From Steroidobacteraceae bacterium (GTDB lineage Bacteria > Pseudomonadota > Gammaproteobacteria > Steroidobacterales > Steroidobacteraceae), in the NCBI GenBank assembly GCA_050012215.1, contig JBEKHO010000017.1, forward strand, positions 13,888-77,887: a stretch of DNA of 64,000 nucleotides, given 5' to 3'. Position numbers and translations under genes: made by a program. The notes under the pieces are model-generated. The model searched no databases, was not told the DNA's origin, and was given only the letters and a program-made list of their open reading frames with translations. Below, piece by piece: positions 1 to 64,000 of the stretch. How positions within the stretch are numbered: position 1 is the first letter of the stretch; the number at the start of each line of letters is the position of its first letter.

Positions 1-33
1 CGCGTCGCTCTCCAAGGATTGACGCGAACCCGC

Positions 34-663
34 TCAACCGTGCTTTGCGTGGTCCGCCTCCACCTTGGCCACCGCGGGCCGGCTCGCGATCTTCGCCGCG
101 TGCGCGCCGAGCGCCGGCACGCGGGTGAACAGACCTTCTTTCTCCGGAAACCAGGATGCGAGCATGTACAGGTACGGGTCCGCGAGAGAATAATCGGCTC
201 CCAGCACGTACGGATTCAGGCCGCGTCCGACCAACGACAAATGGGCCTCAAAATCCGCCGCCGCCTGGTCGCGAATCGCCCCAGCGTCGGCTTCACCCCG
301 CGAGGAATACCGCGAAGAATAGAAAAAACGCAACGCGGCATCATAGATATTCGCCGACATGAAACTCATCCACTGCAGGAAGCTCGCGTGTCGGCCGGTA
401 CCCGGTGGGGGCGCGAGCTTGGCTCCCGAATTTTGCAGCGACAGGTGGATGATCATGGCCGCGGATTCGAACATGACCGTTCCATCCGGCAGCTCGAGCG
501 CGGGCACCTTTCCGGTGGGGTTGATCTTGCGGAACCGCTCCACATCCACCGTCTCGCTTCCCACCCAGACGCGCTCGTAGGGTACCGCCATCTCTTCCAG
601 CGCGACTTGAACGACGAACGAGCCGGAACCGGGGCGGCCGTGCAACTTGAACGCTTTTTGCAT
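34..663 (-). CDS. glutathione S-transferase family protein
   Basis: 209-aa ORF with an N-terminal thioredoxin-like GST pattern (KLHGRPGSGSFVVQVALEE...) and a helical C-terminal half. Length is typical of cytosolic GSTs. Confidence 0.75.
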   Translation of the reverse strand: MQKAFKLHGRPGSGSFVVQVALEEMAVPYERVWVGSETVDVERFRKINPTGKVPALELPDGTVMFESAAMIIHLSLQNSGAKLAPPPGTGRHASFLQWMSFMSANIYDAALRFFYSSRYSSRGEADAGAIRDQAAADFEAHLSLVGRGLNPYVLGADYSLADPYLYMLASWFPEKEGLFTRVPALGAHAAKIASRPAVAKVEADHAKHG

Positions 664-987
664 GTGTGGATTGTCACCGAGTTGCCGCGCCCGTGCAATC
701 GTGCACTAAGATACCTGGATGAAATTTGCCGTGCCGGGCGCGACCTTGATCATGCCAGGCGCTGATGCATACCCAAGAAAGATTCCGCGACGTTCTGTTC
801 ACACGGCGGGACGTCGACGCACACGCCGAGCGGCGTTACCACCCAGGAGAGCCTTGATGCTTGACATATCACGCTTCGAATTGCTGAATCGAGCAGCGCG
901 TCTCGGCACGATCGACGGGATACTATGGACCGACGCCCGGCAGCATGGATGTGACCGTCAGGGCGTCGATTCGAAAAGTCGCGCGCA

Positions 988-3366
988 ATGATGCGCGCGC
1001 ATTCCCTGCGTATCATTCTCGCTGCGCTCGGCGCTTTGGTGCTCGCCGCCGCCTTGGCTGCGTGGCTCACCCTGCGCGCCAGCCTTCCGGTCATCGACGG
1101 CCGAGCCGTACTTCCCGGGCTCACCGCCCCGGTCACCATCGAGCGCGATGCGGCCGGCGTACCCACCATCACCGGTGCCGATCGGGCCGATCTGGCTCGC
1201 GCGCTGGGCTATCTGCACGGCCAAGATCGGTTCTTCGAGATGGACTTGATGCGCCGGGCCGCCGCCGGAGAATTGTCCGCGTTGCTCGGCGCATCGCTGC
1301 TGCCCGAGGATCGGCATCTTAGGGTGCATCGATTTCGCGACGTCGCCGTGCGCGTCATCGCGCGCGCCGACGCGTCCAGCCTGGCGATGATTCAGGCATA
1401 CACCGCCGGCGTAAACGCCGGTCTGCAGTCACTGCGCAGCCGTCCTTTCGAATACTGGCTGCTCGGAAGCCGTCCGCAAGTCTGGCGCGACGAGGACACC
1501 ATCCTATGCGTGCACGCCATGTTTCTGCAGCTCCAGGATTCTTCCGGTCACGGTCAGCTGCAGCGCGGTCTTCTGCGCTCGGCGCTGCCGGAAAGTCTGT
1601 GGAGATTCCTGGAGGCGGATGCGACCGACTGGGAGGCGGCGGTCGACGGCAGCCGCGTCGCTGCGCCCGCCATTCCCGGGGCGGCGGAAGTGGACATGCG
1701 CAAACAGATCGGGTTGCCGGTGCAACCGCCGGAGCGGGTGCTGCGACACCTCGAGCTCGGCAGCAATAACTGGGCGGTCGCGGGATCGCGCACCTCTAAC
1801 GGCGCCGCGATCGTCGCCAACGACATGCATCTGGACTTCAGAGTGCCCATCATTTGGTACCGCGTCAGGTTGCGGCAGACGGGGGATGCGGCGTTCGATG
1901 CCGTCGGGGTGACACTGCCCGGCGCGCCTTCCATCGTCGCGGGAAGCAATGGCCACATCGCCTGGGGCTTCACCAACAGCTACGGCCAATATTCCCGAGT
2001 CATCACGCTGGTGCCGGCGCCTCAGGATCCCAACGGCTATCTGACAGCGGACGGCCCCCACGAGCTGCGCTACGTGGACGAGCCGATCGCCGTCAAAGGC
2101 GGCGCGACCGAGCATCTGAAGGTGGCGTTGACTCAATGGGGACCGGTGATTGGGAAGGATTGGCAGGGGCGGAGGTATGCGTTCGAGTGGACTGCGCAGG
2201 ACCCCGACGCGATCAATCTGCACATGGTTTCACTGGAACGAACCCGATCCACAGCGGATGCCGTGCGGGCCGCGGCGCAGTTTGGAATCCCGGGACAGAA
2301 CATCATGGTCGCGGACAGCGACGGCCACATCGGCTGGGCGCTCGCCGGCCGGCTGCCGCGGCGGGCGGCGCCCGACTCCGACGTTCCGTGGCTCTCCACC
2401 GACGCGTCCGCCGGGTTCGACGGCTGGCTGGATGCAGCGAATCAACCGCACGTGCTCGATCCACCGGACGGTCTGCTCTGGTCCGCCAATGCGCGGGTGG
2501 TCGGCGGCAACGATGCCATCCTCATCGGCGACGATGGTATGGACCGAGGCGCGCGTGCCGCGCAAATCAAGGCGGATCTGTACGCGGCTGGTCGTGCGTT
2601 CACGCCTCTCTCCAGCCTGTCGATCCAATTGGACGACCGCGCGATGTTCCTCGAGCGCTGGCGCACGCTGATGAGCGAAGTCCTCGAGCGCGTGCGCGCG
2701 CAGGGCGGCCACGATCAGGATGCGGCGCACGACGTGCTGGCGCGCTGGAGCGGTCACGCCGCAACCGGCGACCCCGCCTACCGGCTCGTCAATGCGTTTC
2801 GTCTTCAGGTCGAGGCCCGGGCGTTTTACATGCTCGTCGCGCCCGCACGCCGTGTTGCGCCGGATTTCGTGTTCGAGATTCCCGATTCCTTCGAAGGCGC
2901 GCTGTGGCGTTTGGTGCAGGAGCGGCCCGTGAATTTGTTATCGCCGGACTATGCGGATTGGGATGTCTTTTTGGGCGCTGCATTGACAGCGAGCGAGCGC
3001 ATGCCCGCCGGCTGTGCCGAAATGGCCTCCTGTACCTGGGGAACCGTCAACGCGCTGCACGTCGCGCATCCGCTCTCCTCCGCTCTGCCTCTGCTCGCCA
3101 AATTTCTCGACATGCCAACGGTCTCGGTACCCGGCGGACGCCACGATATGCCGCGAATTCAAGGTCCCGACTATGGAGCATCGGAGCGCTTCAGTGTCGC
3201 ACCCGGTCACGAACAGGAAGGATACTTTCAAATGCCGGGCGGCCAGAGCGGTCATCCGTTGTCACCGTTCTATCGTGCGGGGTTCAGCGACTGGGTGCAG
3301 GGCAAGCCGACTCCGCTCCTGCCCGGCCCGACGGCACACTCGGTGACGCTGACCGGCGCGAACTAA
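988..3366 (+). CDS. penicillin acylase family Ntn-hydrolase (possible acyl-homoserine-lactone / beta-lactam acylase), N-terminally membrane anchored
   Basis: 792 aa. Hydrophobic N-terminus (ILAALGALVLAAALAAWL). Family-typical start DAAGVPTI...LGYLHGQDRFFEMD. Internal GSNNWAV matches the autoproteolytic Ser nucleophile site of the beta subunit. Confidence 0.85.
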   Translation: MMRAHSLRIILAALGALVLAAALAAWLTLRASLPVIDGRAVLPGLTAPVTIERDAAGVPTITGADRADLARALGYLHGQDRFFEMDLMRRAAAGELSALLGASLLPEDRHLRVHRFRDVAVRVIARADASSLAMIQAYTAGVNAGLQSLRSRPFEYWLLGSRPQVWRDEDTILCVHAMFLQLQDSSGHGQLQRGLLRSALPESLWRFLEADATDWEAAVDGSRVAAPAIPGAAEVDMRKQIGLPVQPPERVLRHLELGSNNWAVAGSRTSNGAAIVANDMHLDFRVPIIWYRVRLRQTGDAAFDAVGVTLPGAPSIVAGSNGHIAWGFTNSYGQYSRVITLVPAPQDPNGYLTADGPHELRYVDEPIAVKGGATEHLKVALTQWGPVIGKDWQGRRYAFEWTAQDPDAINLHMVSLERTRSTADAVRAAAQFGIPGQNIMVADSDGHIGWALAGRLPRRAAPDSDVPWLSTDASAGFDGWLDAANQPHVLDPPDGLLWSANARVVGGNDAILIGDDGMDRGARAAQIKADLYAAGRAFTPLSSLSIQLDDRAMFLERWRTLMSEVLERVRAQGGHDQDAAHDVLARWSGHAATGDPAYRLVNAFRLQVEARAFYMLVAPARRVAPDFVFEIPDSFEGALWRLVQERPVNLLSPDYADWDVFLGAALTASERMPAGCAEMASCTWGTVNALHVAHPLSSALPLLAKFLDMPTVSVPGGRHDMPRIQGPDYGASERFSVAPGHEQEGYFQMPGGQSGHPLSPFYRAGFSDWVQGKPTPLLPGPTAHSVTLTGAN

Positions 3367-3418
3367 AGTTGACGTGCTCGCCTCGCGCCCGCGGCGCGAC
3401 GCCGCTGACCATCTCCGC

Positions 3419-4078
3419 TTAAGGTTGCTTGGCCGATCCGAGCGACTTCGCCGTGCCTGCCCCTACGCAACCCCGCCCCTCGGCGCAGATCTGATTGACC
3501 GGGCAGACCATCGGACTGCCGCTGACGCAGCCGCGCGCGTCGGCGCCGGCCGAGTGAGGCGCGCAGCGCTCGCGTCCGTTGCAGGCTTTCTGATCGTCGC
3601 AATCCGCATCCGTCATGCAGCTCATGGTGCCCGCGTCGCGATCCAAGGTGGCGAGCTCGCCCTGTCGCGCAATTTCTCCCGACAACGTCGTGTCGAGCAG
3701 CAATTGCTGCGGCTCCCGGCCCGCCGACAAATCGACGTCCGCCGCAACGACCTCCCACGGCGGCGACAACGGGCTTGCGGCGCGGTAAAACAGGCTGAAG
3801 CGCTGCACGTTGCGCGGGTCGATGGCTTCGTTCAAGGTCAAGGGAATGACGCGGGTCGAATCGCGCGGCCACGCCTCTCCGTGAGTGAGCGCGACTCGCC
3901 TCACGGCCTTGCCGGCCTCGTAGATGCGCAGCTCCAGATAACTTCCCGCCGTGAGATCTGCCACACCCGTCACGATGCGCACCTGGATGTGCGAGACGGG
4001 CACCGCAAAGGATGCGGCCGAGCCCAACGCAAAAATGAGGGCGAGGGCGCACTTGATCGACGGCAGGCGTAATTTCAC
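3419..4078 (-). CDS. secreted protein: PLAT/LH2-like beta-sandwich followed by an 8-Cys module
   Basis: GTG at 4078 is preceded by an AGGGGA RBS. Signal peptide VKLRLPSIKCALALIFALGSAASFA. Body pattern IQVRIVTGVADLTAGSYLELRIY...W-x-V resembles PLAT. The C-terminus has 8 Cys (DADCDDQKACNGRERC...). The upstream ATG at 4138 is a possible alternative start. Confidence 0.6.
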   Translation of the reverse strand: MKLRLPSIKCALALIFALGSAASFAVPVSHIQVRIVTGVADLTAGSYLELRIYEAGKAVRRVALTHGEAWPRDSTRVIPLTLNEAIDPRNVQRFSLFYRAASPLSPPWEVVAADVDLSAGREPQQLLLDTTLSGEIARQGELATLDRDAGTMSCMTDADCDDQKACNGRERCAPHSAGADARGCVSGSPMVCPVNQICAEGRGCVGAGTAKSLGSAKQP

Positions 4079-4260
4079 GGGGCATCCCCTAGCGCGAATG
4101 TGATTTTGAAGATGATCGATGATAGCCCATCCCGCCATGCTTGCCGCAAGCGCCGGCGCGCCGCCCGACTTAACTTATCGTGTCAGGGGTCTTTCTAATT
4201 GCTCCGCAACAGGCGTACCCTTGAAATTATTGTCAAGCACCCGATCGCAGGAGGTGTCCC

Positions 4261-4527
4261 ATGAACAACTGGATTGCACTCGCCGCGGCATGCTGTCTGG
4301 CCGGCTGCGCATCGATGAACAACGCCCCCGCCCGCAACGACGCAGCGCCGCTTGCTGCAACGCGCGCAGGCTGCGTGAATCAGACCGGAAGCCGGATTTC
4401 CCAGGCCGGAACGGCCTGCACTGGCCCGGGACGTTCGTACTCGCAAGCCGACATCGCGAACACCGGCCAGACCACCGCCGCCGGCGCGCTCGGGTTGCTG
4501 GATCCTTCGGTCACCGTTCACCACTAA
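4261..4527 (+). CDS. small lipoprotein, unknown function
   Basis: AGGAGG RBS lies upstream. Lipobox is present (MNNWIALAAACCLAGC|AS). 88 aa. Confidence 0.6.
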   Translation: MNNWIALAAACCLAGCASMNNAPARNDAAPLAATRAGCVNQTGSRISQAGTACTGPGRSYSQADIANTGQTTAAGALGLLDPSVTVHH

Positions 4528-4544
4528 GCCGAACGCCCGCGCTG

Positions 4545-6689
4545 CTACGGCACTGCGTCCGCGAGACCCCGCTCCTTCAGCATGGCGTCGACCTTGGGCG
4601 CACGGCCACGCCATGCGGCATACATTTCTGCGAGGTCCTCGGTATTGCCTCGGGATAGGACCATATGGCGGAAGCGATCGCCGTTTGCGCGGGTCAGTCC
4701 GCCGTTTTCCTCGAACCATTGATAGGCGTCGTCCGCCAGCATTTGCGTCCAGAGGTAGGCGTAGTAGCCGGCGGAATATCCGCCCGCCCAGATGTGGCTG
4801 AAATAGGTCGAGCGATAGCGCGGCGGGACCGCCTCGAGATCGGGGTGAGTCTTGGTCAATGCCTCTTTCTGGAACACATCCGGGTCTTGCAACGGGGCGC
4901 TGGCCGGCAACATATGCCATTGCATGTCGAGCTCAGCCGCCGCCAGCAGCTCGGTCATCCGGTAGCCTGCGTTGAAATTTTTCGCGCGCTCGATCTTGTC
5001 GCTGAGCTCCTTCGGCATGACATCACCCGTTTTGTAGTGACGCGCATAGTGCTCGAAAATCTCCGGGTACGTCGCCCAGTGCTCGTTGAACTGCGAAGGA
5101 AATTCGACGAAATCCCGCGCCGTAGCCGTACCCGAGAGGCTGGGATACTGCGTGTCCGCCAGCATGCCGTGCAGTGCGTGTCCGAACTCGTGGAACATGG
5201 TCGTCACGTCGTCGAAGCTGATGAGCGCGGGCTCGCCCGGCGCAGGCTTCGGGAGATTGGCCACGTTGTAAATGACGGGACGGGCACCGAGCAGGTGCGA
5301 CTGGGTGGCAAAAGTCGACATCCACGCGCCACCATTCTTGTTGTCCCGCTTGAAGTAATCGCAATAGAACAGCGCGAGCGGTTTCCCATCGGTGTCCGAG
5401 ACCTCGAAGACGCGCACCTCGGGCTGGTACACCGGAATGCCTTTGAGCTCCTTGAAGGTGATCCCGTAGAGGCGGGTGGCCGCATAGAAGACGCCATTCA
5501 CGAGCACGTTGCCAAGCTCGAAATAGGGCTTCACTTGCGCATCGTTCAGCGCGTACTTCGCCCGGCGCACCTGCTCGCTGTAGAAGTCCCAGTCCCAGGC
5601 CTCGAGCGCGAAATGTTCTGCGCTCGAATCGATCACGGCCTGGATGTCCTTGCCCTCCCGCTCCGCCCGGGCGGTCGCCAGCGGCACGAGCGCATCCATG
5701 AATTGGAGCGCCATCTCGGGGGTCTTCGCCATTTGGTCCTTGAGCGTCCAGGACGCATGGTTCGGAAAACCAAGCAACTGCGCACGCTGGGCTCGAAGCT
5801 GGGCGAGCCGCGACACGATCGTCCGAGTATCGTTCGCATCGCCCCGCTCGGTGCGGTTCCAGGAATTCTCGAAGATCGCCTGACGCGTCGAGCGCTCGCT
5901 CAAATAGGAAAGAGCGGGCTGTTGCGTGGTGTTCTGCAGCGCGAGTACGTAGCCCTGCGAGTGTTTGGCCTGCGCGGCCAGCGCGGCGGCAGCCAGTTGT
6001 GCGTCGCTCATGCCGGCGAGCGCCGCCGGCGCCGCAGTCGCGTACGCGCCCGCCGCGTTGGCGGCCAACAGCCGCTTGGAGAAGGTATCCGATAGCGTGG
6101 AGGCCTCCCCGTTCAGTTTCTTGAGCTTTTCCTTGTCCGACTCGGAGAGTGTCGCGCCGGCGCGCACGAACTCGTCATAGGTGACCTGAACCAGCCGCTT
6201 CGATTCCGCATCGAGGCCGCTGGTCTCGCGCTTCTCGTGGACTGCGGATACGCGTGCGAACAACTTCGCATTCAGATAGATGGCGTCATATTGCGCGGCC
6301 AGCTTCGGCGCCAGCGCAGTCTTCGCTGCCTGCAGCGTCGGATCGGTATTGGCACCGGTCACGCCATGAAACGCCTGGATGGCACGGCCGAGCAGCGCAC
6401 CGCTCTTCTCCAAGGGAACCAGGGTGTTCTCGAAGGTCGGTGCGGCGGCATTCTCCGCGATCGCCCGCACCTCGGCGAGCTGTTGCGCCATCCCCGCTTC
6501 AATGGCCGGTTGATAATCCTCGTCCTTGATTTTGTCGAACGGCGGCGCATGAAAGGGCAGCGAACTCTGCGCGTAGAACGGATTGCCCGGTCCAAAGCCT
6601 GTCTTGGCCTCCGTCGCCCCATCGGCGGGTGAGACCGCCGCGGTCAATGCCGCTCCCGCCGCCAGCAGCGCGAATAAATTCTTCCGCAT
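4545..6689 (-). CDS. dcp: M3 family peptidyl-dipeptidase (Dcp-like), secreted
   Basis: 714 aa with a signal peptide (MRKNLFALLAAGAALTAAVSPADG) and the zinc motif HEFGHALH in an M3 context (FHEFGHALHGML...EFPSQ). Confidence 0.85.
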   Translation of the reverse strand: MRKNLFALLAAGAALTAAVSPADGATEAKTGFGPGNPFYAQSSLPFHAPPFDKIKDEDYQPAIEAGMAQQLAEVRAIAENAAAPTFENTLVPLEKSGALLGRAIQAFHGVTGANTDPTLQAAKTALAPKLAAQYDAIYLNAKLFARVSAVHEKRETSGLDAESKRLVQVTYDEFVRAGATLSESDKEKLKKLNGEASTLSDTFSKRLLAANAAGAYATAAPAALAGMSDAQLAAAALAAQAKHSQGYVLALQNTTQQPALSYLSERSTRQAIFENSWNRTERGDANDTRTIVSRLAQLRAQRAQLLGFPNHASWTLKDQMAKTPEMALQFMDALVPLATARAEREGKDIQAVIDSSAEHFALEAWDWDFYSEQVRRAKYALNDAQVKPYFELGNVLVNGVFYAATRLYGITFKELKGIPVYQPEVRVFEVSDTDGKPLALFYCDYFKRDNKNGGAWMSTFATQSHLLGARPVIYNVANLPKPAPGEPALISFDDVTTMFHEFGHALHGMLADTQYPSLSGTATARDFVEFPSQFNEHWATYPEIFEHYARHYKTGDVMPKELSDKIERAKNFNAGYRMTELLAAAELDMQWHMLPASAPLQDPDVFQKEALTKTHPDLEAVPPRYRSTYFSHIWAGGYSAGYYAYLWTQMLADDAYQWFEENGGLTRANGDRFRHMVLSRGNTEDLAEMYAAWRGRAPKVDAMLKERGLADAVP

Positions 6690-6711
6690 GTCGAGACTCC
6701 CGTGTGCATTC

Positions 6712-8010
6712 CTATTGCTCGTGCTTGTAGACCGTGCCTTCCTTCATGACGAAGCTGACGTGTTCCAGGACCTGGATGTCAGCCAGAGGGTCGCCTTTCA
6801 CCGCCACGATGTCGGCCGATTTGCCCGCGGCGATCGACCCGAAAAGCTCCGAATGGCCGATGAGATCCGCCGCATTGACCGTCGCGGATTGAATCGCCTG
6901 CATGGGAGTCATGCCATATTTGACCATGAACGCGAATTGCCGCGCGTTCACGCCGTGCGGGCAGACGCCGGCGTCCGTGCCGAAGGTCATCTTGACGCCC
7001 GCACGGACGGCCTTGGTGAAGTTGCGGCGCTGAAGGGCGCCGAGGTCGCGGTCGTGGGCGAGGAAATCGGCCGGCGTGTCCGGCGCGGATTGAATGCACT
7101 CCTCATCGTAGATATCCATGTCCAGATACGTACCGTGCTGTTTCGCGAGAGCGATGCCCTCGTCGTCGATGAGCGTGGCATGCTCCACGGACGCGACGCC
7201 CGCACGGATCGCATTCTTGATGCCTTCGGCAGCATGGGCGTGCGCGGCGACGCGGAGTCCGAAATTGCCTGCCTCTTCCACCGCCGCACGCAGCTCCTCG
7301 GGAGTGAATTCGATGGACTTTGGGTTGCTCCCGTGCGTGAGCACGGCGCCCGTTGAAAGCACCTTGATGTGATCCGCGCCCCGGTGCGCAAGTTCCCGGA
7401 TCTTCTGGCGAACCTCCCAGGGACCGTTCGCCACACCGTAATGCATGTCCCAGGGCAATTGAATATCGGGAGGCAGGCCGGTCATATCGCCGGCACCCTG
7501 ACTGATGGTGACATAGGCTCCCGCGACGTACATCCTCGGACCGATGAACATTCCGTTCGCAATGGCGTCGCGCATTGCCACGTCGTTGAAGGCGCGGTAC
7601 ACGCCCACGTCCCGCACCGTGGTGAAACCGGCGAGCAGGGTGACCCGCGCGTTCGGAATGGCCGCGTAGGCGGTCTCCACCGCTGAGCGCTTCAGAACGT
7701 CGAGAGGCTCCGAATACGCGAGGTCGGCGAGGTGCGTGTGGCAATCCACCAGCCCCGGCAACACGGTCATGTTGGATAAATCGATGACCTCTGCACCCTG
7801 CGGAATCGGCACATCGGGCCCGACCGCTTCGATCACCTTGCCCCGGACCAGAATGAGCTGATCGGCCACGCTCTTGCCGGCCACCACATCGATGAAGTGC
7901 CCGGCGCGAATGGCGATCACCGGGAGGGGATCGGGAGCCGGTGCGGCGCGGGACGCGGCGGCGAAGATCGCCAGCGCAAAAAACCACGAAAACAGGCTGA
8001 TTTTGCTCAC
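6712..8010 (-). CDS. amidohydrolase family metallo-hydrolase, secreted
   Basis: GTG at 8010 has a GAGGGAG RBS. Signal peptide VSKISLFSWFFALAIFAAASRAAPA. HxH metal motif LPGLVDCHTHL. Later AAHAH and HATLID motifs are typical of the COG1228-type amidohydrolase fold. Confidence 0.8.
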   Translation of the reverse strand: MSKISLFSWFFALAIFAAASRAAPAPDPLPVIAIRAGHFIDVVAGKSVADQLILVRGKVIEAVGPDVPIPQGAEVIDLSNMTVLPGLVDCHTHLADLAYSEPLDVLKRSAVETAYAAIPNARVTLLAGFTTVRDVGVYRAFNDVAMRDAIANGMFIGPRMYVAGAYVTISQGAGDMTGLPPDIQLPWDMHYGVANGPWEVRQKIRELAHRGADHIKVLSTGAVLTHGSNPKSIEFTPEELRAAVEEAGNFGLRVAAHAHAAEGIKNAIRAGVASVEHATLIDDEGIALAKQHGTYLDMDIYDEECIQSAPDTPADFLAHDRDLGALQRRNFTKAVRAGVKMTFGTDAGVCPHGVNARQFAFMVKYGMTPMQAIQSATVNAADLIGHSELFGSIAAGKSADIVAVKGDPLADIQVLEHVSFVMKEGTVYKHEQ

Positions 8011-8117
8011 GATGCTCCCTCGTCCGACGACCGTCGCGCATGATACGCCCACTCCCCCCTTGATATCGACGGCGCTTCGCCTCAGGCTTCCTCTGAGCGG
8101 CATACGGGAGTTTCAGC

Positions 8118-9527
8118 ATGAGAATCCGAGCTTCGATGAAGGCAGCGGCGATTTCGGCCATGCTCGCCCCGGTCGTCTGCGCAGCGGCCCCCGACGAAGT
8201 CGCGTTCCGCGATCTTTATCGAGAACTCGTCGAGATCAACACGACGCGCTCGGTCGGCAGCTGTACCCAGGCTGCTGAGGCCGTGCGCGCTCGACTCCTG
8301 GCAGCGGGAATTCCCGAGGCTGACACCCGCATCCTTGCCCCGCCGGACCGCCCCGGCGACGGCGCACTGATCGCGGTGATCCACGGCCGCGATGCAAAGT
8401 CCAAACCGATCCTGCTCCTCGCTCACATCGATGTCGTGGAAGCGAAGCGCTCCGAATGGGAGCGCGATCCGTTCAAGCTCGTGGAGGAAAATGGGTGGTT
8501 CTACGCGCGTGGCGCGAGCGACGACAAGGCGATGGCGGCGGTGTTTGCGGACAGCCTGATCCGCTACCACCAGGAGGGATTCCGCCCAAGGCGCGGCCTG
8601 AAGCTTGCGCTCACCTGCGGCGAGGAAACGCCCGATGTGTTCAACAGCGTGAAGTGGCTTCTCGATACCCAGCCTGAGGTCCTGGACGCTGCATTCGCGC
8701 TCAACGAGGGCGCAGGAGGCGAGCTCGGCAAGGACGACAAGCCGGTCGCCTTGCAGATCCAAGCCGGCGAGAAGGTGTACCAGGATTTCTCGCTGGACAC
8801 CGCCGATGTGGGTGGACACAGCTCGCGTCCCACGAAGAACAATCCCATCGTGCGCCTTGCCGGCGGCCTCGCTCGTCTTGGCACCCATGATTTCCCGGTC
8901 GCGCTGAACGAGGCGACGCGCGCCTACTTCGAGGCCCAGGCGAAGCTGTCGCCTGCCGACATCGCCTCCGACATGCGGGCGGTGCTCGCGAACCCGGCGG
9001 ACGAGGCCGCCGTGGAGCGCTTATGGGCGGTGAACCCCGGCTGGAACGGGATGCTGCGCACGACCTGCGTGGCCACCGAGATCGCCGGCGGGCATGCACC
9101 TAACGCGCTTCCGCAACACGCGCATGCCAACGTCAACTGCCGGATATTGCCGAATGTGCCGATTGCCGACGTTCAGGCCGAGATCGTGAGAGTACTGGCC
9201 GACGACAAGATCACTGTCGCGCCGGTGGGAGAGCCGGGGATGCAGTCGCCCCCGCCGCCCCTCTCCGCCCGCATCATGAATCCCGTGCATGCGGTCGCCG
9301 GGCACATCTGGCCCGGCGTCGCGATCGTACCCACGATGGCGACGGGCGCCACCGATGGGCGGTTCCTGAACGCGCACGGTACGCCAACCTACGGCCTCTC
9401 GGGCATGTTCCACGATGCCGAGGGCTCGCGCGCGCACGGCTTGAACGAGCGCATCCGCGTAGTGTCGCTGACGAACGGCCGGCGATTTCTCTACGAAATC
9501 GTCAAGCTGTACGCGAACCAACCCTAG
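8118..9527 (+). CDS. M20 family metallopeptidase, secreted
   Basis: 469 aa with a signal peptide (MKAAAISAMLAPVVCAAAP). M20 motifs LLLAHIDVV and RGASDDKAM are present, with a dimerisation-domain-sized insert. Confidence 0.8.
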   Translation: MRIRASMKAAAISAMLAPVVCAAAPDEVAFRDLYRELVEINTTRSVGSCTQAAEAVRARLLAAGIPEADTRILAPPDRPGDGALIAVIHGRDAKSKPILLLAHIDVVEAKRSEWERDPFKLVEENGWFYARGASDDKAMAAVFADSLIRYHQEGFRPRRGLKLALTCGEETPDVFNSVKWLLDTQPEVLDAAFALNEGAGGELGKDDKPVALQIQAGEKVYQDFSLDTADVGGHSSRPTKNNPIVRLAGGLARLGTHDFPVALNEATRAYFEAQAKLSPADIASDMRAVLANPADEAAVERLWAVNPGWNGMLRTTCVATEIAGGHAPNALPQHAHANVNCRILPNVPIADVQAEIVRVLADDKITVAPVGEPGMQSPPPPLSARIMNPVHAVAGHIWPGVAIVPTMATGATDGRFLNAHGTPTYGLSGMFHDAEGSRAHGLNERIRVVSLTNGRRFLYEIVKLYANQP

Positions 9528-9539
9528 GCACCGGCGCTG

Positions 9540-11696
<2,157 letters not shown>

Positions 11697-11998
11697 CTCG
11701 AGGTTCCATCACAGGGTTGAACGGGGGCGCAGAGTTTGCCACGGCAGGGCGGCCGTGTCGAAAAATTGTCAATCTTATCGCTGCTTTCGCGAAGCCGGGG
11801 CGGGCCGGCAGAATGGCTGCGAAAATCATGTCAAAGTCTTAATGCCGCCTTATCGCCCGTCCTGCAGGCCCCGGCCCGCGCGCATGGCCTCACGAACCGC
11901 CTGAAGTGCCTCCCGCGGTCAACGCGCTACCGGGGCCGGCCGTTGATTGTCGAGCCCGGGCCTCGATCCCGGGGCGTCGCCGACACTTTAGGAGACCC

Positions 11999-13594
11999 GT
12001 GGACCCGCACCTCCCATCGACCGCCCCGCCCCCGTCCCAGGCCCTCATCCTGGTCGGGGCGGCGCTCGCCGTGGCCTGGATGCTGCTCGCCGGCGGTTGC
12101 GCGAATCCCGGGCCGAAAACGCCGGCGCACGCGACGGCCGCGTCGCTGCCGGTGTTCCACCGTCAGGACCTGCTGTGGCTCGAACGCGTCAGCTTCGGTA
12201 TCGACGCCGAAAGCGTGGGCGCATTGCATCGCCTCGGGCGCGAGCGCTATCTGGACCGGCAACTGCGCGGCCCGCAGGCTCCCTTTCCCGCCCCGCTCGG
12301 CGCCGAACTTGCGAACCTGGTCGCCGCGCGCCCCGATCCGGAGCGCGTGCTCGCTGATCTGTCCGCCGAATACAAGCGGATCAACGCCATGCCGGATGGG
12401 GCCGACAAGGAGCAGGCCAGAAAGGCATTGAATGATGAGGGCAACAAGCTCGCCAACCAGGCAATCCGCGAGGAGCTGTTACGGGCGGTCTATGCGCCGT
12501 CCCAGCTCGACGAACAGATGGTCTGGTTCTGGCTCAATCACTTCAGCGTCCATCAATACAAGGCCAATCTTCGCTGGCTCGTCGGCGACTACGTCGACCG
12601 GGCGATCCGGCCGCATGCGCTCGGCCATTTCAAGGACTTGGTGCTCGCCACGCTCGAGCATCCCGCCATGCTGCAATATCTGGACAACAATCAAAACGCC
12701 GTCGGACACATCAACGAGAATTACGCCCGCGAACTCATGGAGCTGCATACGTTGGGGGTGCATGGCGGCTACACGCAACAGGACGTGCAGCAACTCGCTC
12801 GCGTGCTCACCGGCGTCGGGATCAGCGCAGTAGATCCGCCGAAGCTCAAGCGCGAGTGGCAGAATCTGTATCGGCGCGATGGCGCATTCGAGTTCAACCC
12901 GGCGCGCCACGATTTCGGCGATAAGCTCCTGCTCGGCCGAACCATCAAGGGCCGCGGCTTCGACGAAGTGGACGAGGCCGTCGGCTTGATCGTGAGGCAG
13001 CCCGCCTGTGCCCGCTTCATCTCCCGCGAGCTCGCGCGCTACTTCGTCGCCGACGATCCACCCGCGCGCCTGGTGGATCGCATGACGCAGACTTTCATGC
13101 GCTCGGACGGCGACATTGCGCAAGTGCTGCGCGAGATGTTGCTCGCACCCGAGCTCGACGCGGCGCTCGGCGGCAAGTTCAAAGACCCCATGCGCTTCGT
13201 GGTCTCCTCGGTGCGTTTTGCCTACGACGGACGCACGATCAGCAATACCCGGCCGATGCTGAACTGGCTGAACGGCCTCGGGGAGGCGCCTTTCGGCCGG
13301 GCGACTCCCGATGGGTACCCGTTGACCGAACTCGCCTGGGCGAGTTCCGGTCAGATGAGCCGCAGGTTCGAGATCGCGCGCGCGATCGGCTCCGGCAGCG
13401 CCGGCCTGTTCGACGGGGAGGACGGCACCTCGCCCGGCGGCGCGGGCGGATTTCCGCAACTCTCCAACCGACTGTACTATGAGGCCGTTGAGCCGTTTCT
13501 CGGCGCGGGCGCAAGAGACGCCCTGGCGCGCGCCAACTCGCAGCAGGAGTGGAACACTTTTCTGCTGGCCTCGCCCGATTTCAACTACGAGTGA
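11999..13594 (+). CDS. DUF1800 domain protein (lipoprotein signal)
   Basis: GTG at 11999 lies 5 nt after an AGGAG RBS. Lipobox MLLAGGC. Family-typical motifs WFWLNHFSV and MELHTLGVHGGYTQQDVQQLARVLTG. ORF track start 11906 is a possible alternative. Confidence 0.8.
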   Translation: MDPHLPSTAPPPSQALILVGAALAVAWMLLAGGCANPGPKTPAHATAASLPVFHRQDLLWLERVSFGIDAESVGALHRLGRERYLDRQLRGPQAPFPAPLGAELANLVAARPDPERVLADLSAEYKRINAMPDGADKEQARKALNDEGNKLANQAIREELLRAVYAPSQLDEQMVWFWLNHFSVHQYKANLRWLVGDYVDRAIRPHALGHFKDLVLATLEHPAMLQYLDNNQNAVGHINENYARELMELHTLGVHGGYTQQDVQQLARVLTGVGISAVDPPKLKREWQNLYRRDGAFEFNPARHDFGDKLLLGRTIKGRGFDEVDEAVGLIVRQPACARFISRELARYFVADDPPARLVDRMTQTFMRSDGDIAQVLREMLLAPELDAALGGKFKDPMRFVVSSVRFAYDGRTISNTRPMLNWLNGLGEAPFGRATPDGYPLTELAWASSGQMSRRFEIARAIGSGSAGLFDGEDGTSPGGAGGFPQLSNRLYYEAVEPFLGAGARDALARANSQQEWNTFLLASPDFNYE

Positions 13595-13607
13595 GAGGAG
13601 CGATTCG

Positions 13608-14813
13608 ATGAAACGTCGTCACGCATTGCAATGGGGCTTTGCGGCGCTCCTCGGTGCCGCGTCCGGCCCGGCCCGCCTGTTCGCCGCGCCGGCGAGCGGT
13701 CCGCGGTTCCTGCTCGTGTTCTTGCGGGGCGGCTACGATTCCACGAATTTCTTGATCCCGTACTCGAGCGACTTCTATTACGAATCCCGCCCGAACATCG
13801 CCATCGCCCGTCCCGATTCCGCCTCGACCACGGGCGCGCTCGCCTTGAATGCCGACTGGGCGCTCGCCCCCGCCGTACGGGAAACCATCGGCGCCCTGTA
13901 TCTGCAGCGGCAGGCGGCATTCATCCCCTTCGCGGGCACGGATGATCTGTCGCGCAGCCATTTCGAGACTCAGGACAGCATCGAGTTGGGACAACCGTCC
14001 GCAAGCGCACGCAATTACCGCTCCGGGTTTCTCGGCCGCTTGGCGCAGACGCTCGGCGGCACCGCCCCGGAGCCCGACCCCATCGCCTTCACGGACGCGT
14101 TGCCGCTCGCCTTCGAGGGAGCCTCCACGGTGCCGAACCTGTCGCTCAAGAACATCGGCAAACCGCCGTTCGACGAGCGCCAGGCGCGAATCCTGAACGA
14201 CATGTACGCCGGCCACCATCTCGAGACGGCAGTGCGCGACGGTTTGGATCTTCGTCAGGAAGTCGCCCAAAAGATCGCGCAGGAGATGCTCTCGGCGAGC
14301 CGCAGTGCCGTCAACACCAAGGGGTTCGAGCTCGAAGCCGAACGCATGGCACGGCTCATGCGCGACAAGTATCGGGTTGGCTTCGTCGACGTCGGCGGCT
14401 GGGACACCCACGTCGGCGAGGGTGCTTCCCAGGGTCCGCTTGCCGCAAACCTCGCGAGTCTCGGCCGCGGCCTGCAGGTGTTTGCTCAGACACTCGGCAC
14501 CGAATGGAACAACACCGTCGTCGTCGTGGTCTCTGAATTCGGCCGCACGTTCCGTGAGAACGGCAACCGTGGTACCGATCACGGGCACGGCTCGGTGTAT
14601 TGGGTGCTCGGCGGATCCGTCCGGGGAGGCACCGTGGCGGGCGAGCAGCGCCCCGTCAACCGCGCCAACCTGCTGCAGGATCGGGATTTTCCGGTCTTGA
14701 ACGACTATCGGGCGGTGCTCGGCGGCCTGTTCCGATCGATGTGGGGCCTTTCGGCCGTACAATGCGATGCGGTGTTCGCGCAGGTTCGACCGCTGGATCT
14801 CAAGCTCGTTTAG
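13608..14813 (+). CDS. DUF1501 domain protein (sulfatase/alkaline-phosphatase-like fold), Tat-type signal
   Basis: ATG at 13608 follows a GAGGAG RBS. N-terminus is MKRRHALQWGFAALLGAASG. Motifs GGWDTH, SEFGRT and GTDHGHG are typical of DUF1501. It immediately follows DUF1800, which is the usual pairing. Confidence 0.85.
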   Translation: MKRRHALQWGFAALLGAASGPARLFAAPASGPRFLLVFLRGGYDSTNFLIPYSSDFYYESRPNIAIARPDSASTTGALALNADWALAPAVRETIGALYLQRQAAFIPFAGTDDLSRSHFETQDSIELGQPSASARNYRSGFLGRLAQTLGGTAPEPDPIAFTDALPLAFEGASTVPNLSLKNIGKPPFDERQARILNDMYAGHHLETAVRDGLDLRQEVAQKIAQEMLSASRSAVNTKGFELEAERMARLMRDKYRVGFVDVGGWDTHVGEGASQGPLAANLASLGRGLQVFAQTLGTEWNNTVVVVVSEFGRTFRENGNRGTDHGHGSVYWVLGGSVRGGTVAGEQRPVNRANLLQDRDFPVLNDYRAVLGGLFRSMWGLSAVQCDAVFAQVRPLDLKLV

Positions 14814-14825
14814 CAGAGGAATGCC

Positions 14826-15185
14826 ATGTACGACATGCGAGTTGCTGCGATTGCCCTGGGGGTGATGTTTTGCGCCGGTGGCAATGCGCTTGCGGGCGAT
14901 GGCGTCACCGTCAAGGTGTTGAACGACACGCCCGACGCCCTCACCGTGACCATATACGATCGCAATGCCCAGCCGCCGCAAGCGGTTGTGAGCGGCGAGG
15001 TCATCAATGGAAATGCCTCGGTATCCGTGTCCGTCACCCCGGACGCGTCCGGCCGCGGGCATCTCACCTGGACCGCCACGACGGGCGACCGCGACATGCG
15101 CCGATGCGGCCACAAAGACAAGCCGGGCGTCAACGACGGAGACACGATTCGCGTGCACGCGAATCGCCGCTGCCCGAGTTCGTAG
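14826..15185 (+). CDS. small secreted protein, unknown function
   Basis: 119 aa starting 12 nt after the DUF1501 stop. Signal peptide MRVAAIALGVMFCAGGNALAG. Beta-rich mature part with 2 Cys near the C-terminus. Confidence 0.55.
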   Translation: MYDMRVAAIALGVMFCAGGNALAGDGVTVKVLNDTPDALTVTIYDRNAQPPQAVVSGEVINGNASVSVSVTPDASGRGHLTWTATTGDRDMRRCGHKDKPGVNDGDTIRVHANRRCPSS

Positions 15186-15200
15186 AACGCTGTCTGGCGT

Positions 15201-16754
15201 TCAGGATGCGGTGTTGAACTCCTCGCTGTGCACGGCCGGGAGCGGCGTCTGATTCGCGCCGGCATCCGCATGACTCGACGACAGGCGCTTCATCAACGGC
15301 AGCATCGCGATGGCAATCGCCGTGCAAAGCACGCCGGCGAATCCAAGCTTGTTGAATAAACTGGTATAGATGTTCAACGACTCCACCGGATCCTTGAGTC
15401 CCTCCGGAATGTGCGCGAAGTTCGCGACCACGCTGCCGAGATATTGCGAGAGGCCGGACGCCACGTAGTACGCTCCCATCATGAAACCGCCCATCCGCGC
15501 GGGGACATAGCGCGCAATCATGGCGAGCCCCAGGCCGCTGACGAGCAGCTCGCCGAGCGAATAGAGCCCATATCCCCACACCATGATCCAGGACGACACC
15601 CTGCCATCCACCGCCCAGCGCGCACCCACGCCGTAGATGAAGAAACCGATCGCCACGGCCGCGAAGCCCCAGGCAAACTTCGCGGCAATCGATGCGTCCT
15701 TGCCCGCGCGGCCGAGCGAGTTGTAGATGAACACCAGCACGGGGCTCAGCACGACGATCCAGATCGAATTGAGATTTTGATACTGCTCCGGAATCCAGGT
15801 GAACAGGTGCCAGCCGAACAGGCTGAAATCGAGGTTCACGTTGTTCTGCGCGAACAAATTCAGCGAGGTCGACATCTGCTGATAGAAAATGAAGAAGAAT
15901 ATGGTCTGCACCACCAGAACCAGCGCCGCGATGAGGCCAGCGCGCTCGTCGCGGTGGCTCACGCGGATCAGGTGGACGAAGACGGCAAGGATGACCGCGC
16001 CCGCCGTGTACACGCACACCCGGGCCACCGCCTCGCTCTGCAGGATGACCACGGAAAGGAGCACCATGCCGAGGCTGCCCAACAGAACGCCGGCGAGCCG
16101 TTTCGGCGCGGGACGCGCGTCGTCCGCCGGAGAGCCGATGTGTGCCAGCGCGCGGCTCATGAGCGTGTAATTGAGGAGACCAAGAACCAGTCCTATCGAG
16201 CACACGCCGAACGCCGTGTGCCAGCCGGCGGAATCGCCGTAGTGCTCGCCGACGTAATCGCGTATCCATGGGGTCAAGGTCATCGATATCATGGAGCCGA
16301 TGTTCACGGCCATGTAGTACATGGTGAAGGCGCTGTCGATCTTGGTGTCATCGCCCTCGTAGATCTTGCGCACCAGATTCCCGGAGTTCGCCTTGAACAG
16401 CCCGTTACCGACGATGATCACGCCGAGGGCCGTGTACAAAAAGAATTGGTTGTCGGTCGGCAGCCAAAGAAGCGCGTAGCCGATCGCGAGCACCACCGCG
16501 CCGATCTTCATCGTGCGCCGGGTGCCGATCAATTTATCCCCGATCCAGCCGCCGATCGCCGGCGTCGCATAGATGAGCGCGGCCGCGGCGCCCCAGACGA
16601 GGTTCGCCCGGGTATCGACGAAGCCAAGCTTCTTCATCATGTAGGTGACCATCAGCACCTGCATGCCGTAGAAGCCGAATCGCTCCCACATCTCGATCAA
16701 AAAGACGGTCGTGAAGGAGCGAGTTTGAGAAACCGTTGCGGTCGAGCGAGCCAT
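15201..16754 (-). CDS. POT/PTR2 family proton-dependent di/tripeptide transporter
   Basis: ATG at 16754 (MARSTATV...). PTR2 signature FLIEMWERFGFYGM and a multi-TM profile throughout. The longer ORF-track start (16898) would overlap the upstream GGT gene. Confidence 0.85.
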   Translation of the reverse strand: MARSTATVSQTRSFTTVFLIEMWERFGFYGMQVLMVTYMMKKLGFVDTRANLVWGAAAALIYATPAIGGWIGDKLIGTRRTMKIGAVVLAIGYALLWLPTDNQFFLYTALGVIIVGNGLFKANSGNLVRKIYEGDDTKIDSAFTMYYMAVNIGSMISMTLTPWIRDYVGEHYGDSAGWHTAFGVCSIGLVLGLLNYTLMSRALAHIGSPADDARPAPKRLAGVLLGSLGMVLLSVVILQSEAVARVCVYTAGAVILAVFVHLIRVSHRDERAGLIAALVLVVQTIFFFIFYQQMSTSLNLFAQNNVNLDFSLFGWHLFTWIPEQYQNLNSIWIVVLSPVLVFIYNSLGRAGKDASIAAKFAWGFAAVAIGFFIYGVGARWAVDGRVSSWIMVWGYGLYSLGELLVSGLGLAMIARYVPARMGGFMMGAYYVASGLSQYLGSVVANFAHIPEGLKDPVESLNIYTSLFNKLGFAGVLCTAIAIAMLPLMKRLSSSHADAGANQTPLPAVHSEEFNTAS

Positions 16755-16810
16755 GAGTCCATTACCCCCGGGTGCCGTCGGCGTGGCGGCAGCGTCGGAG
16801 CTTAACAACA

Positions 16811-18574
16811 TCAATAAGCAAGCGCGATTCCGTCCGCGCGCATTTCGCTCGCGGCCGCGTAAACGCGCGCAGAACCCTCGCTCCGATGTTCGATGCACTG
16901 GTATCTGCCGAATCCGCCGTCGGATGCACCGATCGGCCAGCCGCGCTCCGTCAGCCGGCGGCGCGTCTGCTCCGGCACCCCGGACTCCAATCGCAGGACG
17001 CCGCAGGCCCCAAGGCCGGGCTCATCCTCTCCCATGGTTTGAGGCGACCCTTGGTGGTGCCAACGCGGAGCGTCGCCCGCGGCCTGAATATCCAGGCCGT
17101 AGTCGACCCGGTTCACGATGATCTGCGTCTGTCCCTGGGGCTGCATGTCCGCTCCCATGACGCCGAAGGACATCCAAGGACGCGCACCCACTGCCGCAAA
17201 TCCTGGAATGATGGTCTGGAATGGCCGTTTGCCCGGCCGGTATGCGTTCGGGTGACCATCGATGAGCGAGAAAAGCTGACCGCGGCTTTGAAACATGAAG
17301 CCCAAGCCGTCGGCCACCAACCCCGAGCCGAGCCCGCGATAATTGGATTGGATCATCGACACCATCAGGCCGCCTGAGTCGGCGACCGTCAGATAAGTGG
17401 TATCGCCGCGGCTCGGGGCCTCGGCAGGCGCACCGGTGCGCACCCGATCCGGCCGGATGAGCTTCGCGCGCTCGGACGCGTATTCTTTCGAATTCAGCCG
17501 CTCGATCGGAACGCTCGAGAAATCGGGATCCGCGTAGTGACGGGCGCGGTCCTCGTAGGCCAATCGCTTGGCCTCCGCTTGCGTGTGGATCGATTCCGCC
17601 GATTGAAAGCCCATCCCGCGCAAATCGAAATTCTCGAGAATGTTGAGCATCTGCAGGGTCGCCAGGCCCTGCGTGTTGGCGCCCATCGCATAGACATCGA
17701 CACCTCGGTAAGAGCTCACCAGCGGCTCGACCCATTCGCTCCTGTGCGCCTTCAAGTCTTGGAACGACAGCCAACCGCCGATGCGCTTGAAATAAGCGTC
17801 GATGGCGAGCGCGATGGGGCCTTCATAGAAGGCCTCGCGGCCGCCTTCGGCGATCATGCGATAGGTGTGCGCCAGATCGGGGTTGCGGAACAACTCTCCC
17901 TCGCGCGGCGCGTGTCCTTGCGGAGCATACGTGCGCATGGCATTCGCCCACTCCTCCACGCCGGAACTCGCCTCACGGAACACCTCAAGATCCCGCTTCC
18001 AGTGAAAACCGATGACCTGCGGCACCGGTACCCCGCGCTCGCACAGGTCGATGGCCGGCGCGAGAATCTCGGACCATTTCAGCCGGCCGAACCGCTGATG
18101 CATGGTCCACCACGCATCCAGCGCGCCGGGCGTGGATACGGCGATTGCACCGTAGGGCGCGATCAGCCCGTGCGGCGAGCGACTGCGAACCATGTCGAGG
18201 CTCAATGATGTCGGAGAGCGGCCGGATCCGGCGAGACCTGCGAGTTTCGATATCTTCGGATCCCAGATCAACGCATAGCAGTCGCCGCCGATTCCGGATC
18301 CCGTGGGCTCCAAGAATCCGAGACATGCGGCGGCGGCCACTGCGGCGTCGGCGGCGCTGCCGCCACGCTTCAAGATCTCGATCGCGGTCAACGTCGCGTA
18401 GGGATGTGCCGTGCCCGCGGCGCCCGAGCATCCATAGACGGCGGACCTCGACGCGAAACTCGCGCCGGCAGGACGATCGCCCGCGCGCACATCGTAGCGC
18501 TCGTATCGCTGCGCTTCCGCGGACCATTGATCACTGAGGTTTTCCCTGCACGTTATGTTCATTTTACAGTCCAC
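16811..18574 (-). CDS. ggt: gamma-glutamyltransferase family protein (no signal peptide)
   Basis: 587 aa. Family motifs GGSAADAAVA, GIGGDCYAL and the autoprocessing/nucleophile site GDTTYLTVAD. The N-terminus has no hydrophobic leader. Confidence 0.8.
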   Translation of the reverse strand: MDCKMNITCRENLSDQWSAEAQRYERYDVRAGDRPAGASFASRSAVYGCSGAAGTAHPYATLTAIEILKRGGSAADAAVAAAACLGFLEPTGSGIGGDCYALIWDPKISKLAGLAGSGRSPTSLSLDMVRSRSPHGLIAPYGAIAVSTPGALDAWWTMHQRFGRLKWSEILAPAIDLCERGVPVPQVIGFHWKRDLEVFREASSGVEEWANAMRTYAPQGHAPREGELFRNPDLAHTYRMIAEGGREAFYEGPIALAIDAYFKRIGGWLSFQDLKAHRSEWVEPLVSSYRGVDVYAMGANTQGLATLQMLNILENFDLRGMGFQSAESIHTQAEAKRLAYEDRARHYADPDFSSVPIERLNSKEYASERAKLIRPDRVRTGAPAEAPSRGDTTYLTVADSGGLMVSMIQSNYRGLGSGLVADGLGFMFQSRGQLFSLIDGHPNAYRPGKRPFQTIIPGFAAVGARPWMSFGVMGADMQPQGQTQIIVNRVDYGLDIQAAGDAPRWHHQGSPQTMGEDEPGLGACGVLRLESGVPEQTRRRLTERGWPIGASDGGFGRYQCIEHRSEGSARVYAAASEMRADGIALAY

Positions 18575-18720
18575 GATTCAAGCGTTCGATTGAACAATAC
18601 GCAGTCGATTGTGAGCGAAAAACCACGGCTTCGAGCGGCCGCAATAAATGAGTTCGCGCCTCGCCCGGATTGTGTGACGCGGTTAACTTCGCGCCATCCA
18701 CCCAGGGCATAACTTGGACC

Positions 18721-18744
18721 CGAATTCGATGGCTGTCGAATTCG
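18721..18744. promoter_or_regulatory. perfect 9-bp inverted repeat (CGAATTCGA-N6-TCGAATTCG), candidate operator
   Basis: Read directly from the sequence. It lies about 30 nt upstream of the repeat-lipoprotein start codon, in a locally less GC-rich spacer. Confidence 0.3.
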
Positions 18745-18772
18745 CTCCTGATTGTCGCCGGTGGTAATAGAG

Positions 18773-21064
18773 ATGCAAGTTAGTCATCGATCACTTCTCT
18801 TGAGTCTCGCTACGCTCCTGGCGGTATCGGGCTGCGACATCAGTTCACCCTGGGGCAGCAGCAGCAGCGGCACAGCGTACGGTGCCGCGAGCCTCGCAGG
18901 CAATACCGGCGGCACCGGAGGTACCGGCGGCAGCGGTACCGCCACGAGCCCCAAGGGCGGCGTCGGCGGAGAAAGTGGCACCACGGGCACCGACGATACC
19001 GTCATCGCCACTGCTTCGAACTCCAATGTATCGGTCGCCGTGGGCTCGAACCAGACGATCGGCATCACATTCGCCTCGAGCGACGGGCGATCGATCACCG
19101 GATTCGGCATTTCTGGAAGCTTGAGCACGCTACCCGCCGGTTGGAGCGGTCCGCTGGCGTTCACCTGCAAGCTGGTCATGGCCGGCAGCGCGTGCGTGCT
19201 CAACTTGACCTACGCGCCCACGGCCTCCGACTCGGGCTCACTGGTCGTCAACTACGTCTATGTCGACAACGCGAACCTGTCGAAGGCACCCGGGGGTTCG
19301 GTCACGATCTCGTACCAGGCCATTGCCCAGAACAACGTCGTGGCGACCGCCATGCCCAGCGGTCAAATCAATGCACTCTTGGGCGCTGGCACACAATCGG
19401 TGAGCGTGAACTTCACCTCCGACACCAGCAACGCCACGATGGATGCGGCCATCACCAATTTCACGGTGAGCACCGATCTTTCCGCGCTGCCGGCCGGCTG
19501 GTCGAGCACATCGCCGTCCTTCTCCTGCGCCATCGTCACCACCGGCAACGGTTGCCAGCTCATGCTGAGCTATCAACCGGCCGCATCCGCGAGTGGAGTG
19601 CTCACGCTGAACTATGCGTACACGGACGATTCGGGCGCCTCCCGCGTCGGCAGCCTCAACATCCCGTACGCTACGACCTCTTCGAACAACGTCGTAGCGA
19701 CCTCATCGCCCGCCGGGCAGATCAACGCCGTCGAAAAAACCGGCAGCCAGGCCGTCGCCATCGATTTCAACACCGACGACGGACGGGCTGCGAGCGGGCT
19801 CATCGTCACCTCGAATCTGGCCGCGCTGCCGGCGGGCTGGCACAGCGGATCCAACAGCTTTTCCTGCGGCAGCGTGAGCACCGGCAACGGCTGCCATCTC
19901 GGACTCACCTACGCCCCCACGGCGCTCGGCTCAGGGACGCTCACACTCGCTTACGCCTACAATGACGATGCGGGGAATCAACAGACCGGCACCTTGAACG
20001 TTCCCTATGCCGCGACCACCAACGACAACGTGGTCGCGACGCCCTCGCCCGCCGGCCAAATCAACGCCGTGGTCGGACAGGGCTCGCAGAACGTCGCGGT
20101 GGTATTTACGACGGACGACACGCGCCTCGCCACCGCGCTGCAGGTCACCAGCGATTTGACGACACTGCCGGCCGGCTGGTCGAGCGCATCACCCAGCTTC
20201 GCTTGCACCACGGTGAGTACCGGCAGCACGTGCCAGCTCAACCTGTCGTACACGCCGACCGCGTACACGACGCCCGGTACACTGATGGTCGGATACAGCT
20301 ACAAGAACAACGCCAACCAGACAAAGACTGGGACGTTGAGCATCCCCTACCGTGCAATGACCAACGACACCATCGCTGCAAGCCCCAGCCAACCCTCGCT
20401 TGCGGTGATCATCGGCTCGCCCACCGCACCGACGCCGGTGACCATCACTTTCGCCACCGACGACGCCAATCCGGCCATCGGCGTGCCGGTCACCTCGAAC
20501 GCCCTCACCATCACTTCGGGACTCAACCCGCTGCCGCCCGGCTGGAGCGCGACCTCGACCACGTTCAGCTGTCTGACCGTGAGCGATGGGACGGTCTGTC
20601 AGCTGCCGCTGATCTATGCGCCCAGCGCAGTCACGAACGGCGCGCAAACGCTCGCGCTCGGCTACAGCTACGTGAACGACGCGGGATTGGCCAACACGGG
20701 CACCGCCACCGTCAGCTATCGCGCCATGTCGAACAATACGGTCGTTGCGGGAGTCAATCCCGGCTCGCCGCTCAATGTCGCAAGCGGCAGCGTCAACACC
20801 GTCACGGTGAGCTTCACGACGAGCGACGGCAATCCTGCCACGGGACTGTCGGTATCGGGGCTGTCGCTGCCGGCCGGCTGGAGCGGACCAAGCACCTTCA
20901 CCTGTCCCTCGGTCACCGGCAGCGCAGCGAGCTGCCAGCTCACGCTCACTTATGCACCGACCGTTCCGAGTGGCAGCGCCAACCTGGCGCTTGGATTCAG
21001 CTATACCAACAATGCCGGAAACTCAGGATCCGGTGCGGTGACCATCCAGTACAGCGCGAGTTGA
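18773..21064 (+). CDS. lipoprotein composed of six tandem two-cysteine Ig-like (choice-of-anchor-D / HYDIN-like) repeats
   Basis: ATG at 18773 gives MQVSHRSLLLSLATLLAVSGC (lipobox). A Gly/Thr-rich linker follows, then six repeats. Each repeat has NNVVAT-x-P-x-GQINA, LPAGWS, F-[ST]-C ... G-x-[GAST]-C-x-L-x-L-[ST]-Y-x-P. Confidence 0.8.
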   Translation: MQVSHRSLLLSLATLLAVSGCDISSPWGSSSSGTAYGAASLAGNTGGTGGTGGSGTATSPKGGVGGESGTTGTDDTVIATASNSNVSVAVGSNQTIGITFASSDGRSITGFGISGSLSTLPAGWSGPLAFTCKLVMAGSACVLNLTYAPTASDSGSLVVNYVYVDNANLSKAPGGSVTISYQAIAQNNVVATAMPSGQINALLGAGTQSVSVNFTSDTSNATMDAAITNFTVSTDLSALPAGWSSTSPSFSCAIVTTGNGCQLMLSYQPAASASGVLTLNYAYTDDSGASRVGSLNIPYATTSSNNVVATSSPAGQINAVEKTGSQAVAIDFNTDDGRAASGLIVTSNLAALPAGWHSGSNSFSCGSVSTGNGCHLGLTYAPTALGSGTLTLAYAYNDDAGNQQTGTLNVPYAATTNDNVVATPSPAGQINAVVGQGSQNVAVVFTTDDTRLATALQVTSDLTTLPAGWSSASPSFACTTVSTGSTCQLNLSYTPTAYTTPGTLMVGYSYKNNANQTKTGTLSIPYRAMTNDTIAASPSQPSLAVIIGSPTAPTPVTITFATDDANPAIGVPVTSNALTITSGLNPLPPGWSATSTTFSCLTVSDGTVCQLPLIYAPSAVTNGAQTLALGYSYVNDAGLANTGTATVSYRAMSNNTVVAGVNPGSPLNVASGSVNTVTVSFTTSDGNPATGLSVSGLSLPAGWSGPSTFTCPSVTGSAASCQLTLTYAPTVPSGSANLALGFSYTNNAGNSGSGAVTIQYSAS
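18995..21061 (+). repeat. six tandem coding repeats of about 330-370 nt
   Basis: The LP[AP]GW codons recur at 19130, 19487, 19826, 20165, 20531 and 20867. Nucleotide identity is partly retained (e.g. ctgccggccggctggtcgagc at 19487 and 20165). Confidence 0.85.
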
Positions 21065-21094
21065 GACCGGCGCCGGGGGCGGCGACCATCGGGC

Positions 21095-23419
21095 TCAATG
21101 CGGCGCGGGGGCCGGCTTTGCCGCCGCAGCGTGCTCGTGCGGCGCCGCTTCCGTACTGACCGGAATCTCGATATAGCTGTCGTTGTACCAGCGCACCTTG
21201 ATTGGCGTGTTGCCGTCGTCGATCGACTCCTCGCTCACGTCGTTGCCGGTGCCGTAGTTGATCTCCCGATCCGGGCGCTTGCTCACGCGCAGCACGATCA
21301 CCAGACGGCTGCCTGCCTCGAGCCGGCGGCTGGTCATGCGCTCGCCGACGAATGCCAATTTCTGCCGCTCCCCCGCTCTCAGCAGATGGCGGTGCACACG
21401 GTCGGCCGCATAACTCAAACGCAGCTCATCCGCCGGATTGAACAAGCGCACATAATCACCGGCCGCCGTCAACGCATAGGCGGCAATATCGATGTCCATA
21501 TCCATCTTGTTCACTGAAAAATCCAACCGCCCCGACAGCAGGCCATTGAAGTCCGTCGGGGTCTTGAACGAGTTGCTCACGAACGTCACGGAGTTGTGCG
21601 TGACGAGATTTCGTGTGATGAGGTCGCTCGGCGGCAGCCATGCTGCATCGCTGCGGTCCGTGAGGCTCACGGTCTGAGCGACCGCGGCGGCCTTCGCGCT
21701 CTTGCGCCTGATGAGCCGGCGTCCTTCGGCCGCGCCGGCCGCACCGGCGCTCAAATAGAATTTGAGCGATGCGTCGGCCATGGCCCGCAGCGACGACACA
21801 TGGCGCCACTCATTTGCGCCCATGATCTCGAAATTGACCCGGTCTTGGAGTTCGGCCGGGACCGCGCCGCCCTTCATTGCATGGTCGAGCCACTGATATC
21901 GCAGCTCGCGCAAATCGAGAAGCGCAGCCGCGTCCACGTCGTAGCCGCGCACCGAGGCGGACGCCCCGCGCTGCATGGCTTGATCGTCGTACGGTCCGAT
22001 GAGCAAGGTATGGTCCGCACGAGGGTTGTAGCGATGATGCTCCGTGAAATAGTAGAGCGCGGCGGGCTCTGCGGCGGCGAAATAACCGGTCATCGTGAGC
22101 ACGGGAAAGTCGACGCGGGCGAATTGACGCTGATACGGGATCATGCTCTGCCAAAACCGGTCGTAGCTCGGATGGTTCAACCAGCGGATGAAGATCGGGT
22201 TGGGCCGGCCATGGATCGTCCCCAGATCCCGATAGCGCCGTCCGCTTCGATACCATTTCTCGTCGAGCGCGCGCCAAACGGCATCGTCGCCGAAACTTGG
22301 ATCGACCTCCTCCCGGGTGTGGGTGACTTCCAGAGACCAGCGGTACCCCGAATTCTGAAAGACGCTGCCGGACATCGGCATATCGATGCCGGGCGCGGTC
22401 GGATCCGAGACTGCGATGGCCTTGAGCGCGGGCGGCATGCGCCCCGCCGCCGCCCAGGCCGTGAATCCGCTGTACCCCTCGCCGTACATCGCCACCCGCC
22501 CGTCGCTCCAGCCCTGCTTGGCGATCCAGTCGATGAGTGCCCGCGCCACCTCACCGTCGTGCTGATACGGAACGAAAGCGGCGGTTCCTGCCGCTGCGCG
22601 GCGCATGTCCGCGAACACGCCCACGTAGCCATGCGCTGCGCTCTCCTTGGCGGACACCGTAGGTCGATCGATGCCGAGCTCGAGCAGCGCGGGAAGCGCG
22701 GTGGAGGCGCCCTGCGGGCGAATCACGGTTGCGGCGATGCTGCCGCGCCCGGGCACCTTGATGCTGACCTCGCCCTCCGCATAGCGTTTCGCCTCATCCA
22801 CCGAGTTGAGCGGTCCCGCCAAAGGGGCCGATCCGCGGTAGGCCTCGAAGTACGCGTAGGCGGACAGCAGCGTCTCGGCCTCCTGCTGATTGATGATGTC
22901 CTTGGAGCGTTGCTCGTCGAGCAACCGCTGGAAATTCTCCTGAAACTCCTGGGCAGGAGCGGCGAGCCAGCCCGAGAGCATGAAGGCATCATGATCGTTG
23001 AGCTTGGAAAATACCTCTTGATACGCCATGTCGAACGCCTCGGAGAACGGCACGCGCCGTTGCGCCTCGATGGCCTTGGTGCGGACATAGATATCCAGCA
23101 CCCTGCCGCGCCCGACCGGGCGGCCCGAATCCGCGCGCCGGCGGCGCTCGTGCAGGGATTCCCGCGACTCGATCGCAGCGGAATAGTCGGCCGCCGCCAA
23201 TTGCAGCACCGATAGGTTCGCGAGATATCGATCTGGATCGGAGTCCTGATAAACGGGCAGCAGCCGCTCTGCCAGATCGCGCATGACCGCCGGCGTCTTT
23301 GCATCGACGGCCGAGAGCGGGGCGTGGAAGTCGAAGCTCTGAGCACCGCTCAACCGCGGCAACGCGACTGCGAACGCCGACACCAACACGAGACCCGCGA
23401 GGCGGCGGCCGAGCATCAT
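21095..23419 (-). CDS. secreted CocE/NonD (S15 X-Pro dipeptidyl-peptidase) fold protein with substituted catalytic triad and ~210-aa N-terminal helical extension
   Basis: Signal peptide MMLGRRLAGLVLVSAFAVALPRLSGAQS. It aligns by eye with Rhodococcus CocE around GYVGVFADMR...VAMYGEGYSGFTAWAAA...LKAIAV, TMTGYFAAA, LLIGPYDDQ and a C-terminal jelly-roll (FEIMGANEWRH). Confidence 0.8.
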   Translation of the reverse strand: MMLGRRLAGLVLVSAFAVALPRLSGAQSFDFHAPLSAVDAKTPAVMRDLAERLLPVYQDSDPDRYLANLSVLQLAAADYSAAIESRESLHERRRRADSGRPVGRGRVLDIYVRTKAIEAQRRVPFSEAFDMAYQEVFSKLNDHDAFMLSGWLAAPAQEFQENFQRLLDEQRSKDIINQQEAETLLSAYAYFEAYRGSAPLAGPLNSVDEAKRYAEGEVSIKVPGRGSIAATVIRPQGASTALPALLELGIDRPTVSAKESAAHGYVGVFADMRRAAAGTAAFVPYQHDGEVARALIDWIAKQGWSDGRVAMYGEGYSGFTAWAAAGRMPPALKAIAVSDPTAPGIDMPMSGSVFQNSGYRWSLEVTHTREEVDPSFGDDAVWRALDEKWYRSGRRYRDLGTIHGRPNPIFIRWLNHPSYDRFWQSMIPYQRQFARVDFPVLTMTGYFAAAEPAALYYFTEHHRYNPRADHTLLIGPYDDQAMQRGASASVRGYDVDAAALLDLRELRYQWLDHAMKGGAVPAELQDRVNFEIMGANEWRHVSSLRAMADASLKFYLSAGAAGAAEGRRLIRRKSAKAAAVAQTVSLTDRSDAAWLPPSDLITRNLVTHNSVTFVSNSFKTPTDFNGLLSGRLDFSVNKMDMDIDIAAYALTAAGDYVRLFNPADELRLSYAADRVHRHLLRAGERQKLAFVGERMTSRRLEAGSRLVIVLRVSKRPDREINYGTGNDVSEESIDDGNTPIKVRWYNDSYIEIPVSTEAAPHEHAAAAKPAPAPH

Positions 23420-25278
23420 CGGCGTCCCCGCGGCGTGCGCTTCCCGCCGGCGCCGGGCTGGGACGAAGCGGCTGGAACCGCCGGCGCGCGCGCCATCGCG
23501 TCGGGCCGCCCGGACTTGACGAGGTGAAGGACCGTCGAGAACAACGGGTGCGCCTCGCCCGGGCCGCCGATGTGAATGACACCCGTGTCCTTCAATTCCC
23601 CGTCGAACACGCTCGAGATGATCTCGAGCACGTCATCGTCGAGCGACCCGAACGTGCCGTCGATCAGCACCCAGGGCGGCGACTGAATCAGGATGCGCGC
23701 GAACACCAGGCACAGCTGCTCGTCCTGACTCAGCACCCGATCCCACCGATGGGTCTCATCGAGCATCAGCGCCAACCGCTCCACGCCCAGCCGGTAGAGC
23801 GCCCGCGTGTAGGAGTTGCCGCTGAAGCTCTCCGGCTTCAATGGATAGGCGAGCACCTCGCGCAGCGTGCCGCGCGGAAGATACGGCGTGCCGCGCGGCA
23901 GGTAAAAGATCTGTTCCCCGCGCGGGCGCGTGATTTCTCCGGAGCCCCACGGCCAAAGCCCCGCGAGCGCCCGGAACAACTGCGTCTTGCCGGTTCCCGG
24001 TGCGCCCAGAATGAGCACGCGTGCGCCCGCACCGATCACCGCTTGCGTCTCCTTGAGCCGGTCGGCATTGGCCTCCGAAACGATTTCCAGATTGGAGATC
24101 GCGATGACCCCGGGCTCGCCTTCCGTATAGGTGATCCGGCTTTCGAAACCTTGCGGCTCGTGCAGCGACACGAGCGCATGACGGAAGGTTGCGACGCGGA
24201 ACAACGTGGCGCGCCAATCGGCGATCGAGCTGAAGTTGTCGATGAACCAGCGGAGCGAGGACTGCGCCTGCGTGAACGCGCCGGCCGCCATCATCAAACC
24301 GCCGAACGAAATCTTGCCCATGAAGTACAGCGGCGCCGCCACCAGGATCGGAGCGACGTTCGTGATCCAGCCGAAGCCGGCGGTCACCCAGGTGAGATGG
24401 GTATGACCCCAGATGATGCGGCGGGTGGCGGCGAGCACGTCGCCCAGGTTGCGCTCCATGCGGCGCTTTTCATCCCCTTCGCCCTGTGCCAGCGCGATGG
24501 CATCCACGTGCTCGTTTGCCCGGACCAGCGAGAAGCGAAAATCCGCCTCACGCGCGTACCGCTCGGCGTTGCGATTCACCAGCCCCCGGCCCACCCAGTA
24601 GCTCATCAACGAACCGGCGCTCGCATAGATGATGGCTGCCCAGACCATGAAGCCGGGAATGGCGTAATCCTGATCTCCAATGCGGAAGCTGAATGCGCTC
24701 GACAGCCCCCACAGGACGCCTGCAAACGTGCCGAACAGGATCGACGACTGAAGCAGCCCGATTCCCAGATCGGCGGACAGCTGCGTGAGATGGCGCGCAT
24801 CTTCGTGCATCCGCTGGTCCGGGTTGACACCGATCGCTCCGGCGTTCGCCAGCCAGAATGCGCGCCGCGGCTTCATCCAATCGTCGATCAGACTGTGCAC
24901 CAATCCTTCGCGGAGCTTCAACTCGAGGGTCTCGTTGAGCCAACGCTGCACGACATTCAAGATCAGCAGGCAGCAGGCGATCAGAAAAAAAACACCGAGC
25001 TGGTAGAGAAACTCGCGCAAATCGCGTCGTGATAGAGCGTCGAAGAAGGGCTTGTTCCAGCGATTGAGGCGGATTTGGCCGTACGATGTGGCAGCCACGA
25101 TGAGCACGGTCACGATCATCAGCACCATGAGCGGCTTGCCGGCGCGTGAGGCAAAGATCGCGCGCGTCAGCATGCGGACCTGGGCCGTGAGGCCGGTCGG
25201 CGCCGTGTCGGCCTCCGAATCGGAGCGGGGGACGTTGGAAGAGCGATCAGTCACGGTGCCGGGCGCCTCGCCACACAT
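23416..25278 (-). CDS. ABC half-transporter of the SbmA/BacA/ABCD (ABC_membrane_2) type with degenerate nucleotide-binding domain
   Basis: 620 aa. The TMD begins ...LNRWNKPFFDALSRRDLREF, as in YddA/ABCD-type proteins. Walker A is GAPGTGKT. Q-loop, signature, Walker B and H-loop positions deviate (see findings). ATGA overlap with the downstream CocE-like gene. Confidence 0.8.
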   Translation of the reverse strand: MCGEAPGTVTDRSSNVPRSDSEADTAPTGLTAQVRMLTRAIFASRAGKPLMVLMIVTVLIVAATSYGQIRLNRWNKPFFDALSRRDLREFLYQLGVFFLIACCLLILNVVQRWLNETLELKLREGLVHSLIDDWMKPRRAFWLANAGAIGVNPDQRMHEDARHLTQLSADLGIGLLQSSILFGTFAGVLWGLSSAFSFRIGDQDYAIPGFMVWAAIIYASAGSLMSYWVGRGLVNRNAERYAREADFRFSLVRANEHVDAIALAQGEGDEKRRMERNLGDVLAATRRIIWGHTHLTWVTAGFGWITNVAPILVAAPLYFMGKISFGGLMMAAGAFTQAQSSLRWFIDNFSSIADWRATLFRVATFRHALVSLHEPQGFESRITYTEGEPGVIAISNLEIVSEANADRLKETQAVIGAGARVLILGAPGTGKTQLFRALAGLWPWGSGEITRPRGEQIFYLPRGTPYLPRGTLREVLAYPLKPESFSGNSYTRALYRLGVERLALMLDETHRWDRVLSQDEQLCLVFARILIQSPPWVLIDGTFGSLDDDVLEIISSVFDGELKDTGVIHIGGPGEAHPLFSTVLHLVKSGRPDAMARAPAVPAASSQPGAGGKRTPRGRR

Positions 25279-25300
25279 CGATGGACCAGGATACCAGTCC

Positions 25301-28288
25301 TCAGTACGCGATGCAGAGAACCTCGGCGGGAGTCGAAGGCACGGCCACCGAGTCGCCGTCGATCCGCGCCGGCGCTCCGCCGACTCTCGCCTCGCGCAGC
25401 GCAGCTGCGAGCGGTGGCTTCACGATGATCCGGCAGTCCACGCCGGAGGCAATATCGAAGCGCACCGTGCGAGCGTCGATCCGCCGCACGGTATAGCTGA
25501 GCGCGCCATAAAGTGTCGGCATCGCACGCACATGCACGCCGTCGCCCTCGATCCATTCCGGTGCCACTCCCGCCGCCAATACCAGCGCGCGGTCGGCTTC
25601 CCGCTCGTAAGCGAACAGGCTCCGAATCGCGAGAACGTACTCGGCAGAAATCCAGGTGTGCGGGAGATCGCCGACGTGCGCGGGCGCCTTGCGATCGCGC
25701 CACGCGATTTCCGGCCATTGATTCCAGGCCCGCGGACGCCTGTCGGCCAGGAAGAAGCGCAACAATTCGAGCGCCGCGCTGCGGTGCCCGAGCCGGACCA
25801 GCGCTCCGATGATGCGGATCTCGTAGGGAGTGTAGTTGGGCGAGGTTGCGTCATCGGAGCGCTTGGAGCGCCAATCCGCAAGATACTTGTCGAAGGTACG
25901 CTCGACGGCCGCTCGATCGAGACCTTGCGGTACATCCAACAGGTAAATTGCATTCGCGGTGGCCGTGGGATCGAAATCCGCCCACTCGACGCTACCGGGA
26001 ACAAAGTCGAGGTTGTGGGCCGCGCGGGTCGCCGCGACCGAGGCGAACAATCCCGTCCCCACCCGCTCGGCGAGCATCTGCGAGCGCCGCGCGAGATCAT
26101 CGGCGCGCCGGGCGTCCACACGTCCGCCATCCGCCGCGAGAATTCGAGCGAGGTCTGCCGCGTCGGTGAGGCCGCGAAGCGCCCAAAAGTCGTCCCAGTA
26201 CGAATGAACCGGCTGCGCGAGATAGCCTTCGTGGCTCACGGAAATCGGCAGCAGCCCGTCGCCTTCCAAGAGGCCGTCAATGCACTGCACCGCCTTCTGG
26301 ATGAAAGGCCACGCCTCGTCGAGAAACTGCCGATCACCGGTGAACCGGTAATAATCGGCGATCAATGCGAGAAGCTGACCGTGGCTGTCGTGCTCCACCA
26401 GCCAATCGGGGCCCTCCCGGTCCACGCAGCACGGTACGAAGCCATCGTCGCGCTGATGCGGCGCGTACCAGCGGATGAACTCGAGCACCTCGCGTGCATG
26501 TCCCATTCGAAGCAGCGCCGCGCTCATCATGGCCCCATCTCGAATCCACGAGCGCGTATATCGCCTCGGACCCGGCTGCAGCGCGGGCCCCGATCGGGTG
26601 ATCAAGATATGCGCCGTCGCAGTGAGCGCCGCGTCGATGGCCTCGCCCGCCCAACCGCTCCCCGACCACTGATCCGTGCGCATCCGCGACTTCCAGTCGA
26701 ATGCCGGCAGGCCCGCCGGGCTGGCCTGTGCGGCGGGCCGCGAGCGCAGGGTCCGATCGCAGGAGGCGCCCGGCTGCAATGCGAGGTCGAATTCGAATGC
26801 GCCCGTCGCAAAGCCGAAGTCGTCGCGTATCGACCCGGCCGTCGGCAGTGCGCCGACGCGAAGCCTCGAGGCGACGAATCCGTCGTCGAACGACAGTGCG
26901 CCGAAGCGGACGCTCCCATCGGCCCTCACGGCGAGGCTTCTGTTCACCCGCAGCACCCCCTCTTGCCATTCAAGATCGTGAACGCGGCTGACCCCGCCCA
27001 CATCGCGAAAACTTTGCCAGGGAGGCGTGACCTGGAACGGACGCACAATGACGTACAGGGCTGCCTCCAACGGCGCCCCGGTTCTGTTGTCGACGCGATA
27101 GCGCACCCGCACCTCGCCATCCTCGGCGGCTTGCGCGATCACGGTGAGGCGCCATTGTTCGGTCTCCCACAGCACCGCGGGGACGGGCACCCAGCGATCC
27201 TCGAGCGCGGGGCACGGCTCGAAATCCGCCCAGGTGAAAAGCCTCGGACCGATTCGCAACATGGGCTCGAGCGAGAACGACGCTTCGGCCACTTCCACCA
27301 TGCCATCGCTGTTCATCAGCGCGCACTCGGTTCCGTTCGATCGGCCGATCGGCGTCCATTCGCTTTGCTCGCGATGCAACCAGCGCGGATGCCAACCTCG
27401 CTCCTCGCCTTTCGCGACCGCATACCAAAACGCCTCGATGGAGCGCGAGAACTCGAACGGTTGAACGCGCAGTGTCGCACCTGCGCAAGGACTCGACAGC
27501 TCCAGGCGCAGGAATCGCGTCTTGAGGTCCGGTAGATATACGTAGCTGCGCGCACCTCCCGCCTGCGCGGCGACGTGCACGACTTCCCACCGCTTGCTGG
27601 TGTTCGATGCGCAAATTCGGAATCCCGTGGACGGCGCGCCGTCAGGCCAGTCGATGATGAGGCCGCCGATCCGGCGCGGCAGCGCGCAATCGACCACGAT
27701 CCAAGGCCGCCGATCGCCGGGATCGGGTTTCCAGCCCTGCCCGGTAAGCGCCGCATCGGCCCCAAATCCGGGCCGCTCGCTGGAAGCGCTCGCCGTCGGC
27801 GCCCGGTCCGGTGTCAAATCCTCGATCTCGAGATCCGCGATCCAGAGCGAGCCGCGGCCACCCTCACCGGCCACGATGGCGATTTCGACGAATCCCAGTT
27901 CCGTGAGCGCACTGCCGCTCGCGGGACCCCAGGCAAACTCGATCTCGCGGCTCTCGATGGTCCACCGTCGCCAGCGTGCGGGTGGACTCTGGTTTTTGGC
28001 GACGTGACGCCAAACGTTGCGGCCCGTGGCGTCGAGCAGCTTTATCTCGAGATCATTGGGCGGCCCGTGTCCGCGCACGCGCAGGTGCACGGCGTACTCG
28101 TTCGGCATGGGGCGGGGGCAGCTGCGCCTCGCGACCGCAAACCCCTTGCCGCCCTTGAAATCGAAATTGAGACGTAGCGCCGAGGTCTTTCCGGAGGGAA
28201 CGACGGACACCTCGAGGGTGGCGTTGCCGGACACGGTCGGCTGCCACGCCGACAACGGAATCGGGTCGCGCGCGCGCGCCGGCGACAT
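25301..28288 (-). CDS. large leaderless protein: N-terminal beta-sandwich + F5/8 type C (discoidin) domain + (alpha/alpha)6 glycoside-hydrolase-like (GH15-like) region
   Basis: 995 aa. Discoidin-like segment PWIVVDCALPRRIGGLIIDW...KTRFLRLEL. Later RYTRSWIRDGAMMSAALLRMG and SYWDDFWALRG resemble six-hairpin glycosidases. No signal peptide. The start overlaps the GGDEF stop by 1 nt (TGATG). Confidence 0.6.
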   Translation of the reverse strand: MSPARARDPIPLSAWQPTVSGNATLEVSVVPSGKTSALRLNFDFKGGKGFAVARRSCPRPMPNEYAVHLRVRGHGPPNDLEIKLLDATGRNVWRHVAKNQSPPARWRRWTIESREIEFAWGPASGSALTELGFVEIAIVAGEGGRGSLWIADLEIEDLTPDRAPTASASSERPGFGADAALTGQGWKPDPGDRRPWIVVDCALPRRIGGLIIDWPDGAPSTGFRICASNTSKRWEVVHVAAQAGGARSYVYLPDLKTRFLRLELSSPCAGATLRVQPFEFSRSIEAFWYAVAKGEERGWHPRWLHREQSEWTPIGRSNGTECALMNSDGMVEVAEASFSLEPMLRIGPRLFTWADFEPCPALEDRWVPVPAVLWETEQWRLTVIAQAAEDGEVRVRYRVDNRTGAPLEAALYVIVRPFQVTPPWQSFRDVGGVSRVHDLEWQEGVLRVNRSLAVRADGSVRFGALSFDDGFVASRLRVGALPTAGSIRDDFGFATGAFEFDLALQPGASCDRTLRSRPAAQASPAGLPAFDWKSRMRTDQWSGSGWAGEAIDAALTATAHILITRSGPALQPGPRRYTRSWIRDGAMMSAALLRMGHAREVLEFIRWYAPHQRDDGFVPCCVDREGPDWLVEHDSHGQLLALIADYYRFTGDRQFLDEAWPFIQKAVQCIDGLLEGDGLLPISVSHEGYLAQPVHSYWDDFWALRGLTDAADLARILAADGGRVDARRADDLARRSQMLAERVGTGLFASVAATRAAHNLDFVPGSVEWADFDPTATANAIYLLDVPQGLDRAAVERTFDKYLADWRSKRSDDATSPNYTPYEIRIIGALVRLGHRSAALELLRFFLADRRPRAWNQWPEIAWRDRKAPAHVGDLPHTWISAEYVLAIRSLFAYEREADRALVLAAGVAPEWIEGDGVHVRAMPTLYGALSYTVRRIDARTVRFDIASGVDCRIIVKPPLAAALREARVGGAPARIDGDSVAVPSTPAEVLCIAY

Positions 28289-30237
28289 CAGGCGGCGGCG
28301 CCCATGTCCACCAGCCGGACCCGCTCGTCGGCCGCGGCGGACTCGAACTCCTCGCAGATCACGGTCAAATCATCCTTGTCCTGCGCGACCACCGCACTGA
28401 TCAAGCAGGCGCGATTCCGGCCGCGGCGCTTCGCCTCGTAAAGCGCCTTGTCGGTGAGGCTGATCGCGCTGTCGAGCGAGATCTCCGTATCCGCCCCCGG
28501 CATCGGAAAGCACGCGTAGCCGATCGAAATCGTGCACCGGATGGCCTGGCCGTTCCAGAGCACCGGATCGCGGCGCACCGCCTGAAGGAGCCTCTCGACC
28601 GTCCGGTCCGCCTGTTCGGGCGTGATCGGATCGAGCACGGCCAGGAATTCCTCACCGCCCCAGCGCACCAGCTTATCGGTCTCGCGCAACGCCGCGGACA
28701 GACGGTGGCTCACGGTGGCGAGCACGGCGTCTCCGGCCGGATGTCCCAACGTATCGTTGATCCGCTTGAAATGGTCCAGATCCGCGAGCAGCACGCAACC
28801 TCCGACCGGCCGGCCGCCGTCGACGCTCAGTACGTGCTCGTTAAAATAACGGCGATTGCGCAGGCCCGTCAATGCATCGCGTTCGCTGTTGAAGCGCAGA
28901 CGATCGTTCGCGCGCCGCACGCGTGCGAACGCCCAGGCGAGCGCCGCACAGATGAAGGTCACGAAGCCCGCCGCTGCCATGATCAGTTGTTGTTTCAGCC
29001 GTTGGCCACGCATTTCCGAGGCTTTGAGTGCGTTGTCCCGCCGCAGCAGCTCGAGCTCGCGGGCGCGCCTCTCGTCGTCGAACTTGGCCGAGAGCTCGAG
29101 GAATGCGCGTTGGCGCGTGCCGGTCATGATTTTCTCGCCCACTGCATCGTATTGATGATAGGCCTGAATCGCCATCATCAGATAGCCTGCGTGTTCGAGC
29201 GCGTCGGCGTACTCGCGCAGATCCTCCTTGGCGTCGAGGAGATTGTCGCCCTTGACCGCGTTGTCTATCGAGGCTTCGGCGAGCTTCTCACCCTCCTTGA
29301 TGTTGCCGAGACCGATGTATGCCAATCCCTCGTTGAACAGCACGATGCTCTCGTCGCCGCTGCCGCGCATCTGGGACACCAATGGCAGCGACTGTTTCGA
29401 GTACTTGAGAGACTCGGCGTAGTCGCGCGTCTTGAGATAGGAATCGCCGAGATTCAGGTAGGCATGTGCGAGCCACTTGGTGCTGTCCGAGCGCGTGGCA
29501 TGCTCGAGCGCCGCAAGACTGGCGCGCCGCTCCGCCGGCCGGTCACCCTGACGGTCCGCGATGTCCGATGCGCGCACTTCCACCTCGGTCAGCGCCGCCT
29601 CATCGCCGATCGCGGACGCCAGGCGTCGCGCGCTCTCGAGCTGGTCGGACGCGCGATCGTAGTTGCCGGTATCTGTGTAGATGAGCGTGAGCCAGAGCAT
29701 CGCATGGATGCTGCGCTGATCGTCGTGCATGTCGCGGGCCAGGTCCAGGGACTCTTCGAGAAACGGCAGTGCCGCCTCAGCCTGTCCCAGGGTCCGCAAG
29801 GTATTGCCCCGAAGTATCGACACACGATAGCGCTCCGCGTCGGAGTCGATGGCCGTCATGTCGATCTGGTTGAGTTCCTCGCGAGCCGCCGCGGATTGCG
29901 CGTGCTCGTAGTGGGAATAGGCGCGCACGTAATGCTCGGCCAGAACGGCCGACTGATCCCCGTCCTCCGCGATCGCCTTCAACCGTGCAATCGTCGCATC
30001 GACATCCGCATCACGGCGGGTGTCGGCGTAGACCATCGCGCGGACCTCCAGGAACTGCACTTCGGAGGCGCGCCCTTTCGCGAGGGACGGCGAGTCGATG
30101 ATTTTCTCCGCGCGCGCGGGATCCGACCAATCGAGCATCTCGATTCGATCAGAAAAGGACAGATCTGCCGCCCCCACAGTCGTGGTGGCAGTCCATGCCA
30201 ACAGCCCCATCAAGGCCCATTTTCTAGAAAGGCGCAT
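28288..30237 (-). CDS. diguanylate cyclase with periplasmic TPR sensor region (signal peptide, TM, GGDEF)
   Basis: ATG at 30237 lies 5 nt after an AGGTGG RBS (a GTG at 30246 is also possible). TPR-like repeats, a coiled coil, one TM (LIMAAAGFVTFICAALAWAF), an active-site RWGGEEF and an I-site RETD five residues upstream. Confidence 0.85.
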   Translation of the reverse strand: MRLSRKWALMGLLAWTATTTVGAADLSFSDRIEMLDWSDPARAEKIIDSPSLAKGRASEVQFLEVRAMVYADTRRDADVDATIARLKAIAEDGDQSAVLAEHYVRAYSHYEHAQSAAAREELNQIDMTAIDSDAERYRVSILRGNTLRTLGQAEAALPFLEESLDLARDMHDDQRSIHAMLWLTLIYTDTGNYDRASDQLESARRLASAIGDEAALTEVEVRASDIADRQGDRPAERRASLAALEHATRSDSTKWLAHAYLNLGDSYLKTRDYAESLKYSKQSLPLVSQMRGSGDESIVLFNEGLAYIGLGNIKEGEKLAEASIDNAVKGDNLLDAKEDLREYADALEHAGYLMMAIQAYHQYDAVGEKIMTGTRQRAFLELSAKFDDERRARELELLRRDNALKASEMRGQRLKQQLIMAAAGFVTFICAALAWAFARVRRANDRLRFNSERDALTGLRNRRYFNEHVLSVDGGRPVGGCVLLADLDHFKRINDTLGHPAGDAVLATVSHRLSAALRETDKLVRWGGEEFLAVLDPITPEQADRTVERLLQAVRRDPVLWNGQAIRCTISIGYACFPMPGADTEISLDSAISLTDKALYEAKRRGRNRACLISAVVAQDKDDLTVICEEFESAAADERVRLVDMGAAA

Positions 30238-30352
30238 ACCCGCCACCTAGCACTGCATCGCAGCATCCTCGTATAGCCAATCTGATCATGGGGTTGTCTC
30301 AGGTGGCGTGACGGAGGTCATCTCGTGAGCTTTTGTTGGCCGAATTTGCAAG

Positions 30353-32215
30353 CTATTGGCCGGGGATGTGATTCGAGTCCTCATGGCCCGATTCGGCGGT
30401 GGAGCCCCCGGTGGTCGCCCCCCAGGCGGACGCTCCTTCGGCCGCCAGAGCGGCATGCAGGCGCTCGCGAACTTCGCGGGTATGAATCGGCAGCACGATC
30501 ACGAGGCCGGGCCCTGCCGCCTCCAGCAGGGCCCGGGCTGCGCTCTCTTCGTCGGCCTGCCGTTCGATGCGATCGCCGGGAACGCCGGCGGCCAAGAGGG
30601 CGCTCTCGAGGAGCGTGGGCACCTCGCCGAGCGAGCGACCCCGCAGCATGAGAGGCAGTTCCTTGATCATCACGCGGTCGGGGTCGAAGCGGGCGGCCGT
30701 GCGGGCGAGCTCGGCGATCGCCTGGTCGTCCCGATTGCCGGCCTGCCCCAGCAGCAACGACATGCGCCCCGCATGAAGAGACCGAGCCGCAGCGAGCAGC
30801 TGCTCCAGGCCGTGCGGATTGTGCGCATAGTCGATGAGCACGGTCGCTCCCCGGAAATCCCAGCGCTCGAGCCGACCGGGATTATCCTCGGGACGGCGGC
30901 CGAAATGCTGCGCGGCGCGCCGAATGTCGGGCACCGGCAGTTCCAGGACGGCGGCCGTCAAAGTGGCGGCGGCGAGATTCGCGACGTTGTAGCGCGCGGC
31001 GCCTCCCCAGGTCAGGGGCAGCGTCGACAGGTCTCCGATCTCGTGGTCCTCGCCCCGATGGTGAAGCAGCACAAGGCGGCCGCGCACGCCGCAGGTGCTG
31101 CCGTCGCGCCGTCGCAATGCCTCGAGCGCAGGATGCGCATGGTCCATGGCGAACAACGCACGGCGGGCGTGAGCCGCGTGCGGCAACCGATCGGCGGCCG
31201 CCATCAGGGTGTGATCGTCGGCGTTCAGCACCAGCGTGCCGTCCCGGCTTACGGTACGCGCCACGACCAATTTCGTTTCCGCCAGATCGTCCGCGTTTTC
31301 GATGCCGTATTCGCCGAAGTGATCCGCGCTGACATTGGTGACCACGGCCGCGTCCGCCCGGTTGACCGCGAGCCCGCGCCGCAGGATGCCCCCGCGTGCG
31401 GTTTCCAGCACTGCCAGCGCGACATCGGCGCGTCGCAGCACCACCCGTGCCCCCGCCGGTCCCGAATAGTCGCCAAGCGCCACGGCACGGCCGGCGACGA
31501 ACACCCCCTCGGTGCAACTGTATCCGGGCACGGCTCCCGCAGCCGCCGCTATCGATGCGAGCAATCGTACGGTCGTCGTCTTGCCATTGCTGCCCGTCAC
31601 GAGCGCGGTGGGAATGTCGTGCAAGGCGCTCCAGGGTACGGTATCGACGGAGGGCGGCGCCGCGCGCGGCCAACAGAGGCTTCCCGTTCCGGCGCCGATG
31701 GAAATCTCCTCGTCGTCCTCGAACAGCGGGAGCTTGTGCCGGGAGGCGGCCGCGCGCAGCTTCACCAGTGCGTGATTACGCTCAGCCGCCGCGCGCGCGG
31801 CGAGCACGGCAGTGGGGTCGCTGCCAAGATTTTGTGCGCGATCGAAGACGGTGACGCCGGCTTCGGCCGCCGCGCTCTCCCAGGCCCATTCGGATAGCTC
31901 GGTGGCGGTCAATTGCGCGTCGGGCGGCGCGCGAAAAACCAGGAAGGTGCTGTCACCGGCGCGATCGACCACCGGCGCGGGGTCGGGCCAGCCGAGCGCT
32001 TTCGACACATCCCGAACGCTCGCGGCCCAGCGCTCGAGCGCGCGCGGCTCCGTGGCGGCCGCTCCGATCGGTGTGAGCGTCACGGCGGGGCCGTCGAAGT
32101 AGCGGCTGGGTCCGGTCAGGCGCCGCGAGTCGATGAAGCCGTGGTTCGGTTCCGGCTCGGCGGGCTGCTCGGGCTCGGCGGCCCGCTCAGGCTTTGCCTG
32201 GGATTCCTCGGCCAT
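30353..32215 (-). CDS. cyanophycin-synthetase paralog lacking the ATP-grasp domain (N-like region + Mur-ligase domain)
   Basis: ATG at 32215 lies 1 nt after the cphA stop. Mur-ligase P-loop VTGSNGKTTTVRLL. C-terminal Mur-ligase domain (IDYAHNPHGL). No ATP-grasp segment is recognisable between the N-terminal region and the P-loop. Confidence 0.7.
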   Translation of the reverse strand: MAEESQAKPERAAEPEQPAEPEPNHGFIDSRRLTGPSRYFDGPAVTLTPIGAAATEPRALERWAASVRDVSKALGWPDPAPVVDRAGDSTFLVFRAPPDAQLTATELSEWAWESAAAEAGVTVFDRAQNLGSDPTAVLAARAAAERNHALVKLRAAASRHKLPLFEDDEEISIGAGTGSLCWPRAAPPSVDTVPWSALHDIPTALVTGSNGKTTTVRLLASIAAAAGAVPGYSCTEGVFVAGRAVALGDYSGPAGARVVLRRADVALAVLETARGGILRRGLAVNRADAAVVTNVSADHFGEYGIENADDLAETKLVVARTVSRDGTLVLNADDHTLMAAADRLPHAAHARRALFAMDHAHPALEALRRRDGSTCGVRGRLVLLHHRGEDHEIGDLSTLPLTWGGAARYNVANLAAATLTAAVLELPVPDIRRAAQHFGRRPEDNPGRLERWDFRGATVLIDYAHNPHGLEQLLAAARSLHAGRMSLLLGQAGNRDDQAIAELARTAARFDPDRVMIKELPLMLRGRSLGEVPTLLESALLAAGVPGDRIERQADEESAARALLEAAGPGLVIVLPIHTREVRERLHAALAAEGASAWGATTGGSTAESGHEDSNHIPGQ

Positions 32216-32216
32216 C

Positions 32217-35054
32217 TCAATCAGCCGCCTCCCCGACGAATCGAAGACCTCGCTCCTCGCGCACGAACCCCTGCGCCTCGAGCGATGCATCGCCGGAACC
32301 CGCCCCCGATGCAGCCTCCTCGCCGATGATGAGCGCCGGCCGGCTGGCGGGGCGGGAGGGCCCGGATGCTGCCGGCGAATGCGCTGGCGCTACCGGGTTC
32401 CCGCTCGCGTCCGGCTTGAACTTGATGATCTGTTTCCAGGAGCGGATCAATGCATCCGCGAACACGAGCAACAAATCCCCGGGCCGGCCCATGGCGAGTG
32501 CCGCAGCGATGGCCTCTTGCTCATCAGGAATCACCTCGATCGCGGTTTCTGCGACTCCCTGCGCTCGCAGCGCCTCCGCGATCATGGTCGGCACCTCGGC
32601 CTCCGCGCGCCCGCGCAGACCGTCGTCGCGCCGGCAAATGTAGTGATCGAACCGCCCGGCGACCTTCAAGGCGATGGCGCGAATGTCTTCGTCGCGGCGG
32701 TCGCCGGGCCCCGCAACGACCACGATCCGGCGCCCGCGAACATCGAGGCGCGCGGCGAGATCTGCCATTGCGCCCACCGCGTGGGCATTGTGCGCATAGT
32801 CGAAAATCACCTTGAACGGGTGCTCGTCGTAGACGTTCATCCGACCCGGAGCCTGGAAGAAAGTGCTGTCGAAGGTGCGCAGCGCCTGCCGGATCGCGTC
32901 GAGCTTGATGTCGAGCGAGAATGCGAGCGCCGCCGCGAACATGGCATTCTGCACGTTGTGCATCGCGCGCCCCTCGAGCGTCGCCGGAATCAGATGCGTC
33001 CACATGAGCGGAATGTGCCGGCCCTTGTCGTACAAGGTGATCATCTGCCCGTTGACGCCTGCCTCGAGGCCGCAGGCGCGGCCGCCGGCCCGGATGTGTT
33101 CGCGCACCACCACATGATTGGGATTGATCGTCACGTAGCAGAGGTGCTTCGCATCGGTGTGCGCCGACATCCGGATGGTGTGCTCGTCATCGGCATTCAG
33201 CACCGCACAGTCCCGCGCCACTTCAACCACGATGCGCTTGACCTCGGCGAGCTGCTCCAGGGTATCCACGCCCTTCATGCCCAGATGGTCGGATTGCACG
33301 TTGAGCACCGCCGCAACGTCCGCGAAGGGCACCCCCATGCCGGCACGCACGAGCCCGCCACGGGCAACCTCGAGCACGGCGAGGTCGATGCTCGGGTCAG
33401 CGAGCACCATGCGCGTCGCCACCGGGCCGGTCATGTCGCCTTCGACGCTTCGCTGACCGTCGATGTACACGCCATCGGTCGTCGTCAGTCCGGGCGTGAA
33501 GCCCGCCATTTTGGCGATGTGGGCCAGCATGCGCGCGGTGGTGGTCTTGCCATTGGTGCCGGTGATGCACGCGATCGGCACCCTAGAGGGCGCACCTTGA
33601 GGAAACAACATGTCGATCACAGGGCCCGCCGCATCGCGCGGCGTGCCCTCGCTCGGCGCCACGTGCATGCGAAAACCGGGCGCCGCATTCACCTCGCAAA
33701 TTCCGCCGCCCACGGTCTTGTAGCTCTCCGCGATATCGGGGCACAGAAAATCCACACCGCCCACATCGAGCCCGATGGCGGTTACCGCTCGGACCGCCAT
33801 GTCGCGATTGTCGGGATGGATGATGTCGGTCACGTCGGTGGCGGTGCCGCCGGTCGACAGATTGGCGGTGCTTCGCAGCGGAACCACTTGATCCGCGGGA
33901 ATTCTGGAGTCCGCCGTCAACCCCTGGCGCGCCAGCATCATCTCGGCCTGTGCATCGAGCTCCAGACGGGTCATCACCTTCTCGTGCCCGATGCCGCGCC
34001 GCGAATCTTGATTGACGATGTCGACCAGCTCGCGGATGGTGTGCGTTCCGTCACCGACCACGCGGCCCGGTGTGCGGCGAGTCGCGGCGATGAGCTCACC
34101 GGCGACGACCAGCAGACGATGGTCTTCGCCCTGCAGATAGCTCTCCACGATGACCGAATTGGAATGCTCGGCCGCGGCGAGGAAACCGGCGCGCACTTCT
34201 TCGGCGTTTTTCAGGCCGATGGAGATTCCACGTCCGTGGTTGCCGTCGTAGGGTTTCGTGACGACCGGATAGCCGAGGCGCTCTGCGGCTCGCACCGCCC
34301 GATCGGCCGAGCGCACCAGCTCCTGCCGCGGTACCGGCAGGCCGCAGTTCGCCAGAATCTTGTTGGTCTCCTCCTTGTCCTGGGCGAGCTCGACCGCGAT
34401 GTGGCTGGTGCGGCTCGTGACGGTCGCCTGGATGCGCTGCTGGTACTTGCCGTGACCCAACTGAATGAGGCTCTGCTCATTCAGGCGCAGCCAGGGAATG
34501 TTGCGTTCCTCCGCAGCCTTCACCAGAGACGCCGTCGAGGGACCGAGCGCGCGCCGCTGCGCATAGCGAATGTACTCGTCGCGCTTCTCCTTCCAGTTCC
34601 AGTCCGCGGGAAGCGCGCCGTTCGTGCGAAGGGCTTGGGGCAGCAGCGAGCAAAGCAATTCGATCCCCAGTTCGCCCGCTGCGATCCCCTCATCGCGCTG
34701 CGCGTATTCGTACACGACCGTGTAAACCCCGCGCACGTCGGTGCTGCGCGTCTTGCCGAACGACACATCCTCGCCGGCGATGTTCTGCAGCTCGATCGCC
34801 ACGTGCTCGAGCACGTGGCCGAGCCAGGTGCCCTCGCCTTCGCGCAAGCGCCTGATGAGCCCGCCCGGTTCCCGATAGGAGCATCCGTGCTCCACGAGCG
34901 TCGGCAGTGCCTCCACCAGGCCGTCGACGAATTGGCCGCCCAACCGGCCGCTGGGCCACTCCTCGAGCGCTCCCAGATCGAGCAACAGCTTGATCACCGG
35001 GAAGTGCGCGTACATCGATGGACCCACGTAGACGTTGCGTTCGAGGATGCGCAT
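32217..35054 (-). CDS. cphA: cyanophycin synthetase
   Basis: 945 aa. N-domain MRILERNVYVGPSMYAHFPVIKL. ATP-grasp (VVTKPYDGNHGRGI...). Mur-ligase P-loop ITGTNGKTTTARML and DYAHNAHA. GGGAAGGGA RBS. C-terminal Pro/Ser/Ala-rich tail. Confidence 0.9.
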   Translation of the reverse strand: MRILERNVYVGPSMYAHFPVIKLLLDLGALEEWPSGRLGGQFVDGLVEALPTLVEHGCSYREPGGLIRRLREGEGTWLGHVLEHVAIELQNIAGEDVSFGKTRSTDVRGVYTVVYEYAQRDEGIAAGELGIELLCSLLPQALRTNGALPADWNWKEKRDEYIRYAQRRALGPSTASLVKAAEERNIPWLRLNEQSLIQLGHGKYQQRIQATVTSRTSHIAVELAQDKEETNKILANCGLPVPRQELVRSADRAVRAAERLGYPVVTKPYDGNHGRGISIGLKNAEEVRAGFLAAAEHSNSVIVESYLQGEDHRLLVVAGELIAATRRTPGRVVGDGTHTIRELVDIVNQDSRRGIGHEKVMTRLELDAQAEMMLARQGLTADSRIPADQVVPLRSTANLSTGGTATDVTDIIHPDNRDMAVRAVTAIGLDVGGVDFLCPDIAESYKTVGGGICEVNAAPGFRMHVAPSEGTPRDAAGPVIDMLFPQGAPSRVPIACITGTNGKTTTARMLAHIAKMAGFTPGLTTTDGVYIDGQRSVEGDMTGPVATRMVLADPSIDLAVLEVARGGLVRAGMGVPFADVAAVLNVQSDHLGMKGVDTLEQLAEVKRIVVEVARDCAVLNADDEHTIRMSAHTDAKHLCYVTINPNHVVVREHIRAGGRACGLEAGVNGQMITLYDKGRHIPLMWTHLIPATLEGRAMHNVQNAMFAAALAFSLDIKLDAIRQALRTFDSTFFQAPGRMNVYDEHPFKVIFDYAHNAHAVGAMADLAARLDVRGRRIVVVAGPGDRRDEDIRAIALKVAGRFDHYICRRDDGLRGRAEAEVPTMIAEALRAQGVAETAIEVIPDEQEAIAAALAMGRPGDLLLVFADALIRSWKQIIKFKPDASGNPVAPAHSPAASGPSRPASRPALIIGEEAASGAGSGDASLEAQGFVREERGLRFVGEAAD

Positions 35055-35070
35055 CGATATCCCTTCCCTG

Positions 35071-35979
35071 CTAGCGTTTGGTTTGGACCAGTGTACCGGC
35101 GTCCGCCTGTCGAGAGTGCAAATTGAAGGTGGCGCCCTTGGTGAGAATATGCATTTTCACGCCCAAAAGGCACACGGGCCGGCCTTCGGGCACGTTGTCC
35201 ATGGAGGAAAACTGCACTTCGGCCGCATCGACCACGGTGATGGCGCCCGACCCCTCCACGTGCACCGTGTTGTCGGGTTCGATGAAAGCCGCAGTGTCCT
35301 CGTCGAGACCGATACCGACGGCGAACGGGTTGTAGGCAAGCGCGGTGAGCAACCGGCCGAGACGGTCGCGCTGCCGGAAGTGCTGGTCGATGATGAATCG
35401 ATTGGTGAGCCCGAGACCCGGCGCCAGTCGGACGGAACCGGCCACGGGAGTGCTGCCCTCGTCGCCAAAGGCAATCATGTGCTCGCAAAGGAACGCGGCA
35501 CCGGCGCTGGTGCCGGCGACCGGAACGCCGCCCGCGTTCAACAGCCGGACGGCCTTCGCCACCGGTGTGCCGCCGATCAAGGTTGAAAGCCTGAGCTGAT
35601 TGCCGCCGGTGAAGAAAACTCCGGTCGCGCGCTGGAGCCGCTCGAGCCGGCCCGCTTCTTCGGCATCGCGCCGGGTGTCGAAATCGAGCGAGACGACGCT
35701 GCGCGCACCCATGTCGCCAAAAATGCGTTCGTACCGCGGCCCCGTATCGCTCACCAAGCTGGCGGTCGGGATGACGGCAATGTTTGCCTCACCGGCGCCC
35801 GCCAGTTCAACGAAGCGGCGCAGGATTTGCGGAGAGCTTTCCTTATCCTCGGCTCCGCCGATCGGAATGATCCACCCGCGCCGGCCGCCCTCTACCACCT
35901 TACTTGCACACATTCCTTCACCACCCCCAACTTTTGGACCGCGATCATGCCACGCGGCATGGGGGTTGGCCGACATCAT
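35071..35979 (-). CDS. cphE: cyanophycinase (S51 peptidase)
   Basis: Motifs IIPIGGAEDK, FFTGGNQLRL and AGTSAGAA (Ser nucleophile context) are typical of cyanophycinase. The gene ends 16 nt upstream of cphA. Start is uncertain (35979 or internal ATG 35913). Confidence 0.85.
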   Translation of the reverse strand: MMSANPHAAWHDRGPKVGGGEGMCASKVVEGGRRGWIIPIGGAEDKESSPQILRRFVELAGAGEANIAVIPTASLVSDTGPRYERIFGDMGARSVVSLDFDTRRDAEEAGRLERLQRATGVFFTGGNQLRLSTLIGGTPVAKAVRLLNAGGVPVAGTSAGAAFLCEHMIAFGDEGSTPVAGSVRLAPGLGLTNRFIIDQHFRQRDRLGRLLTALAYNPFAVGIGLDEDTAAFIEPDNTVHVEGSGAITVVDAAEVQFSSMDNVPEGRPVCLLGVKMHILTKGATFNLHSRQADAGTLVQTKR

Positions 35980-36054
35980 TGTTGCGTTCGGACGGGCCCG
36001 GGAGGGGGGCGCCCTCCTACACGAGACGCCGCCGCAAGGAGCCGGCCGTCCTCT

Positions 36055-36060
36055 TATAAT
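36055..36060 (+). promoter_or_regulatory. candidate -10 hexamer (TATAAT) for the cytochrome c gene
   Basis: Perfect TATAAT 56 nt upstream of the ATG at 36116, in an otherwise GC-rich spacer. The -35 region is poor (CCGCAA). Confidence 0.3.
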
Positions 36061-36115
36061 TCCTCAATTCCCGCCAATAAGGACGGGTTTTAACCGACAT
36101 GGAGGCCATATCCCT

Positions 36116-36460
36116 ATGAAGCTCATCCCGCTGACCCTGTTTCTAGTGTCGGCAACCGGCTTGGCGACCGGCGCGGCATTCGCCGACGAGCCCGTCGGGT
36201 TCCAAAACGGGATGAAACTTCTGACCAAGTACAATTGCCAGGCGTGCCACTCGGCGGATAAAACCATGACCGGGCCGTCATTGCACGATGTCGCGAAGAA
36301 ATATGCGAGCGATCCGCACGCCCGCTCCGTGCTGAGTGAAAGCATCTTAAATGGCAGCTCCGGCGCGTGGGATAGCGCAGCGCCCATGCCGCCCACCAAG
36401 GTACCTGACTCCGACTTGAGGCCGCTGGTCGATTGGATACTGTCGCTCAGCCAGTATTAG
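36116..36460 (+). CDS. class I cytochrome c (c551/c552-like)
   Basis: 114 aa. Signal peptide MKLIPLTLFLVSATGLATGAAFA. Haem motif CQACH. Distal Met context GSSGAWDSAAPMPP as in c551. The long ORF-track version (35600) is antisense to cphE and was not used. Confidence 0.85.
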   Translation: MKLIPLTLFLVSATGLATGAAFADEPVGFQNGMKLLTKYNCQACHSADKTMTGPSLHDVAKKYASDPHARSVLSESILNGSSGAWDSAAPMPPTKVPDSDLRPLVDWILSLSQY

Positions 36461-36467
36461 CGGTAGC

Positions 36468-36529
36468 CATTAGATAACTATAATTTACTTTCTAAATATT
36501 ATTTAAACAATTGAAATTAATGTTTTTTC
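36468..36529. other. ~60-bp strongly AT-rich island in a GC-rich genome
   Basis: ttagataactataatttactttctaaatattatttaaacaattgaaattaatgtttttt. Contains TATAAT (36479-36484) and TTGAAA (36511-36516). Lies between the cytochrome c stop and the antiporter start. Confidence 0.7.
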
Positions 36530-36624
36530 CAGGTCGCCGGGAATCGTCGTGCCGTCCGTGTCCGTGCCTCGCGCCGATATACACTCGGGTATTGCTGGGA
36601 TAGCATAAAACTGCCGGCGCACCG

Positions 36625-38232
36625 ATGCTGCAAGATCTCGAAGTACTCATCCTGATGTTGTTCGTGATTGCCGGGGCTGCAGTCGCGGCCAATCGCCTGA
36701 AGATTCCGCCCGCGATCGTGCTGGTGATAACCGGGTTGATCCTCGCCGTTCTGCCGGGCCTGCCCAGCGTCGATGTGGCGCCCGACCTGATCCTGCTGCT
36801 GGTGCTGCCTCCCATCATCTACTCCTCGGCGGTCGCCATGAGCTGGTGCGACTTCCGCTTCAATTTGCGGCCGATATCCCTGCTCGCGGTTGGCTGCGTG
36901 TTGTTCACGACGACGTCCGTTGCCGCCGCCACGCACTGGATGCTGGGACTATCCTGGCAAGCGGGCTTCCTGCTCGGTGCCATCGTATCGCCGCCCGACG
37001 CGGTGGCACCGCTTGCCATCGCGCGACGCCTGGAGGTTCCGCGGCGGCTGATCATCATTCTCGAGGGCGAAGGCCTCACCAACGACGCAACCGCCCTGGT
37101 GCTTTATCGGTTCGCGGTAGCCGCCGTGAGCGTCGGCTCGTTCTCCTTATCGCACGCCGTCGGCACGTTCGCGTGCATCGTGGTCGGCGAGGTTCTGTGG
37201 GGCTTGGCGGTTGGTTGGGGGATGCTGCGCCTGCGTCGCTGGGTGCGCGATCCGCGCATCGAAATCATACTGTCCGTATTGACGCCGTTCGTCGCCTACT
37301 GGCCGCCCCAGCATCTCGGCGGCTCGGGCGTGCTTGCGACCATCTGCACGGGTCTGTACATCAGTTGGAACGGATTGCGCTTGATCAGCGCCGCGACCCG
37401 GCTGCAGGGCATTTTCTTTTGGGACTTCCTGATCTACGTCATCGAAGGGATGATCTTTCTGCTGACGGGACTGCAGGCGCGCACCCTGATCGAGCGCATT
37501 GCCGGCCACTCCTTCAGAGAACTCGCGCTCTCCGCCGCGGTGACCAGCCTCGTGGTCATTGCCACGCGCTTCATCTGGATGTATCCGGCAACCTACATCC
37601 CGCGCTGGATCCCCTCGATCAGGCGCAAGGATCCGGCGCCGCCGTGGCAGTGGCCGTTTGCGCTGGCCTTCACCGGGGTGCGCGGGCTCGTCTCGCTGGC
37701 GGCAGCACTCGCCATTCCGCTGACGATCGAGAACGGGAATCCGTTTCCGTACCGCGATCTCATTTTGTTCCTGACCTTCGTAGTCATCTTGGTGACCTTG
37801 ATCGGCCAGGGGCTCGCATTGCCGGCCGTCATTCGGGCGCTGGGACTCGCCAATCAGGGGCGCCGTGAGCGCCGGCAGGACCGGGATCAGGAATTCGAGG
37901 CAAGGCGGACGGCGATCGAGTCCACGCTCGAGCGGTTGGATGAGGTGGCGGCCGAGCGGCACATTCCGGAGGATGTATCGAAGGGGCTGCGCGCGCACCT
38001 CAAGGGGCGACTTCGCCAGGTGAGCGATCGCAGCGATGGCGATGACGAGCACCGCGGGAGGAGCCGCCTCGTCGACGACATGGAGCTCAAGTTGCTGGGC
38101 GCGGAGCGCGAGACCGTCAACGACCTCTACCAGGACGGCAAACTGACGGCCGAAGCGCGCCTGCGCATCGAGCGTGAGCTCGATCTGCGCGAAGCCCGGA
38201 TTTACAGTCAGATCGCGGAGATCGAACCGTGA
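36625..38232 (+). CDS. CPA1 family Na+/H+ antiporter with cytoplasmic C-terminal tail
   Basis: 535 aa with about 12 TM segments. Motifs LPPIIYSSA and AIVSPPDAVA are typical of NhaP/CPA1. Charged coiled C-terminal ~130 aa. Confidence 0.85.
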   Translation: MLQDLEVLILMLFVIAGAAVAANRLKIPPAIVLVITGLILAVLPGLPSVDVAPDLILLLVLPPIIYSSAVAMSWCDFRFNLRPISLLAVGCVLFTTTSVAAATHWMLGLSWQAGFLLGAIVSPPDAVAPLAIARRLEVPRRLIIILEGEGLTNDATALVLYRFAVAAVSVGSFSLSHAVGTFACIVVGEVLWGLAVGWGMLRLRRWVRDPRIEIILSVLTPFVAYWPPQHLGGSGVLATICTGLYISWNGLRLISAATRLQGIFFWDFLIYVIEGMIFLLTGLQARTLIERIAGHSFRELALSAAVTSLVVIATRFIWMYPATYIPRWIPSIRRKDPAPPWQWPFALAFTGVRGLVSLAAALAIPLTIENGNPFPYRDLILFLTFVVILVTLIGQGLALPAVIRALGLANQGRRERRQDRDQEFEARRTAIESTLERLDEVAAERHIPEDVSKGLRAHLKGRLRQVSDRSDGDDEHRGRSRLVDDMELKLLGAERETVNDLYQDGKLTAEARLRIERELDLREARIYSQIAEIEP

Positions 38233-38903
38233 GGATCCTGGTCGTCGAAGACGACGACAAGATCGCCTCGTTTCTCGCCAAAGGCCTGAAACAAAGCGGC
38301 TTTTCGGTCGACACGGCTTGCGACGGAGAGGAGGGCCTGTCGCTGTGCCGAACGGTCAATTACGATTCGATCGTCCTCGACATCATGCTGCCAAAACTCG
38401 ACGGATTGTCGGTGCTGCGCGCGATCCGCCGGGAGAAGAAGCTGGTGCCGGTGCTGCTTCTGAGCGCCAAGGCGAGCGTGGACAATCGGGTGACCGGACT
38501 GCAAGCAGGCGCGGATGACTACCTCACCAAGCCGTTCGCGTTCTCCGAACTGCTCGCCCGGCTGCAAGCCCTCATCCGACGGGCGACGCACGTGGCGGAG
38601 CCCACGACGCTCGCGATCGGCGACTTGTCGATGAATCTGCTCACCCGCGAGGTCTTCAGGGCCGGGCAGAAGATCGAGCTGCAGGGCCGGGAGTTTGCGC
38701 TGCTCGAGCTCCTCATGCGGCATCCGGGGCGGCCGATCACCAAGACGATGATATTGGAGCATGTCTGGGATTACAGCTTCGATCCGCAAACCAACGTGGT
38801 GGACGTGCTGGCGCATCGGTTGCGCTCGAAGCTCGAGAAAGGCTTTCCCTCGAAGATCGTGCACACCATCCGCGGCGTGGGATATGTCATCAAGCCTCCC
38901 TAG
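38229..38903 (+). CDS. OmpR/PhoB-type response regulator
   Basis: GTG start overlaps the antiporter stop (GTGA). Receiver [13 protein letters not shown]...[10 protein letters not shown] plus a winged-helix C-terminus ([10 protein letters not shown]). Confidence 0.9.
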
Positions 38904-40314
38904 CACCGGCTGGCGCAACATCGGCGGCTGGCGCAGCAACGGCGCCTGGCGCAGCGTGACGTTGCGCTTGAGTCTCTGGTATGCGCTGCTGTTTACCGCG
39001 AGCGCGGGAGTGCTGTTCGGCCTTTCGTATTTTTTGCTGGGCGCCGCTCTCGAACGCAAGGATCACGAGGTGATCGAAACCCGCCTCCGAGCCTGTGCCG
39101 CGATTTACGACGGCGGCGGCGTCGGGGCGCTGCAGGAATTCGTCCAGCGCAGCCGGGATACCGACAAAGCCAATGGGTTTTTCGTCAGGGTCGCAAACCC
39201 CTCGGGCAACGCCTTGCTGCTCGATGTACCTCAGGATTGGGTGCAGTTCGATCCCGCCGCCTTGAGCCCCGGCGGCGATCCGGCGCATCTCGTCTGGCTC
39301 AAAATTCCCAGGGACCAGGAAACGGATGTCACCGTCGCGTCGGCGCGCTTGGCCGACGGCTCGACGGTGGAAGTGGGGCGCAAGACCAACAACCGCGAGG
39401 CCATACTGCAGCCGTTCCGCCTGAACTTCCTCGCGGTGATGACGCCTGCCCTGTTGCTCGGCGTGATCGGCGGCGCTTTGTTTGCGCATCGTGCCACCAA
39501 ACCCGTGCGCCAGGTCGTCGCCACCGCCCGTTCCATCATCGACACGGGCGATCTCTCGGCACGCGTCGAGGCCACCTCCGAACAGGGCGGTCTCGAGGAA
39601 TTGGCGCGCCAATTCAATCGCGTGCTCGACAGAAACCAGGCGCTGATCCAAGGCATGCGCGAGGCATTGGACAACGTGGCGCACGATCTGCGCACGCCGC
39701 TCGCGCGGCTTCGAAGCATAGCGGAGGCGGCGGTGCAGACGACCTCGGACCCCGCCGCCGAGGAAGCGCTCGCCGACTGCGTCGAGGAGGCCGATCAGGT
39801 CCTCACCATGCTGACCGCGCTGATGGACATCACGGAAGCCGAATCGGGTGTCATGCACCTCAACCTGGAGGCCAGGTCGGTATCCGAATTGCTCGACGAT
39901 GTGATCGACATCTACCAACTGGTCGCGGAGGAAAAGCGCATCGCCGTCACGGCGGACCTCGAGCCGCCCTGCACCGCCTCGGTGGATCGGGTGCGCATGC
40001 GCCAGGTGTTCGCCAATCTTCTCGACAATGCGCTGAAATACACCGCGGAAGGCGGCACCGTGCGCATCTCCTGCGGCAGCGACGCGGAGCGCGTGATCGT
40101 CGTCGTCGCCGACACGGGCATGGGCATATCGGTGGAGGAGCAGGGTCGCATCTGGGGGCGCCTATATCGCGGCGACAAGAGCCGCTCGCAGCGTGGGCTG
40201 GGACTGGGATTGAGTCTGGTGAAGGCAATCGTCGAGGCGCACGGGGGCGATGTGTCGGTGCAGAGCAAAATCGGACAGGGATCCACCTTCACCGTCTCGT
40301 TGCCGGCAAACTGA
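38884..40314 (+). CDS. sensor histidine kinase (two TM, HAMP, HisKA, HATPase)
   Basis: ATG at 38884 overlaps the regulator gene by 20 nt. H-box [10 protein letters not shown]-box [11 protein letters not shown]-boxes DTGMGI and GLGLGLSLV. Confidence 0.9.
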
Positions 40315-40337
40315 CGAGGCGCGGCGGCGGCCCCGCC

Positions 40338-41033
40338 TCACCTCGGGTCGTTGGGGCCTGGGATCACCGCGGCGAGTTCGGTCGCGGCGACCCACCCCTC
40401 CCGTCCCTGCGAATCGCGAATCAGCTCGAAGCCTGCGTGCCGCTCGAGCACCCGCACCGCAGCCGCCGCCGGAACTTGGAACAGTGCATCGGCGCCTGCG
40501 ACGGGCGAGACGCTGGCCGGCGCCGCTCGCAATGCGATGGACTCGGACAGCACGGCCGAAGTCGCGGCCGCGTTGAAGGCGCTCGCTCCCACCGCGGCGA
40601 TGCCGAGCACCGTGCCGGCGAGCAACAATCCGCGAAAACGGGGACTGAATCGAAGCGCGAGCACACAGCCCCCGCCCAGCGCGAGACCGGTGATGCCGAC
40701 CCAGTAGAGCGTGTTCGGATCGGCGAATCTACCGTTCTCGCCGAGCCAGCCGCTGCTCTCCGGCAGTCCCGCGGACTCCCGAACGCGATGCAGATTCCAG
40801 CGCAGATCCGCATCCGTCGGGTCGAGCACGCGAGCCCGCTCATAATCGAGCACCGCGAGGGGCGCATTACCCGAGCGCGCGTACGCATTGGCCGAGTTGT
40901 ATAGTTGGGCCGCGGTATTACCGGCCGATATCGGCAAAACGGGTGGTGCCGGGCCTTGAGCCCTCAAGTCACCGCCGTGAATGCCGAGCACCATCACTGC
41001 CGCAAGTGATCCGGTGAGTCGCCTGATGCTCAT
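40338..41033 (-). CDS. BatE-like protein (TPR + TM + SH3-like C-terminus)
   Basis: 231 aa with a signal peptide and a TPR-like segment (AQLYNSANAYARSGNAPLAVLDYERARVLDP). C-terminal SH3-like VRVLERHAGFELIRDSQGREGWVA. ATGA overlap with batD. Confidence 0.7.
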   Translation of the reverse strand: MSIRRLTGSLAAVMVLGIHGGDLRAQGPAPPVLPISAGNTAAQLYNSANAYARSGNAPLAVLDYERARVLDPTDADLRWNLHRVRESAGLPESSGWLGENGRFADPNTLYWVGITGLALGGGCVLALRFSPRFRGLLLAGTVLGIAAVGASAFNAAATSAVLSESIALRAAPASVSPVAGADALFQVPAAAAVRVLERHAGFELIRDSQGREGWVAATELAAVIPGPNDPR

Positions 41034-42889
41034 GGCGATGTCCCATCATCCAAGTTACGCAGCACGATCTGTTTCCATTGACGGAAGTCCAGCGGCGTCA
41101 GTTTCAGATTCGAATAGGCGGCCTCGTCCGCGACCAGAAAGGTGCGCGCGATTTCATGGTCCGATCCCAATCTGGAGACGACTTCCTCGGTGGTCACTTC
41201 GGGGAGGGTGAGATTCCAGCGAGATGCCAGCACCGCGCCAAGCGCACGGCGCGCTGCCGCGAAGAAAGACTGCACGTTGCCCGCCGCCGCCCATGCGTTC
41301 ATTTCCTCCCCGAGCGATTCGCTCGACGGCAGCATGAAAGGCTCCACGCGGACTGCCCGGTTTTGGCGCTCGTCCCGGCGCAGCCAGAACCAGGCCGTCG
41401 ACAGCCCGATCAAGATCAGGGGCGGTAACGCCCAGTACGCGGGTTGGAAGTAGAAGGGCATCAGGGATCTTGTCCGGCCACTGCCCTCGTCCGGATGATC
41501 GGGCCGCCATGCCTGCAGCGCTTGCGGGCCGGCGAGGTTCGGTGCGGCACCGGAGGGGGCCGCCCCGGCGCCGCTCGCCAGCGGCACGCCTCCCGCTGCC
41601 GGCGTGATCGCCACGGTCAGAGGTTCCGTATGCGCTTCCTCATAACGCCGGGTGACCGGATCGAACCAGCTGAAATGCACTTCGGGAACGGGTCGAGTTC
41701 CCGGCTCGAGCGACATCAGGGGCTGCTCGAATACCTTCTCACCGCGATAGCCGATTTCGTCCTCGGGTTTGAAATTCGCGGTCGGTGTATAGGTCTTCCA
41801 GCCGTCGGCATCGTGCAGCATGGGGGAGGAGACGCGTTGGAAATCTCCTTCCCCCGACACCCGCATTCGCAGTGTGATCGGATCACCCTCGGCCGCCTTG
41901 TCTTGCGAGATCTCACTCGAGACCGCGAACTTCCCCACCGCGCCGCTGAACTCCGCCGGACGGCCCTCGGTCGGCAGAGGCAGCACGGTGAAGGTTTCCG
42001 GAGCGCTCGAGACCGTCACGTCGCGCTGCGTAGAGGCACCGAAAAAACTTTGAAAGGCGGGATCATTGAACAGGTCCTCGAAACCGGACCCGCTGAAGAA
42101 TCCGCCGTCCGGGCGACCGGGAGCGCGGACGCGCACGGTAAGCGGTGTATCCATGGTCAACGAAAGCGTGCCCGGTTTGACCGCTACCAGGGCCGTGTGC
42201 CAGGTGAACACGATGAACGGTTTGCCGTCGACGGTTTCCTCGGTACGGGACGGATTTTCCGGCAACTTGCTCAAGGTGAACGCATCGCCGTTGAGGGTCG
42301 GCGGCCCGTTGAGCGAGGCGACCATTCCGTCGCGGGCCCCGACCTGAATGTCGACCGGCACCATCTCGCCCACATACAACTCGTGCTTGGACAGCCGCAG
42401 GCGGACAAAGGCAGCACCCGAGGCCCCCTGCCGCGTGGAGTCGGCCGGCAAGGAAGAAGATGGCTGCGCCGGAGTGCCTTGGACAGATCCGCCGGGCGCT
42501 TGGCCATTAGGGACCGATCCCGCGCCACGGGTCACGGTCAACACCACCGGCTCGGCGCCCGGCAAGGCGCTCGGGATGCTGAACACCCCGGCCTGCTGTG
42601 CGATCACCTGATAGGTCACCGTGGTTCTGGCGCTCGTGACTCCGTTGATGATCTGCACCTGTTGGGATTGTCCGACGGCTAGAAACTCCAGGCCCGGCAC
42701 CATGGGCGGAGTAATGGCGGGCATTTCGCTGCCGATCGAGGTAATCGTCAATTGTGCGCTGTCGCCCAGGGCGATGGTCGACGGCTCGATGCTCTGTAAC
42801 GCGGTGCCCGCCGGCGCCGCACACGCCAGCGCTCCCATCAGCACCAGGCCAATCATGGCGAACCACGCATTCAGCCCATACCGCTTCAC
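41030..42889 (-). CDS. batD: BatD family protein (oxygen-tolerance family)
   Basis: GTG at 42889 has an AAGGA RBS. Signal peptide, long beta-rich periplasmic region, C-terminal TM (YWALPPLILIGLSTAWFWL) and a cytoplasmic tail. Position is after the VWA genes. Confidence 0.75.
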   Translation of the reverse strand: MKRYGLNAWFAMIGLVLMGALACAAPAGTALQSIEPSTIALGDSAQLTITSIGSEMPAITPPMVPGLEFLAVGQSQQVQIINGVTSARTTVTYQVIAQQAGVFSIPSALPGAEPVVLTVTRGAGSVPNGQAPGGSVQGTPAQPSSSLPADSTRQGASGAAFVRLRLSKHELYVGEMVPVDIQVGARDGMVASLNGPPTLNGDAFTLSKLPENPSRTEETVDGKPFIVFTWHTALVAVKPGTLSLTMDTPLTVRVRAPGRPDGGFFSGSGFEDLFNDPAFQSFFGASTQRDVTVSSAPETFTVLPLPTEGRPAEFSGAVGKFAVSSEISQDKAAEGDPITLRMRVSGEGDFQRVSSPMLHDADGWKTYTPTANFKPEDEIGYRGEKVFEQPLMSLEPGTRPVPEVHFSWFDPVTRRYEEAHTEPLTVAITPAAGGVPLASGAGAAPSGAAPNLAGPQALQAWRPDHPDEGSGRTRSLMPFYFQPAYWALPPLILIGLSTAWFWLRRDERQNRAVRVEPFMLPSSESLGEEMNAWAAAGNVQSFFAAARRALGAVLASRWNLTLPEVTTEEVVSRLGSDHEIARTFLVADEAAYSNLKLTPLDFRQWKQIVLRNLDDGTSP

Positions 42890-42893
42890 GATT

Positions 42894-44915
42894 TCACCAG
42901 TCCTTCGAAGGCTGTTGCGGCCGCGCATCCGCTGCGGAGTTTCCGGCAGACGGCGCGGAGGGGGAATTCGTCGGGGCGCGACGCTCTTCGTCCTTCACCG
43001 AATCGAGCAACTCGCGGGCTTCCTCCGCACTCATCTGCCCAGGTATACGCTGCTCGTCCGCGTGCTCCGTGCCGTCGCGGTTTTGTGAGGTTTGCGTGTT
43101 GCCGCCGGCTGCGCTAACGGGCCCTTGTCGCGGCTGTTGAGACTCGCGTTGCTGGTCCTGGCGAGCGTCCTGTGGCTCGCGACCTTGGTCCTGCTGCGGC
43201 TGGCTTTGATCTGCAGCGCTCGGCTGATCCTTGTTCGCACTCCGATTTTGCGAACTGCCCGATGAGGCTTGCGATTGATCTTTCGATTCCCCTTGGTTTT
43301 GATTTTGGTTTTGATTTTGGTTTTGGGATTGCCCCTGCTGAGGCTGGCTTTGCTTAGGCTGACTTTGCTGTTGCTTCTTGAGCTGCTCCAGTTTCCTGTT
43401 CACGAGGTCACGGTTGAATTTACTGTCGGCATCGTCGGCGCGCAGCTGCAGAGCGGCCTGGTAAGCCTTCACCGCCCCTGTCCAAGTCTCCATGGTCTTA
43501 GCTAAGTCGCTCTTCTCCGTTTTCTGCCCTTCTCGATACAGGGTGTTGCCGAGGTTGTAAAACGCATCCTGCTGCTCGGCCAGGCGTTCAGCGGACCCGG
43601 ATTTCGCGGCATCGAGCGAGGACTGAAAATGTTTCGCGGCGACGGGATAATCGCCCGCCTTGTAAGCGGCAGTGCCCGCGTCGAATTTCAACACGGGCTG
43701 CGACGGATCCCGAGCCGCAGCCTGCGCATAGTCGCGCTGCGCCTTGGAAAAATCCCCTCTCTGATAGGCTGATGCCGCGGTAGCAGGCGAGGCCTGCGCC
43801 GGATGCGCGGTCGCGAACCACAGAAGTGCAGTCGCGGCGCAGGACGCCGTCGTGGCGCCGGATGCGGAACGCTGCGAGGACCTCGAGGCGATCACTGCCT
43901 CGCGTGGCGATGGCGCGCGGCGCCGGGTGCCGACCAGCAGACTCGACAACAGGCAGCCCAGAGACAGGGTCAGCGGCCATTGATATCGCTCGATGTACAC
44001 CTTCTCGGTGCGAAACTCCAAATCGTGCTTGGCAAGCGGCGCCAGCGCTTGGGCGTAAATCAGCTCCAGTCCCTGGTTCTGCGCGCCCAGAGGGGCATAG
44101 GTACCGCCGGTGGCTCGAGCCAGCGCTTTGAGCGCGGGCTCGTCCAGTCGCGAGCGCACGAAGCGTCCTTCGTTATCTTTCAGGAACCCGCCGCCCTGAT
44201 CGGCGGGCAGCGGAATCAGATCCCCATTGGCGGAACCGACGCCGACGGTGTAGATCTTCAATCCGTCCTGCAGGAAGGCCGCCTTGGCCGTGCCCAGCGC
44301 GTCGCCCTCGAGGTCCTCGCCGTCCGTCACCAGAATCAGGACCTTGTCGCTACCCGCACGACTGTGCAGCGCGGACTGCGCAGCTCGTATGGCGCTGCTG
44401 ATATCGGTTCCACCGCGCGGGATGACGTGCGTGTCGAGCGCGGCCAGAGACTCGTGAAACGCGCCATAATCGAGCGTCAGCGGACACTGCAGGAAAGCGC
44501 TGCCCGCGAACGCCACGAGCCCCACGGCATCCCCGTCCAAGCGCCCGACGAAATCGTCGATCGCCAATTTGGCGCGCACGAGACGATCGGGTTTCACATC
44601 CGGCGTCAGCATGCTTCGCGAGGTGTCGACGGCGAAGATGATGTCGTTGCCGCGCCGCTTCAGCTGTTCCCAGCGAAAGCCCGCCTGCGGCTCGGCGAGC
44701 GCCACGAACAGCAGCGCCACCGCGGCGATGAACAGGCCTCGCTTCAGACGACGGCGCGAAGCAGATATGGAGCGTGTCAGCTCCAGCCTCAGGTGAGCGG
44801 ATACGAACACCTCGAGCGCCTTGCGCTGACGTGCATCGTATCTAAGCCACGTCAAAAGCGCAGCGAGGCAGGCCACGAATCCCACGGCAAGCCAGCCGGG
44901 ATGAGCAAAGATCAC
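42894..44915 (-). CDS. batB: VWA domain protein fused to TPR region (BatB/BatC-like) with Q/N/S-rich tail
   Basis: GTG at 44915 overlaps the batA stop (GTGA). MIDAS FAVDTSRSM, then TM, TPR-like repeats (AYQRGDFSKAQRDYAQAA..., AYKAGDYPVAAKHF), then a low-complexity Gln-rich tail. Confidence 0.8.
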   Translation of the reverse strand: MIFAHPGWLAVGFVACLAALLTWLRYDARQRKALEVFVSAHLRLELTRSISASRRRLKRGLFIAAVALLFVALAEPQAGFRWEQLKRRGNDIIFAVDTSRSMLTPDVKPDRLVRAKLAIDDFVGRLDGDAVGLVAFAGSAFLQCPLTLDYGAFHESLAALDTHVIPRGGTDISSAIRAAQSALHSRAGSDKVLILVTDGEDLEGDALGTAKAAFLQDGLKIYTVGVGSANGDLIPLPADQGGGFLKDNEGRFVRSRLDEPALKALARATGGTYAPLGAQNQGLELIYAQALAPLAKHDLEFRTEKVYIERYQWPLTLSLGCLLSSLLVGTRRRAPSPREAVIASRSSQRSASGATTASCAATALLWFATAHPAQASPATAASAYQRGDFSKAQRDYAQAAARDPSQPVLKFDAGTAAYKAGDYPVAAKHFQSSLDAAKSGSAERLAEQQDAFYNLGNTLYREGQKTEKSDLAKTMETWTGAVKAYQAALQLRADDADSKFNRDLVNRKLEQLKKQQQSQPKQSQPQQGQSQNQNQNQNQNQGESKDQSQASSGSSQNRSANKDQPSAADQSQPQQDQGREPQDARQDQQRESQQPRQGPVSAAGGNTQTSQNRDGTEHADEQRIPGQMSAEEARELLDSVKDEERRAPTNSPSAPSAGNSAADARPQQPSKDW
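43293..43328 (-). repeat. short tandem repeat encoding (QN)n inside the batB/C tail
   Basis: Plus strand reads ggttttgattttggttttgattttggttttggg. The 12-nt unit GGTTTTGATTTT is repeated and translates on the minus strand to QNQNQNQNQNQ. Confidence 0.8.
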
Positions 44916-45910
44916 GGAAGCCTCCGGAAGCGGGTGTGCTCCAGTCCGAAACCGAGCCCCAGCAACGCGAGCGCCGGAAACAACGCCCATCGATACAACT
45001 CTTCGTAGCGCTCGAACCGATGCGCGACCTGCGCGCTCTTCTCGAGGCGATTGATCTGCTCGTAGATCTCTTTGAGCGAGTCCGTATCCGTCGCGCGATA
45101 GAACGACCCTGCGGTCAGCGAGGCTATCGATTGCAGCGTTTTCTCATCCACATCGACCTTGGCCATCACCAGCCGGGTATTGCCGAAGTTGTCCCGGACG
45201 GGAATCGGCGCCTCACCGCGAACGCCGACGGCGATGGTATAGACCTTGACGCCGAGCGTCTTCGCGGCCTCGGCGGCGGCCAGCGGCGAGATCCGCCCCG
45301 AGTTGTTCATTCCATCGGTGAGCAGGATGACGATCTTGGATTTGGCGTGTGAGTCGCGCAGCCGGTTCACCGCGGTCGCGATGGCCGAGCCGATGGCCGT
45401 ACCGTCATCGACGCCGCCCACCGCGACCCGATCGAGATTCTGCCGCAGCCAATCGTGATCGAGCGTCAGCGGGCTGACCAGGTACGGTGCACCCGCGAAT
45501 GCGACCACGCCGATGCGGTCGTCGGGACGCTCGTCGATGAATCTCGACACCACGGATTTGACCACGTCGATGCGGTTGACGCGCTCGCCGTTGATTCTGA
45601 AGTCCATCGCCTGCATGGAACCCGACACATCGAGACCCAACATGATGTCGATGCCGTTCGCGGTAACCTCGGTGCGTCCATGTGCCAACTGGGGGCGAGC
45701 CAGCCCGACGATCAGGAATGCGGCGCCGAGCACCGGCAACAGCCACAGCCATCGGCCGATTCGGCTCCTGGCGTCCCGCGCAACGGCGCGCGCCAATCCC
45801 ACACTCGAATATTGGACGGCAGCGACCTGCCCTTTGCGCCCGCGCCAAAGCAACACGAGCGGCAGCAGCGCCAGCAGCCACAACCACTCAGGTTGAAGGA
45901 AGTGAAACAC
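44912..45910 (-). CDS. batA: VWA domain protein BatA
   Basis: 332 aa. N-terminal MFHFLQPEWLWLLALLPLVLLW, MIDAS LGLDVSGSM, C-terminal TM. Confidence 0.85.
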   Translation of the reverse strand: MFHFLQPEWLWLLALLPLVLLWRGRKGQVAAVQYSSVGLARAVARDARSRIGRWLWLLPVLGAAFLIVGLARPQLAHGRTEVTANGIDIMLGLDVSGSMQAMDFRINGERVNRIDVVKSVVSRFIDERPDDRIGVVAFAGAPYLVSPLTLDHDWLRQNLDRVAVGGVDDGTAIGSAIATAVNRLRDSHAKSKIVILLTDGMNNSGRISPLAAAEAAKTLGVKVYTIAVGVRGEAPIPVRDNFGNTRLVMAKVDVDEKTLQSIASLTAGSFYRATDTDSLKEIYEQINRLEKSAQVAHRFERYEELYRWALFPALALLGLGFGLEHTRFRRLP

Positions 45911-46565
45911 GGGGCTTGCCCGAAGCGCTTGGGGTGGGCCGGCCGGCCGGCGCCGCGCCCTCGCTTACAGCCTCGGCCTGGTGGTCGCTCGAGGCTGACT
46001 GGATGAAACGGCGCGCGCTTTCGAGCATCGCGGTCATCTGGCCGATATCCAGATTCCAGCCGCCGAACTTGGCGAGATCGCACGACTGCAGGAAGTCACC
46101 GAGCAGCTCGCGGTGCGCCGCGAGTCCCGGGGCCGCGGAAACCACGAGGTCATGAAGGAATTCGTGAGTCGTGCGATGCGCCGCCATCACCTGGAAGCGT
46201 TGTTCGATGTATTCGCGCACGATGGCGGACACCTCGATGGAGAAGTCGCGCGCGCGTCCCGGCTGCATCAGGGTGCGCGCCGCCTCCAGTCGATCGAGGG
46301 CCACCTCGAGGTCGGACTTCTCCGGTGCTTTGCGCCGGCGCTTGATCCATCTCCACAGGGCGTAAGCCGACAACGCCAAGATGACTCCCCCGCCGACCAA
46401 GGCCCAAACGGTCCAAGCCGAGGCAACGGGCTTCGGTCCGCGGATATCGCGGATATCGTCGGCCGGCGCCGCATTCGCGGTGATCGCAAAAAGCATGCAA
46501 CCAACCATGGCGGCGCCAAGCTGCGCCGTTCGGGCAGTAAAGCACCCCAGCAACCGCGCGTTCAC
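45888..46565 (-). CDS. DUF4381 domain protein
   Basis: GTG start overlaps the DUF58 stop (GTGA). Signal/TM, DIRDIRGP motif followed by a TM and a RRRK stop-transfer. Position between DUF58 and batA is typical. Confidence 0.7.
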   Translation of the reverse strand: MNARLLGCFTARTAQLGAAMVGCMLFAITANAAPADDIRDIRGPKPVASAWTVWALVGGGVILALSAYALWRWIKRRRKAPEKSDLEVALDRLEAARTLMQPGRARDFSIEVSAIVREYIEQRFQVMAAHRTTHEFLHDLVVSAAPGLAAHRELLGDFLQSCDLAKFGGWNLDIGQMTAMLESARRFIQSASSDHQAEAVSEGAAPAGRPTPSASGKPRVSLPST

Positions 46566-47473
46566 AGCCGCCTTCTCTCGCGCGACCTGAAAAAACGCTG
46601 CAGTGCCGGCAAATAGGGCGCATCGGTGCTGAGTTCCAACGTATCGACGCCCTCCGAGCGAATGTCGGCGATCAGGCGCTGCGCGCGCTTCGTCGACTCC
46701 TCGCCGAAACGGCGCCGTATCGCCGCACTTCCGGTATCGATTTCGATCACCTCGCCGGACTCCGCATCCTCGAGCGCCAACACACCCAGATCGGGGAGCG
46801 TCCTTTCGCGTGGATCCTCGATGTGTACGGCGACGAGATCATGCCGGCGATTGGTCTGTTTCAAGGCCCTGCGCAACGGCGGCCGGGTCGCGGATTCGGG
46901 CCCGTTCGACTGGAAATCCGATATCAGAAACACCACCGCCCGCCGGTGCAGGAGTTGGCCGGCAACCTCCAGCGCCTTGACCGTATCGGTGCCCCGACCC
47001 TCGGCGGTGTGATAGAGAATCTCGCGCACCACGCGCAGCACGTGACGCCGCCCCTTTTTGGGAGGTATGTATTCCTCGACGCGATCGGTGTAGAGGAGCA
47101 GCCCCACCTTGTCGCTGTTGCGGATGGCGGACAGCGCCAGGAGGCTCGCCACCTCGCCCGCCAGGTCGCGCTTGCTCTGGCCTCCGGAACCGAAGTTGCC
47201 GGAGGCACTGATGTCCACCACGAGCAGTATGTTGAGCTCGCGCTCTTCGGTGTACTTCTTGACGAAGGGTCTTCCGGCACGCGCGGTCACGTTCCAGTCG
47301 ATCGACCGCACTTCGTCGCCGGGCACGTACTCGCGCACTTCGTCGAAGTCCATGCCGCGCCCTTTGAAGACCGAATGGTACTCGCCGATCAAGCTGTCGT
47401 TGACCAGCCGCCGGGTGCGTATCTCGAGCTGCCGCATCCGGCTCAGGATGGTTTTCACGGAAGCCGTGGGCAT
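46562..47473 (-). CDS. DUF58 domain protein (VWA-like, MoxR partner)
   Basis: 303 aa. Motifs GEYHSVFKGRGMDFDEVREYVPGD..R.IDWNVTAR are characteristic of DUF58. Confidence 0.85.
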   Translation of the reverse strand: MPTASVKTILSRMRQLEIRTRRLVNDSLIGEYHSVFKGRGMDFDEVREYVPGDEVRSIDWNVTARAGRPFVKKYTEERELNILLVVDISASGNFGSGGQSKRDLAGEVASLLALSAIRNSDKVGLLLYTDRVEEYIPPKKGRRHVLRVVREILYHTAEGRGTDTVKALEVAGQLLHRRAVVFLISDFQSNGPESATRPPLRRALKQTNRRHDLVAVHIEDPRERTLPDLGVLALEDAESGEVIEIDTGSAAIRRRFGEESTKRAQRLIADIRSEGVDTLELSTDAPYLPALQRFFRSRERRRL

Positions 47474-47500
47474 CGGCCTATGCTCCAGTACCGATGGCGA

Positions 47501-48580
47501 TCAGGGGACGGGAAGTTGATCGAGGATCTTGCGGATCACATCCTCGGCGGTGACGTTCTCGGCTTCCGCCTCGTAGCTCACCATGACGCGATGTCGCAGA
47601 ACGTCGAGCGCGATGGTCTTCACGTCCTGGGGAGTGACGAAATGCCGCCCGCTCAAAAAAGCCACCGCGCGCGCCGCGAGGCACAGGTTGATGGTGGCAC
47701 GCGGTGATGCGCCGTTCTGTATGTAGCCGTTCAAGTTGAACGACGCGGCCACGGGCGGCCGTGTGGCGAGCACCATATCGACGATGTAGTCCCGAATCTT
47801 GTCGTCGATATGGATGGCATTGACGACATGGCGCGCTCTCATGATCTGGTCGGCCGACACGATTCGGCGCACCGAAAGCGCGGGTTCCGAGGTTGCCATC
47901 GCGTCCAGGATGGCCCGCTCCTCGGCGCGATTGGGATAGCTGACGACGACCTTCATCATGAACCGGTCGATCTGCGCCTCGGGAAGCGGATACGTGCCTT
48001 CCTGTTCCAATGGATTTTGCGTGGCCAGGACGAGAAACGGATTGGGAAGCGGATAGGTCTCTTCGCCGATCGTGACCTGGTGTTCCTGCATCGCCTCGAG
48101 CAGAGCGCTCTGCACCTTGGCGGGTGCGCGATTGATTTCGTCCGCCAGGATCAGGTTGCTGAATATCGGACCGTGCTTGGTGCGGAATCCGCCGTCCTGC
48201 GGACTGTAGATCATGGTGCCCACGATGTCGGCGGGCAGCATGTCGGGGGTGAACTGCAGGCGCTTGAACTCCAGCGCCACCGTGCTCGCCAGCGTCTTCA
48301 AGGACAGGGTCTTCGCAAGACCGGGCACACCCTCGAGCAGCACGTGTCCATTGGTCAGAAGGGCGATGAGAAGCCGGTCCACGAGGTGCTTCTGCCCGAC
48401 GATGACCCGGGATATTTCGTGCCGCAGAGGCTTCGTCCACGCCGAATGCTCCTGCACGGTGTCGCGCAGCGCGCGGAAGGCATCGTTGGACTCCTCCGGC
48501 ACGCTCGATGCCGGAGCGACAGGTCTGTAGCGGGCGTCATTGACGCGCTTTTCAGCGCCGGCGGGCAGATCGGAACTCAT
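47501..48580 (-). CDS. moxR: MoxR family AAA+ ATPase
   Basis: ATG at 48580. Walker A EGVPGLAKT, Walker B ILADEINRA, sensor region ATQNPLEQEGTYPLPEAQIDRF. Confidence 0.9.
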   Translation of the reverse strand: MSSDLPAGAEKRVNDARYRPVAPASSVPEESNDAFRALRDTVQEHSAWTKPLRHEISRVIVGQKHLVDRLLIALLTNGHVLLEGVPGLAKTLSLKTLASTVALEFKRLQFTPDMLPADIVGTMIYSPQDGGFRTKHGPIFSNLILADEINRAPAKVQSALLEAMQEHQVTIGEETYPLPNPFLVLATQNPLEQEGTYPLPEAQIDRFMMKVVVSYPNRAEERAILDAMATSEPALSVRRIVSADQIMRARHVVNAIHIDDKIRDYIVDMVLATRPPVAASFNLNGYIQNGASPRATINLCLAARAVAFLSGRHFVTPQDVKTIALDVLRHRVMVSYEAEAENVTAEDVIRKILDQLPVP

Positions 48581-48642
48581 ATCGGCGGTCCTTCGGGTTG
48601 CGTGCTGCGCGTAGTACACCCGAGCCGGATGGCTCGAACCTT

Positions 48643-48686
48643 TCCGCAAAATTACAAAAATGAAAGGTGGCGCCTGATCGGGCGCC
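48643..48686 (-). terminator. candidate intrinsic terminator downstream of the MFS gene
   Basis: On the minus strand: GGCGCC-CGATCA-GGCGCC hairpin followed by ACCTTTCATTTTTGTAATTTTG. It starts 10 nt after the MFS stop codon. The stem is only 6 bp. Confidence 0.4.
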
Positions 48687-48695
48687 GTCTCGCCC

Positions 48696-50048
48696 CTAGG
48701 CCGCAGCCACCGCGGCCTGCGCCAAGGCGGCATCGTAGGTTCGCGAGTCGACCTTGAGATAAACCAACCGCTCCTCCGACACCACCACAGCCTCGGCCAC
48801 TCCGGGTACTCGACGCAACCCTGCCACGAGCGCCGCGGCGTCGAAGGATCGATCGTCGGCGATACGGATGAAGCGGGTGGTCAGGTAGCTCGGCTGTTTC
48901 ATGGTGGCGGCCAACAGGAGCCAGAGTATGCACAGCCCGAGAGAGGCGACGAAGACCGCGTTGCCGCCGAGCTTCTCGAGAATCGAGCCGCCGACGATGC
49001 CGCCCACGAAAATACCGAGAAATTGCGAAGTCGAGAAGATGCCGGCGGCCGTCCCCTTGGCGGCGGGCGGTGCGGTCTTGGTGACCAGCGAAGGCAGGGT
49101 TGCTTCCATCACGTTGAAGCCCGCGAAAAACAAGGTGATGGCAGCGATCACCACGAACGCGCCTGTCCCGGCGAGGAACAGGCATTGGCTCAACGCCAGC
49201 GCTGCAACCGATACGATGAAAACGGTCTTCATGCGCCGATACTTCTCGGCGACGATGATGGCCGGCACCAGTATCGCCACGGAGCACAGCAGCACCGGCA
49301 GATAGACTATCCACTGATGGTGGCTGTCGATGTGCAGACTCGAGCGGAGCAACGCCGGTACGCGTAAAAAGCTCGCGGTGAGCATCGCGTGCAGCGCGAA
49401 AACGCCGAAGTCCAGCCGCCGAAGCTCCGGCTCTGCGGCAATCGATTTCAGCAGCGAAGGCACGGTCTCGGCATCCCGATGCACGGCCAGCACCAGAGGC
49501 CTCGGCACCACGAAGGCCGTGATCCAGATTCCGACGAGTGCCAACCCGACCATGGACCAAAAGATTCCGGGCACACCGATGAGGCCGGCGAGCAGGGGGC
49601 CGGTGATCAGCGCGAACATGAATGCGCCACCGATGCTGACCCCGACGACCGCCATCGCCTGGGTGCGTCTGTCCTCCGCGGTCAGATCCGCCACCAGCGC
49701 CAGAATGACCGAGCCGACGGCGCCGCTTCCCTGCAGCACGCGCCCCACGATGACGCCGTCGATCGTAGAGGAGAGCGCCGCCACCGCACTGCCTGCGCCG
49801 AACAATATGAGCCCCAGCACGATCATCGGCTTGCGCCCCACCCGATCGGAGAGCAGCCCGAACGGTATCTGCAAAAGCCCCTGGCTCAACCCGTAAATGC
49901 CGAGCGCCAGCCCGATTTTGAACGGCGTCGCGCCGGATAATTGCCGCGCATAGTCGGCAAATACCGGGTAGATCATGAAGAGGCCCAAAAGCCTCACCGA
50001 AAAGACGGCGGCTAACGAGCCGACCGCACGCAACTCCTGCTTTTCCAT
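48696..50048 (-). CDS. yajR: MFS transporter, YajR-like, with C-terminal YAM-type cytoplasmic domain
   Basis: ATG at 50048. Long colinear similarity by eye to E. coli YajR (IGIYGL.Q...QIPFGLLSDR.GRKP..., LQGSGA...). A ~65-aa tail follows the last TM (RFIRIADDRSFDAAALVAGLRRVPGVAEAVVV...). Confidence 0.7.
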   Translation of the reverse strand: MEKQELRAVGSLAAVFSVRLLGLFMIYPVFADYARQLSGATPFKIGLALGIYGLSQGLLQIPFGLLSDRVGRKPMIVLGLILFGAGSAVAALSSTIDGVIVGRVLQGSGAVGSVILALVADLTAEDRRTQAMAVVGVSIGGAFMFALITGPLLAGLIGVPGIFWSMVGLALVGIWITAFVVPRPLVLAVHRDAETVPSLLKSIAAEPELRRLDFGVFALHAMLTASFLRVPALLRSSLHIDSHHQWIVYLPVLLCSVAILVPAIIVAEKYRRMKTVFIVSVAALALSQCLFLAGTGAFVVIAAITLFFAGFNVMEATLPSLVTKTAPPAAKGTAAGIFSTSQFLGIFVGGIVGGSILEKLGGNAVFVASLGLCILWLLLAATMKQPSYLTTRFIRIADDRSFDAAALVAGLRRVPGVAEAVVVSEERLVYLKVDSRTYDAALAQAAVAAA

Positions 50049-50221
50049 AGTCAAACAGCCGATGGCTCTCAATCGCATCCGAAGCGGATCGACGCATACT
50101 ACAAGAAGGGGCGGGCGGTACGCCTACCTTTGGCACGACCGCAGTCACATCCGGATTTATGCGTAGTTCGGCGGCCGTTGTTCGTATTGGAAACAGAGCG
50201 CCCGGACTTCATAAAGAGAGC

Positions 50222-50464
50222 ATGGAACCGTCGATGAAATTTCCCCAGGGCCCACAGGGAATAAGCGTCGATGATGTCGCCAAACTGGCTCATTCGTTCC
50301 ATGTCAGCCGGGAGGTCGTACTCGATCTGTACGATGCGCAATATCGGCGCTTGGCGCAGAGCGCCCGAATCCGTCAATACGTCGATCTGCTGGCCTTCAA
50401 GAACACCCGCCTCGCGCTGCATGAGATTGCCGCGCCCCATCGGATGTCGCTTCGACCTGAATGA
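50222..50464 (+). CDS. DUF3562-like small protein
   Basis: Core ISVDDVAKLAHSFHVSREVVLDLYDAQYRRLAQSARIRQYVDLLAFKNTR resembles DUF3562 proteins as I recall them. Start is uncertain (50159, 50222 or 50234). Confidence 0.5.
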   Translation: MEPSMKFPQGPQGISVDDVAKLAHSFHVSREVVLDLYDAQYRRLAQSARIRQYVDLLAFKNTRLALHEIAAPHRMSLRPE

Positions 50465-50541
50465 CGTCGGTCGCTAGTTAGTGTAACTTGGCGGGCTGCA
50501 ATCCCGCGCCGCCCCGCCCTCACTTGGCACCCCACACCCCA

Positions 50542-51618
50542 ATGTCGTCACCCGTGCCATCCCTCGAGACGCAGAACGCAACCGGTGGAGGAGCGGCGGC
50601 TCGCTCGTCGAAGACCGTGCGAATCGCCTTGTTGATACTCGCCCTTCTCCTCATCGGGTTGGCCGTCATCTGGTGGTTGGGCCGCCGTCATGTCGCGACC
50701 GAGCTTGCCCTGTACGGCAACGTCGATCTTCGTCAGGTGGATCTGCCCTTCAACGGCAGCGAACGCATTGCCGCCGTGCTGGTCCAGGAAGGCGATCACG
50801 TCAAGAAAGAGCAACTGCTCGCGCGTTTGGAAACGAGCCGGCTCGCGCCGCAGGTGGCCAAGGCCGAAGCCGACCTGGCCGCGCAGCAGCAAGCGGTGGA
50901 TCGGTTGCATCACGGCAATCGGCCGGAGGAGATCGCGCAGGCTCGCGCCAACGTGCAGGCCGCCGCCGCCGACGCCGGAAACGCCGACGCGCAATGGGCG
51001 CGGCTCCGCACTCTCTCCGAGAGCTCTACGGGCCGCGGGGTGAGCCGCCAGGACATGGATTCCGCCAAGGCTGCCGTCGACACTGCCGAAGCCCGTCTGG
51101 AGGTAAATCGCAAGGCATTGGCGCTCGAGCTCGCCGGTCCGCGCAAGGAGGACATCGCTCAGGGCGAGGCGCAGCTGCGTGCCGATGAGGCAGAGCTCGC
51201 CCTGGTCCGTCAGCAGCTCGAGGACGCCGATCTCAAGGCGCCCCTCGATGCGGTCGTGCGCTCGCGCATCGTCGAGCCCGGCGACATCTCCTCGCCTCAG
51301 AAGGCGGCCTTCACGCTCGCCATCACCGATCCGAAATGGGTGCGGGCCTATGTGGCCGAAACGGATCTGGGCGCCGTGCGCGAGGGCCTGAAAGCCTCGG
51401 TCTCGGTGGATGCGTTTGGCGGCCGCGATTTCCCAGCCTGGATCGGATTCATATCCTCCGTGGCGGAATTCACGCCGAAATCGGTCGAGACGACGGAGCT
51501 GCGCTCGAGCCTCGTGTACGAGATCCGCGTATTCGTCAATGACCCCCGCGATGAGCTCCGTCTGGGAATGCCGGCAACCGTACACATCCCCCTCGGGCAG
51601 GGTCGCCGCAGCCAATGA
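50542..51618 (+). CDS. ybhG: HlyD-family membrane fusion protein (YbhG-like)
   Basis: ATG at 50542. N-terminal TM, coiled-coil hairpin (QVAKAEADLAAQQQAV...), beta-barrel C-terminus (LRLGMPATVHI). ATGA overlap with the ATPase gene. Confidence 0.85.
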   Translation: MSSPVPSLETQNATGGGAAARSSKTVRIALLILALLLIGLAVIWWLGRRHVATELALYGNVDLRQVDLPFNGSERIAAVLVQEGDHVKKEQLLARLETSRLAPQVAKAEADLAAQQQAVDRLHHGNRPEEIAQARANVQAAAADAGNADAQWARLRTLSESSTGRGVSRQDMDSAKAAVDTAEARLEVNRKALALELAGPRKEDIAQGEAQLRADEAELALVRQQLEDADLKAPLDAVVRSRIVEPGDISSPQKAAFTLAITDPKWVRAYVAETDLGAVREGLKASVSVDAFGGRDFPAWIGFISSVAEFTPKSVETTELRSSLVYEIRVFVNDPRDELRLGMPATVHIPLGQGRRSQ

Positions 51619-53387
51619 GCAGCGCGGCTCGCGGTACGCCGGCCGTGATCGCACAGACTCTGCGCAAGGCGTTTACGCGCGAGCATGACGCCCCGGTGTG
51701 CGCCCTCGACGGCGTATCGCTCGAAGCGCTTCATGGGGAGCTCACCGCGTTGGTGGGCCCGGACGGGGCCGGCAAAACCACCCTGATGCGCTTGGCTGCG
51801 GGGCTGCTGCGTGCCGATACGGGCTCGCTTCAGGTGCTCGGTATCGATGTGGCGGCGGATCCGCAGAAGGTTCAGGACCGCATCAGCTACATGCCGCAGC
51901 GCTTCGGCCTTTACGAGGATCTAACGGTCGCGGAAAACCTGGATCTGTACGCGGACCTGCACGGCGTGAGCGCGGCGGAGCGGGCACAGCGCTATCCGGA
52001 GCTCATGGAGATGACCGCGCTTGGGGCCTTCACCACGCGTCTTGCAGGACTGCTGTCGGGCGGCATGAAACAGAAGCTCGGCTTGGCCTGCACGCTGGTC
52101 CGCTCGCCGGATCTGCTGCTGCTCGACGAACCGACCGTCGGGGTCGATCCCTTGTCCCGGCGCGAACTGTGGGACATCGTGCGGCGCCTGGTCGCCGATC
52201 GGGGACTGACGGTCCTGCTCAGCACCGCCTATCTCGATGAGGCGGAGCGATGCAGTCGCGTGATCATGCTGCATGAGGGTCACGTGCTCTCCCAGGGCTT
52301 GCCGCAGCAGGTGGCCGACAAGGCAGCCGGGCGCAGTTTCGTCGCCACTCCTGCGGCGGGCCAGTCGGCGCGCAGCCTCCAGGCACGGCTCCTCGACCGG
52401 CCGGACATCGTCGATGCGGTGCCCGATGGAGGACGCGTGCGCTTCGTGCGTGCTGCCACCGGCGCTGCGGTCGATGAGACGATGCCGGATCTGAACGCCC
52501 GGCCCGTCGCGCCCCGGTTCGAGGACGGCTTCATGATCCTGCTGCGAGAGCACTCCCCTCGCGAGCGCGTAAGCACCATCGCCGTCGCGCACCCTCTCGC
52601 GGTGCGCGATGAAGCGGCCGTCGTGCGGGTGCATCAGCTGGTGAAGCGATTCGGCACCTTCACGGCGGTTGATCGCATCGACTTCGAAGTGAACCGCGGC
52701 CAGATCTTCGGGCTCCTCGGACCCAATGGGGCCGGCAAGACGACCACGTTTCGCATGCTCTGCGGTTTGCTCACCCCGAGCGGCGGAGAACTGCGCGTAG
52801 CGGGCGCCGACGTGCGCGACGCACCGGCCTCAGCGCGCGCGCGACTCGGGTACGTCGCGCAAAAGTTCTCGCTCTATGGCCCCTTGAGCGTGACCGAGAA
52901 CCTGGAGTTCTTCGCGAGCGCATACGGCCTGCGCGGCGAGCGCAAGCGCGAACGCATCGGCTGGGCGATGGCGCAGTTCGAGCTGGGCGCGCACGCGAGC
53001 GCCACCAGCGCGCAACTTCCCGGCGGCTACAAACAGCGCCTCGCCATGGCCGCGGCGTTGCTGCACGAGCCCGAGATCCTGTTCCTCGATGAGCCGACCA
53101 GCGGCGCCGACCCTCTGGCGCGTCGCGCTTTCTGGCGCCGCATCACCGCGCTCGCCGAGCAGGGCGTGACCATCATCGTCACCACCCATTTCATGCAAGA
53201 GGCGGAATACTGCGACCGCGTTGCGATCATGGATTCCGGCCGGATTCTGGCACAGGGTTCGCCGGCGCAGGTGCGCGAGTTGGCGCGCACCGACGCGAGG
53301 CCCGAGCCGAGCATGGATGATGCCTTCATCGCCGTCGTCGAGCGGTCCCGCGAACGGCCGAACGCACCCGTCGCGAGGTCCGCATGA
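51615..53387 (+). CDS. ybhF: ABC transporter ATP-binding protein with two fused NBDs (YbhF-like)
   Basis: 590 aa. Two Walker A motifs (GPDGAGKTT, GPNGAGKTT). Two signatures (LSGGMKQK, LPGGYKQR). Two Walker B motifs (LLLDEPT, LFLDEPT). Confidence 0.9.
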   Translation: MSSAARGTPAVIAQTLRKAFTREHDAPVCALDGVSLEALHGELTALVGPDGAGKTTLMRLAAGLLRADTGSLQVLGIDVAADPQKVQDRISYMPQRFGLYEDLTVAENLDLYADLHGVSAAERAQRYPELMEMTALGAFTTRLAGLLSGGMKQKLGLACTLVRSPDLLLLDEPTVGVDPLSRRELWDIVRRLVADRGLTVLLSTAYLDEAERCSRVIMLHEGHVLSQGLPQQVADKAAGRSFVATPAAGQSARSLQARLLDRPDIVDAVPDGGRVRFVRAATGAAVDETMPDLNARPVAPRFEDGFMILLREHSPRERVSTIAVAHPLAVRDEAAVVRVHQLVKRFGTFTAVDRIDFEVNRGQIFGLLGPNGAGKTTTFRMLCGLLTPSGGELRVAGADVRDAPASARARLGYVAQKFSLYGPLSVTENLEFFASAYGLRGERKRERIGWAMAQFELGAHASATSAQLPGGYKQRLAMAAALLHEPEILFLDEPTSGADPLARRAFWRRITALAEQGVTIIVTTHFMQEAEYCDRVAIMDSGRILAQGSPAQVRELARTDARPEPSMDDAFIAVVERSRERPNAPVARSA

Positions 53388-54508
53388 CCCAGGGCAGGAA
53401 ACTTCAGCGCATCCGAGCGCTGGTTTGGAAGGAAACCCGCCAAATCGTGCGCGACCCCTCCAGCGTCGCCATCGGCGCGGTGCTGCCACTGATCCTCATC
53501 CTGTTGTTCGGTTACGGGCTGTCGCTCGACGTCAAGAATGTGCCCGTCGCCGTCGTGATCGAATATCCCGCTGCCGAGGCGATCGAGCTCGCGGCCGGGT
53601 TTCAGCTCTCGCCCTACTTCAAACCGGTGATGCTCCGATCCATGCCACCGGCGCAGCAGATGCTGCTCGAGCATCGAGTGGACGGCATCGTGCGCATCTC
53701 CGCGGATTTCTCCCGCCGCATCGCCGCCGGTGACGCCGCTGTGCAGCTGATCGTCCACGGCGGCGATGCCAACCGGGCACGAATCATCGAGGGGTACGTC
53801 CAGGGTATCGTTGCGGTCTGGTCGTCGCGGCTGGCGGCTCAAGGACAGCCGGGCGCGAGCCCGCCGGCCGGGGTGCAGACGCGCCTTTGGTTCAACGAAG
53901 CCGATGACAGCCGGTATTTTCTGGTCCCCGGTTTGATCGTCCTGGTGATGACACTGATCGGCGGCTTGTTGACGGCCATGGTCATGGCCCGTGAATGGGA
54001 GCGCGGCACCCTCGAGTCGCTGTTCGTCACGCCGGTGCGCAGCGATGAGATCCTGCTCGGCAAGACCATCCCGTATTTCGTGCTCTCGTTGTTCGGTTTC
54101 GCGCTTTGCGTGCTGTCTGCGAAGTTCCTGTTCCACGTGCCCCTGCGCGGCTCGATGTGGGTGCTGCTCGGCGCATCCATGCTGTATGTGCTCATCGCGC
54201 TCGGCATCGGATTGCTGATCTCGTCCTGGGTCAAGAATCAGCTGGTCGCGAGCCAGCTCACCATGCTGATCACCTTCATGCCCGCCTTCATGTTATCGGG
54301 CTTCCTGTTCGATCTGCGCAGCATGCCGACCGTGGTGCGATTGATCACCTACGTGCTTCCCGCACGCTACTACGTCGCGCTGCTGCAGAGCGTGTTTCTG
54401 GCCGGCGACGTATGGTCGGTCATCGTGCCGAACACGCTCGTGCTCGCGCTGATGGCCGCGGCGCTGGCGCTCGGCAGCCGCGCGGTCATGCACAAGACCC
54501 TGGCATGA
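53384..54508 (+). CDS. ybhS: ABC-2 type permease (YbhS-like)
   Basis: 374 aa. N-terminus KETRQIVRDPSS, a large periplasmic loop, then 5 further TMs. 4-nt overlaps on both sides. Confidence 0.85.
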   Translation: MTQGRKLQRIRALVWKETRQIVRDPSSVAIGAVLPLILILLFGYGLSLDVKNVPVAVVIEYPAAEAIELAAGFQLSPYFKPVMLRSMPPAQQMLLEHRVDGIVRISADFSRRIAAGDAAVQLIVHGGDANRARIIEGYVQGIVAVWSSRLAAQGQPGASPPAGVQTRLWFNEADDSRYFLVPGLIVLVMTLIGGLLTAMVMAREWERGTLESLFVTPVRSDEILLGKTIPYFVLSLFGFALCVLSAKFLFHVPLRGSMWVLLGASMLYVLIALGIGLLISSWVKNQLVASQLTMLITFMPAFMLSGFLFDLRSMPTVVRLITYVLPARYYVALLQSVFLAGDVWSVIVPNTLVLALMAAALALGSRAVMHKTLA

Positions 54509-55632
54509 ATCGCGTGCTGGAAAGCCTGCTGCGCATCCTCGCCTTGACACGCAAGGAATTGCTCGCGGTGCTGAAGGATCGGCGCAGCCGGCTGAGTCTT
54601 CTCATACCGCCGGTGGTGCAGGCGCTGATCTTCGGATATGCGGCCACCTATGACCTCAACCACGTCACTTACGCGGCGCTCGATCGGGACCATACCGCCG
54701 CTTCCCGGCAGCTGCTTGCCGGGCTCGACGGATCGGGCGTCTTCGAGCGCGTCGCGGACGTGCAACGAGCGAGCGACGTCAAATCGTTGATCGACGCGCG
54801 CCGCGTGCTGCTGGTGGTGCAGATCGATCCCGAGTTCGAACGGCATCTGCTCTCCGGCGGGAGCGCCGACGTACAGGTGATCGCCGATGGACGCAACTCC
54901 AACACCGCGGGCACCGCGCTCGGCTACCTCACGGGCATCGTCCAGCAATTCAACGCCGTTTGGAGCGGCGACCATGGTTCGCCGTTTCAGCCGGTGCAGA
55001 TCGTCACCCGCGCCTGGTATAACCCGAACCTCGAGACTCGTTGGTTCATGATTCCCGGCATGATCGGCACGCTGACGCTGATCCAGACCATGATGCTCAC
55101 CGCCATGTCGGTCGCGCGCGAGCGCGAGCAGGGAACTTTCGATCAGTTGCTGGTGACGCCCTTTCGCCCCTTCGAGATCATGGCGGGCAAGGCGCTGCCC
55201 TCCATGGTAGTCGGCACGATCCAGGCCGGCGGGGTGCTGCTGGTCGCCCAGCTCTGGTTCCGCATCCCATTTGTCGGTTCCTACGCGACGCTCTTTGCGG
55301 GCCTGCTCCTGTTTCTGCTCGCCGCCGTGGGCATCGGTCTGCTGATCTCCGCCGTGGCCGCCACGATGCAGCAGGCGATGCTCTATTCCATGCTGTTGAT
55401 CATGCCGTTCTCGCTGCTTTCGGGTCTCACCACCCCGATCAGCAGCATGCCGGCCGCCGTACAATACCTGACCGCGATCAACCCGCTGCGCTACGCGATC
55501 GACATCACGCGGCGTGTCTACCTGGAGGGAACGGGGCTCGAACTGTTGATCCCCGATCTGTGGCCGCTCGCGCTGATCGCGGCGCTCACCCTGACGGCGG
55601 CTTCCTGGATGTTCAGTCACCGCATGCAATGA
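54505..55632 (+). CDS. ybhR: ABC-2 type permease (YbhR-like)
   Basis: ATG at 54505 (ATGA overlap). N-terminus RKELLAVLKDRRS. Same topology as the preceding permease. Confidence 0.85.
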   Translation: MNRVLESLLRILALTRKELLAVLKDRRSRLSLLIPPVVQALIFGYAATYDLNHVTYAALDRDHTAASRQLLAGLDGSGVFERVADVQRASDVKSLIDARRVLLVVQIDPEFERHLLSGGSADVQVIADGRNSNTAGTALGYLTGIVQQFNAVWSGDHGSPFQPVQIVTRAWYNPNLETRWFMIPGMIGTLTLIQTMMLTAMSVAREREQGTFDQLLVTPFRPFEIMAGKALPSMVVGTIQAGGVLLVAQLWFRIPFVGSYATLFAGLLLFLLAAVGIGLLISAVAATMQQAMLYSMLLIMPFSLLSGLTTPISSMPAAVQYLTAINPLRYAIDITRRVYLEGTGLELLIPDLWPLALIAALTLTAASWMFSHRMQ

Positions 55633-57134
55633 TCGCCGTGAGCAACCCGCACCGCCATACCCGAACCGCCCCGCTGAGTGTCGTCTTGATGGCGTTGCTC
55701 CTCGCGTCGTGCACCGTCGGACCGAACTTCGTTGCGCCCAAACCGCAGACCCCCGAACATTGGTCGGCTCCGGTTGCCGCCGACACATCCGCGCCGACGG
55801 GCAGCCTGCACGAGCAGCCCGCGCAGCTCGGCGCCTGGTGGAATGTGTTTCAGGACCCGGTGCTCAGCTCGCTGATCGAGCGAGGGCTCAACGCCAATCT
55901 GGACTTGCGTGCCGCGGTGTTGCGGGTCGAGGAGGCACGCACCCAGCGCGCGATCGCAGCGGCAGGCTACTGGCCTTCCATCACCGCCGACGCGTCCTAC
56001 AGCCGACAACGGTTGAGTGAGACCACACCCACCGGCTCGCTGTTCAACTCGATCGGCAACGTTCGACTGCCCGGCGGAGCCGGCATCAGCATCCCCAATC
56101 CCTACAATCAGTTTCAGTTGAGCGCCGACGCCAGCTGGGAACTGGATCTGTTTGGCCGCGTGCGCCGCTCGGTGGAGGCCGCGGACGCCTCCGTTCAAGT
56201 CTCGGTGGAGGATCAGCGATTGGTCCGTGTCTCCGTGCTTGCCGATGTGGCGCAAAGCTATACCGAGCTTCGCGGCGCGCAGGCGCGGCTTCGAGTAGCC
56301 AGGGAGAACCTCGCCACCATCGAGGAGCTGCTCGACCTGACGCGGCAGCGGCGTGCGGCGGGACTGACCACCCACATCGACGTGAGCAATGCGACCGCTG
56401 AGGCGACCGCGACCCGCGCCGAGCTGCCCTCCTTCGAGCTTCAAATCACCCAGAACATCAATCAGCTGAGCAAGCTCCTCGCTCGCGAACCCGAGGCGCT
56501 GCGCGGCGAACTCGGGACGCCCGCACCCGTACCTTCCGTGCCCCGAGATGTCTCCATCGGACTGCCCGCCGAGCTGGCGCGCCGCCGGCCAGATATCCGC
56601 GAGGCCGAGGCGAACCTGCACGCCGCCACCGCACAGATCGGCGTCGCCGTGGCGGACCTCTTTCCCCGGCTTACGCTGTCCGCAATGGGGGGCTTTCAAT
56701 CCGAGACCACGGACAATCTGCTGAGCTGGGCCAGCCGCTTTGGCTCGTTCGGACCCGCCCTCGATCTGCCCGTGCTCGATCGCGGGCGCTGGAAGACGGT
56801 GCGCCTGTACAACGTACGGGCCCGGGAATCCGCCCTCGCCTATCAGCGCACGGTGTTGAACGCCTTGCACGAAGTCGAGAACTCGGCGGCCGCGTATCAC
56901 GCGGACCTGGAGCGGCGCACCTGGCTCGATGCGACGGTCGCAGAGAATCGTGACGCATTGATGCTGTCGCGTCAGCGCTATGAGAACGGGGTCATCACCT
57001 TCATCGACGTACTGGATGTCGAGCGCACGCTGCAGCAGAACGAGCTCTCGCTCGCCGACAGCACCACCGCGGCCAGCGCGGATCTCGTGGGGCTGTACCG
57101 CGCGCTCGGCGGGGGCTGGGAGCCGCCTCCCTAG
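55629..57134 (+). CDS. NodT/OprM-family outer membrane factor lipoprotein
   Basis: ATG at 55629 (ATGA overlap). Lipobox LLLASC followed by TVGPNF. Typical OMF repeats (DLRAAVLRVEEAR..., PDIREAEANLHAA...) and ending LYRALGGGW. Confidence 0.9.
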   Translation: MIAVSNPHRHTRTAPLSVVLMALLLASCTVGPNFVAPKPQTPEHWSAPVAADTSAPTGSLHEQPAQLGAWWNVFQDPVLSSLIERGLNANLDLRAAVLRVEEARTQRAIAAAGYWPSITADASYSRQRLSETTPTGSLFNSIGNVRLPGGAGISIPNPYNQFQLSADASWELDLFGRVRRSVEAADASVQVSVEDQRLVRVSVLADVAQSYTELRGAQARLRVARENLATIEELLDLTRQRRAAGLTTHIDVSNATAEATATRAELPSFELQITQNINQLSKLLAREPEALRGELGTPAPVPSVPRDVSIGLPAELARRRPDIREAEANLHAATAQIGVAVADLFPRLTLSAMGGFQSETTDNLLSWASRFGSFGPALDLPVLDRGRWKTVRLYNVRARESALAYQRTVLNALHEVENSAAAYHADLERRTWLDATVAENRDALMLSRQRYENGVITFIDVLDVERTLQQNELSLADSTTAASADLVGLYRALGGGWEPPP

Positions 57135-58582
57135 CCTGACCCTGCGCGAACTTGCTGCGCCCAATCGGAGGCCGTCGTATCGACCCGAATGACGCAGGCT
57201 TCTTCCTCGGGTGTCAGCGTCTCCATCCGATCGAGCTGCGTCTCGAGCACGGCGACATCGGCATCCGAGGGATCGAGGGCCGAGCGAGCACCGATGCGGC
57301 GGATCAGTTCAGCCTTGGTTGCCATGCACGCAATGATCGAGAAACCGACCTGCCGACGAGCCGCCAGCGCGCGAAATGCCTGCCGATCGGCCAGATTCAG
57401 GAAACTCGCATCGACGATGGTGCAGAGGCCGGCGGCCAGCGAGGTTTCCGCGCAGTCCGCCAAATGCCGATACACCCGTTCACGCGCCTCGGCAGCATAG
57501 AGGTCCGCGGTCCCCGAGCCCAGGCGCTTGCGCTCCAGATCCGAGCGCATTCGAATGGCGCCGAGCATCGACACGAGACGCGCGCTCAACCAGGATTTCC
57601 CGGACCCGGACGCGCCATGCATGATGTAGAGGGTCGGCCTCGGCGGAGAGGTAAATTCCATCGCCGTGCGCGTCCGGGCGAGGAACCGGTCGGTGAGAGC
57701 GCGCGCATCCGCCGGCCGTTGCTCGGCGCTGAGCGCGTCGACCATGGCGCGGACCAAGGCCCGATACACCGCATGGAAGGTGAGCGTCTGCACCCCGGCA
57801 TAATCACCGCTGGCTTCCAAGTAGCTGCTCAGCAGTTGCGATGCCAGATCCTTGCGCTGGTAACTGCTGAGATCCATATAAAGAAATGCGATATCGCTCA
57901 TCACGTCGATGAAGCGCAGGTTGGGATCGAATTCCAGACAATCGAAGGGTGTGAGACGGCCCTCCCAGCGCACGATGTTCGAGGCATGCAGATCGCCGTG
58001 ACACTCGCGCACGAAGCCGCGCGCCTGCCGCTCGGCGAACACCGGCAACAGATCGTGCAGTTCGTCGTGCGTCCAGTCGCTCAGATGCCCGAGCTCCGGC
58101 ACTTTCGTGCTCGCGGGGAGGTGCGCGATGAGCGTTGCCAGATTGCCGAGCACCGATTGGCGCAGATGCCGCTGGTAGTCGAACTCGCCGGCCGCGGCGG
58201 CTAGCGCCGCACTCTCGTGGAATTGCGCCAAGCGCTCAGCCAGCGCCGCGATCTCGGCGTTGCTCACGTCCTCCCGTCCGAGCAATGAAGGCAACTCCTC
58301 GGACGCGTCGAACTGGCGCATTTTCACGGCATAGTCGACGATGGGTCCGGAGCCCCCGACGCGCAAACCCTGCGCGTCACGGGTCACCGTCACTACATCC
58401 AGGTACAGGTCCGGAGCCAGGCGCCTGTTGAGCCTGACCTCCTCCTGACAAAGCATGTGGCGATGCGACAAGCTCGTCATGTCCAGAAATTCGAGTTTGA
58501 CGGGCTTTTTCAACTTGTAGCTGAAATCGCCCGTGAGGATCACCCAGGAGACATGCGTCTCATGCAACCGGATCTCGCCCAC
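57131..58582 (-). CDS. bifunctional aminoglycoside-phosphotransferase-like kinase / P-loop (AAA_33-type) ATP-binding protein
   Basis: 483 aa with a GTG start. N-terminal half ETHVSWVILTGDFSYKLKKPV...HGDLHASNIV (APH/protein-kinase-like catalytic loop). C-terminal half has Walker A HGASGSGKSWLS. Confidence 0.8.
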   Translation of the reverse strand: MGEIRLHETHVSWVILTGDFSYKLKKPVKLEFLDMTSLSHRHMLCQEEVRLNRRLAPDLYLDVVTVTRDAQGLRVGGSGPIVDYAVKMRQFDASEELPSLLGREDVSNAEIAALAERLAQFHESAALAAAAGEFDYQRHLRQSVLGNLATLIAHLPASTKVPELGHLSDWTHDELHDLLPVFAERQARGFVRECHGDLHASNIVRWEGRLTPFDCLEFDPNLRFIDVMSDIAFLYMDLSSYQRKDLASQLLSSYLEASGDYAGVQTLTFHAVYRALVRAMVDALSAEQRPADARALTDRFLARTRTAMEFTSPPRPTLYIMHGASGSGKSWLSARLVSMLGAIRMRSDLERKRLGSGTADLYAAEARERVYRHLADCAETSLAAGLCTIVDASFLNLADRQAFRALAARRQVGFSIIACMATKAELIRRIGARSALDPSDADVAVLETQLDRMETLTPEEEACVIRVDTTASDWAQQVRAGSG

Positions 58583-58642
58583 CGGGTGTGGGTACGCGGA
58601 CGGCCGAAGGAGTTGTTGAATATCGATAGTCGGCGCCGCCGA

Positions 58643-59062
58643 TTACCGGCTTCCATGTCCTGGAAAGTATTCGCGCACTTTGACGGTGATCTGCGGATCG
58701 GTCATTTTGTCCGCCGTTTCCACCCCGGCAACTCGCCCGCCGAGCTTATGCTTGTCGAGACGCTTCTTGAGTTCCCCCTTGGCCTCCCCCGGACCGAATA
58801 TCACCAAGGCATCCACGTCGCCGAGCGCAGCGATCACCGCATCGTAGTAGCCGTCGAGCTTTCCCGTAAAAGACCTTTGACGCCGGTCGTCCGCGGGCAC
58901 TTGACGCGCCTCGTAGGGACCTTTCAGGGGGGAGTCGCCCTCCCGCTCCGGGTGTTTTTCTACGTGTGACTCGAGATGGGTCGTTCGCACCTCCTCGGTG
59001 GGCCCGAGCAACACGATCACCGCATTTCGATGATCGATCCAAACGCCGCCTTTACCGCTCAT
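58643..59062 (-). CDS. small eRF1/Pelota-like (host-attachment-protein / baeRF-like) protein
   Basis: ATG at 59062, 139 aa. Matches host-attachment-protein-like proteins in N-terminal strand VWIDHRNAVIVLL, basic middle region, and YYDAVIAALGDVDALVIFGPGEAKGELKKRL...ETADKMTDPQI. The assignment is by eye only. Confidence 0.45.
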   Translation of the reverse strand: MSGKGGVWIDHRNAVIVLLGPTEEVRTTHLESHVEKHPEREGDSPLKGPYEARQVPADDRRQRSFTGKLDGYYDAVIAALGDVDALVIFGPGEAKGELKKRLDKHKLGGRVAGVETADKMTDPQITVKVREYFPGHGSR

Positions 59063-59245
59063 CGCACTCTCCTTATTGGCGCCAGTATCTTCGGTTTGCC
59101 GGCAACAAGGATAAGGGATTTCGCGTAGGACGCATCCGCCCTTTCGGGGACTGCCGCAGCGCAACCGGTAGAATTCCTGATATCGCCCAGATCACGAAAA
59201 ACGACAATTGCCAAGAAACCCGCACCCAGAGGCTCGCCGGCGGCA

Positions 59246-59578
59246 ATGCAGCCCACCTTGACCCTGACATTTAGACACGTCGCGCGCTCCGCCGCCATGG
59301 AGGCCCATGCCCGGGATGTGGCGTCGAGACTGCAGCGCATCGAGGAGCTCATCAGCCGATGCCACATGACGATGGAGAGCCTCGCGGGCGGTGCGTATGC
59401 GGAGCCCACCTACCTGGTGAAAATCGAATTGACCGTGCCGGGCGCACAGATTCACGCCGACAGCTTGCGCGCCGACAGCAGTGGCCATGCCAGCCTCTAC
59501 CAGGCCATGCGAGAGGCTTACGACAATGCCAGGCGCCAGCTGCATCATTTGCGCAGCGACCGGGCGAGGCCGTCTTGA
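59246..59578 (+). CDS. hpf: HPF/RaiA family ribosome hibernation factor (short form)
   Basis: 110 aa. Colinear with S30EA/HPF proteins: LTLTFRHVARSAAMEAHARDVASRLQRIEELISRCHMTME...YLVKIELTVPGAQIHADS...SLYQAMREAYDNARRQL. Confidence 0.8.
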   Translation: MQPTLTLTFRHVARSAAMEAHARDVASRLQRIEELISRCHMTMESLAGGAYAEPTYLVKIELTVPGAQIHADSLRADSSGHASLYQAMREAYDNARRQLHHLRSDRARPS

Positions 59579-59594
59579 CCCGAAGGAGCTTCAG

Positions 59595-60038
59595 ATGAGA
59601 GCCGATACCGAAATCCGTTCCGACATGGAGTCGCAATTGCTACGCGACGCGAGCATCGCCGACAGCGTGATTGGTGTGATAGTCCGCAGCGGCATCGTGA
59701 CGCTGACCGGCGAGGCGGGACATTACGGCGCCAAATGGGCCGCCGAAGAAGTGGCCAAGCGCGTCGCCGGCGTCCGGGCGATCGCAAACGAAATCCACGT
59801 CAAGCTTCACGAGCACGGAGCGCCGAGCGATACCGACATCGCGGAGGCCGTCGCCAACGCGCTCAGCAACACTCCGGCTTCGGACGGCATTCAATGCGTC
59901 GTGCAGAACGGGATCGTCACCTTGAGCGGCCACGCGCCTGGCGGCGGCGATCAGAGAAGCGCCGTCGAGAATGCCGTGCGCCGCCTGACGGGAGTCAAAG
60001 GCGTCCTGAACTCCATCATGACGGTGACCGCGTCTTAG
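59595..60038 (+). CDS. BON domain protein (two BON domains, no signal peptide)
   Basis: ATG at 59595 follows a GAAGGAG RBS, 17 nt after the hpf stop. Two copies of the pattern V.V.NG.VTLSG....W....A...VAGV..I.N.I.V. Confidence 0.8.
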   Translation: MRADTEIRSDMESQLLRDASIADSVIGVIVRSGIVTLTGEAGHYGAKWAAEEVAKRVAGVRAIANEIHVKLHEHGAPSDTDIAEAVANALSNTPASDGIQCVVQNGIVTLSGHAPGGGDQRSAVENAVRRLTGVKGVLNSIMTVTAS

Positions 60039-60047
60039 ATTTGGCGC

Positions 60048-60563
60048 TCACAGCGTGAGCGAGTAGATGAGCTGATTGGAATCGCTCGGATCGCGCAGCG
60101 ACTTCATGCCCAGTCCCCTTGCGAGCGCTGCCATTGCCGTGTTGCTCGCCAGATCGATCGAATATAACTGCCTGACTCCCTTCGCTTTTGCGGCCTCGAT
60201 GAGGTGCCTCATCAACACCAAGCCGAGTCCCTTGTGCTGCCACTCGTCCGCCACGGTGATGGCGATTTCGCGCACATCCGCCTCGGAATCCTGTGCATAG
60301 CGGCTGACTCCGATCTCCAACTCCCGATCTGCGCGGCGCACCGTGGCAACGAAGGCCATGGTGTGGTTGCCGTCGACATCGCACAGACGTTTCAGCTCGT
60401 CGGGGGGTAATTCGCTCACCCCGCCGAGGAATCGGAAGTGCTTGCTATCCGGGGATAGACGCCGGATGAAGTCCCTCTCCATGTCCACATCGCTCTTGCG
60501 TATGGGCCGGACGGTCACCGTCTCCCCCGCTATCATCGGATAAAGCTCCTCGCTCATGATCAC
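60048..60563 (-). CDS. stand-alone Pat-type GNAT (probable protein lysine acetyltransferase)
   Basis: 171 aa. TVRPIRKSDVDMERDFIRRLSPDSKHFRFLGGVSELPPDELKRLCDVDGNHTMAFVA...ADEWQHKGLGLVLMRHL matches, by eye, the C-terminal GNAT domain of Pat-like acetyltransferases. Confidence 0.65.
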   Translation of the reverse strand: MIMSEELYPMIAGETVTVRPIRKSDVDMERDFIRRLSPDSKHFRFLGGVSELPPDELKRLCDVDGNHTMAFVATVRRADRELEIGVSRYAQDSEADVREIAITVADEWQHKGLGLVLMRHLIEAAKAKGVRQLYSIDLASNTAMAALARGLGMKSLRDPSDSNQLIYSLTL

Positions 60564-60695
60564 AAGACTCCCGGTTGAAGTTCAGCCGACAATAGATCGG
60601 CCGGCCTGTCGCGCGCCATCGTGGAATGCCGAAATCGACGCGCGCGTGCTGCATGACGTAGGATTCGTTCAGCGGGTCAAGCAAGGAGTGTCGGG

Positions 60696-61613
60696 ATGGC
60701 CGGATATAAGTTGAATCGGATTCTCGTCGCGGTCGCCGATCCTTTGTCAGGTTTGAACAAGGCGGTCCGGCGTGCGCGAGCCCTTGCGCACCAGACGGGT
60801 GCCATCGTTGATTTATTCAACGCAATAGCGTCCTCCGTCTCCACCGGCATACTGCACGCCGAGTCAGAGCACTTCACGCGTTTGGAGGCGGAGCAGCATC
60901 GCCGGCTCCTCGAGCGGACGGCGAACCGGTTGCGTCGCGAAGAGATCATCGTCAACACCAAAGTCGAGACCGGATACCCGGTTCACGAGGCGATCCTGCG
61001 TGAGGTGCAACTCACCAAAGCGGATCTTTTGATCATCGAAGCGCGCAAGCACAGTGCCATCGCGCGCTTGCTGCTCACACAGACCGACTTCGAACTGATC
61101 CGGCACTGTCCGATTCCGCTGCTGATAGTCAAAGGGAACACCGCGTGGCGCAAGCCACACATCCTGGCGGCGCTGGACCCATTTCACGTCCACGATAAGC
61201 CGAGCGGATTGGATGACCAGATCGTGGATGCGGCGCGCACCTTTGCCACTCAGGTGGGTGGTTCCGTGCACGCCGCGCACATCTATCGTCCGCTCCTCGG
61301 CTTTGTTCCCGATCTTGCGGGCGCCACCGTGCTCACGACGATGCCGGAAAGCGACAAGAAATATAAGGCCACGGTTCGCCGACGGTTCTACGAGGCCATC
61401 GATCGATACGGTATCGCAAGAAGCAAGACGCATCTGGTGTGCGGCGATCCGGCGCCCGCGCTTGCGGCCGTCGCGCGCTCGATGCGGGCCGGCCTGATCG
61501 TCATCGGAGCAACGTCTCGCTCGGGCCTGAAGAGAGTCTTCATCGGCAACACCGCCGAGCGGGTGCTCGATGGCCTGAAGTGCGACGTCTTGGTCGTAAA
61601 GCCGCGCAGGTGA
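60696..61613 (+). CDS. tandem-domain universal stress protein
   Basis: 305 aa with two UspA domains. The second carries the ATP motif GATSRSGLKRVFIGNTAERV. Confidence 0.85.
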   Translation: MAGYKLNRILVAVADPLSGLNKAVRRARALAHQTGAIVDLFNAIASSVSTGILHAESEHFTRLEAEQHRRLLERTANRLRREEIIVNTKVETGYPVHEAILREVQLTKADLLIIEARKHSAIARLLLTQTDFELIRHCPIPLLIVKGNTAWRKPHILAALDPFHVHDKPSGLDDQIVDAARTFATQVGGSVHAAHIYRPLLGFVPDLAGATVLTTMPESDKKYKATVRRRFYEAIDRYGIARSKTHLVCGDPAPALAAVARSMRAGLIVIGATSRSGLKRVFIGNTAERVLDGLKCDVLVVKPRR

Positions 61614-61635
61614 GCGCGAGGCAACCGATTGTTCG

Positions 61636-62133
61636 CTACGCCGCGGAGGCCTTGAGCGGCGGGCGTTTGGCCGCATCACCGCGCGGTTGCGGCACTCCCC
61701 GAACCAGCAGGACCGGCACCGAAGCGGAGCGCACCACCTCTTCGGCATCGCTCCCCATCGCGACCCGCGCGAGTCCGCGCCGCCCGTGGGTTCCCATGAC
61801 GATCAGCTCCGCGCCCCATTCATTGGCCTGCGCGACGATCAGATCCGCCGCCCTGCCGCCCATCGATTCGAGCATGATGCATTCGGGGGTGATTCCCTCC
61901 GCCTGAACGGCGGCTTTCGCGCGCTCCAAGACGCTGCTTCCGCCCTTGCGCAGAAGCTCGATGACGTCCGTCGCATACACCCCCGAGCCGTAGGCGTAGT
62001 CCAGCACGAACTCGTTGACGAAATGCACCAGGCGAATCTGCCCGCCGACGCATTTCGCAATCTTGACCGCCTCCTTGAGGCCGAGGGCCGAGGTCTCGCT
62101 TCCGTCAACAGGAACCAGTATCTTGCCGTACAT
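61636..62133 (-). CDS. universal stress protein (single domain)
   Basis: ATG at 62133 (MYGKILVPVDGSETS...). ATP motif GTHGRRGLARVAMGSDAEEV. Confidence 0.85.
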   Translation of the reverse strand: MYGKILVPVDGSETSALGLKEAVKIAKCVGGQIRLVHFVNEFVLDYAYGSGVYATDVIELLRKGGSSVLERAKAAVQAEGITPECIMLESMGGRAADLIVAQANEWGAELIVMGTHGRRGLARVAMGSDAEEVVRSASVPVLLVRGVPQPRGDAAKRPPLKASAA

Positions 62134-62166
62134 AGGGTCTTCCTCTCCGTACCGAAATCTTTCCGA

Positions 62167-62189
62167 CGATTCGCCTCGATGGCGAATCG
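62167..62189. promoter_or_regulatory. perfect 9-bp inverted repeat CGATTCGCC-N5-GGCGAATCG, followed on the plus strand by CATTTTTG
   Basis: Read directly from the sequence. It lies 34-56 nt upstream of the minus-strand USP start. It could be an operator, a 5'-UTR hairpin, or a plus-strand terminator-like element. Confidence 0.35.
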
Positions 62190-62332
62190 CATTTTTGCCA
62201 GGCTCATTTTTAACAGCCAAACCGCCGGCTGGCATGTGGGGATTTCCACGAAGCACTGCGGCTACTACTCATTGTGACGCCACCAGTCAAGCCTCAGCTT
62301 TAGACACTGCTGTTTGCCTGGACCCCTCTCCG

Positions 62333-63469
62333 ATGCGTGGGATTCTCCACATTGCCTACAAGCTTTTGGTCAATGACCGCGCCAAATACGCGGCACTGCT
62401 CGTGGGGATCACGTTTGCCGTATTCCTGATGATCGAAATGACCTCCTTGTTTGCCGGCATCTTGATGCGCTCGTCCGCCACGGTCATCAATATCGGTGCC
62501 TCGATCTGGGTGATGGATCCGGCGATTCAGACGGTCGCCAACACCATCCCGCTTCCGGACTACGTGCTCGACGAAGTTCGCAGCGTACCGGGCGTGAAAT
62601 ACGCGGTTCCTCTGTATTCCGGCGCGGCGCTCCTGAAGCTGCAGGATGGCACCTATCAAGCCGCGAACGTGATCGGTCTCGACGATACCAGTCTTTTCGG
62701 ACGGCCGACGCTGCTCAGCGGCAAGATCACGGACATCTTCGCAGAGAACGCATTCATCGCCGTCAAGGATTCCGAATTCTACAAACTGGGCAACCCGAAA
62801 ATCGGCGAGCAGTTCCAACTCAACGACCATCGGGGAGTGATCGTCGGCATCGCCCACGTCGCCTCCAGCGGACTGTTCGGGGTACCCACGCTGTACACGA
62901 CGTACAACCGCGCGCTTCAATACATTCCCAACACCCGCTTCACGATCTCCTACCTGCTGGTGGAGCCCAAATCTCCCGCAGATGTGGCATCGATAAAAGC
63001 CCAAGTCGCCAAAGCGGGATACCTGGCGCTCACCAAGGATGAGTTCACCAGCAAGATCGCTAAATTTTACATGTATCAGACCGGCATCGGCACCAACATG
63101 ATGATCATGACGGTGATCAGCTTCATCATCGGACTATCCATCTCGGGACAGACCTTCTACACATTCGTGATCGAGAATCTGGAGAAGTTCGGCGCCCTCA
63201 AGGCGATCGGCGCCAAGGGACGTGAGCTCATCTGCATGATTCTGTTCCAGGCATCCTTCGTGGCGCTGACGGGCTACGGCTTGGGCGTGGGCCTCTGCAC
63301 CCTCATCATCTGGCTCGCCCGTCTGTACCTGCCCGACTATGCGGCAATCATCACGGGCTGGAACCTGAGCGTCGCCTTTCTCATGGTGGTCGTCATTGCC
63401 GCAAGCTCGAGCTACTTCGGCGTGCGCAAGGTGCTGAAGATCGAACCGTTCGATATTTTCCGGGGATGA
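62333..63469 (+). CDS. devC: DevC/FtsX-like ABC transporter permease
   Basis: ATG at 62333. N-terminus MRGILHIAYKLLVNDRAKYAALLVGITFAVFLM, a large periplasmic domain, then 3 C-terminal TMs, as in DevC-family permeases. Confidence 0.75.
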   Translation: MRGILHIAYKLLVNDRAKYAALLVGITFAVFLMIEMTSLFAGILMRSSATVINIGASIWVMDPAIQTVANTIPLPDYVLDEVRSVPGVKYAVPLYSGAALLKLQDGTYQAANVIGLDDTSLFGRPTLLSGKITDIFAENAFIAVKDSEFYKLGNPKIGEQFQLNDHRGVIVGIAHVASSGLFGVPTLYTTYNRALQYIPNTRFTISYLLVEPKSPADVASIKAQVAKAGYLALTKDEFTSKIAKFYMYQTGIGTNMMIMTVISFIIGLSISGQTFYTFVIENLEKFGALKAIGAKGRELICMILFQASFVALTGYGLGVGLCTLIIWLARLYLPDYAAIITGWNLSVAFLMVVVIAASSSYFGVRKVLKIEPFDIFRG

Positions 63470-64000
63470 CCGTGGCGGCGACAGCCATTCAGGCCGTGGG
63501 GCTCAACAAGTGGTTCGGCGAGGGAGGGGCCCGGACGCACGCCGTACGGGACGTGAACTTCGAGGCGTACTTCGGCGAGGTCCTCTATGTGGTGGGTCCC
63601 TCCGGCAGCGGCAAGACCACCATGCTCAGCATGATCTCGGGAATTCTGCGACCCAACAGCGGTACCGTCAAAATCGAGGACACTGATGTCTGGAGCCTCA
63701 GCAATGACGAGCTCGCCGAATTCCGGCTGCACAAGATCGGCTTCGTGTTCCAGGATTTTCACCTTTTCCCGCGCCTGACCACCGCCGAGAACGTGGCCAT
63801 CCCGCTCATCCTGCAAAAGAAGGACTGGGACGAGGCGCTCAAAGAGGCCGCGGTGGATCTGGAAATCGTCGGCCTGAAGGACAAGACGCAATTGCCGCCG
63901 GTGAAGTTGAGCGGCGGCGAACAGCAGCGCGTGGCGATCGCCCGGGCCATCGTCAGCCGGCCCGACATTCTGATTCTGGACGAGCCTACCGCTTCGCTCG
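63466..64000 (+). CDS. devA: ABC transporter ATP-binding protein (DevA/MacB-NBD-like), 3'-truncated by the window end
   Basis: Not in the ORF track because no stop is reached. ATG at 63466 overlaps the devC stop (ATGA). Walker A GPSGSGKTT, Q-loop, signature LSGGEQQRVAIARA, Walker B ILILDEPT. Confidence 0.85.
   Translation, partial: MTVAATAIQAVGLNKWFGEGGARTHAVRDVNFEAYFGEVLYVVGPSGSGKTTMLSMISGILRPNSGTVKIEDTDVWSLSNDELAEFRLHKIGFVFQDFHLFPRLTTAENVAIPLILQKKDWDEALKEAAVDLEIVGLKDKTQLPPVKLSGGEQQRVAIARAIVSRPDILILDEPTASL

Follow-up and report, generated by a model that had tools for sequence, protein, structure and literature searches.

A single-domain bacterial relative of the Balon, Pelota and eRF1 middle domains, encoded in a stress and dormancy island

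The 64,000-nucleotide stretch of Steroidobacteraceae DNA analysed here (the window) carries a small gene whose 139-residue product is a single-domain, baeRF-1-type relative of Balon, Pelota and eRF1, without the codon-recognition N domain or the GTPase-binding C domain. The assignment of fold and superfamily, to a stand-alone middle domain of the aeRF1 superfamily, can be made with high confidence, as it follows from the release-factor matches of the predicted structure together with co-linear, sub-threshold matches to eRF1_2 and baeRF profiles and none to PF10116. The gene is a stress gene of the monocistronic type, situated in a stress and dormancy island with genes for a short HPF, an OsmY-like BON protein, a GNAT acetyltransferase, universal stress proteins (Usp) and an APH/AAA_33 kinase. 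For a ribosome-directed, non-catalytic role of the protein the prospects appear about even.

The small gene and its family

The gene and the elements of it that are discussed below are as follows.

58643..59062, minus strand: small gene, encoding the 139-residue stand-alone middle (RF-PH, RNase-H-like) domain of the aeRF1 superfamily (open reading frame, homologues, AlphaFold2 and Foldseek)
59069..59074, minus strand: Shine-Dalgarno sequence AAGGAG, with a 6 nt spacer to the ATG at 59062 (read from the sequence)
58886..58969, minus strand: 28-residue loop, codons 32–59, from strand 3 to helix 1 (low pLDDT in the model; column identity in 81 species)
58772..58795, minus strand: GPGEAKGE turn, codons 90–97, from strand 4 to helix 2 (family alignment)

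The open reading frame starts with the ATG at 59062 and ends at 58643, as originally predicted, and this start matches the N-termini of 38 homologues, which that of a longer, 173-residue frame beginning with TTG does not. The gene is genuine and strongly conserved, with 3,980 homologues at E ≤ 1e-3 (90% clustering), 2,865 clusters when grouped at 50% identity, and at least 549 species genomes with a relative. Identity is 54–71% over the 80 best of these genome loci, in records that name many phyla. Nearly all of 150 listed family representatives are 120–170 residues long, with a profile match over approximately the full length in most, and the small protein, too, is a bare core domain that lacks N and C domains on either side, as in the stand-alone baeRF-1 families.

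This large family is undetected by Pfam and NCBIfam. When the small protein itself was searched in Pfam, NCBIfam, PADLOC and the sequences of the PDB, nothing significant was returned. The family clusters that were looked up are named "hypothetical protein", with the exception of one WrbA, which is apparently a mis-annotation, and plasmid-borne members were given the same "hypothetical protein" name by PGAP. Members are also present in cultured cyanobacteria, among them Nostoc sp. UHCC 0870 and Pseudanabaena galeata CCNP1313. Fusions within the family comprise a CBM48/AMPK glycogen-binding module in one homologue and DUF2934 in two, and a translation domain in none. Full-text literature searches yielded nothing relevant on the family motifs GPGEAK and WIDHR or on the function of DUF2934.

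Predicted fold and structural neighbors

The AlphaFold2 model of the small protein (pLDDT 82, pTM 0.79) has the topology β1-β2-β3, loop, α1, β4, α2, β5, α3, which is RNase-H-like, as required for an aeRF1 middle domain. DSSP places strands at residues 3–9, 13–19, 25–31, 83–90 and 111–116 of this model, and helices at 60–80, 92–104 and 122–132. The layout that had been proposed from the DNA sequence, of an N-terminal strand, a charged middle and an hhhhAGPG-like element, is borne out by the model: VWIDHRNAVIVLL falls in strands 1 and 2, the charged middle is the 28-residue loop, and DALVIFGPGEAKGELKKRL makes up strand 4 and helix 2.

When the model was compared with the PDB using Foldseek, ranks 1–26 were all aRF1, eRF1, Pelota, Dom34 or Balon (E 1.7e-6 to 9e-4), with query TM-scores of 0.44–0.61, most of them 0.5–0.6. 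The Balon structures among these leading matches are Rv2629 and Msmeg1130 on 70S ribosomes (8v9k_z, E 8.7e-5). Next after these 26 comes uS11, which belongs to the same SCOP superfamily as the middle domains of aRF1, eRF1, Pelota and Balon. In the independent BFVD viral library, ranks 1–5 are giant-virus eRF1s. The original prediction had suggested kinship with the eRF1/Pelota central domain and had proposed a structural comparison of this kind, in which eRF1 and Pelota do come out foremost; the 26 PDB and five BFVD matches, with the co-linear sub-threshold eRF1_2 and baeRF matches described next, uphold that kinship.

Profile searches point in the same direction, at lower strength. Pfam eRF1_2 (PF03464) did not match the small protein at E ≤ 1, and it matched 8 of 117 diverse family members below threshold, at best with E 5.8e-4 and approximately 20 bits against a cut-off of 27.1; member P0185 is co-linear with this profile over residues 9–106 (profile positions 7–109 of 133, E 6.7e-4). 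Sub-threshold matches were also found to baeRF_family10 (10/117 members, best E 0.0018), to family5 (4/117, best E 0.0017) and, more weakly, to family12 and family2 (2/117 each) and family11 (1/117). The Pfam baeRF cut-offs, of about 27 bits, were attained by none of the 117 members scanned, so this is either an unmodelled family or one of those baeRF-1 families for which Pfam has no model. A majority-consensus sequence of the family also had no match in Pfam.

Profile A1 has a sole match among PDB sequences, to Thermoplasma Pelota (2qi2, E 0.053), aligned at YYDxV...ILGPG, in which the GPGEAKGE turn is paired with ILGPGFARDRF. Comparison of profiles A1 and A2 with the M domain of human eRF1 by hhalign gave E-values of 0.15 and 0.4, with a loop alignment that is suggestive but not significant, and a pairwise Smith-Waterman comparison of the small protein with the same domain was not significant against shuffles (z = 0.36). 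Homology as judged from sequence only is statistically weak. Membership of the host attachment family (PF10116), which had been raised as an alternative description of the protein, was not supported, as PF10116 gave the small protein no match at E ≤ 1 and is absent from the 25 families displayed when the 117 members were scanned at E ≤ 10.

The same fold could serve a role away from the ribosome, in which the protein, as a member of a stress regulon, would bind a nucleotide, small ligand or partner through an edge formed by WIDH, S32, GPGEAK and DKMT; this is possible, if on balance improbable. According to the model topology, W8, D10, H11, S32, G90-P-G-E-A-K and D118-K-M-T are positioned at or just past the C-terminal ends of strands 1, 3, 4 and 5, and such an edge is a typical ligand site. 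The pI of the protein is neutral (7.0, not basic; family median 8.5), the fusions noted above are to a glycogen-binding module and DUF2934 and not to translation domains, and the best match of profile A2 among PDB sequences is the NAD(P)H-binding β-α-β unit of FSP1/AIFM2 (E 0.003). That match, however, spans 62 residues of a Gly-rich β-α-β unit and is judged to be a generic resemblance because no FSP1-type protein is among the Foldseek matches shown, and a Rossmann kinship with FSP1/AIFM2 was rejected. Release-factor-type proteins alone lead the Foldseek results in both libraries, and the PDB list contains a single kinase, AnmK (rank 44, E 2.4e-3). Furthermore, the GPGEAKGE turn is comparable to LAGSADFKTEL of human eRF1, where GSADFKTEL presents an equal pattern without binding nucleotide.

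The conserved loop and turn

In the topology of the model, the 28-residue loop stands where eRF1 has its GGQ loop and Balon its lasso loop, the equivalent loop through which the Balon middle domain touches the peptidyl-transferase center. Its consensus is S-x-V-E-K-H-x-x-R-x-G-D-S-P-L-K-G-x-Y-E-x-x-Q-V-P-x-D-D, and R61 and R63, at the start of the helix that follows, are conserved as well. The GPGEAKGE turn is the most conserved motif of the family, with G90 invariant in 117/117 members.

It is conceivable that this loop stands in functionally for the GGQ loop and that the 139-residue domain is self-sufficient and catalytically active on stalled or dormant bacterial ribosomes, although this is considered unlikely. 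The KHxxRxGDSP segment would then be a GGQ-derived active-site loop, and the protein would hydrolyse peptidyl-tRNA or cut the tRNA 3' end or rRNA, as a rescue factor with one domain, comparable to ArfB or Vms1. For Vms1/ANKZF1, which belongs to this superfamily, both peptidyl-tRNA hydrolase and tRNA nuclease activities have been reported, which counts in favor of such a reading. So does the conservation of the loop, which equals or exceeds that of the structural core (mean column identity over 81 species of 0.79, vs 0.67 for strands 1–3), extends over at least 12 nominal phyla, and includes residues that are invariant in profile A1 (H37, R40, G42, D43, G48, Q54, D58 and D59); a narrow range of loop lengths within a family has been observed to accompany catalysis (Burroughs and Aravind, PMC6514570). 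Both hhalign and Smith-Waterman align R-E-G-D-S-P-L-K with R-G-G-Q-S-A-L-R of eRF1, such that this subfamily has R-x-G-D-S where eRF1 has GGQ.

Neither of these alignments is significant, however, and they place an Asp opposite the catalytic Gln, with a GGQ motif present in 0/117 family members. In the wider family the loop is altered or shortened, with a variable length of 10–26 residues over the stretch equivalent to residues 33–57, so that any mechanism relying on the loop may be restricted to this subfamily. Were the catalytic reading true, the protein would be the smallest aeRF1-derived enzyme and would use a new chemistry, with Asp for Gln, for the release of nascent chains or for the clipping of tRNA 3' ends or rRNA at the peptidyl-transferase center.

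Conserved acidic residues (D10, D59, E93 and D118) are found at or near the four canonical acidic positions of RNase-H-like nucleases. A nuclease of the RNase-H type was considered and disfavored, as the equivalent motifs of human eRF1 (IVID, GSADFK and LVD), which is not a nuclease, carry acidic residues too, and RuvC-type Foldseek matches appear only at E ≥ 1e-3, behind all of the eRF1 matches.

Genomic neighborhood

The small gene is surrounded in the window by the following features.

59063..59245, no strand: divergent intergenic region of 183 bp separating the small gene from the HPF-BON pair (sequence)
59246..59578, plus strand: short (110-residue) paralogue of the HPF/RaiA family of hibernation factors (Pfam Ribosomal_S30AE, E 7.6e-10, 39.8 bits against a cut-off of 23.7)
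59595..60038, plus strand: OsmY-like protein with two BON domains, 16 nt after the HPF gene (Pfam BON, E 6.8e-25, two stretches)
57131..58582, minus strand: two-domain kinase-like protein of 483 residues, 60 nt past the stop of the small gene (Pfam AAA_33, E 2.7e-27, 96 bits)
60048..60563, minus strand: GNAT acetyltransferase, island member (Pfam Acetyltransf_1 and Acetyltransf_3)
60696..61613, plus strand: tandem universal stress protein, island member (Pfam Usp, E 3.4e-38, two stretches)
61636..62136, minus strand: single-domain universal stress protein, island member (Pfam Usp, E 6.7e-29)

Both neighbors named in the original prediction were recovered: the divergent HPF/RaiA gene across the 183-bp spacer, with a domain match above the cut-off, and the kinase downstream on the same strand, of which the AAA_33 part is significant and the APH part falls below threshold. 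The NCBIfam yfiA equivalog scored 18.9 bits against the HPF protein, under its cut-off of 40.9, so this is a divergent short paralogue. The BON gene is probably co-transcribed with it. In the 183-bp spacer, through which the small gene and HPF would be co-regulated according to the original prediction, consensus scans detected neither a sigma-70 promoter nor a terminator, and Rfam gave no family. Searches of the intergenic regions for these three kinds of signal were likewise negative.

The C-terminal domain of the kinase is an AAA_33 P-loop kinase, the sole significant Pfam match of this protein, whilst its N-terminal 260 residues have weak, sub-threshold matches to APH (E 0.0053, 17.0 bits against a cut-off of 23.2), TCAD9 (E 0.0013, 18.4 bits against a cut-off of 40) and EcKL. 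The TCAD9 match raised the idea of a defence system, which was rejected, there being no PADLOC match and no conflict-system genes among the neighbors.

Linkage in other genomes was counted as neighbors within 8 kb in 81 species loci. An HPF gene is present in 6/81 of these, in at least three arrangements and in close gammaproteobacterial relatives only; by a rough estimate approximately 0.5% of loci would have one by chance, so this is an enrichment, found in a minority of loci. In the window and in the nearest relatives the HPF gene lies next to the small gene in divergent orientation, and it recurs in other arrangements in L005, L006, L011, L029 and L091. The proposed link to HPF is partly supported, as it recurs in several arrangements but in few loci. 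A BON gene is the commonest immediate neighbor of the small gene elsewhere (19/81 loci, within 500 bp in 9), and LuxR-type regulators (24/81), Usp (20/81) and Hsp20 (14/81) are also found nearby. These BON, Usp, Hsp20 and LuxR-type neighbors mark a stress and dormancy island. Immediate neighbors are heterogeneous across the 81 loci, and neither de novo clustering of all ORFs in these loci nor a Pfam scan of 118 immediate neighbors revealed a conserved operon partner.

The absence of a tuf or other GTPase gene linked to the small gene in the 81 loci bears on the idea that the target of the protein is a translational GTPase, for instance EF-Tu, and not the ribosome itself, by mimicry of the contact that the Pelota/eRF1 middle domain makes with aEF1α, Hbs1 or eRF3. 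EF-Tu(GTP) binds Pelota or aeRF1 stably only with additional middle-domain contacts (PMC10901736), and the cross-phylum identity of 54–71% would suit a partner as conserved as EF-Tu. The main GTPase interface of Pelota, eRF1 and Balon is nonetheless the C domain, which the small protein does not have, and a GTPase target is very unlikely.

The kinase is within 8 kb of the small gene in 7/81 loci, all from close gammaproteobacterial relatives and varying in order and strand. The order of the window, with the kinase after the small gene, is shared by L087 and L088, its nearest relatives, and by L082. In L001 the kinase is convergent and a Usp gene separates it from the small gene; in L005 and L006 it forms part of a divergent HPF-Usp-kinase string, and in L008, L027 and L033 it is 4–7 kb away. 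A Usp gene adjoins it in most arrangements and is its more regular neighbor. The original prediction of a ribosome-directed module with the kinase, taken as two dedicated genes whose small product would recognize ribosomes and either recruit the kinase or serve as its substrate, is thus largely refuted, since the linkage is not conserved and no PADLOC match was obtained, and it now appears very unlikely despite the shared strand, the 60 nt gap with no predicted terminator and the order kept in L087, L088 and L082.

Proposed role

The explanation preferred here is that under stress the small protein would settle at the ribosomal A site, on its large-subunit side, with the 28-residue loop (KHxxRxGDSP...QVPxDD) and the arginine-bearing helix after it reaching toward the peptidyl-transferase center. 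It would act as a non-catalytic plug, helping to silence or protect ribosomes together with HPF. In favor of this are the position and conservation of the loop, the HPF gene and stress-type neighbors, and the like role that was predicted in 2019 for stand-alone baeRF-1 domains with linkage to HPF (PMC6514570). Taken as a whole, this account of a stand-alone middle domain as an A-site plug may be right or wrong with similar probability, whereas binding to the ribosome is in itself plausible. The protein has no N or C domain and hence none of the contacts with the decoding center or EF-Tu that anchor Balon, so its affinity is uncertain. Points that weigh against a role on the ribosome are the neutral pI, the small number of loci with HPF, the mixed immediate neighbors, the weak sequence homology and the variable loop length in the wider family.

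Three-domain bacterial homologues of aeRF1, that is Balon, have been known as ribosome hibernation factors since 2024, whilst single-domain forms were predicted in 2019 and filtered out of the 2024 survey, which dropped homologues shorter than 300 residues (PMC10901736). If a bare middle domain binds the A site or the peptidyl-transferase center, it would be a minimal hibernation or rescue factor, and this binding would reveal which part of Balon, eRF1 and Pelota suffices for ribosome recognition. If instead the small protein does not bind ribosomes, a widely propagated inference on stand-alone baeRF domains would be corrected.

Comparison with known systems

Proteins of the host attachment family (PF10116) are small, of comparable size and likewise eRF1-like, and differ from the present family in that their profile matches neither the small protein nor, among the families shown, the 117 members. 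Host attachment genes of Bradyrhizobium are induced by microoxia, and one of them is beside Usp and CBS genes (PMC6515984). The middle domain of Pelota/Dom34 shares with the small protein a non-catalytic loop without GGQ, the GPG-x-x-K turn and the profile match to the Thermoplasma protein. Pelota, however, has three domains and works with Hbs1/aEF1α and ABCE1, to none of which the small gene is linked.

The middle domain of eRF1/aRF1 (eRF1_2, PF03464) has the same fold and is the best structural match, with common motifs in the hhhD of strand 1, the K-H-x-R-x-G-x-S start of the loop and hhhhGxx[DE]xKxEL at strand 4 and helix 2. The small protein differs in having xGD for GGQ, in the lack of N and C domains, in being bacterial and not archaeo-eukaryotic, and in a pairwise sequence similarity that is not significant.

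Balon (Rv2629, Msmeg1130 and YocB; Helena-Bueno et al., 2024, PMC10901736) resembles the small protein in superfamily, middle-domain structure, the lack of GGQ and a context of stress and dormancy. The neighbors reported for Balon genes, namely RaiA, Hsp20 and OsmY, a BON-domain protein (PMC10901736), have counterparts in the RaiA/HPF, Hsp20 and OsmY-type BON neighbors of the small gene. Balon is a three-domain protein of 362–375 residues in the solved mycobacterial structures, with features of its own in an HP motif at the decoding center, the lasso loop, a bL27 trap and an EF-Tu-binding C domain (PMC10901736). The small protein, with 139 residues and the middle domain only, does not share this three-domain architecture of more than 300 residues, including the HP motif and the C domain that binds EF-Tu.

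The closest counterpart is the stand-alone baeRF-1 class, which was described together with its linkage to HPF and a predicted non-catalytic role in blocking the A site (Burroughs and Aravind, 2019, PMC6514570). It was accurate to state, as the original prediction did, that such proteins had been catalogued computationally without an experimental function (PMC6514570, PMC10901736). The present subfamily departs from this class in its strongly conserved loop, which is poorly conserved in baeRF-1, and in matching no Pfam baeRF model at threshold. In common with it, the small protein family has no GGQ, a loop of unconstrained length in the wider family and conserved positive residues in the helix after the loop, as well as, in a minority of loci, an HPF/YfiA neighborhood and, more generally, a patchy distribution across phyla that suggests lateral transfer (PMC6514570).

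The small gene and its surroundings

The small gene lies in an island that is flanked on both sides by ABC exporters, and the elements from which the original prediction was built (the ORF, the divergent HPF gene, the 183-bp spacer between the two, and a kinase gene 60 nt downstream) were all confirmed from the sequence and by Pfam. The features of the island are as follows:

59062-58643, minus strand: small gene, an ATG-initiated ORF read from the sequence, 139-aa product
Upstream of the ATG at 59062, minus strand: AAGGAG, with a 6-nt spacer to the start
59246-59578, divergent from the small gene: short paralogue of the hibernation factor HPF/RaiA (Ribosomal_S30AE, E 7.6e-10)
16 nt after the HPF gene: OsmY-like gene with two BON domains
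60 nt 3' of the small gene, same strand: 483-aa kinase-like protein with a C-terminal AAA_33 P-loop kinase domain (strong match, E 2.7e-27)
Rest of the island: a GNAT gene, a tandem Usp and a single Usp

The HPF paralogue is above the Pfam cut-off for Ribosomal_S30AE, but its NCBIfam yfiA score falls under the cut-off of that model, and the APH, TCAD9 and EcKL matches in the N-terminal part of the kinase are all sub-threshold. A mechanically listed 173-aa ORF with a TTG start was rejected as the start of the small gene, since 38 homologues have their N-termini at MSGKGG. The long antisense ORF that overlaps the small gene at 58457-58969 (plus strand) and has equivalents in 56 loci is not a gene, its conservation being a by-product of that of the sense strand.

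One gammaproteobacterial sub-clade carries the 16-mer GATACGTAGTTTCCAC 90–105 nt upstream of the small-gene start, and this 16-mer may serve the stress island as a regulator site. It is exact in the homologous loci L008 (6318-6333), L010 (7890-7905), L022 and L023 (both 7902-7917), and has 1–4 mismatches in L033, L017, L027 and L007; the related sequence TACGCGAAATCC is found in the window at 59116-59127 (minus strand). Most of these loci have a −10-like hexamer (CATACT or CATAAT) at about −29 to −43, and none of the shuffled upstream regions matched the 16-mer at two or fewer mismatches.

Fold and superfamily

Mainly on structural grounds, the small protein very probably belongs to the eRF1/Pelota/Balon-type fold and superfamily. 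Direct searches of the window protein against Pfam, NCBIfam, PADLOC and PDB sequences gave no match. The AlphaFold2 model made from 38 homologues (mean pLDDT 82, pTM 0.79) has the element order b1-b2-b3, a lower-confidence loop of 28 aa, a1, b4, a2, b5, a3, an RNase-H-like motif. The eRF1/Pelota-like assignment made originally was borne out when this model was compared with the PDB using Foldseek, as the top 26 entries were all aRF1, eRF1, Pelota/Dom34 or Balon (E 1.7e-6 to 9e-4; query TM-scores 0.44–0.61, mostly 0.5–0.6), with 70S-bound Rv2629 and Msmeg1130 among the Balon entries. Next in the ranking was ribosomal protein uS11, a member of the same SCOP superfamily as these top matches. In BFVD, an independent library, the top five matches were giant-virus eRF1 proteins, with RuvC-type nucleases ranking only behind them.

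Evidence from sequence points weakly in the same direction as the structure. The sole match of the family profile A1 among PDB sequences was Thermoplasma Pelota, aligned at YYDxV...ILGPG (E 0.053). When 117 diverse members were scanned singly against Pfam, the matches seen most often were to baeRF_family10 (n = 10), eRF1_2 (n = 8, best E 5.8e-4), family5 (n = 4), family12 and family2 (n = 2 each) and family11 (n = 1), all sub-threshold yet co-linear over most of the domain. Membership of any current Pfam baeRF model was rejected, and so was that of PF10116 (Host_attach), the host-attachment label of the original prediction, which is unsupported and absent from the Pfam families shown for the 117 members. 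Set pairwise against the human eRF1 M domain (sequence checked against the PDB), the protein family gave no significant similarity (hhalign E 0.15–0.4; Smith-Waterman z = 0.36). Among PDB sequences, the C-terminal half of the family profile A2 (residues 70-133; window ~58664-58855, minus strand) has a match in the FSP1/AIFM2 beta-alpha-beta unit that binds NAD(P)H (E 0.003), probably a generic resemblance between Gly-rich turns.

Family size and distribution

A search of 5.8 billion proteins returned 3,980 clusters of homologues with E ≤ 1e-3, all unnamed or 'hypothetical protein' and none with a Pfam domain. A profile search of 1.84 billion 50%-identity representatives gave 2,865 matches at E ≤ 1e-3 and 1,431 at E ≤ 1e-10, nearly all of them stand-alone proteins of 120–170 aa. 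With one genome taken per species, relatives are encoded in at least 549 stretches, the best 80 of which show 54–71% identity to the window protein and come, by record title, from Gammaproteobacteria (Steroidobacteraceae), Deltaproteobacteria, Acidobacteriota, Planctomycetota, Cyanobacteria, Chloroflexia, Actinomycetes, Bipolaricaulota, Lentisphaerae, NC10, Gemmatimonadetes and others. Doubt attaches to some of the MAG taxon labels; L022 ('Bacteroidales') and L023 ('Gammaproteobacteria') share both gene order and the upstream 16-mer around the small gene, and therefore at least one of their labels is unreliable.

Three plasmids of cultured cyanobacteria carry the small gene (39–57% identity; PGAP name 'hypothetical protein'), a finding consistent with lateral mobility and one that provides hosts amenable to experiment. 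Copies on a Nostoc sp. UHCC 0870 plasmid (L085, 6057-8411) and on Pseudanabaena galeata plasmid pPg_02 (L086, 5299-9254) differ in context, one being beside IS1634 transposase and DnaJ/CbpM genes and the other between genes for sucrose synthase and a PRC-barrel protein. A second, partial copy occurs in L020 (6055-6339), on the same strand and 1.7 kb upstream of the full one. Fusions are rare: of P0136 (252 aa), P0144 (214 aa) and P0186 (269 aa), two end in DUF2934, joined through a low-complexity linker, and one begins with a CBM48/AMPK glycogen-binding module. DUF2934 is also encoded by a gene of its own beside the kinase gene in L001–L003 (L001 8805-9071).

Genomic neighbourhood

Neighbourhoods of up to ±8 kb were compared in 81 species loci using HMMs built in this analysis, so the counts are lower bounds.

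Genes within 8 kb of the small gene in the 81 species loci
LuxR-type response regulators: at least 24
Usp: at least 20
BON: at least 19, of which 9 within 500 bp; several nominal phyla
Hsp20: at least 14
Band-7: at least 11
P-type ATPases: at least 10
Kinase: at least 7, close gammaproteobacterial relatives only
HPF: at least 6, close gammaproteobacterial relatives only

At least 32 of the 81 loci have one or more of HPF, BON, Usp and Hsp20 in this range. No partner dominated when 118 immediate neighbours were scanned with Pfam: there were seven occurrences of BON, three of two-component proteins, and two each of Usp, HPF, Band_7, nitroreductase, Crp-type regulators and PRC-barrel proteins. 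Further neighbours seen in Pfam-annotated contigs are PAS-histidine kinases, CHAD, ATP-dependent DNA ligase and CBS-BON proteins. The ligase gene is near the small gene in two lineages, about 120 bp upstream in L089 (5950-6882 and 9391-14483), where an N-type ATPase operon (AtpR, ATPase_gene1) is also nearby, and about 3.5 kb downstream in L091 (10952-11827).

The order and strand of kinase and HPF genes differ between loci. The kinase comes after the small gene in the window, L087 and L088. Elsewhere the small gene diverges from a string of HPF, Usp and kinase genes (L005 and L006), precedes Usp and then a convergent kinase (L001), or lies 4–7 kb from the kinase (L008, L027 and L033). Given this changing arrangement and the lack of a dominant partner, the small gene is a stand-alone gene travelling in variable stress/dormancy islands, not half of the dedicated kinase module that had been proposed. 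If genomes of 4–5 Mb are roughly assumed to have 1–2 hpf genes each, ~0.5% of loci would have hpf within 16 kb by chance; its presence in 6 of 81 (about four independent arrangements) is an enrichment, in a minority of loci. The predicted HPF link is real, though facultative.

A Usp gene is found no more than ~150 bp from the kinase gene in L001 (6591-8674), L005 and L006 (both 4404-7465) and L008 (11766-13851), and 0.6–1.3 kb away in L033 and L027, while the placement of the kinase gene with respect to the small gene varies. The real partner or substrate of the kinase may be a Usp protein.

Conserved residues and possible function

Among 117 representatives at 37–59% identity, the invariant or nearly invariant residues are G6-x-W8-I9-D10-H11, A14, S32, Y72 (Tyr or Phe in all members), Y73, G90-P-G-E-A-K-x-E97 and D118-K-M-T-x-x-Q124, positions that the model topology would place at or just past the C-terminal ends of strands 1, 3, 4 and 5. 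The one distinctive trait of the family is a highly conserved loop between strand 3 and helix 1, at the position of the eRF1 GGQ loop and the Balon lasso loop. In the window subfamily it reads S-x-V-E-K-H-x-x-R-x-G-D-S-P-L-K-G-x-Y-E-x-x-Q-V-P-x-D-D-x-R-Q, and across 81 species its mean column identity is 0.79, against 0.67 for strands 1–3; in the wider family the equivalent stretch has 10 to 26 residues. R61 and R63 are conserved at the start of the helix that follows.

Fold, family size, pattern of conservation and genomic context are shown here; ribosome binding, the site of binding and the absence of catalysis are inferred. The best reading, at about even odds, is that the small protein acts as a non-catalytic plug of the ribosome. 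Expressed together with the stress island, it would occupy the A site and peptidyl-transferase centre, the loop and the arginine-bearing helix would supply contacts to rRNA, and its action would complement that of HPF. A stress protein that binds a ligand or partner and has nothing to do with ribosomes is unlikely. A catalytic variant of the GGQ loop, acting as hydrolase or nuclease, is improbable. Two alignment methods pair R-E-G-D-S-P-L-K with eRF1 R-G-G-Q-S-A-L-R, a pairing that is not statistically significant and in which Asp stands where eRF1 has its catalytic Gln, and GGQ occurs in none of the 117 members, with 'GG' in 28 and 'GD[S...]' in 17 of them. Slightly less probable than the catalytic variant is a regulatory protein binding EF-Tu or some other GTPase, and the ribosome-directed kinase module is the least credible of these readings.

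Comparison with known systems

The family is of a known kind, without a Pfam or NCBIfam model of its own, and the central idea was already published in 2019. Burroughs and Aravind (2019; PMC6514570) defined the bacterial aeRF-1 (baeRF-1) clade, with a conserved HPF neighbourhood in several families, and noted that versions without flanking domains usually have no catalytic Gln and an unconstrained loop length. The three-domain members Balon, Rv2629 and Msmeg1130 are hibernation factors (Helena-Bueno et al., 2024; PMC10901736), and that work dropped 806 and 1,422 homologues of <300 aa from its two surveys. No test of a single-domain member was found in the literature. The family described here, which is large, missed by Pfam and NCBIfam, and present in cultured cyanobacteria, is well suited to a clean test of the ability of a lone middle domain to act on ribosomes. 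Balon genes have RaiA/HPF, Hsp20 and OsmY-type BON-domain neighbours (Helena-Bueno et al., 2024; PMC10901736), and such companions are also found around the small gene. A further parallel is provided by the 'host attachment protein' genes of Bradyrhizobium, which are induced by microoxia and one of which adjoins Usp and CBS genes (PMC6515984), but these belong to another Pfam family.
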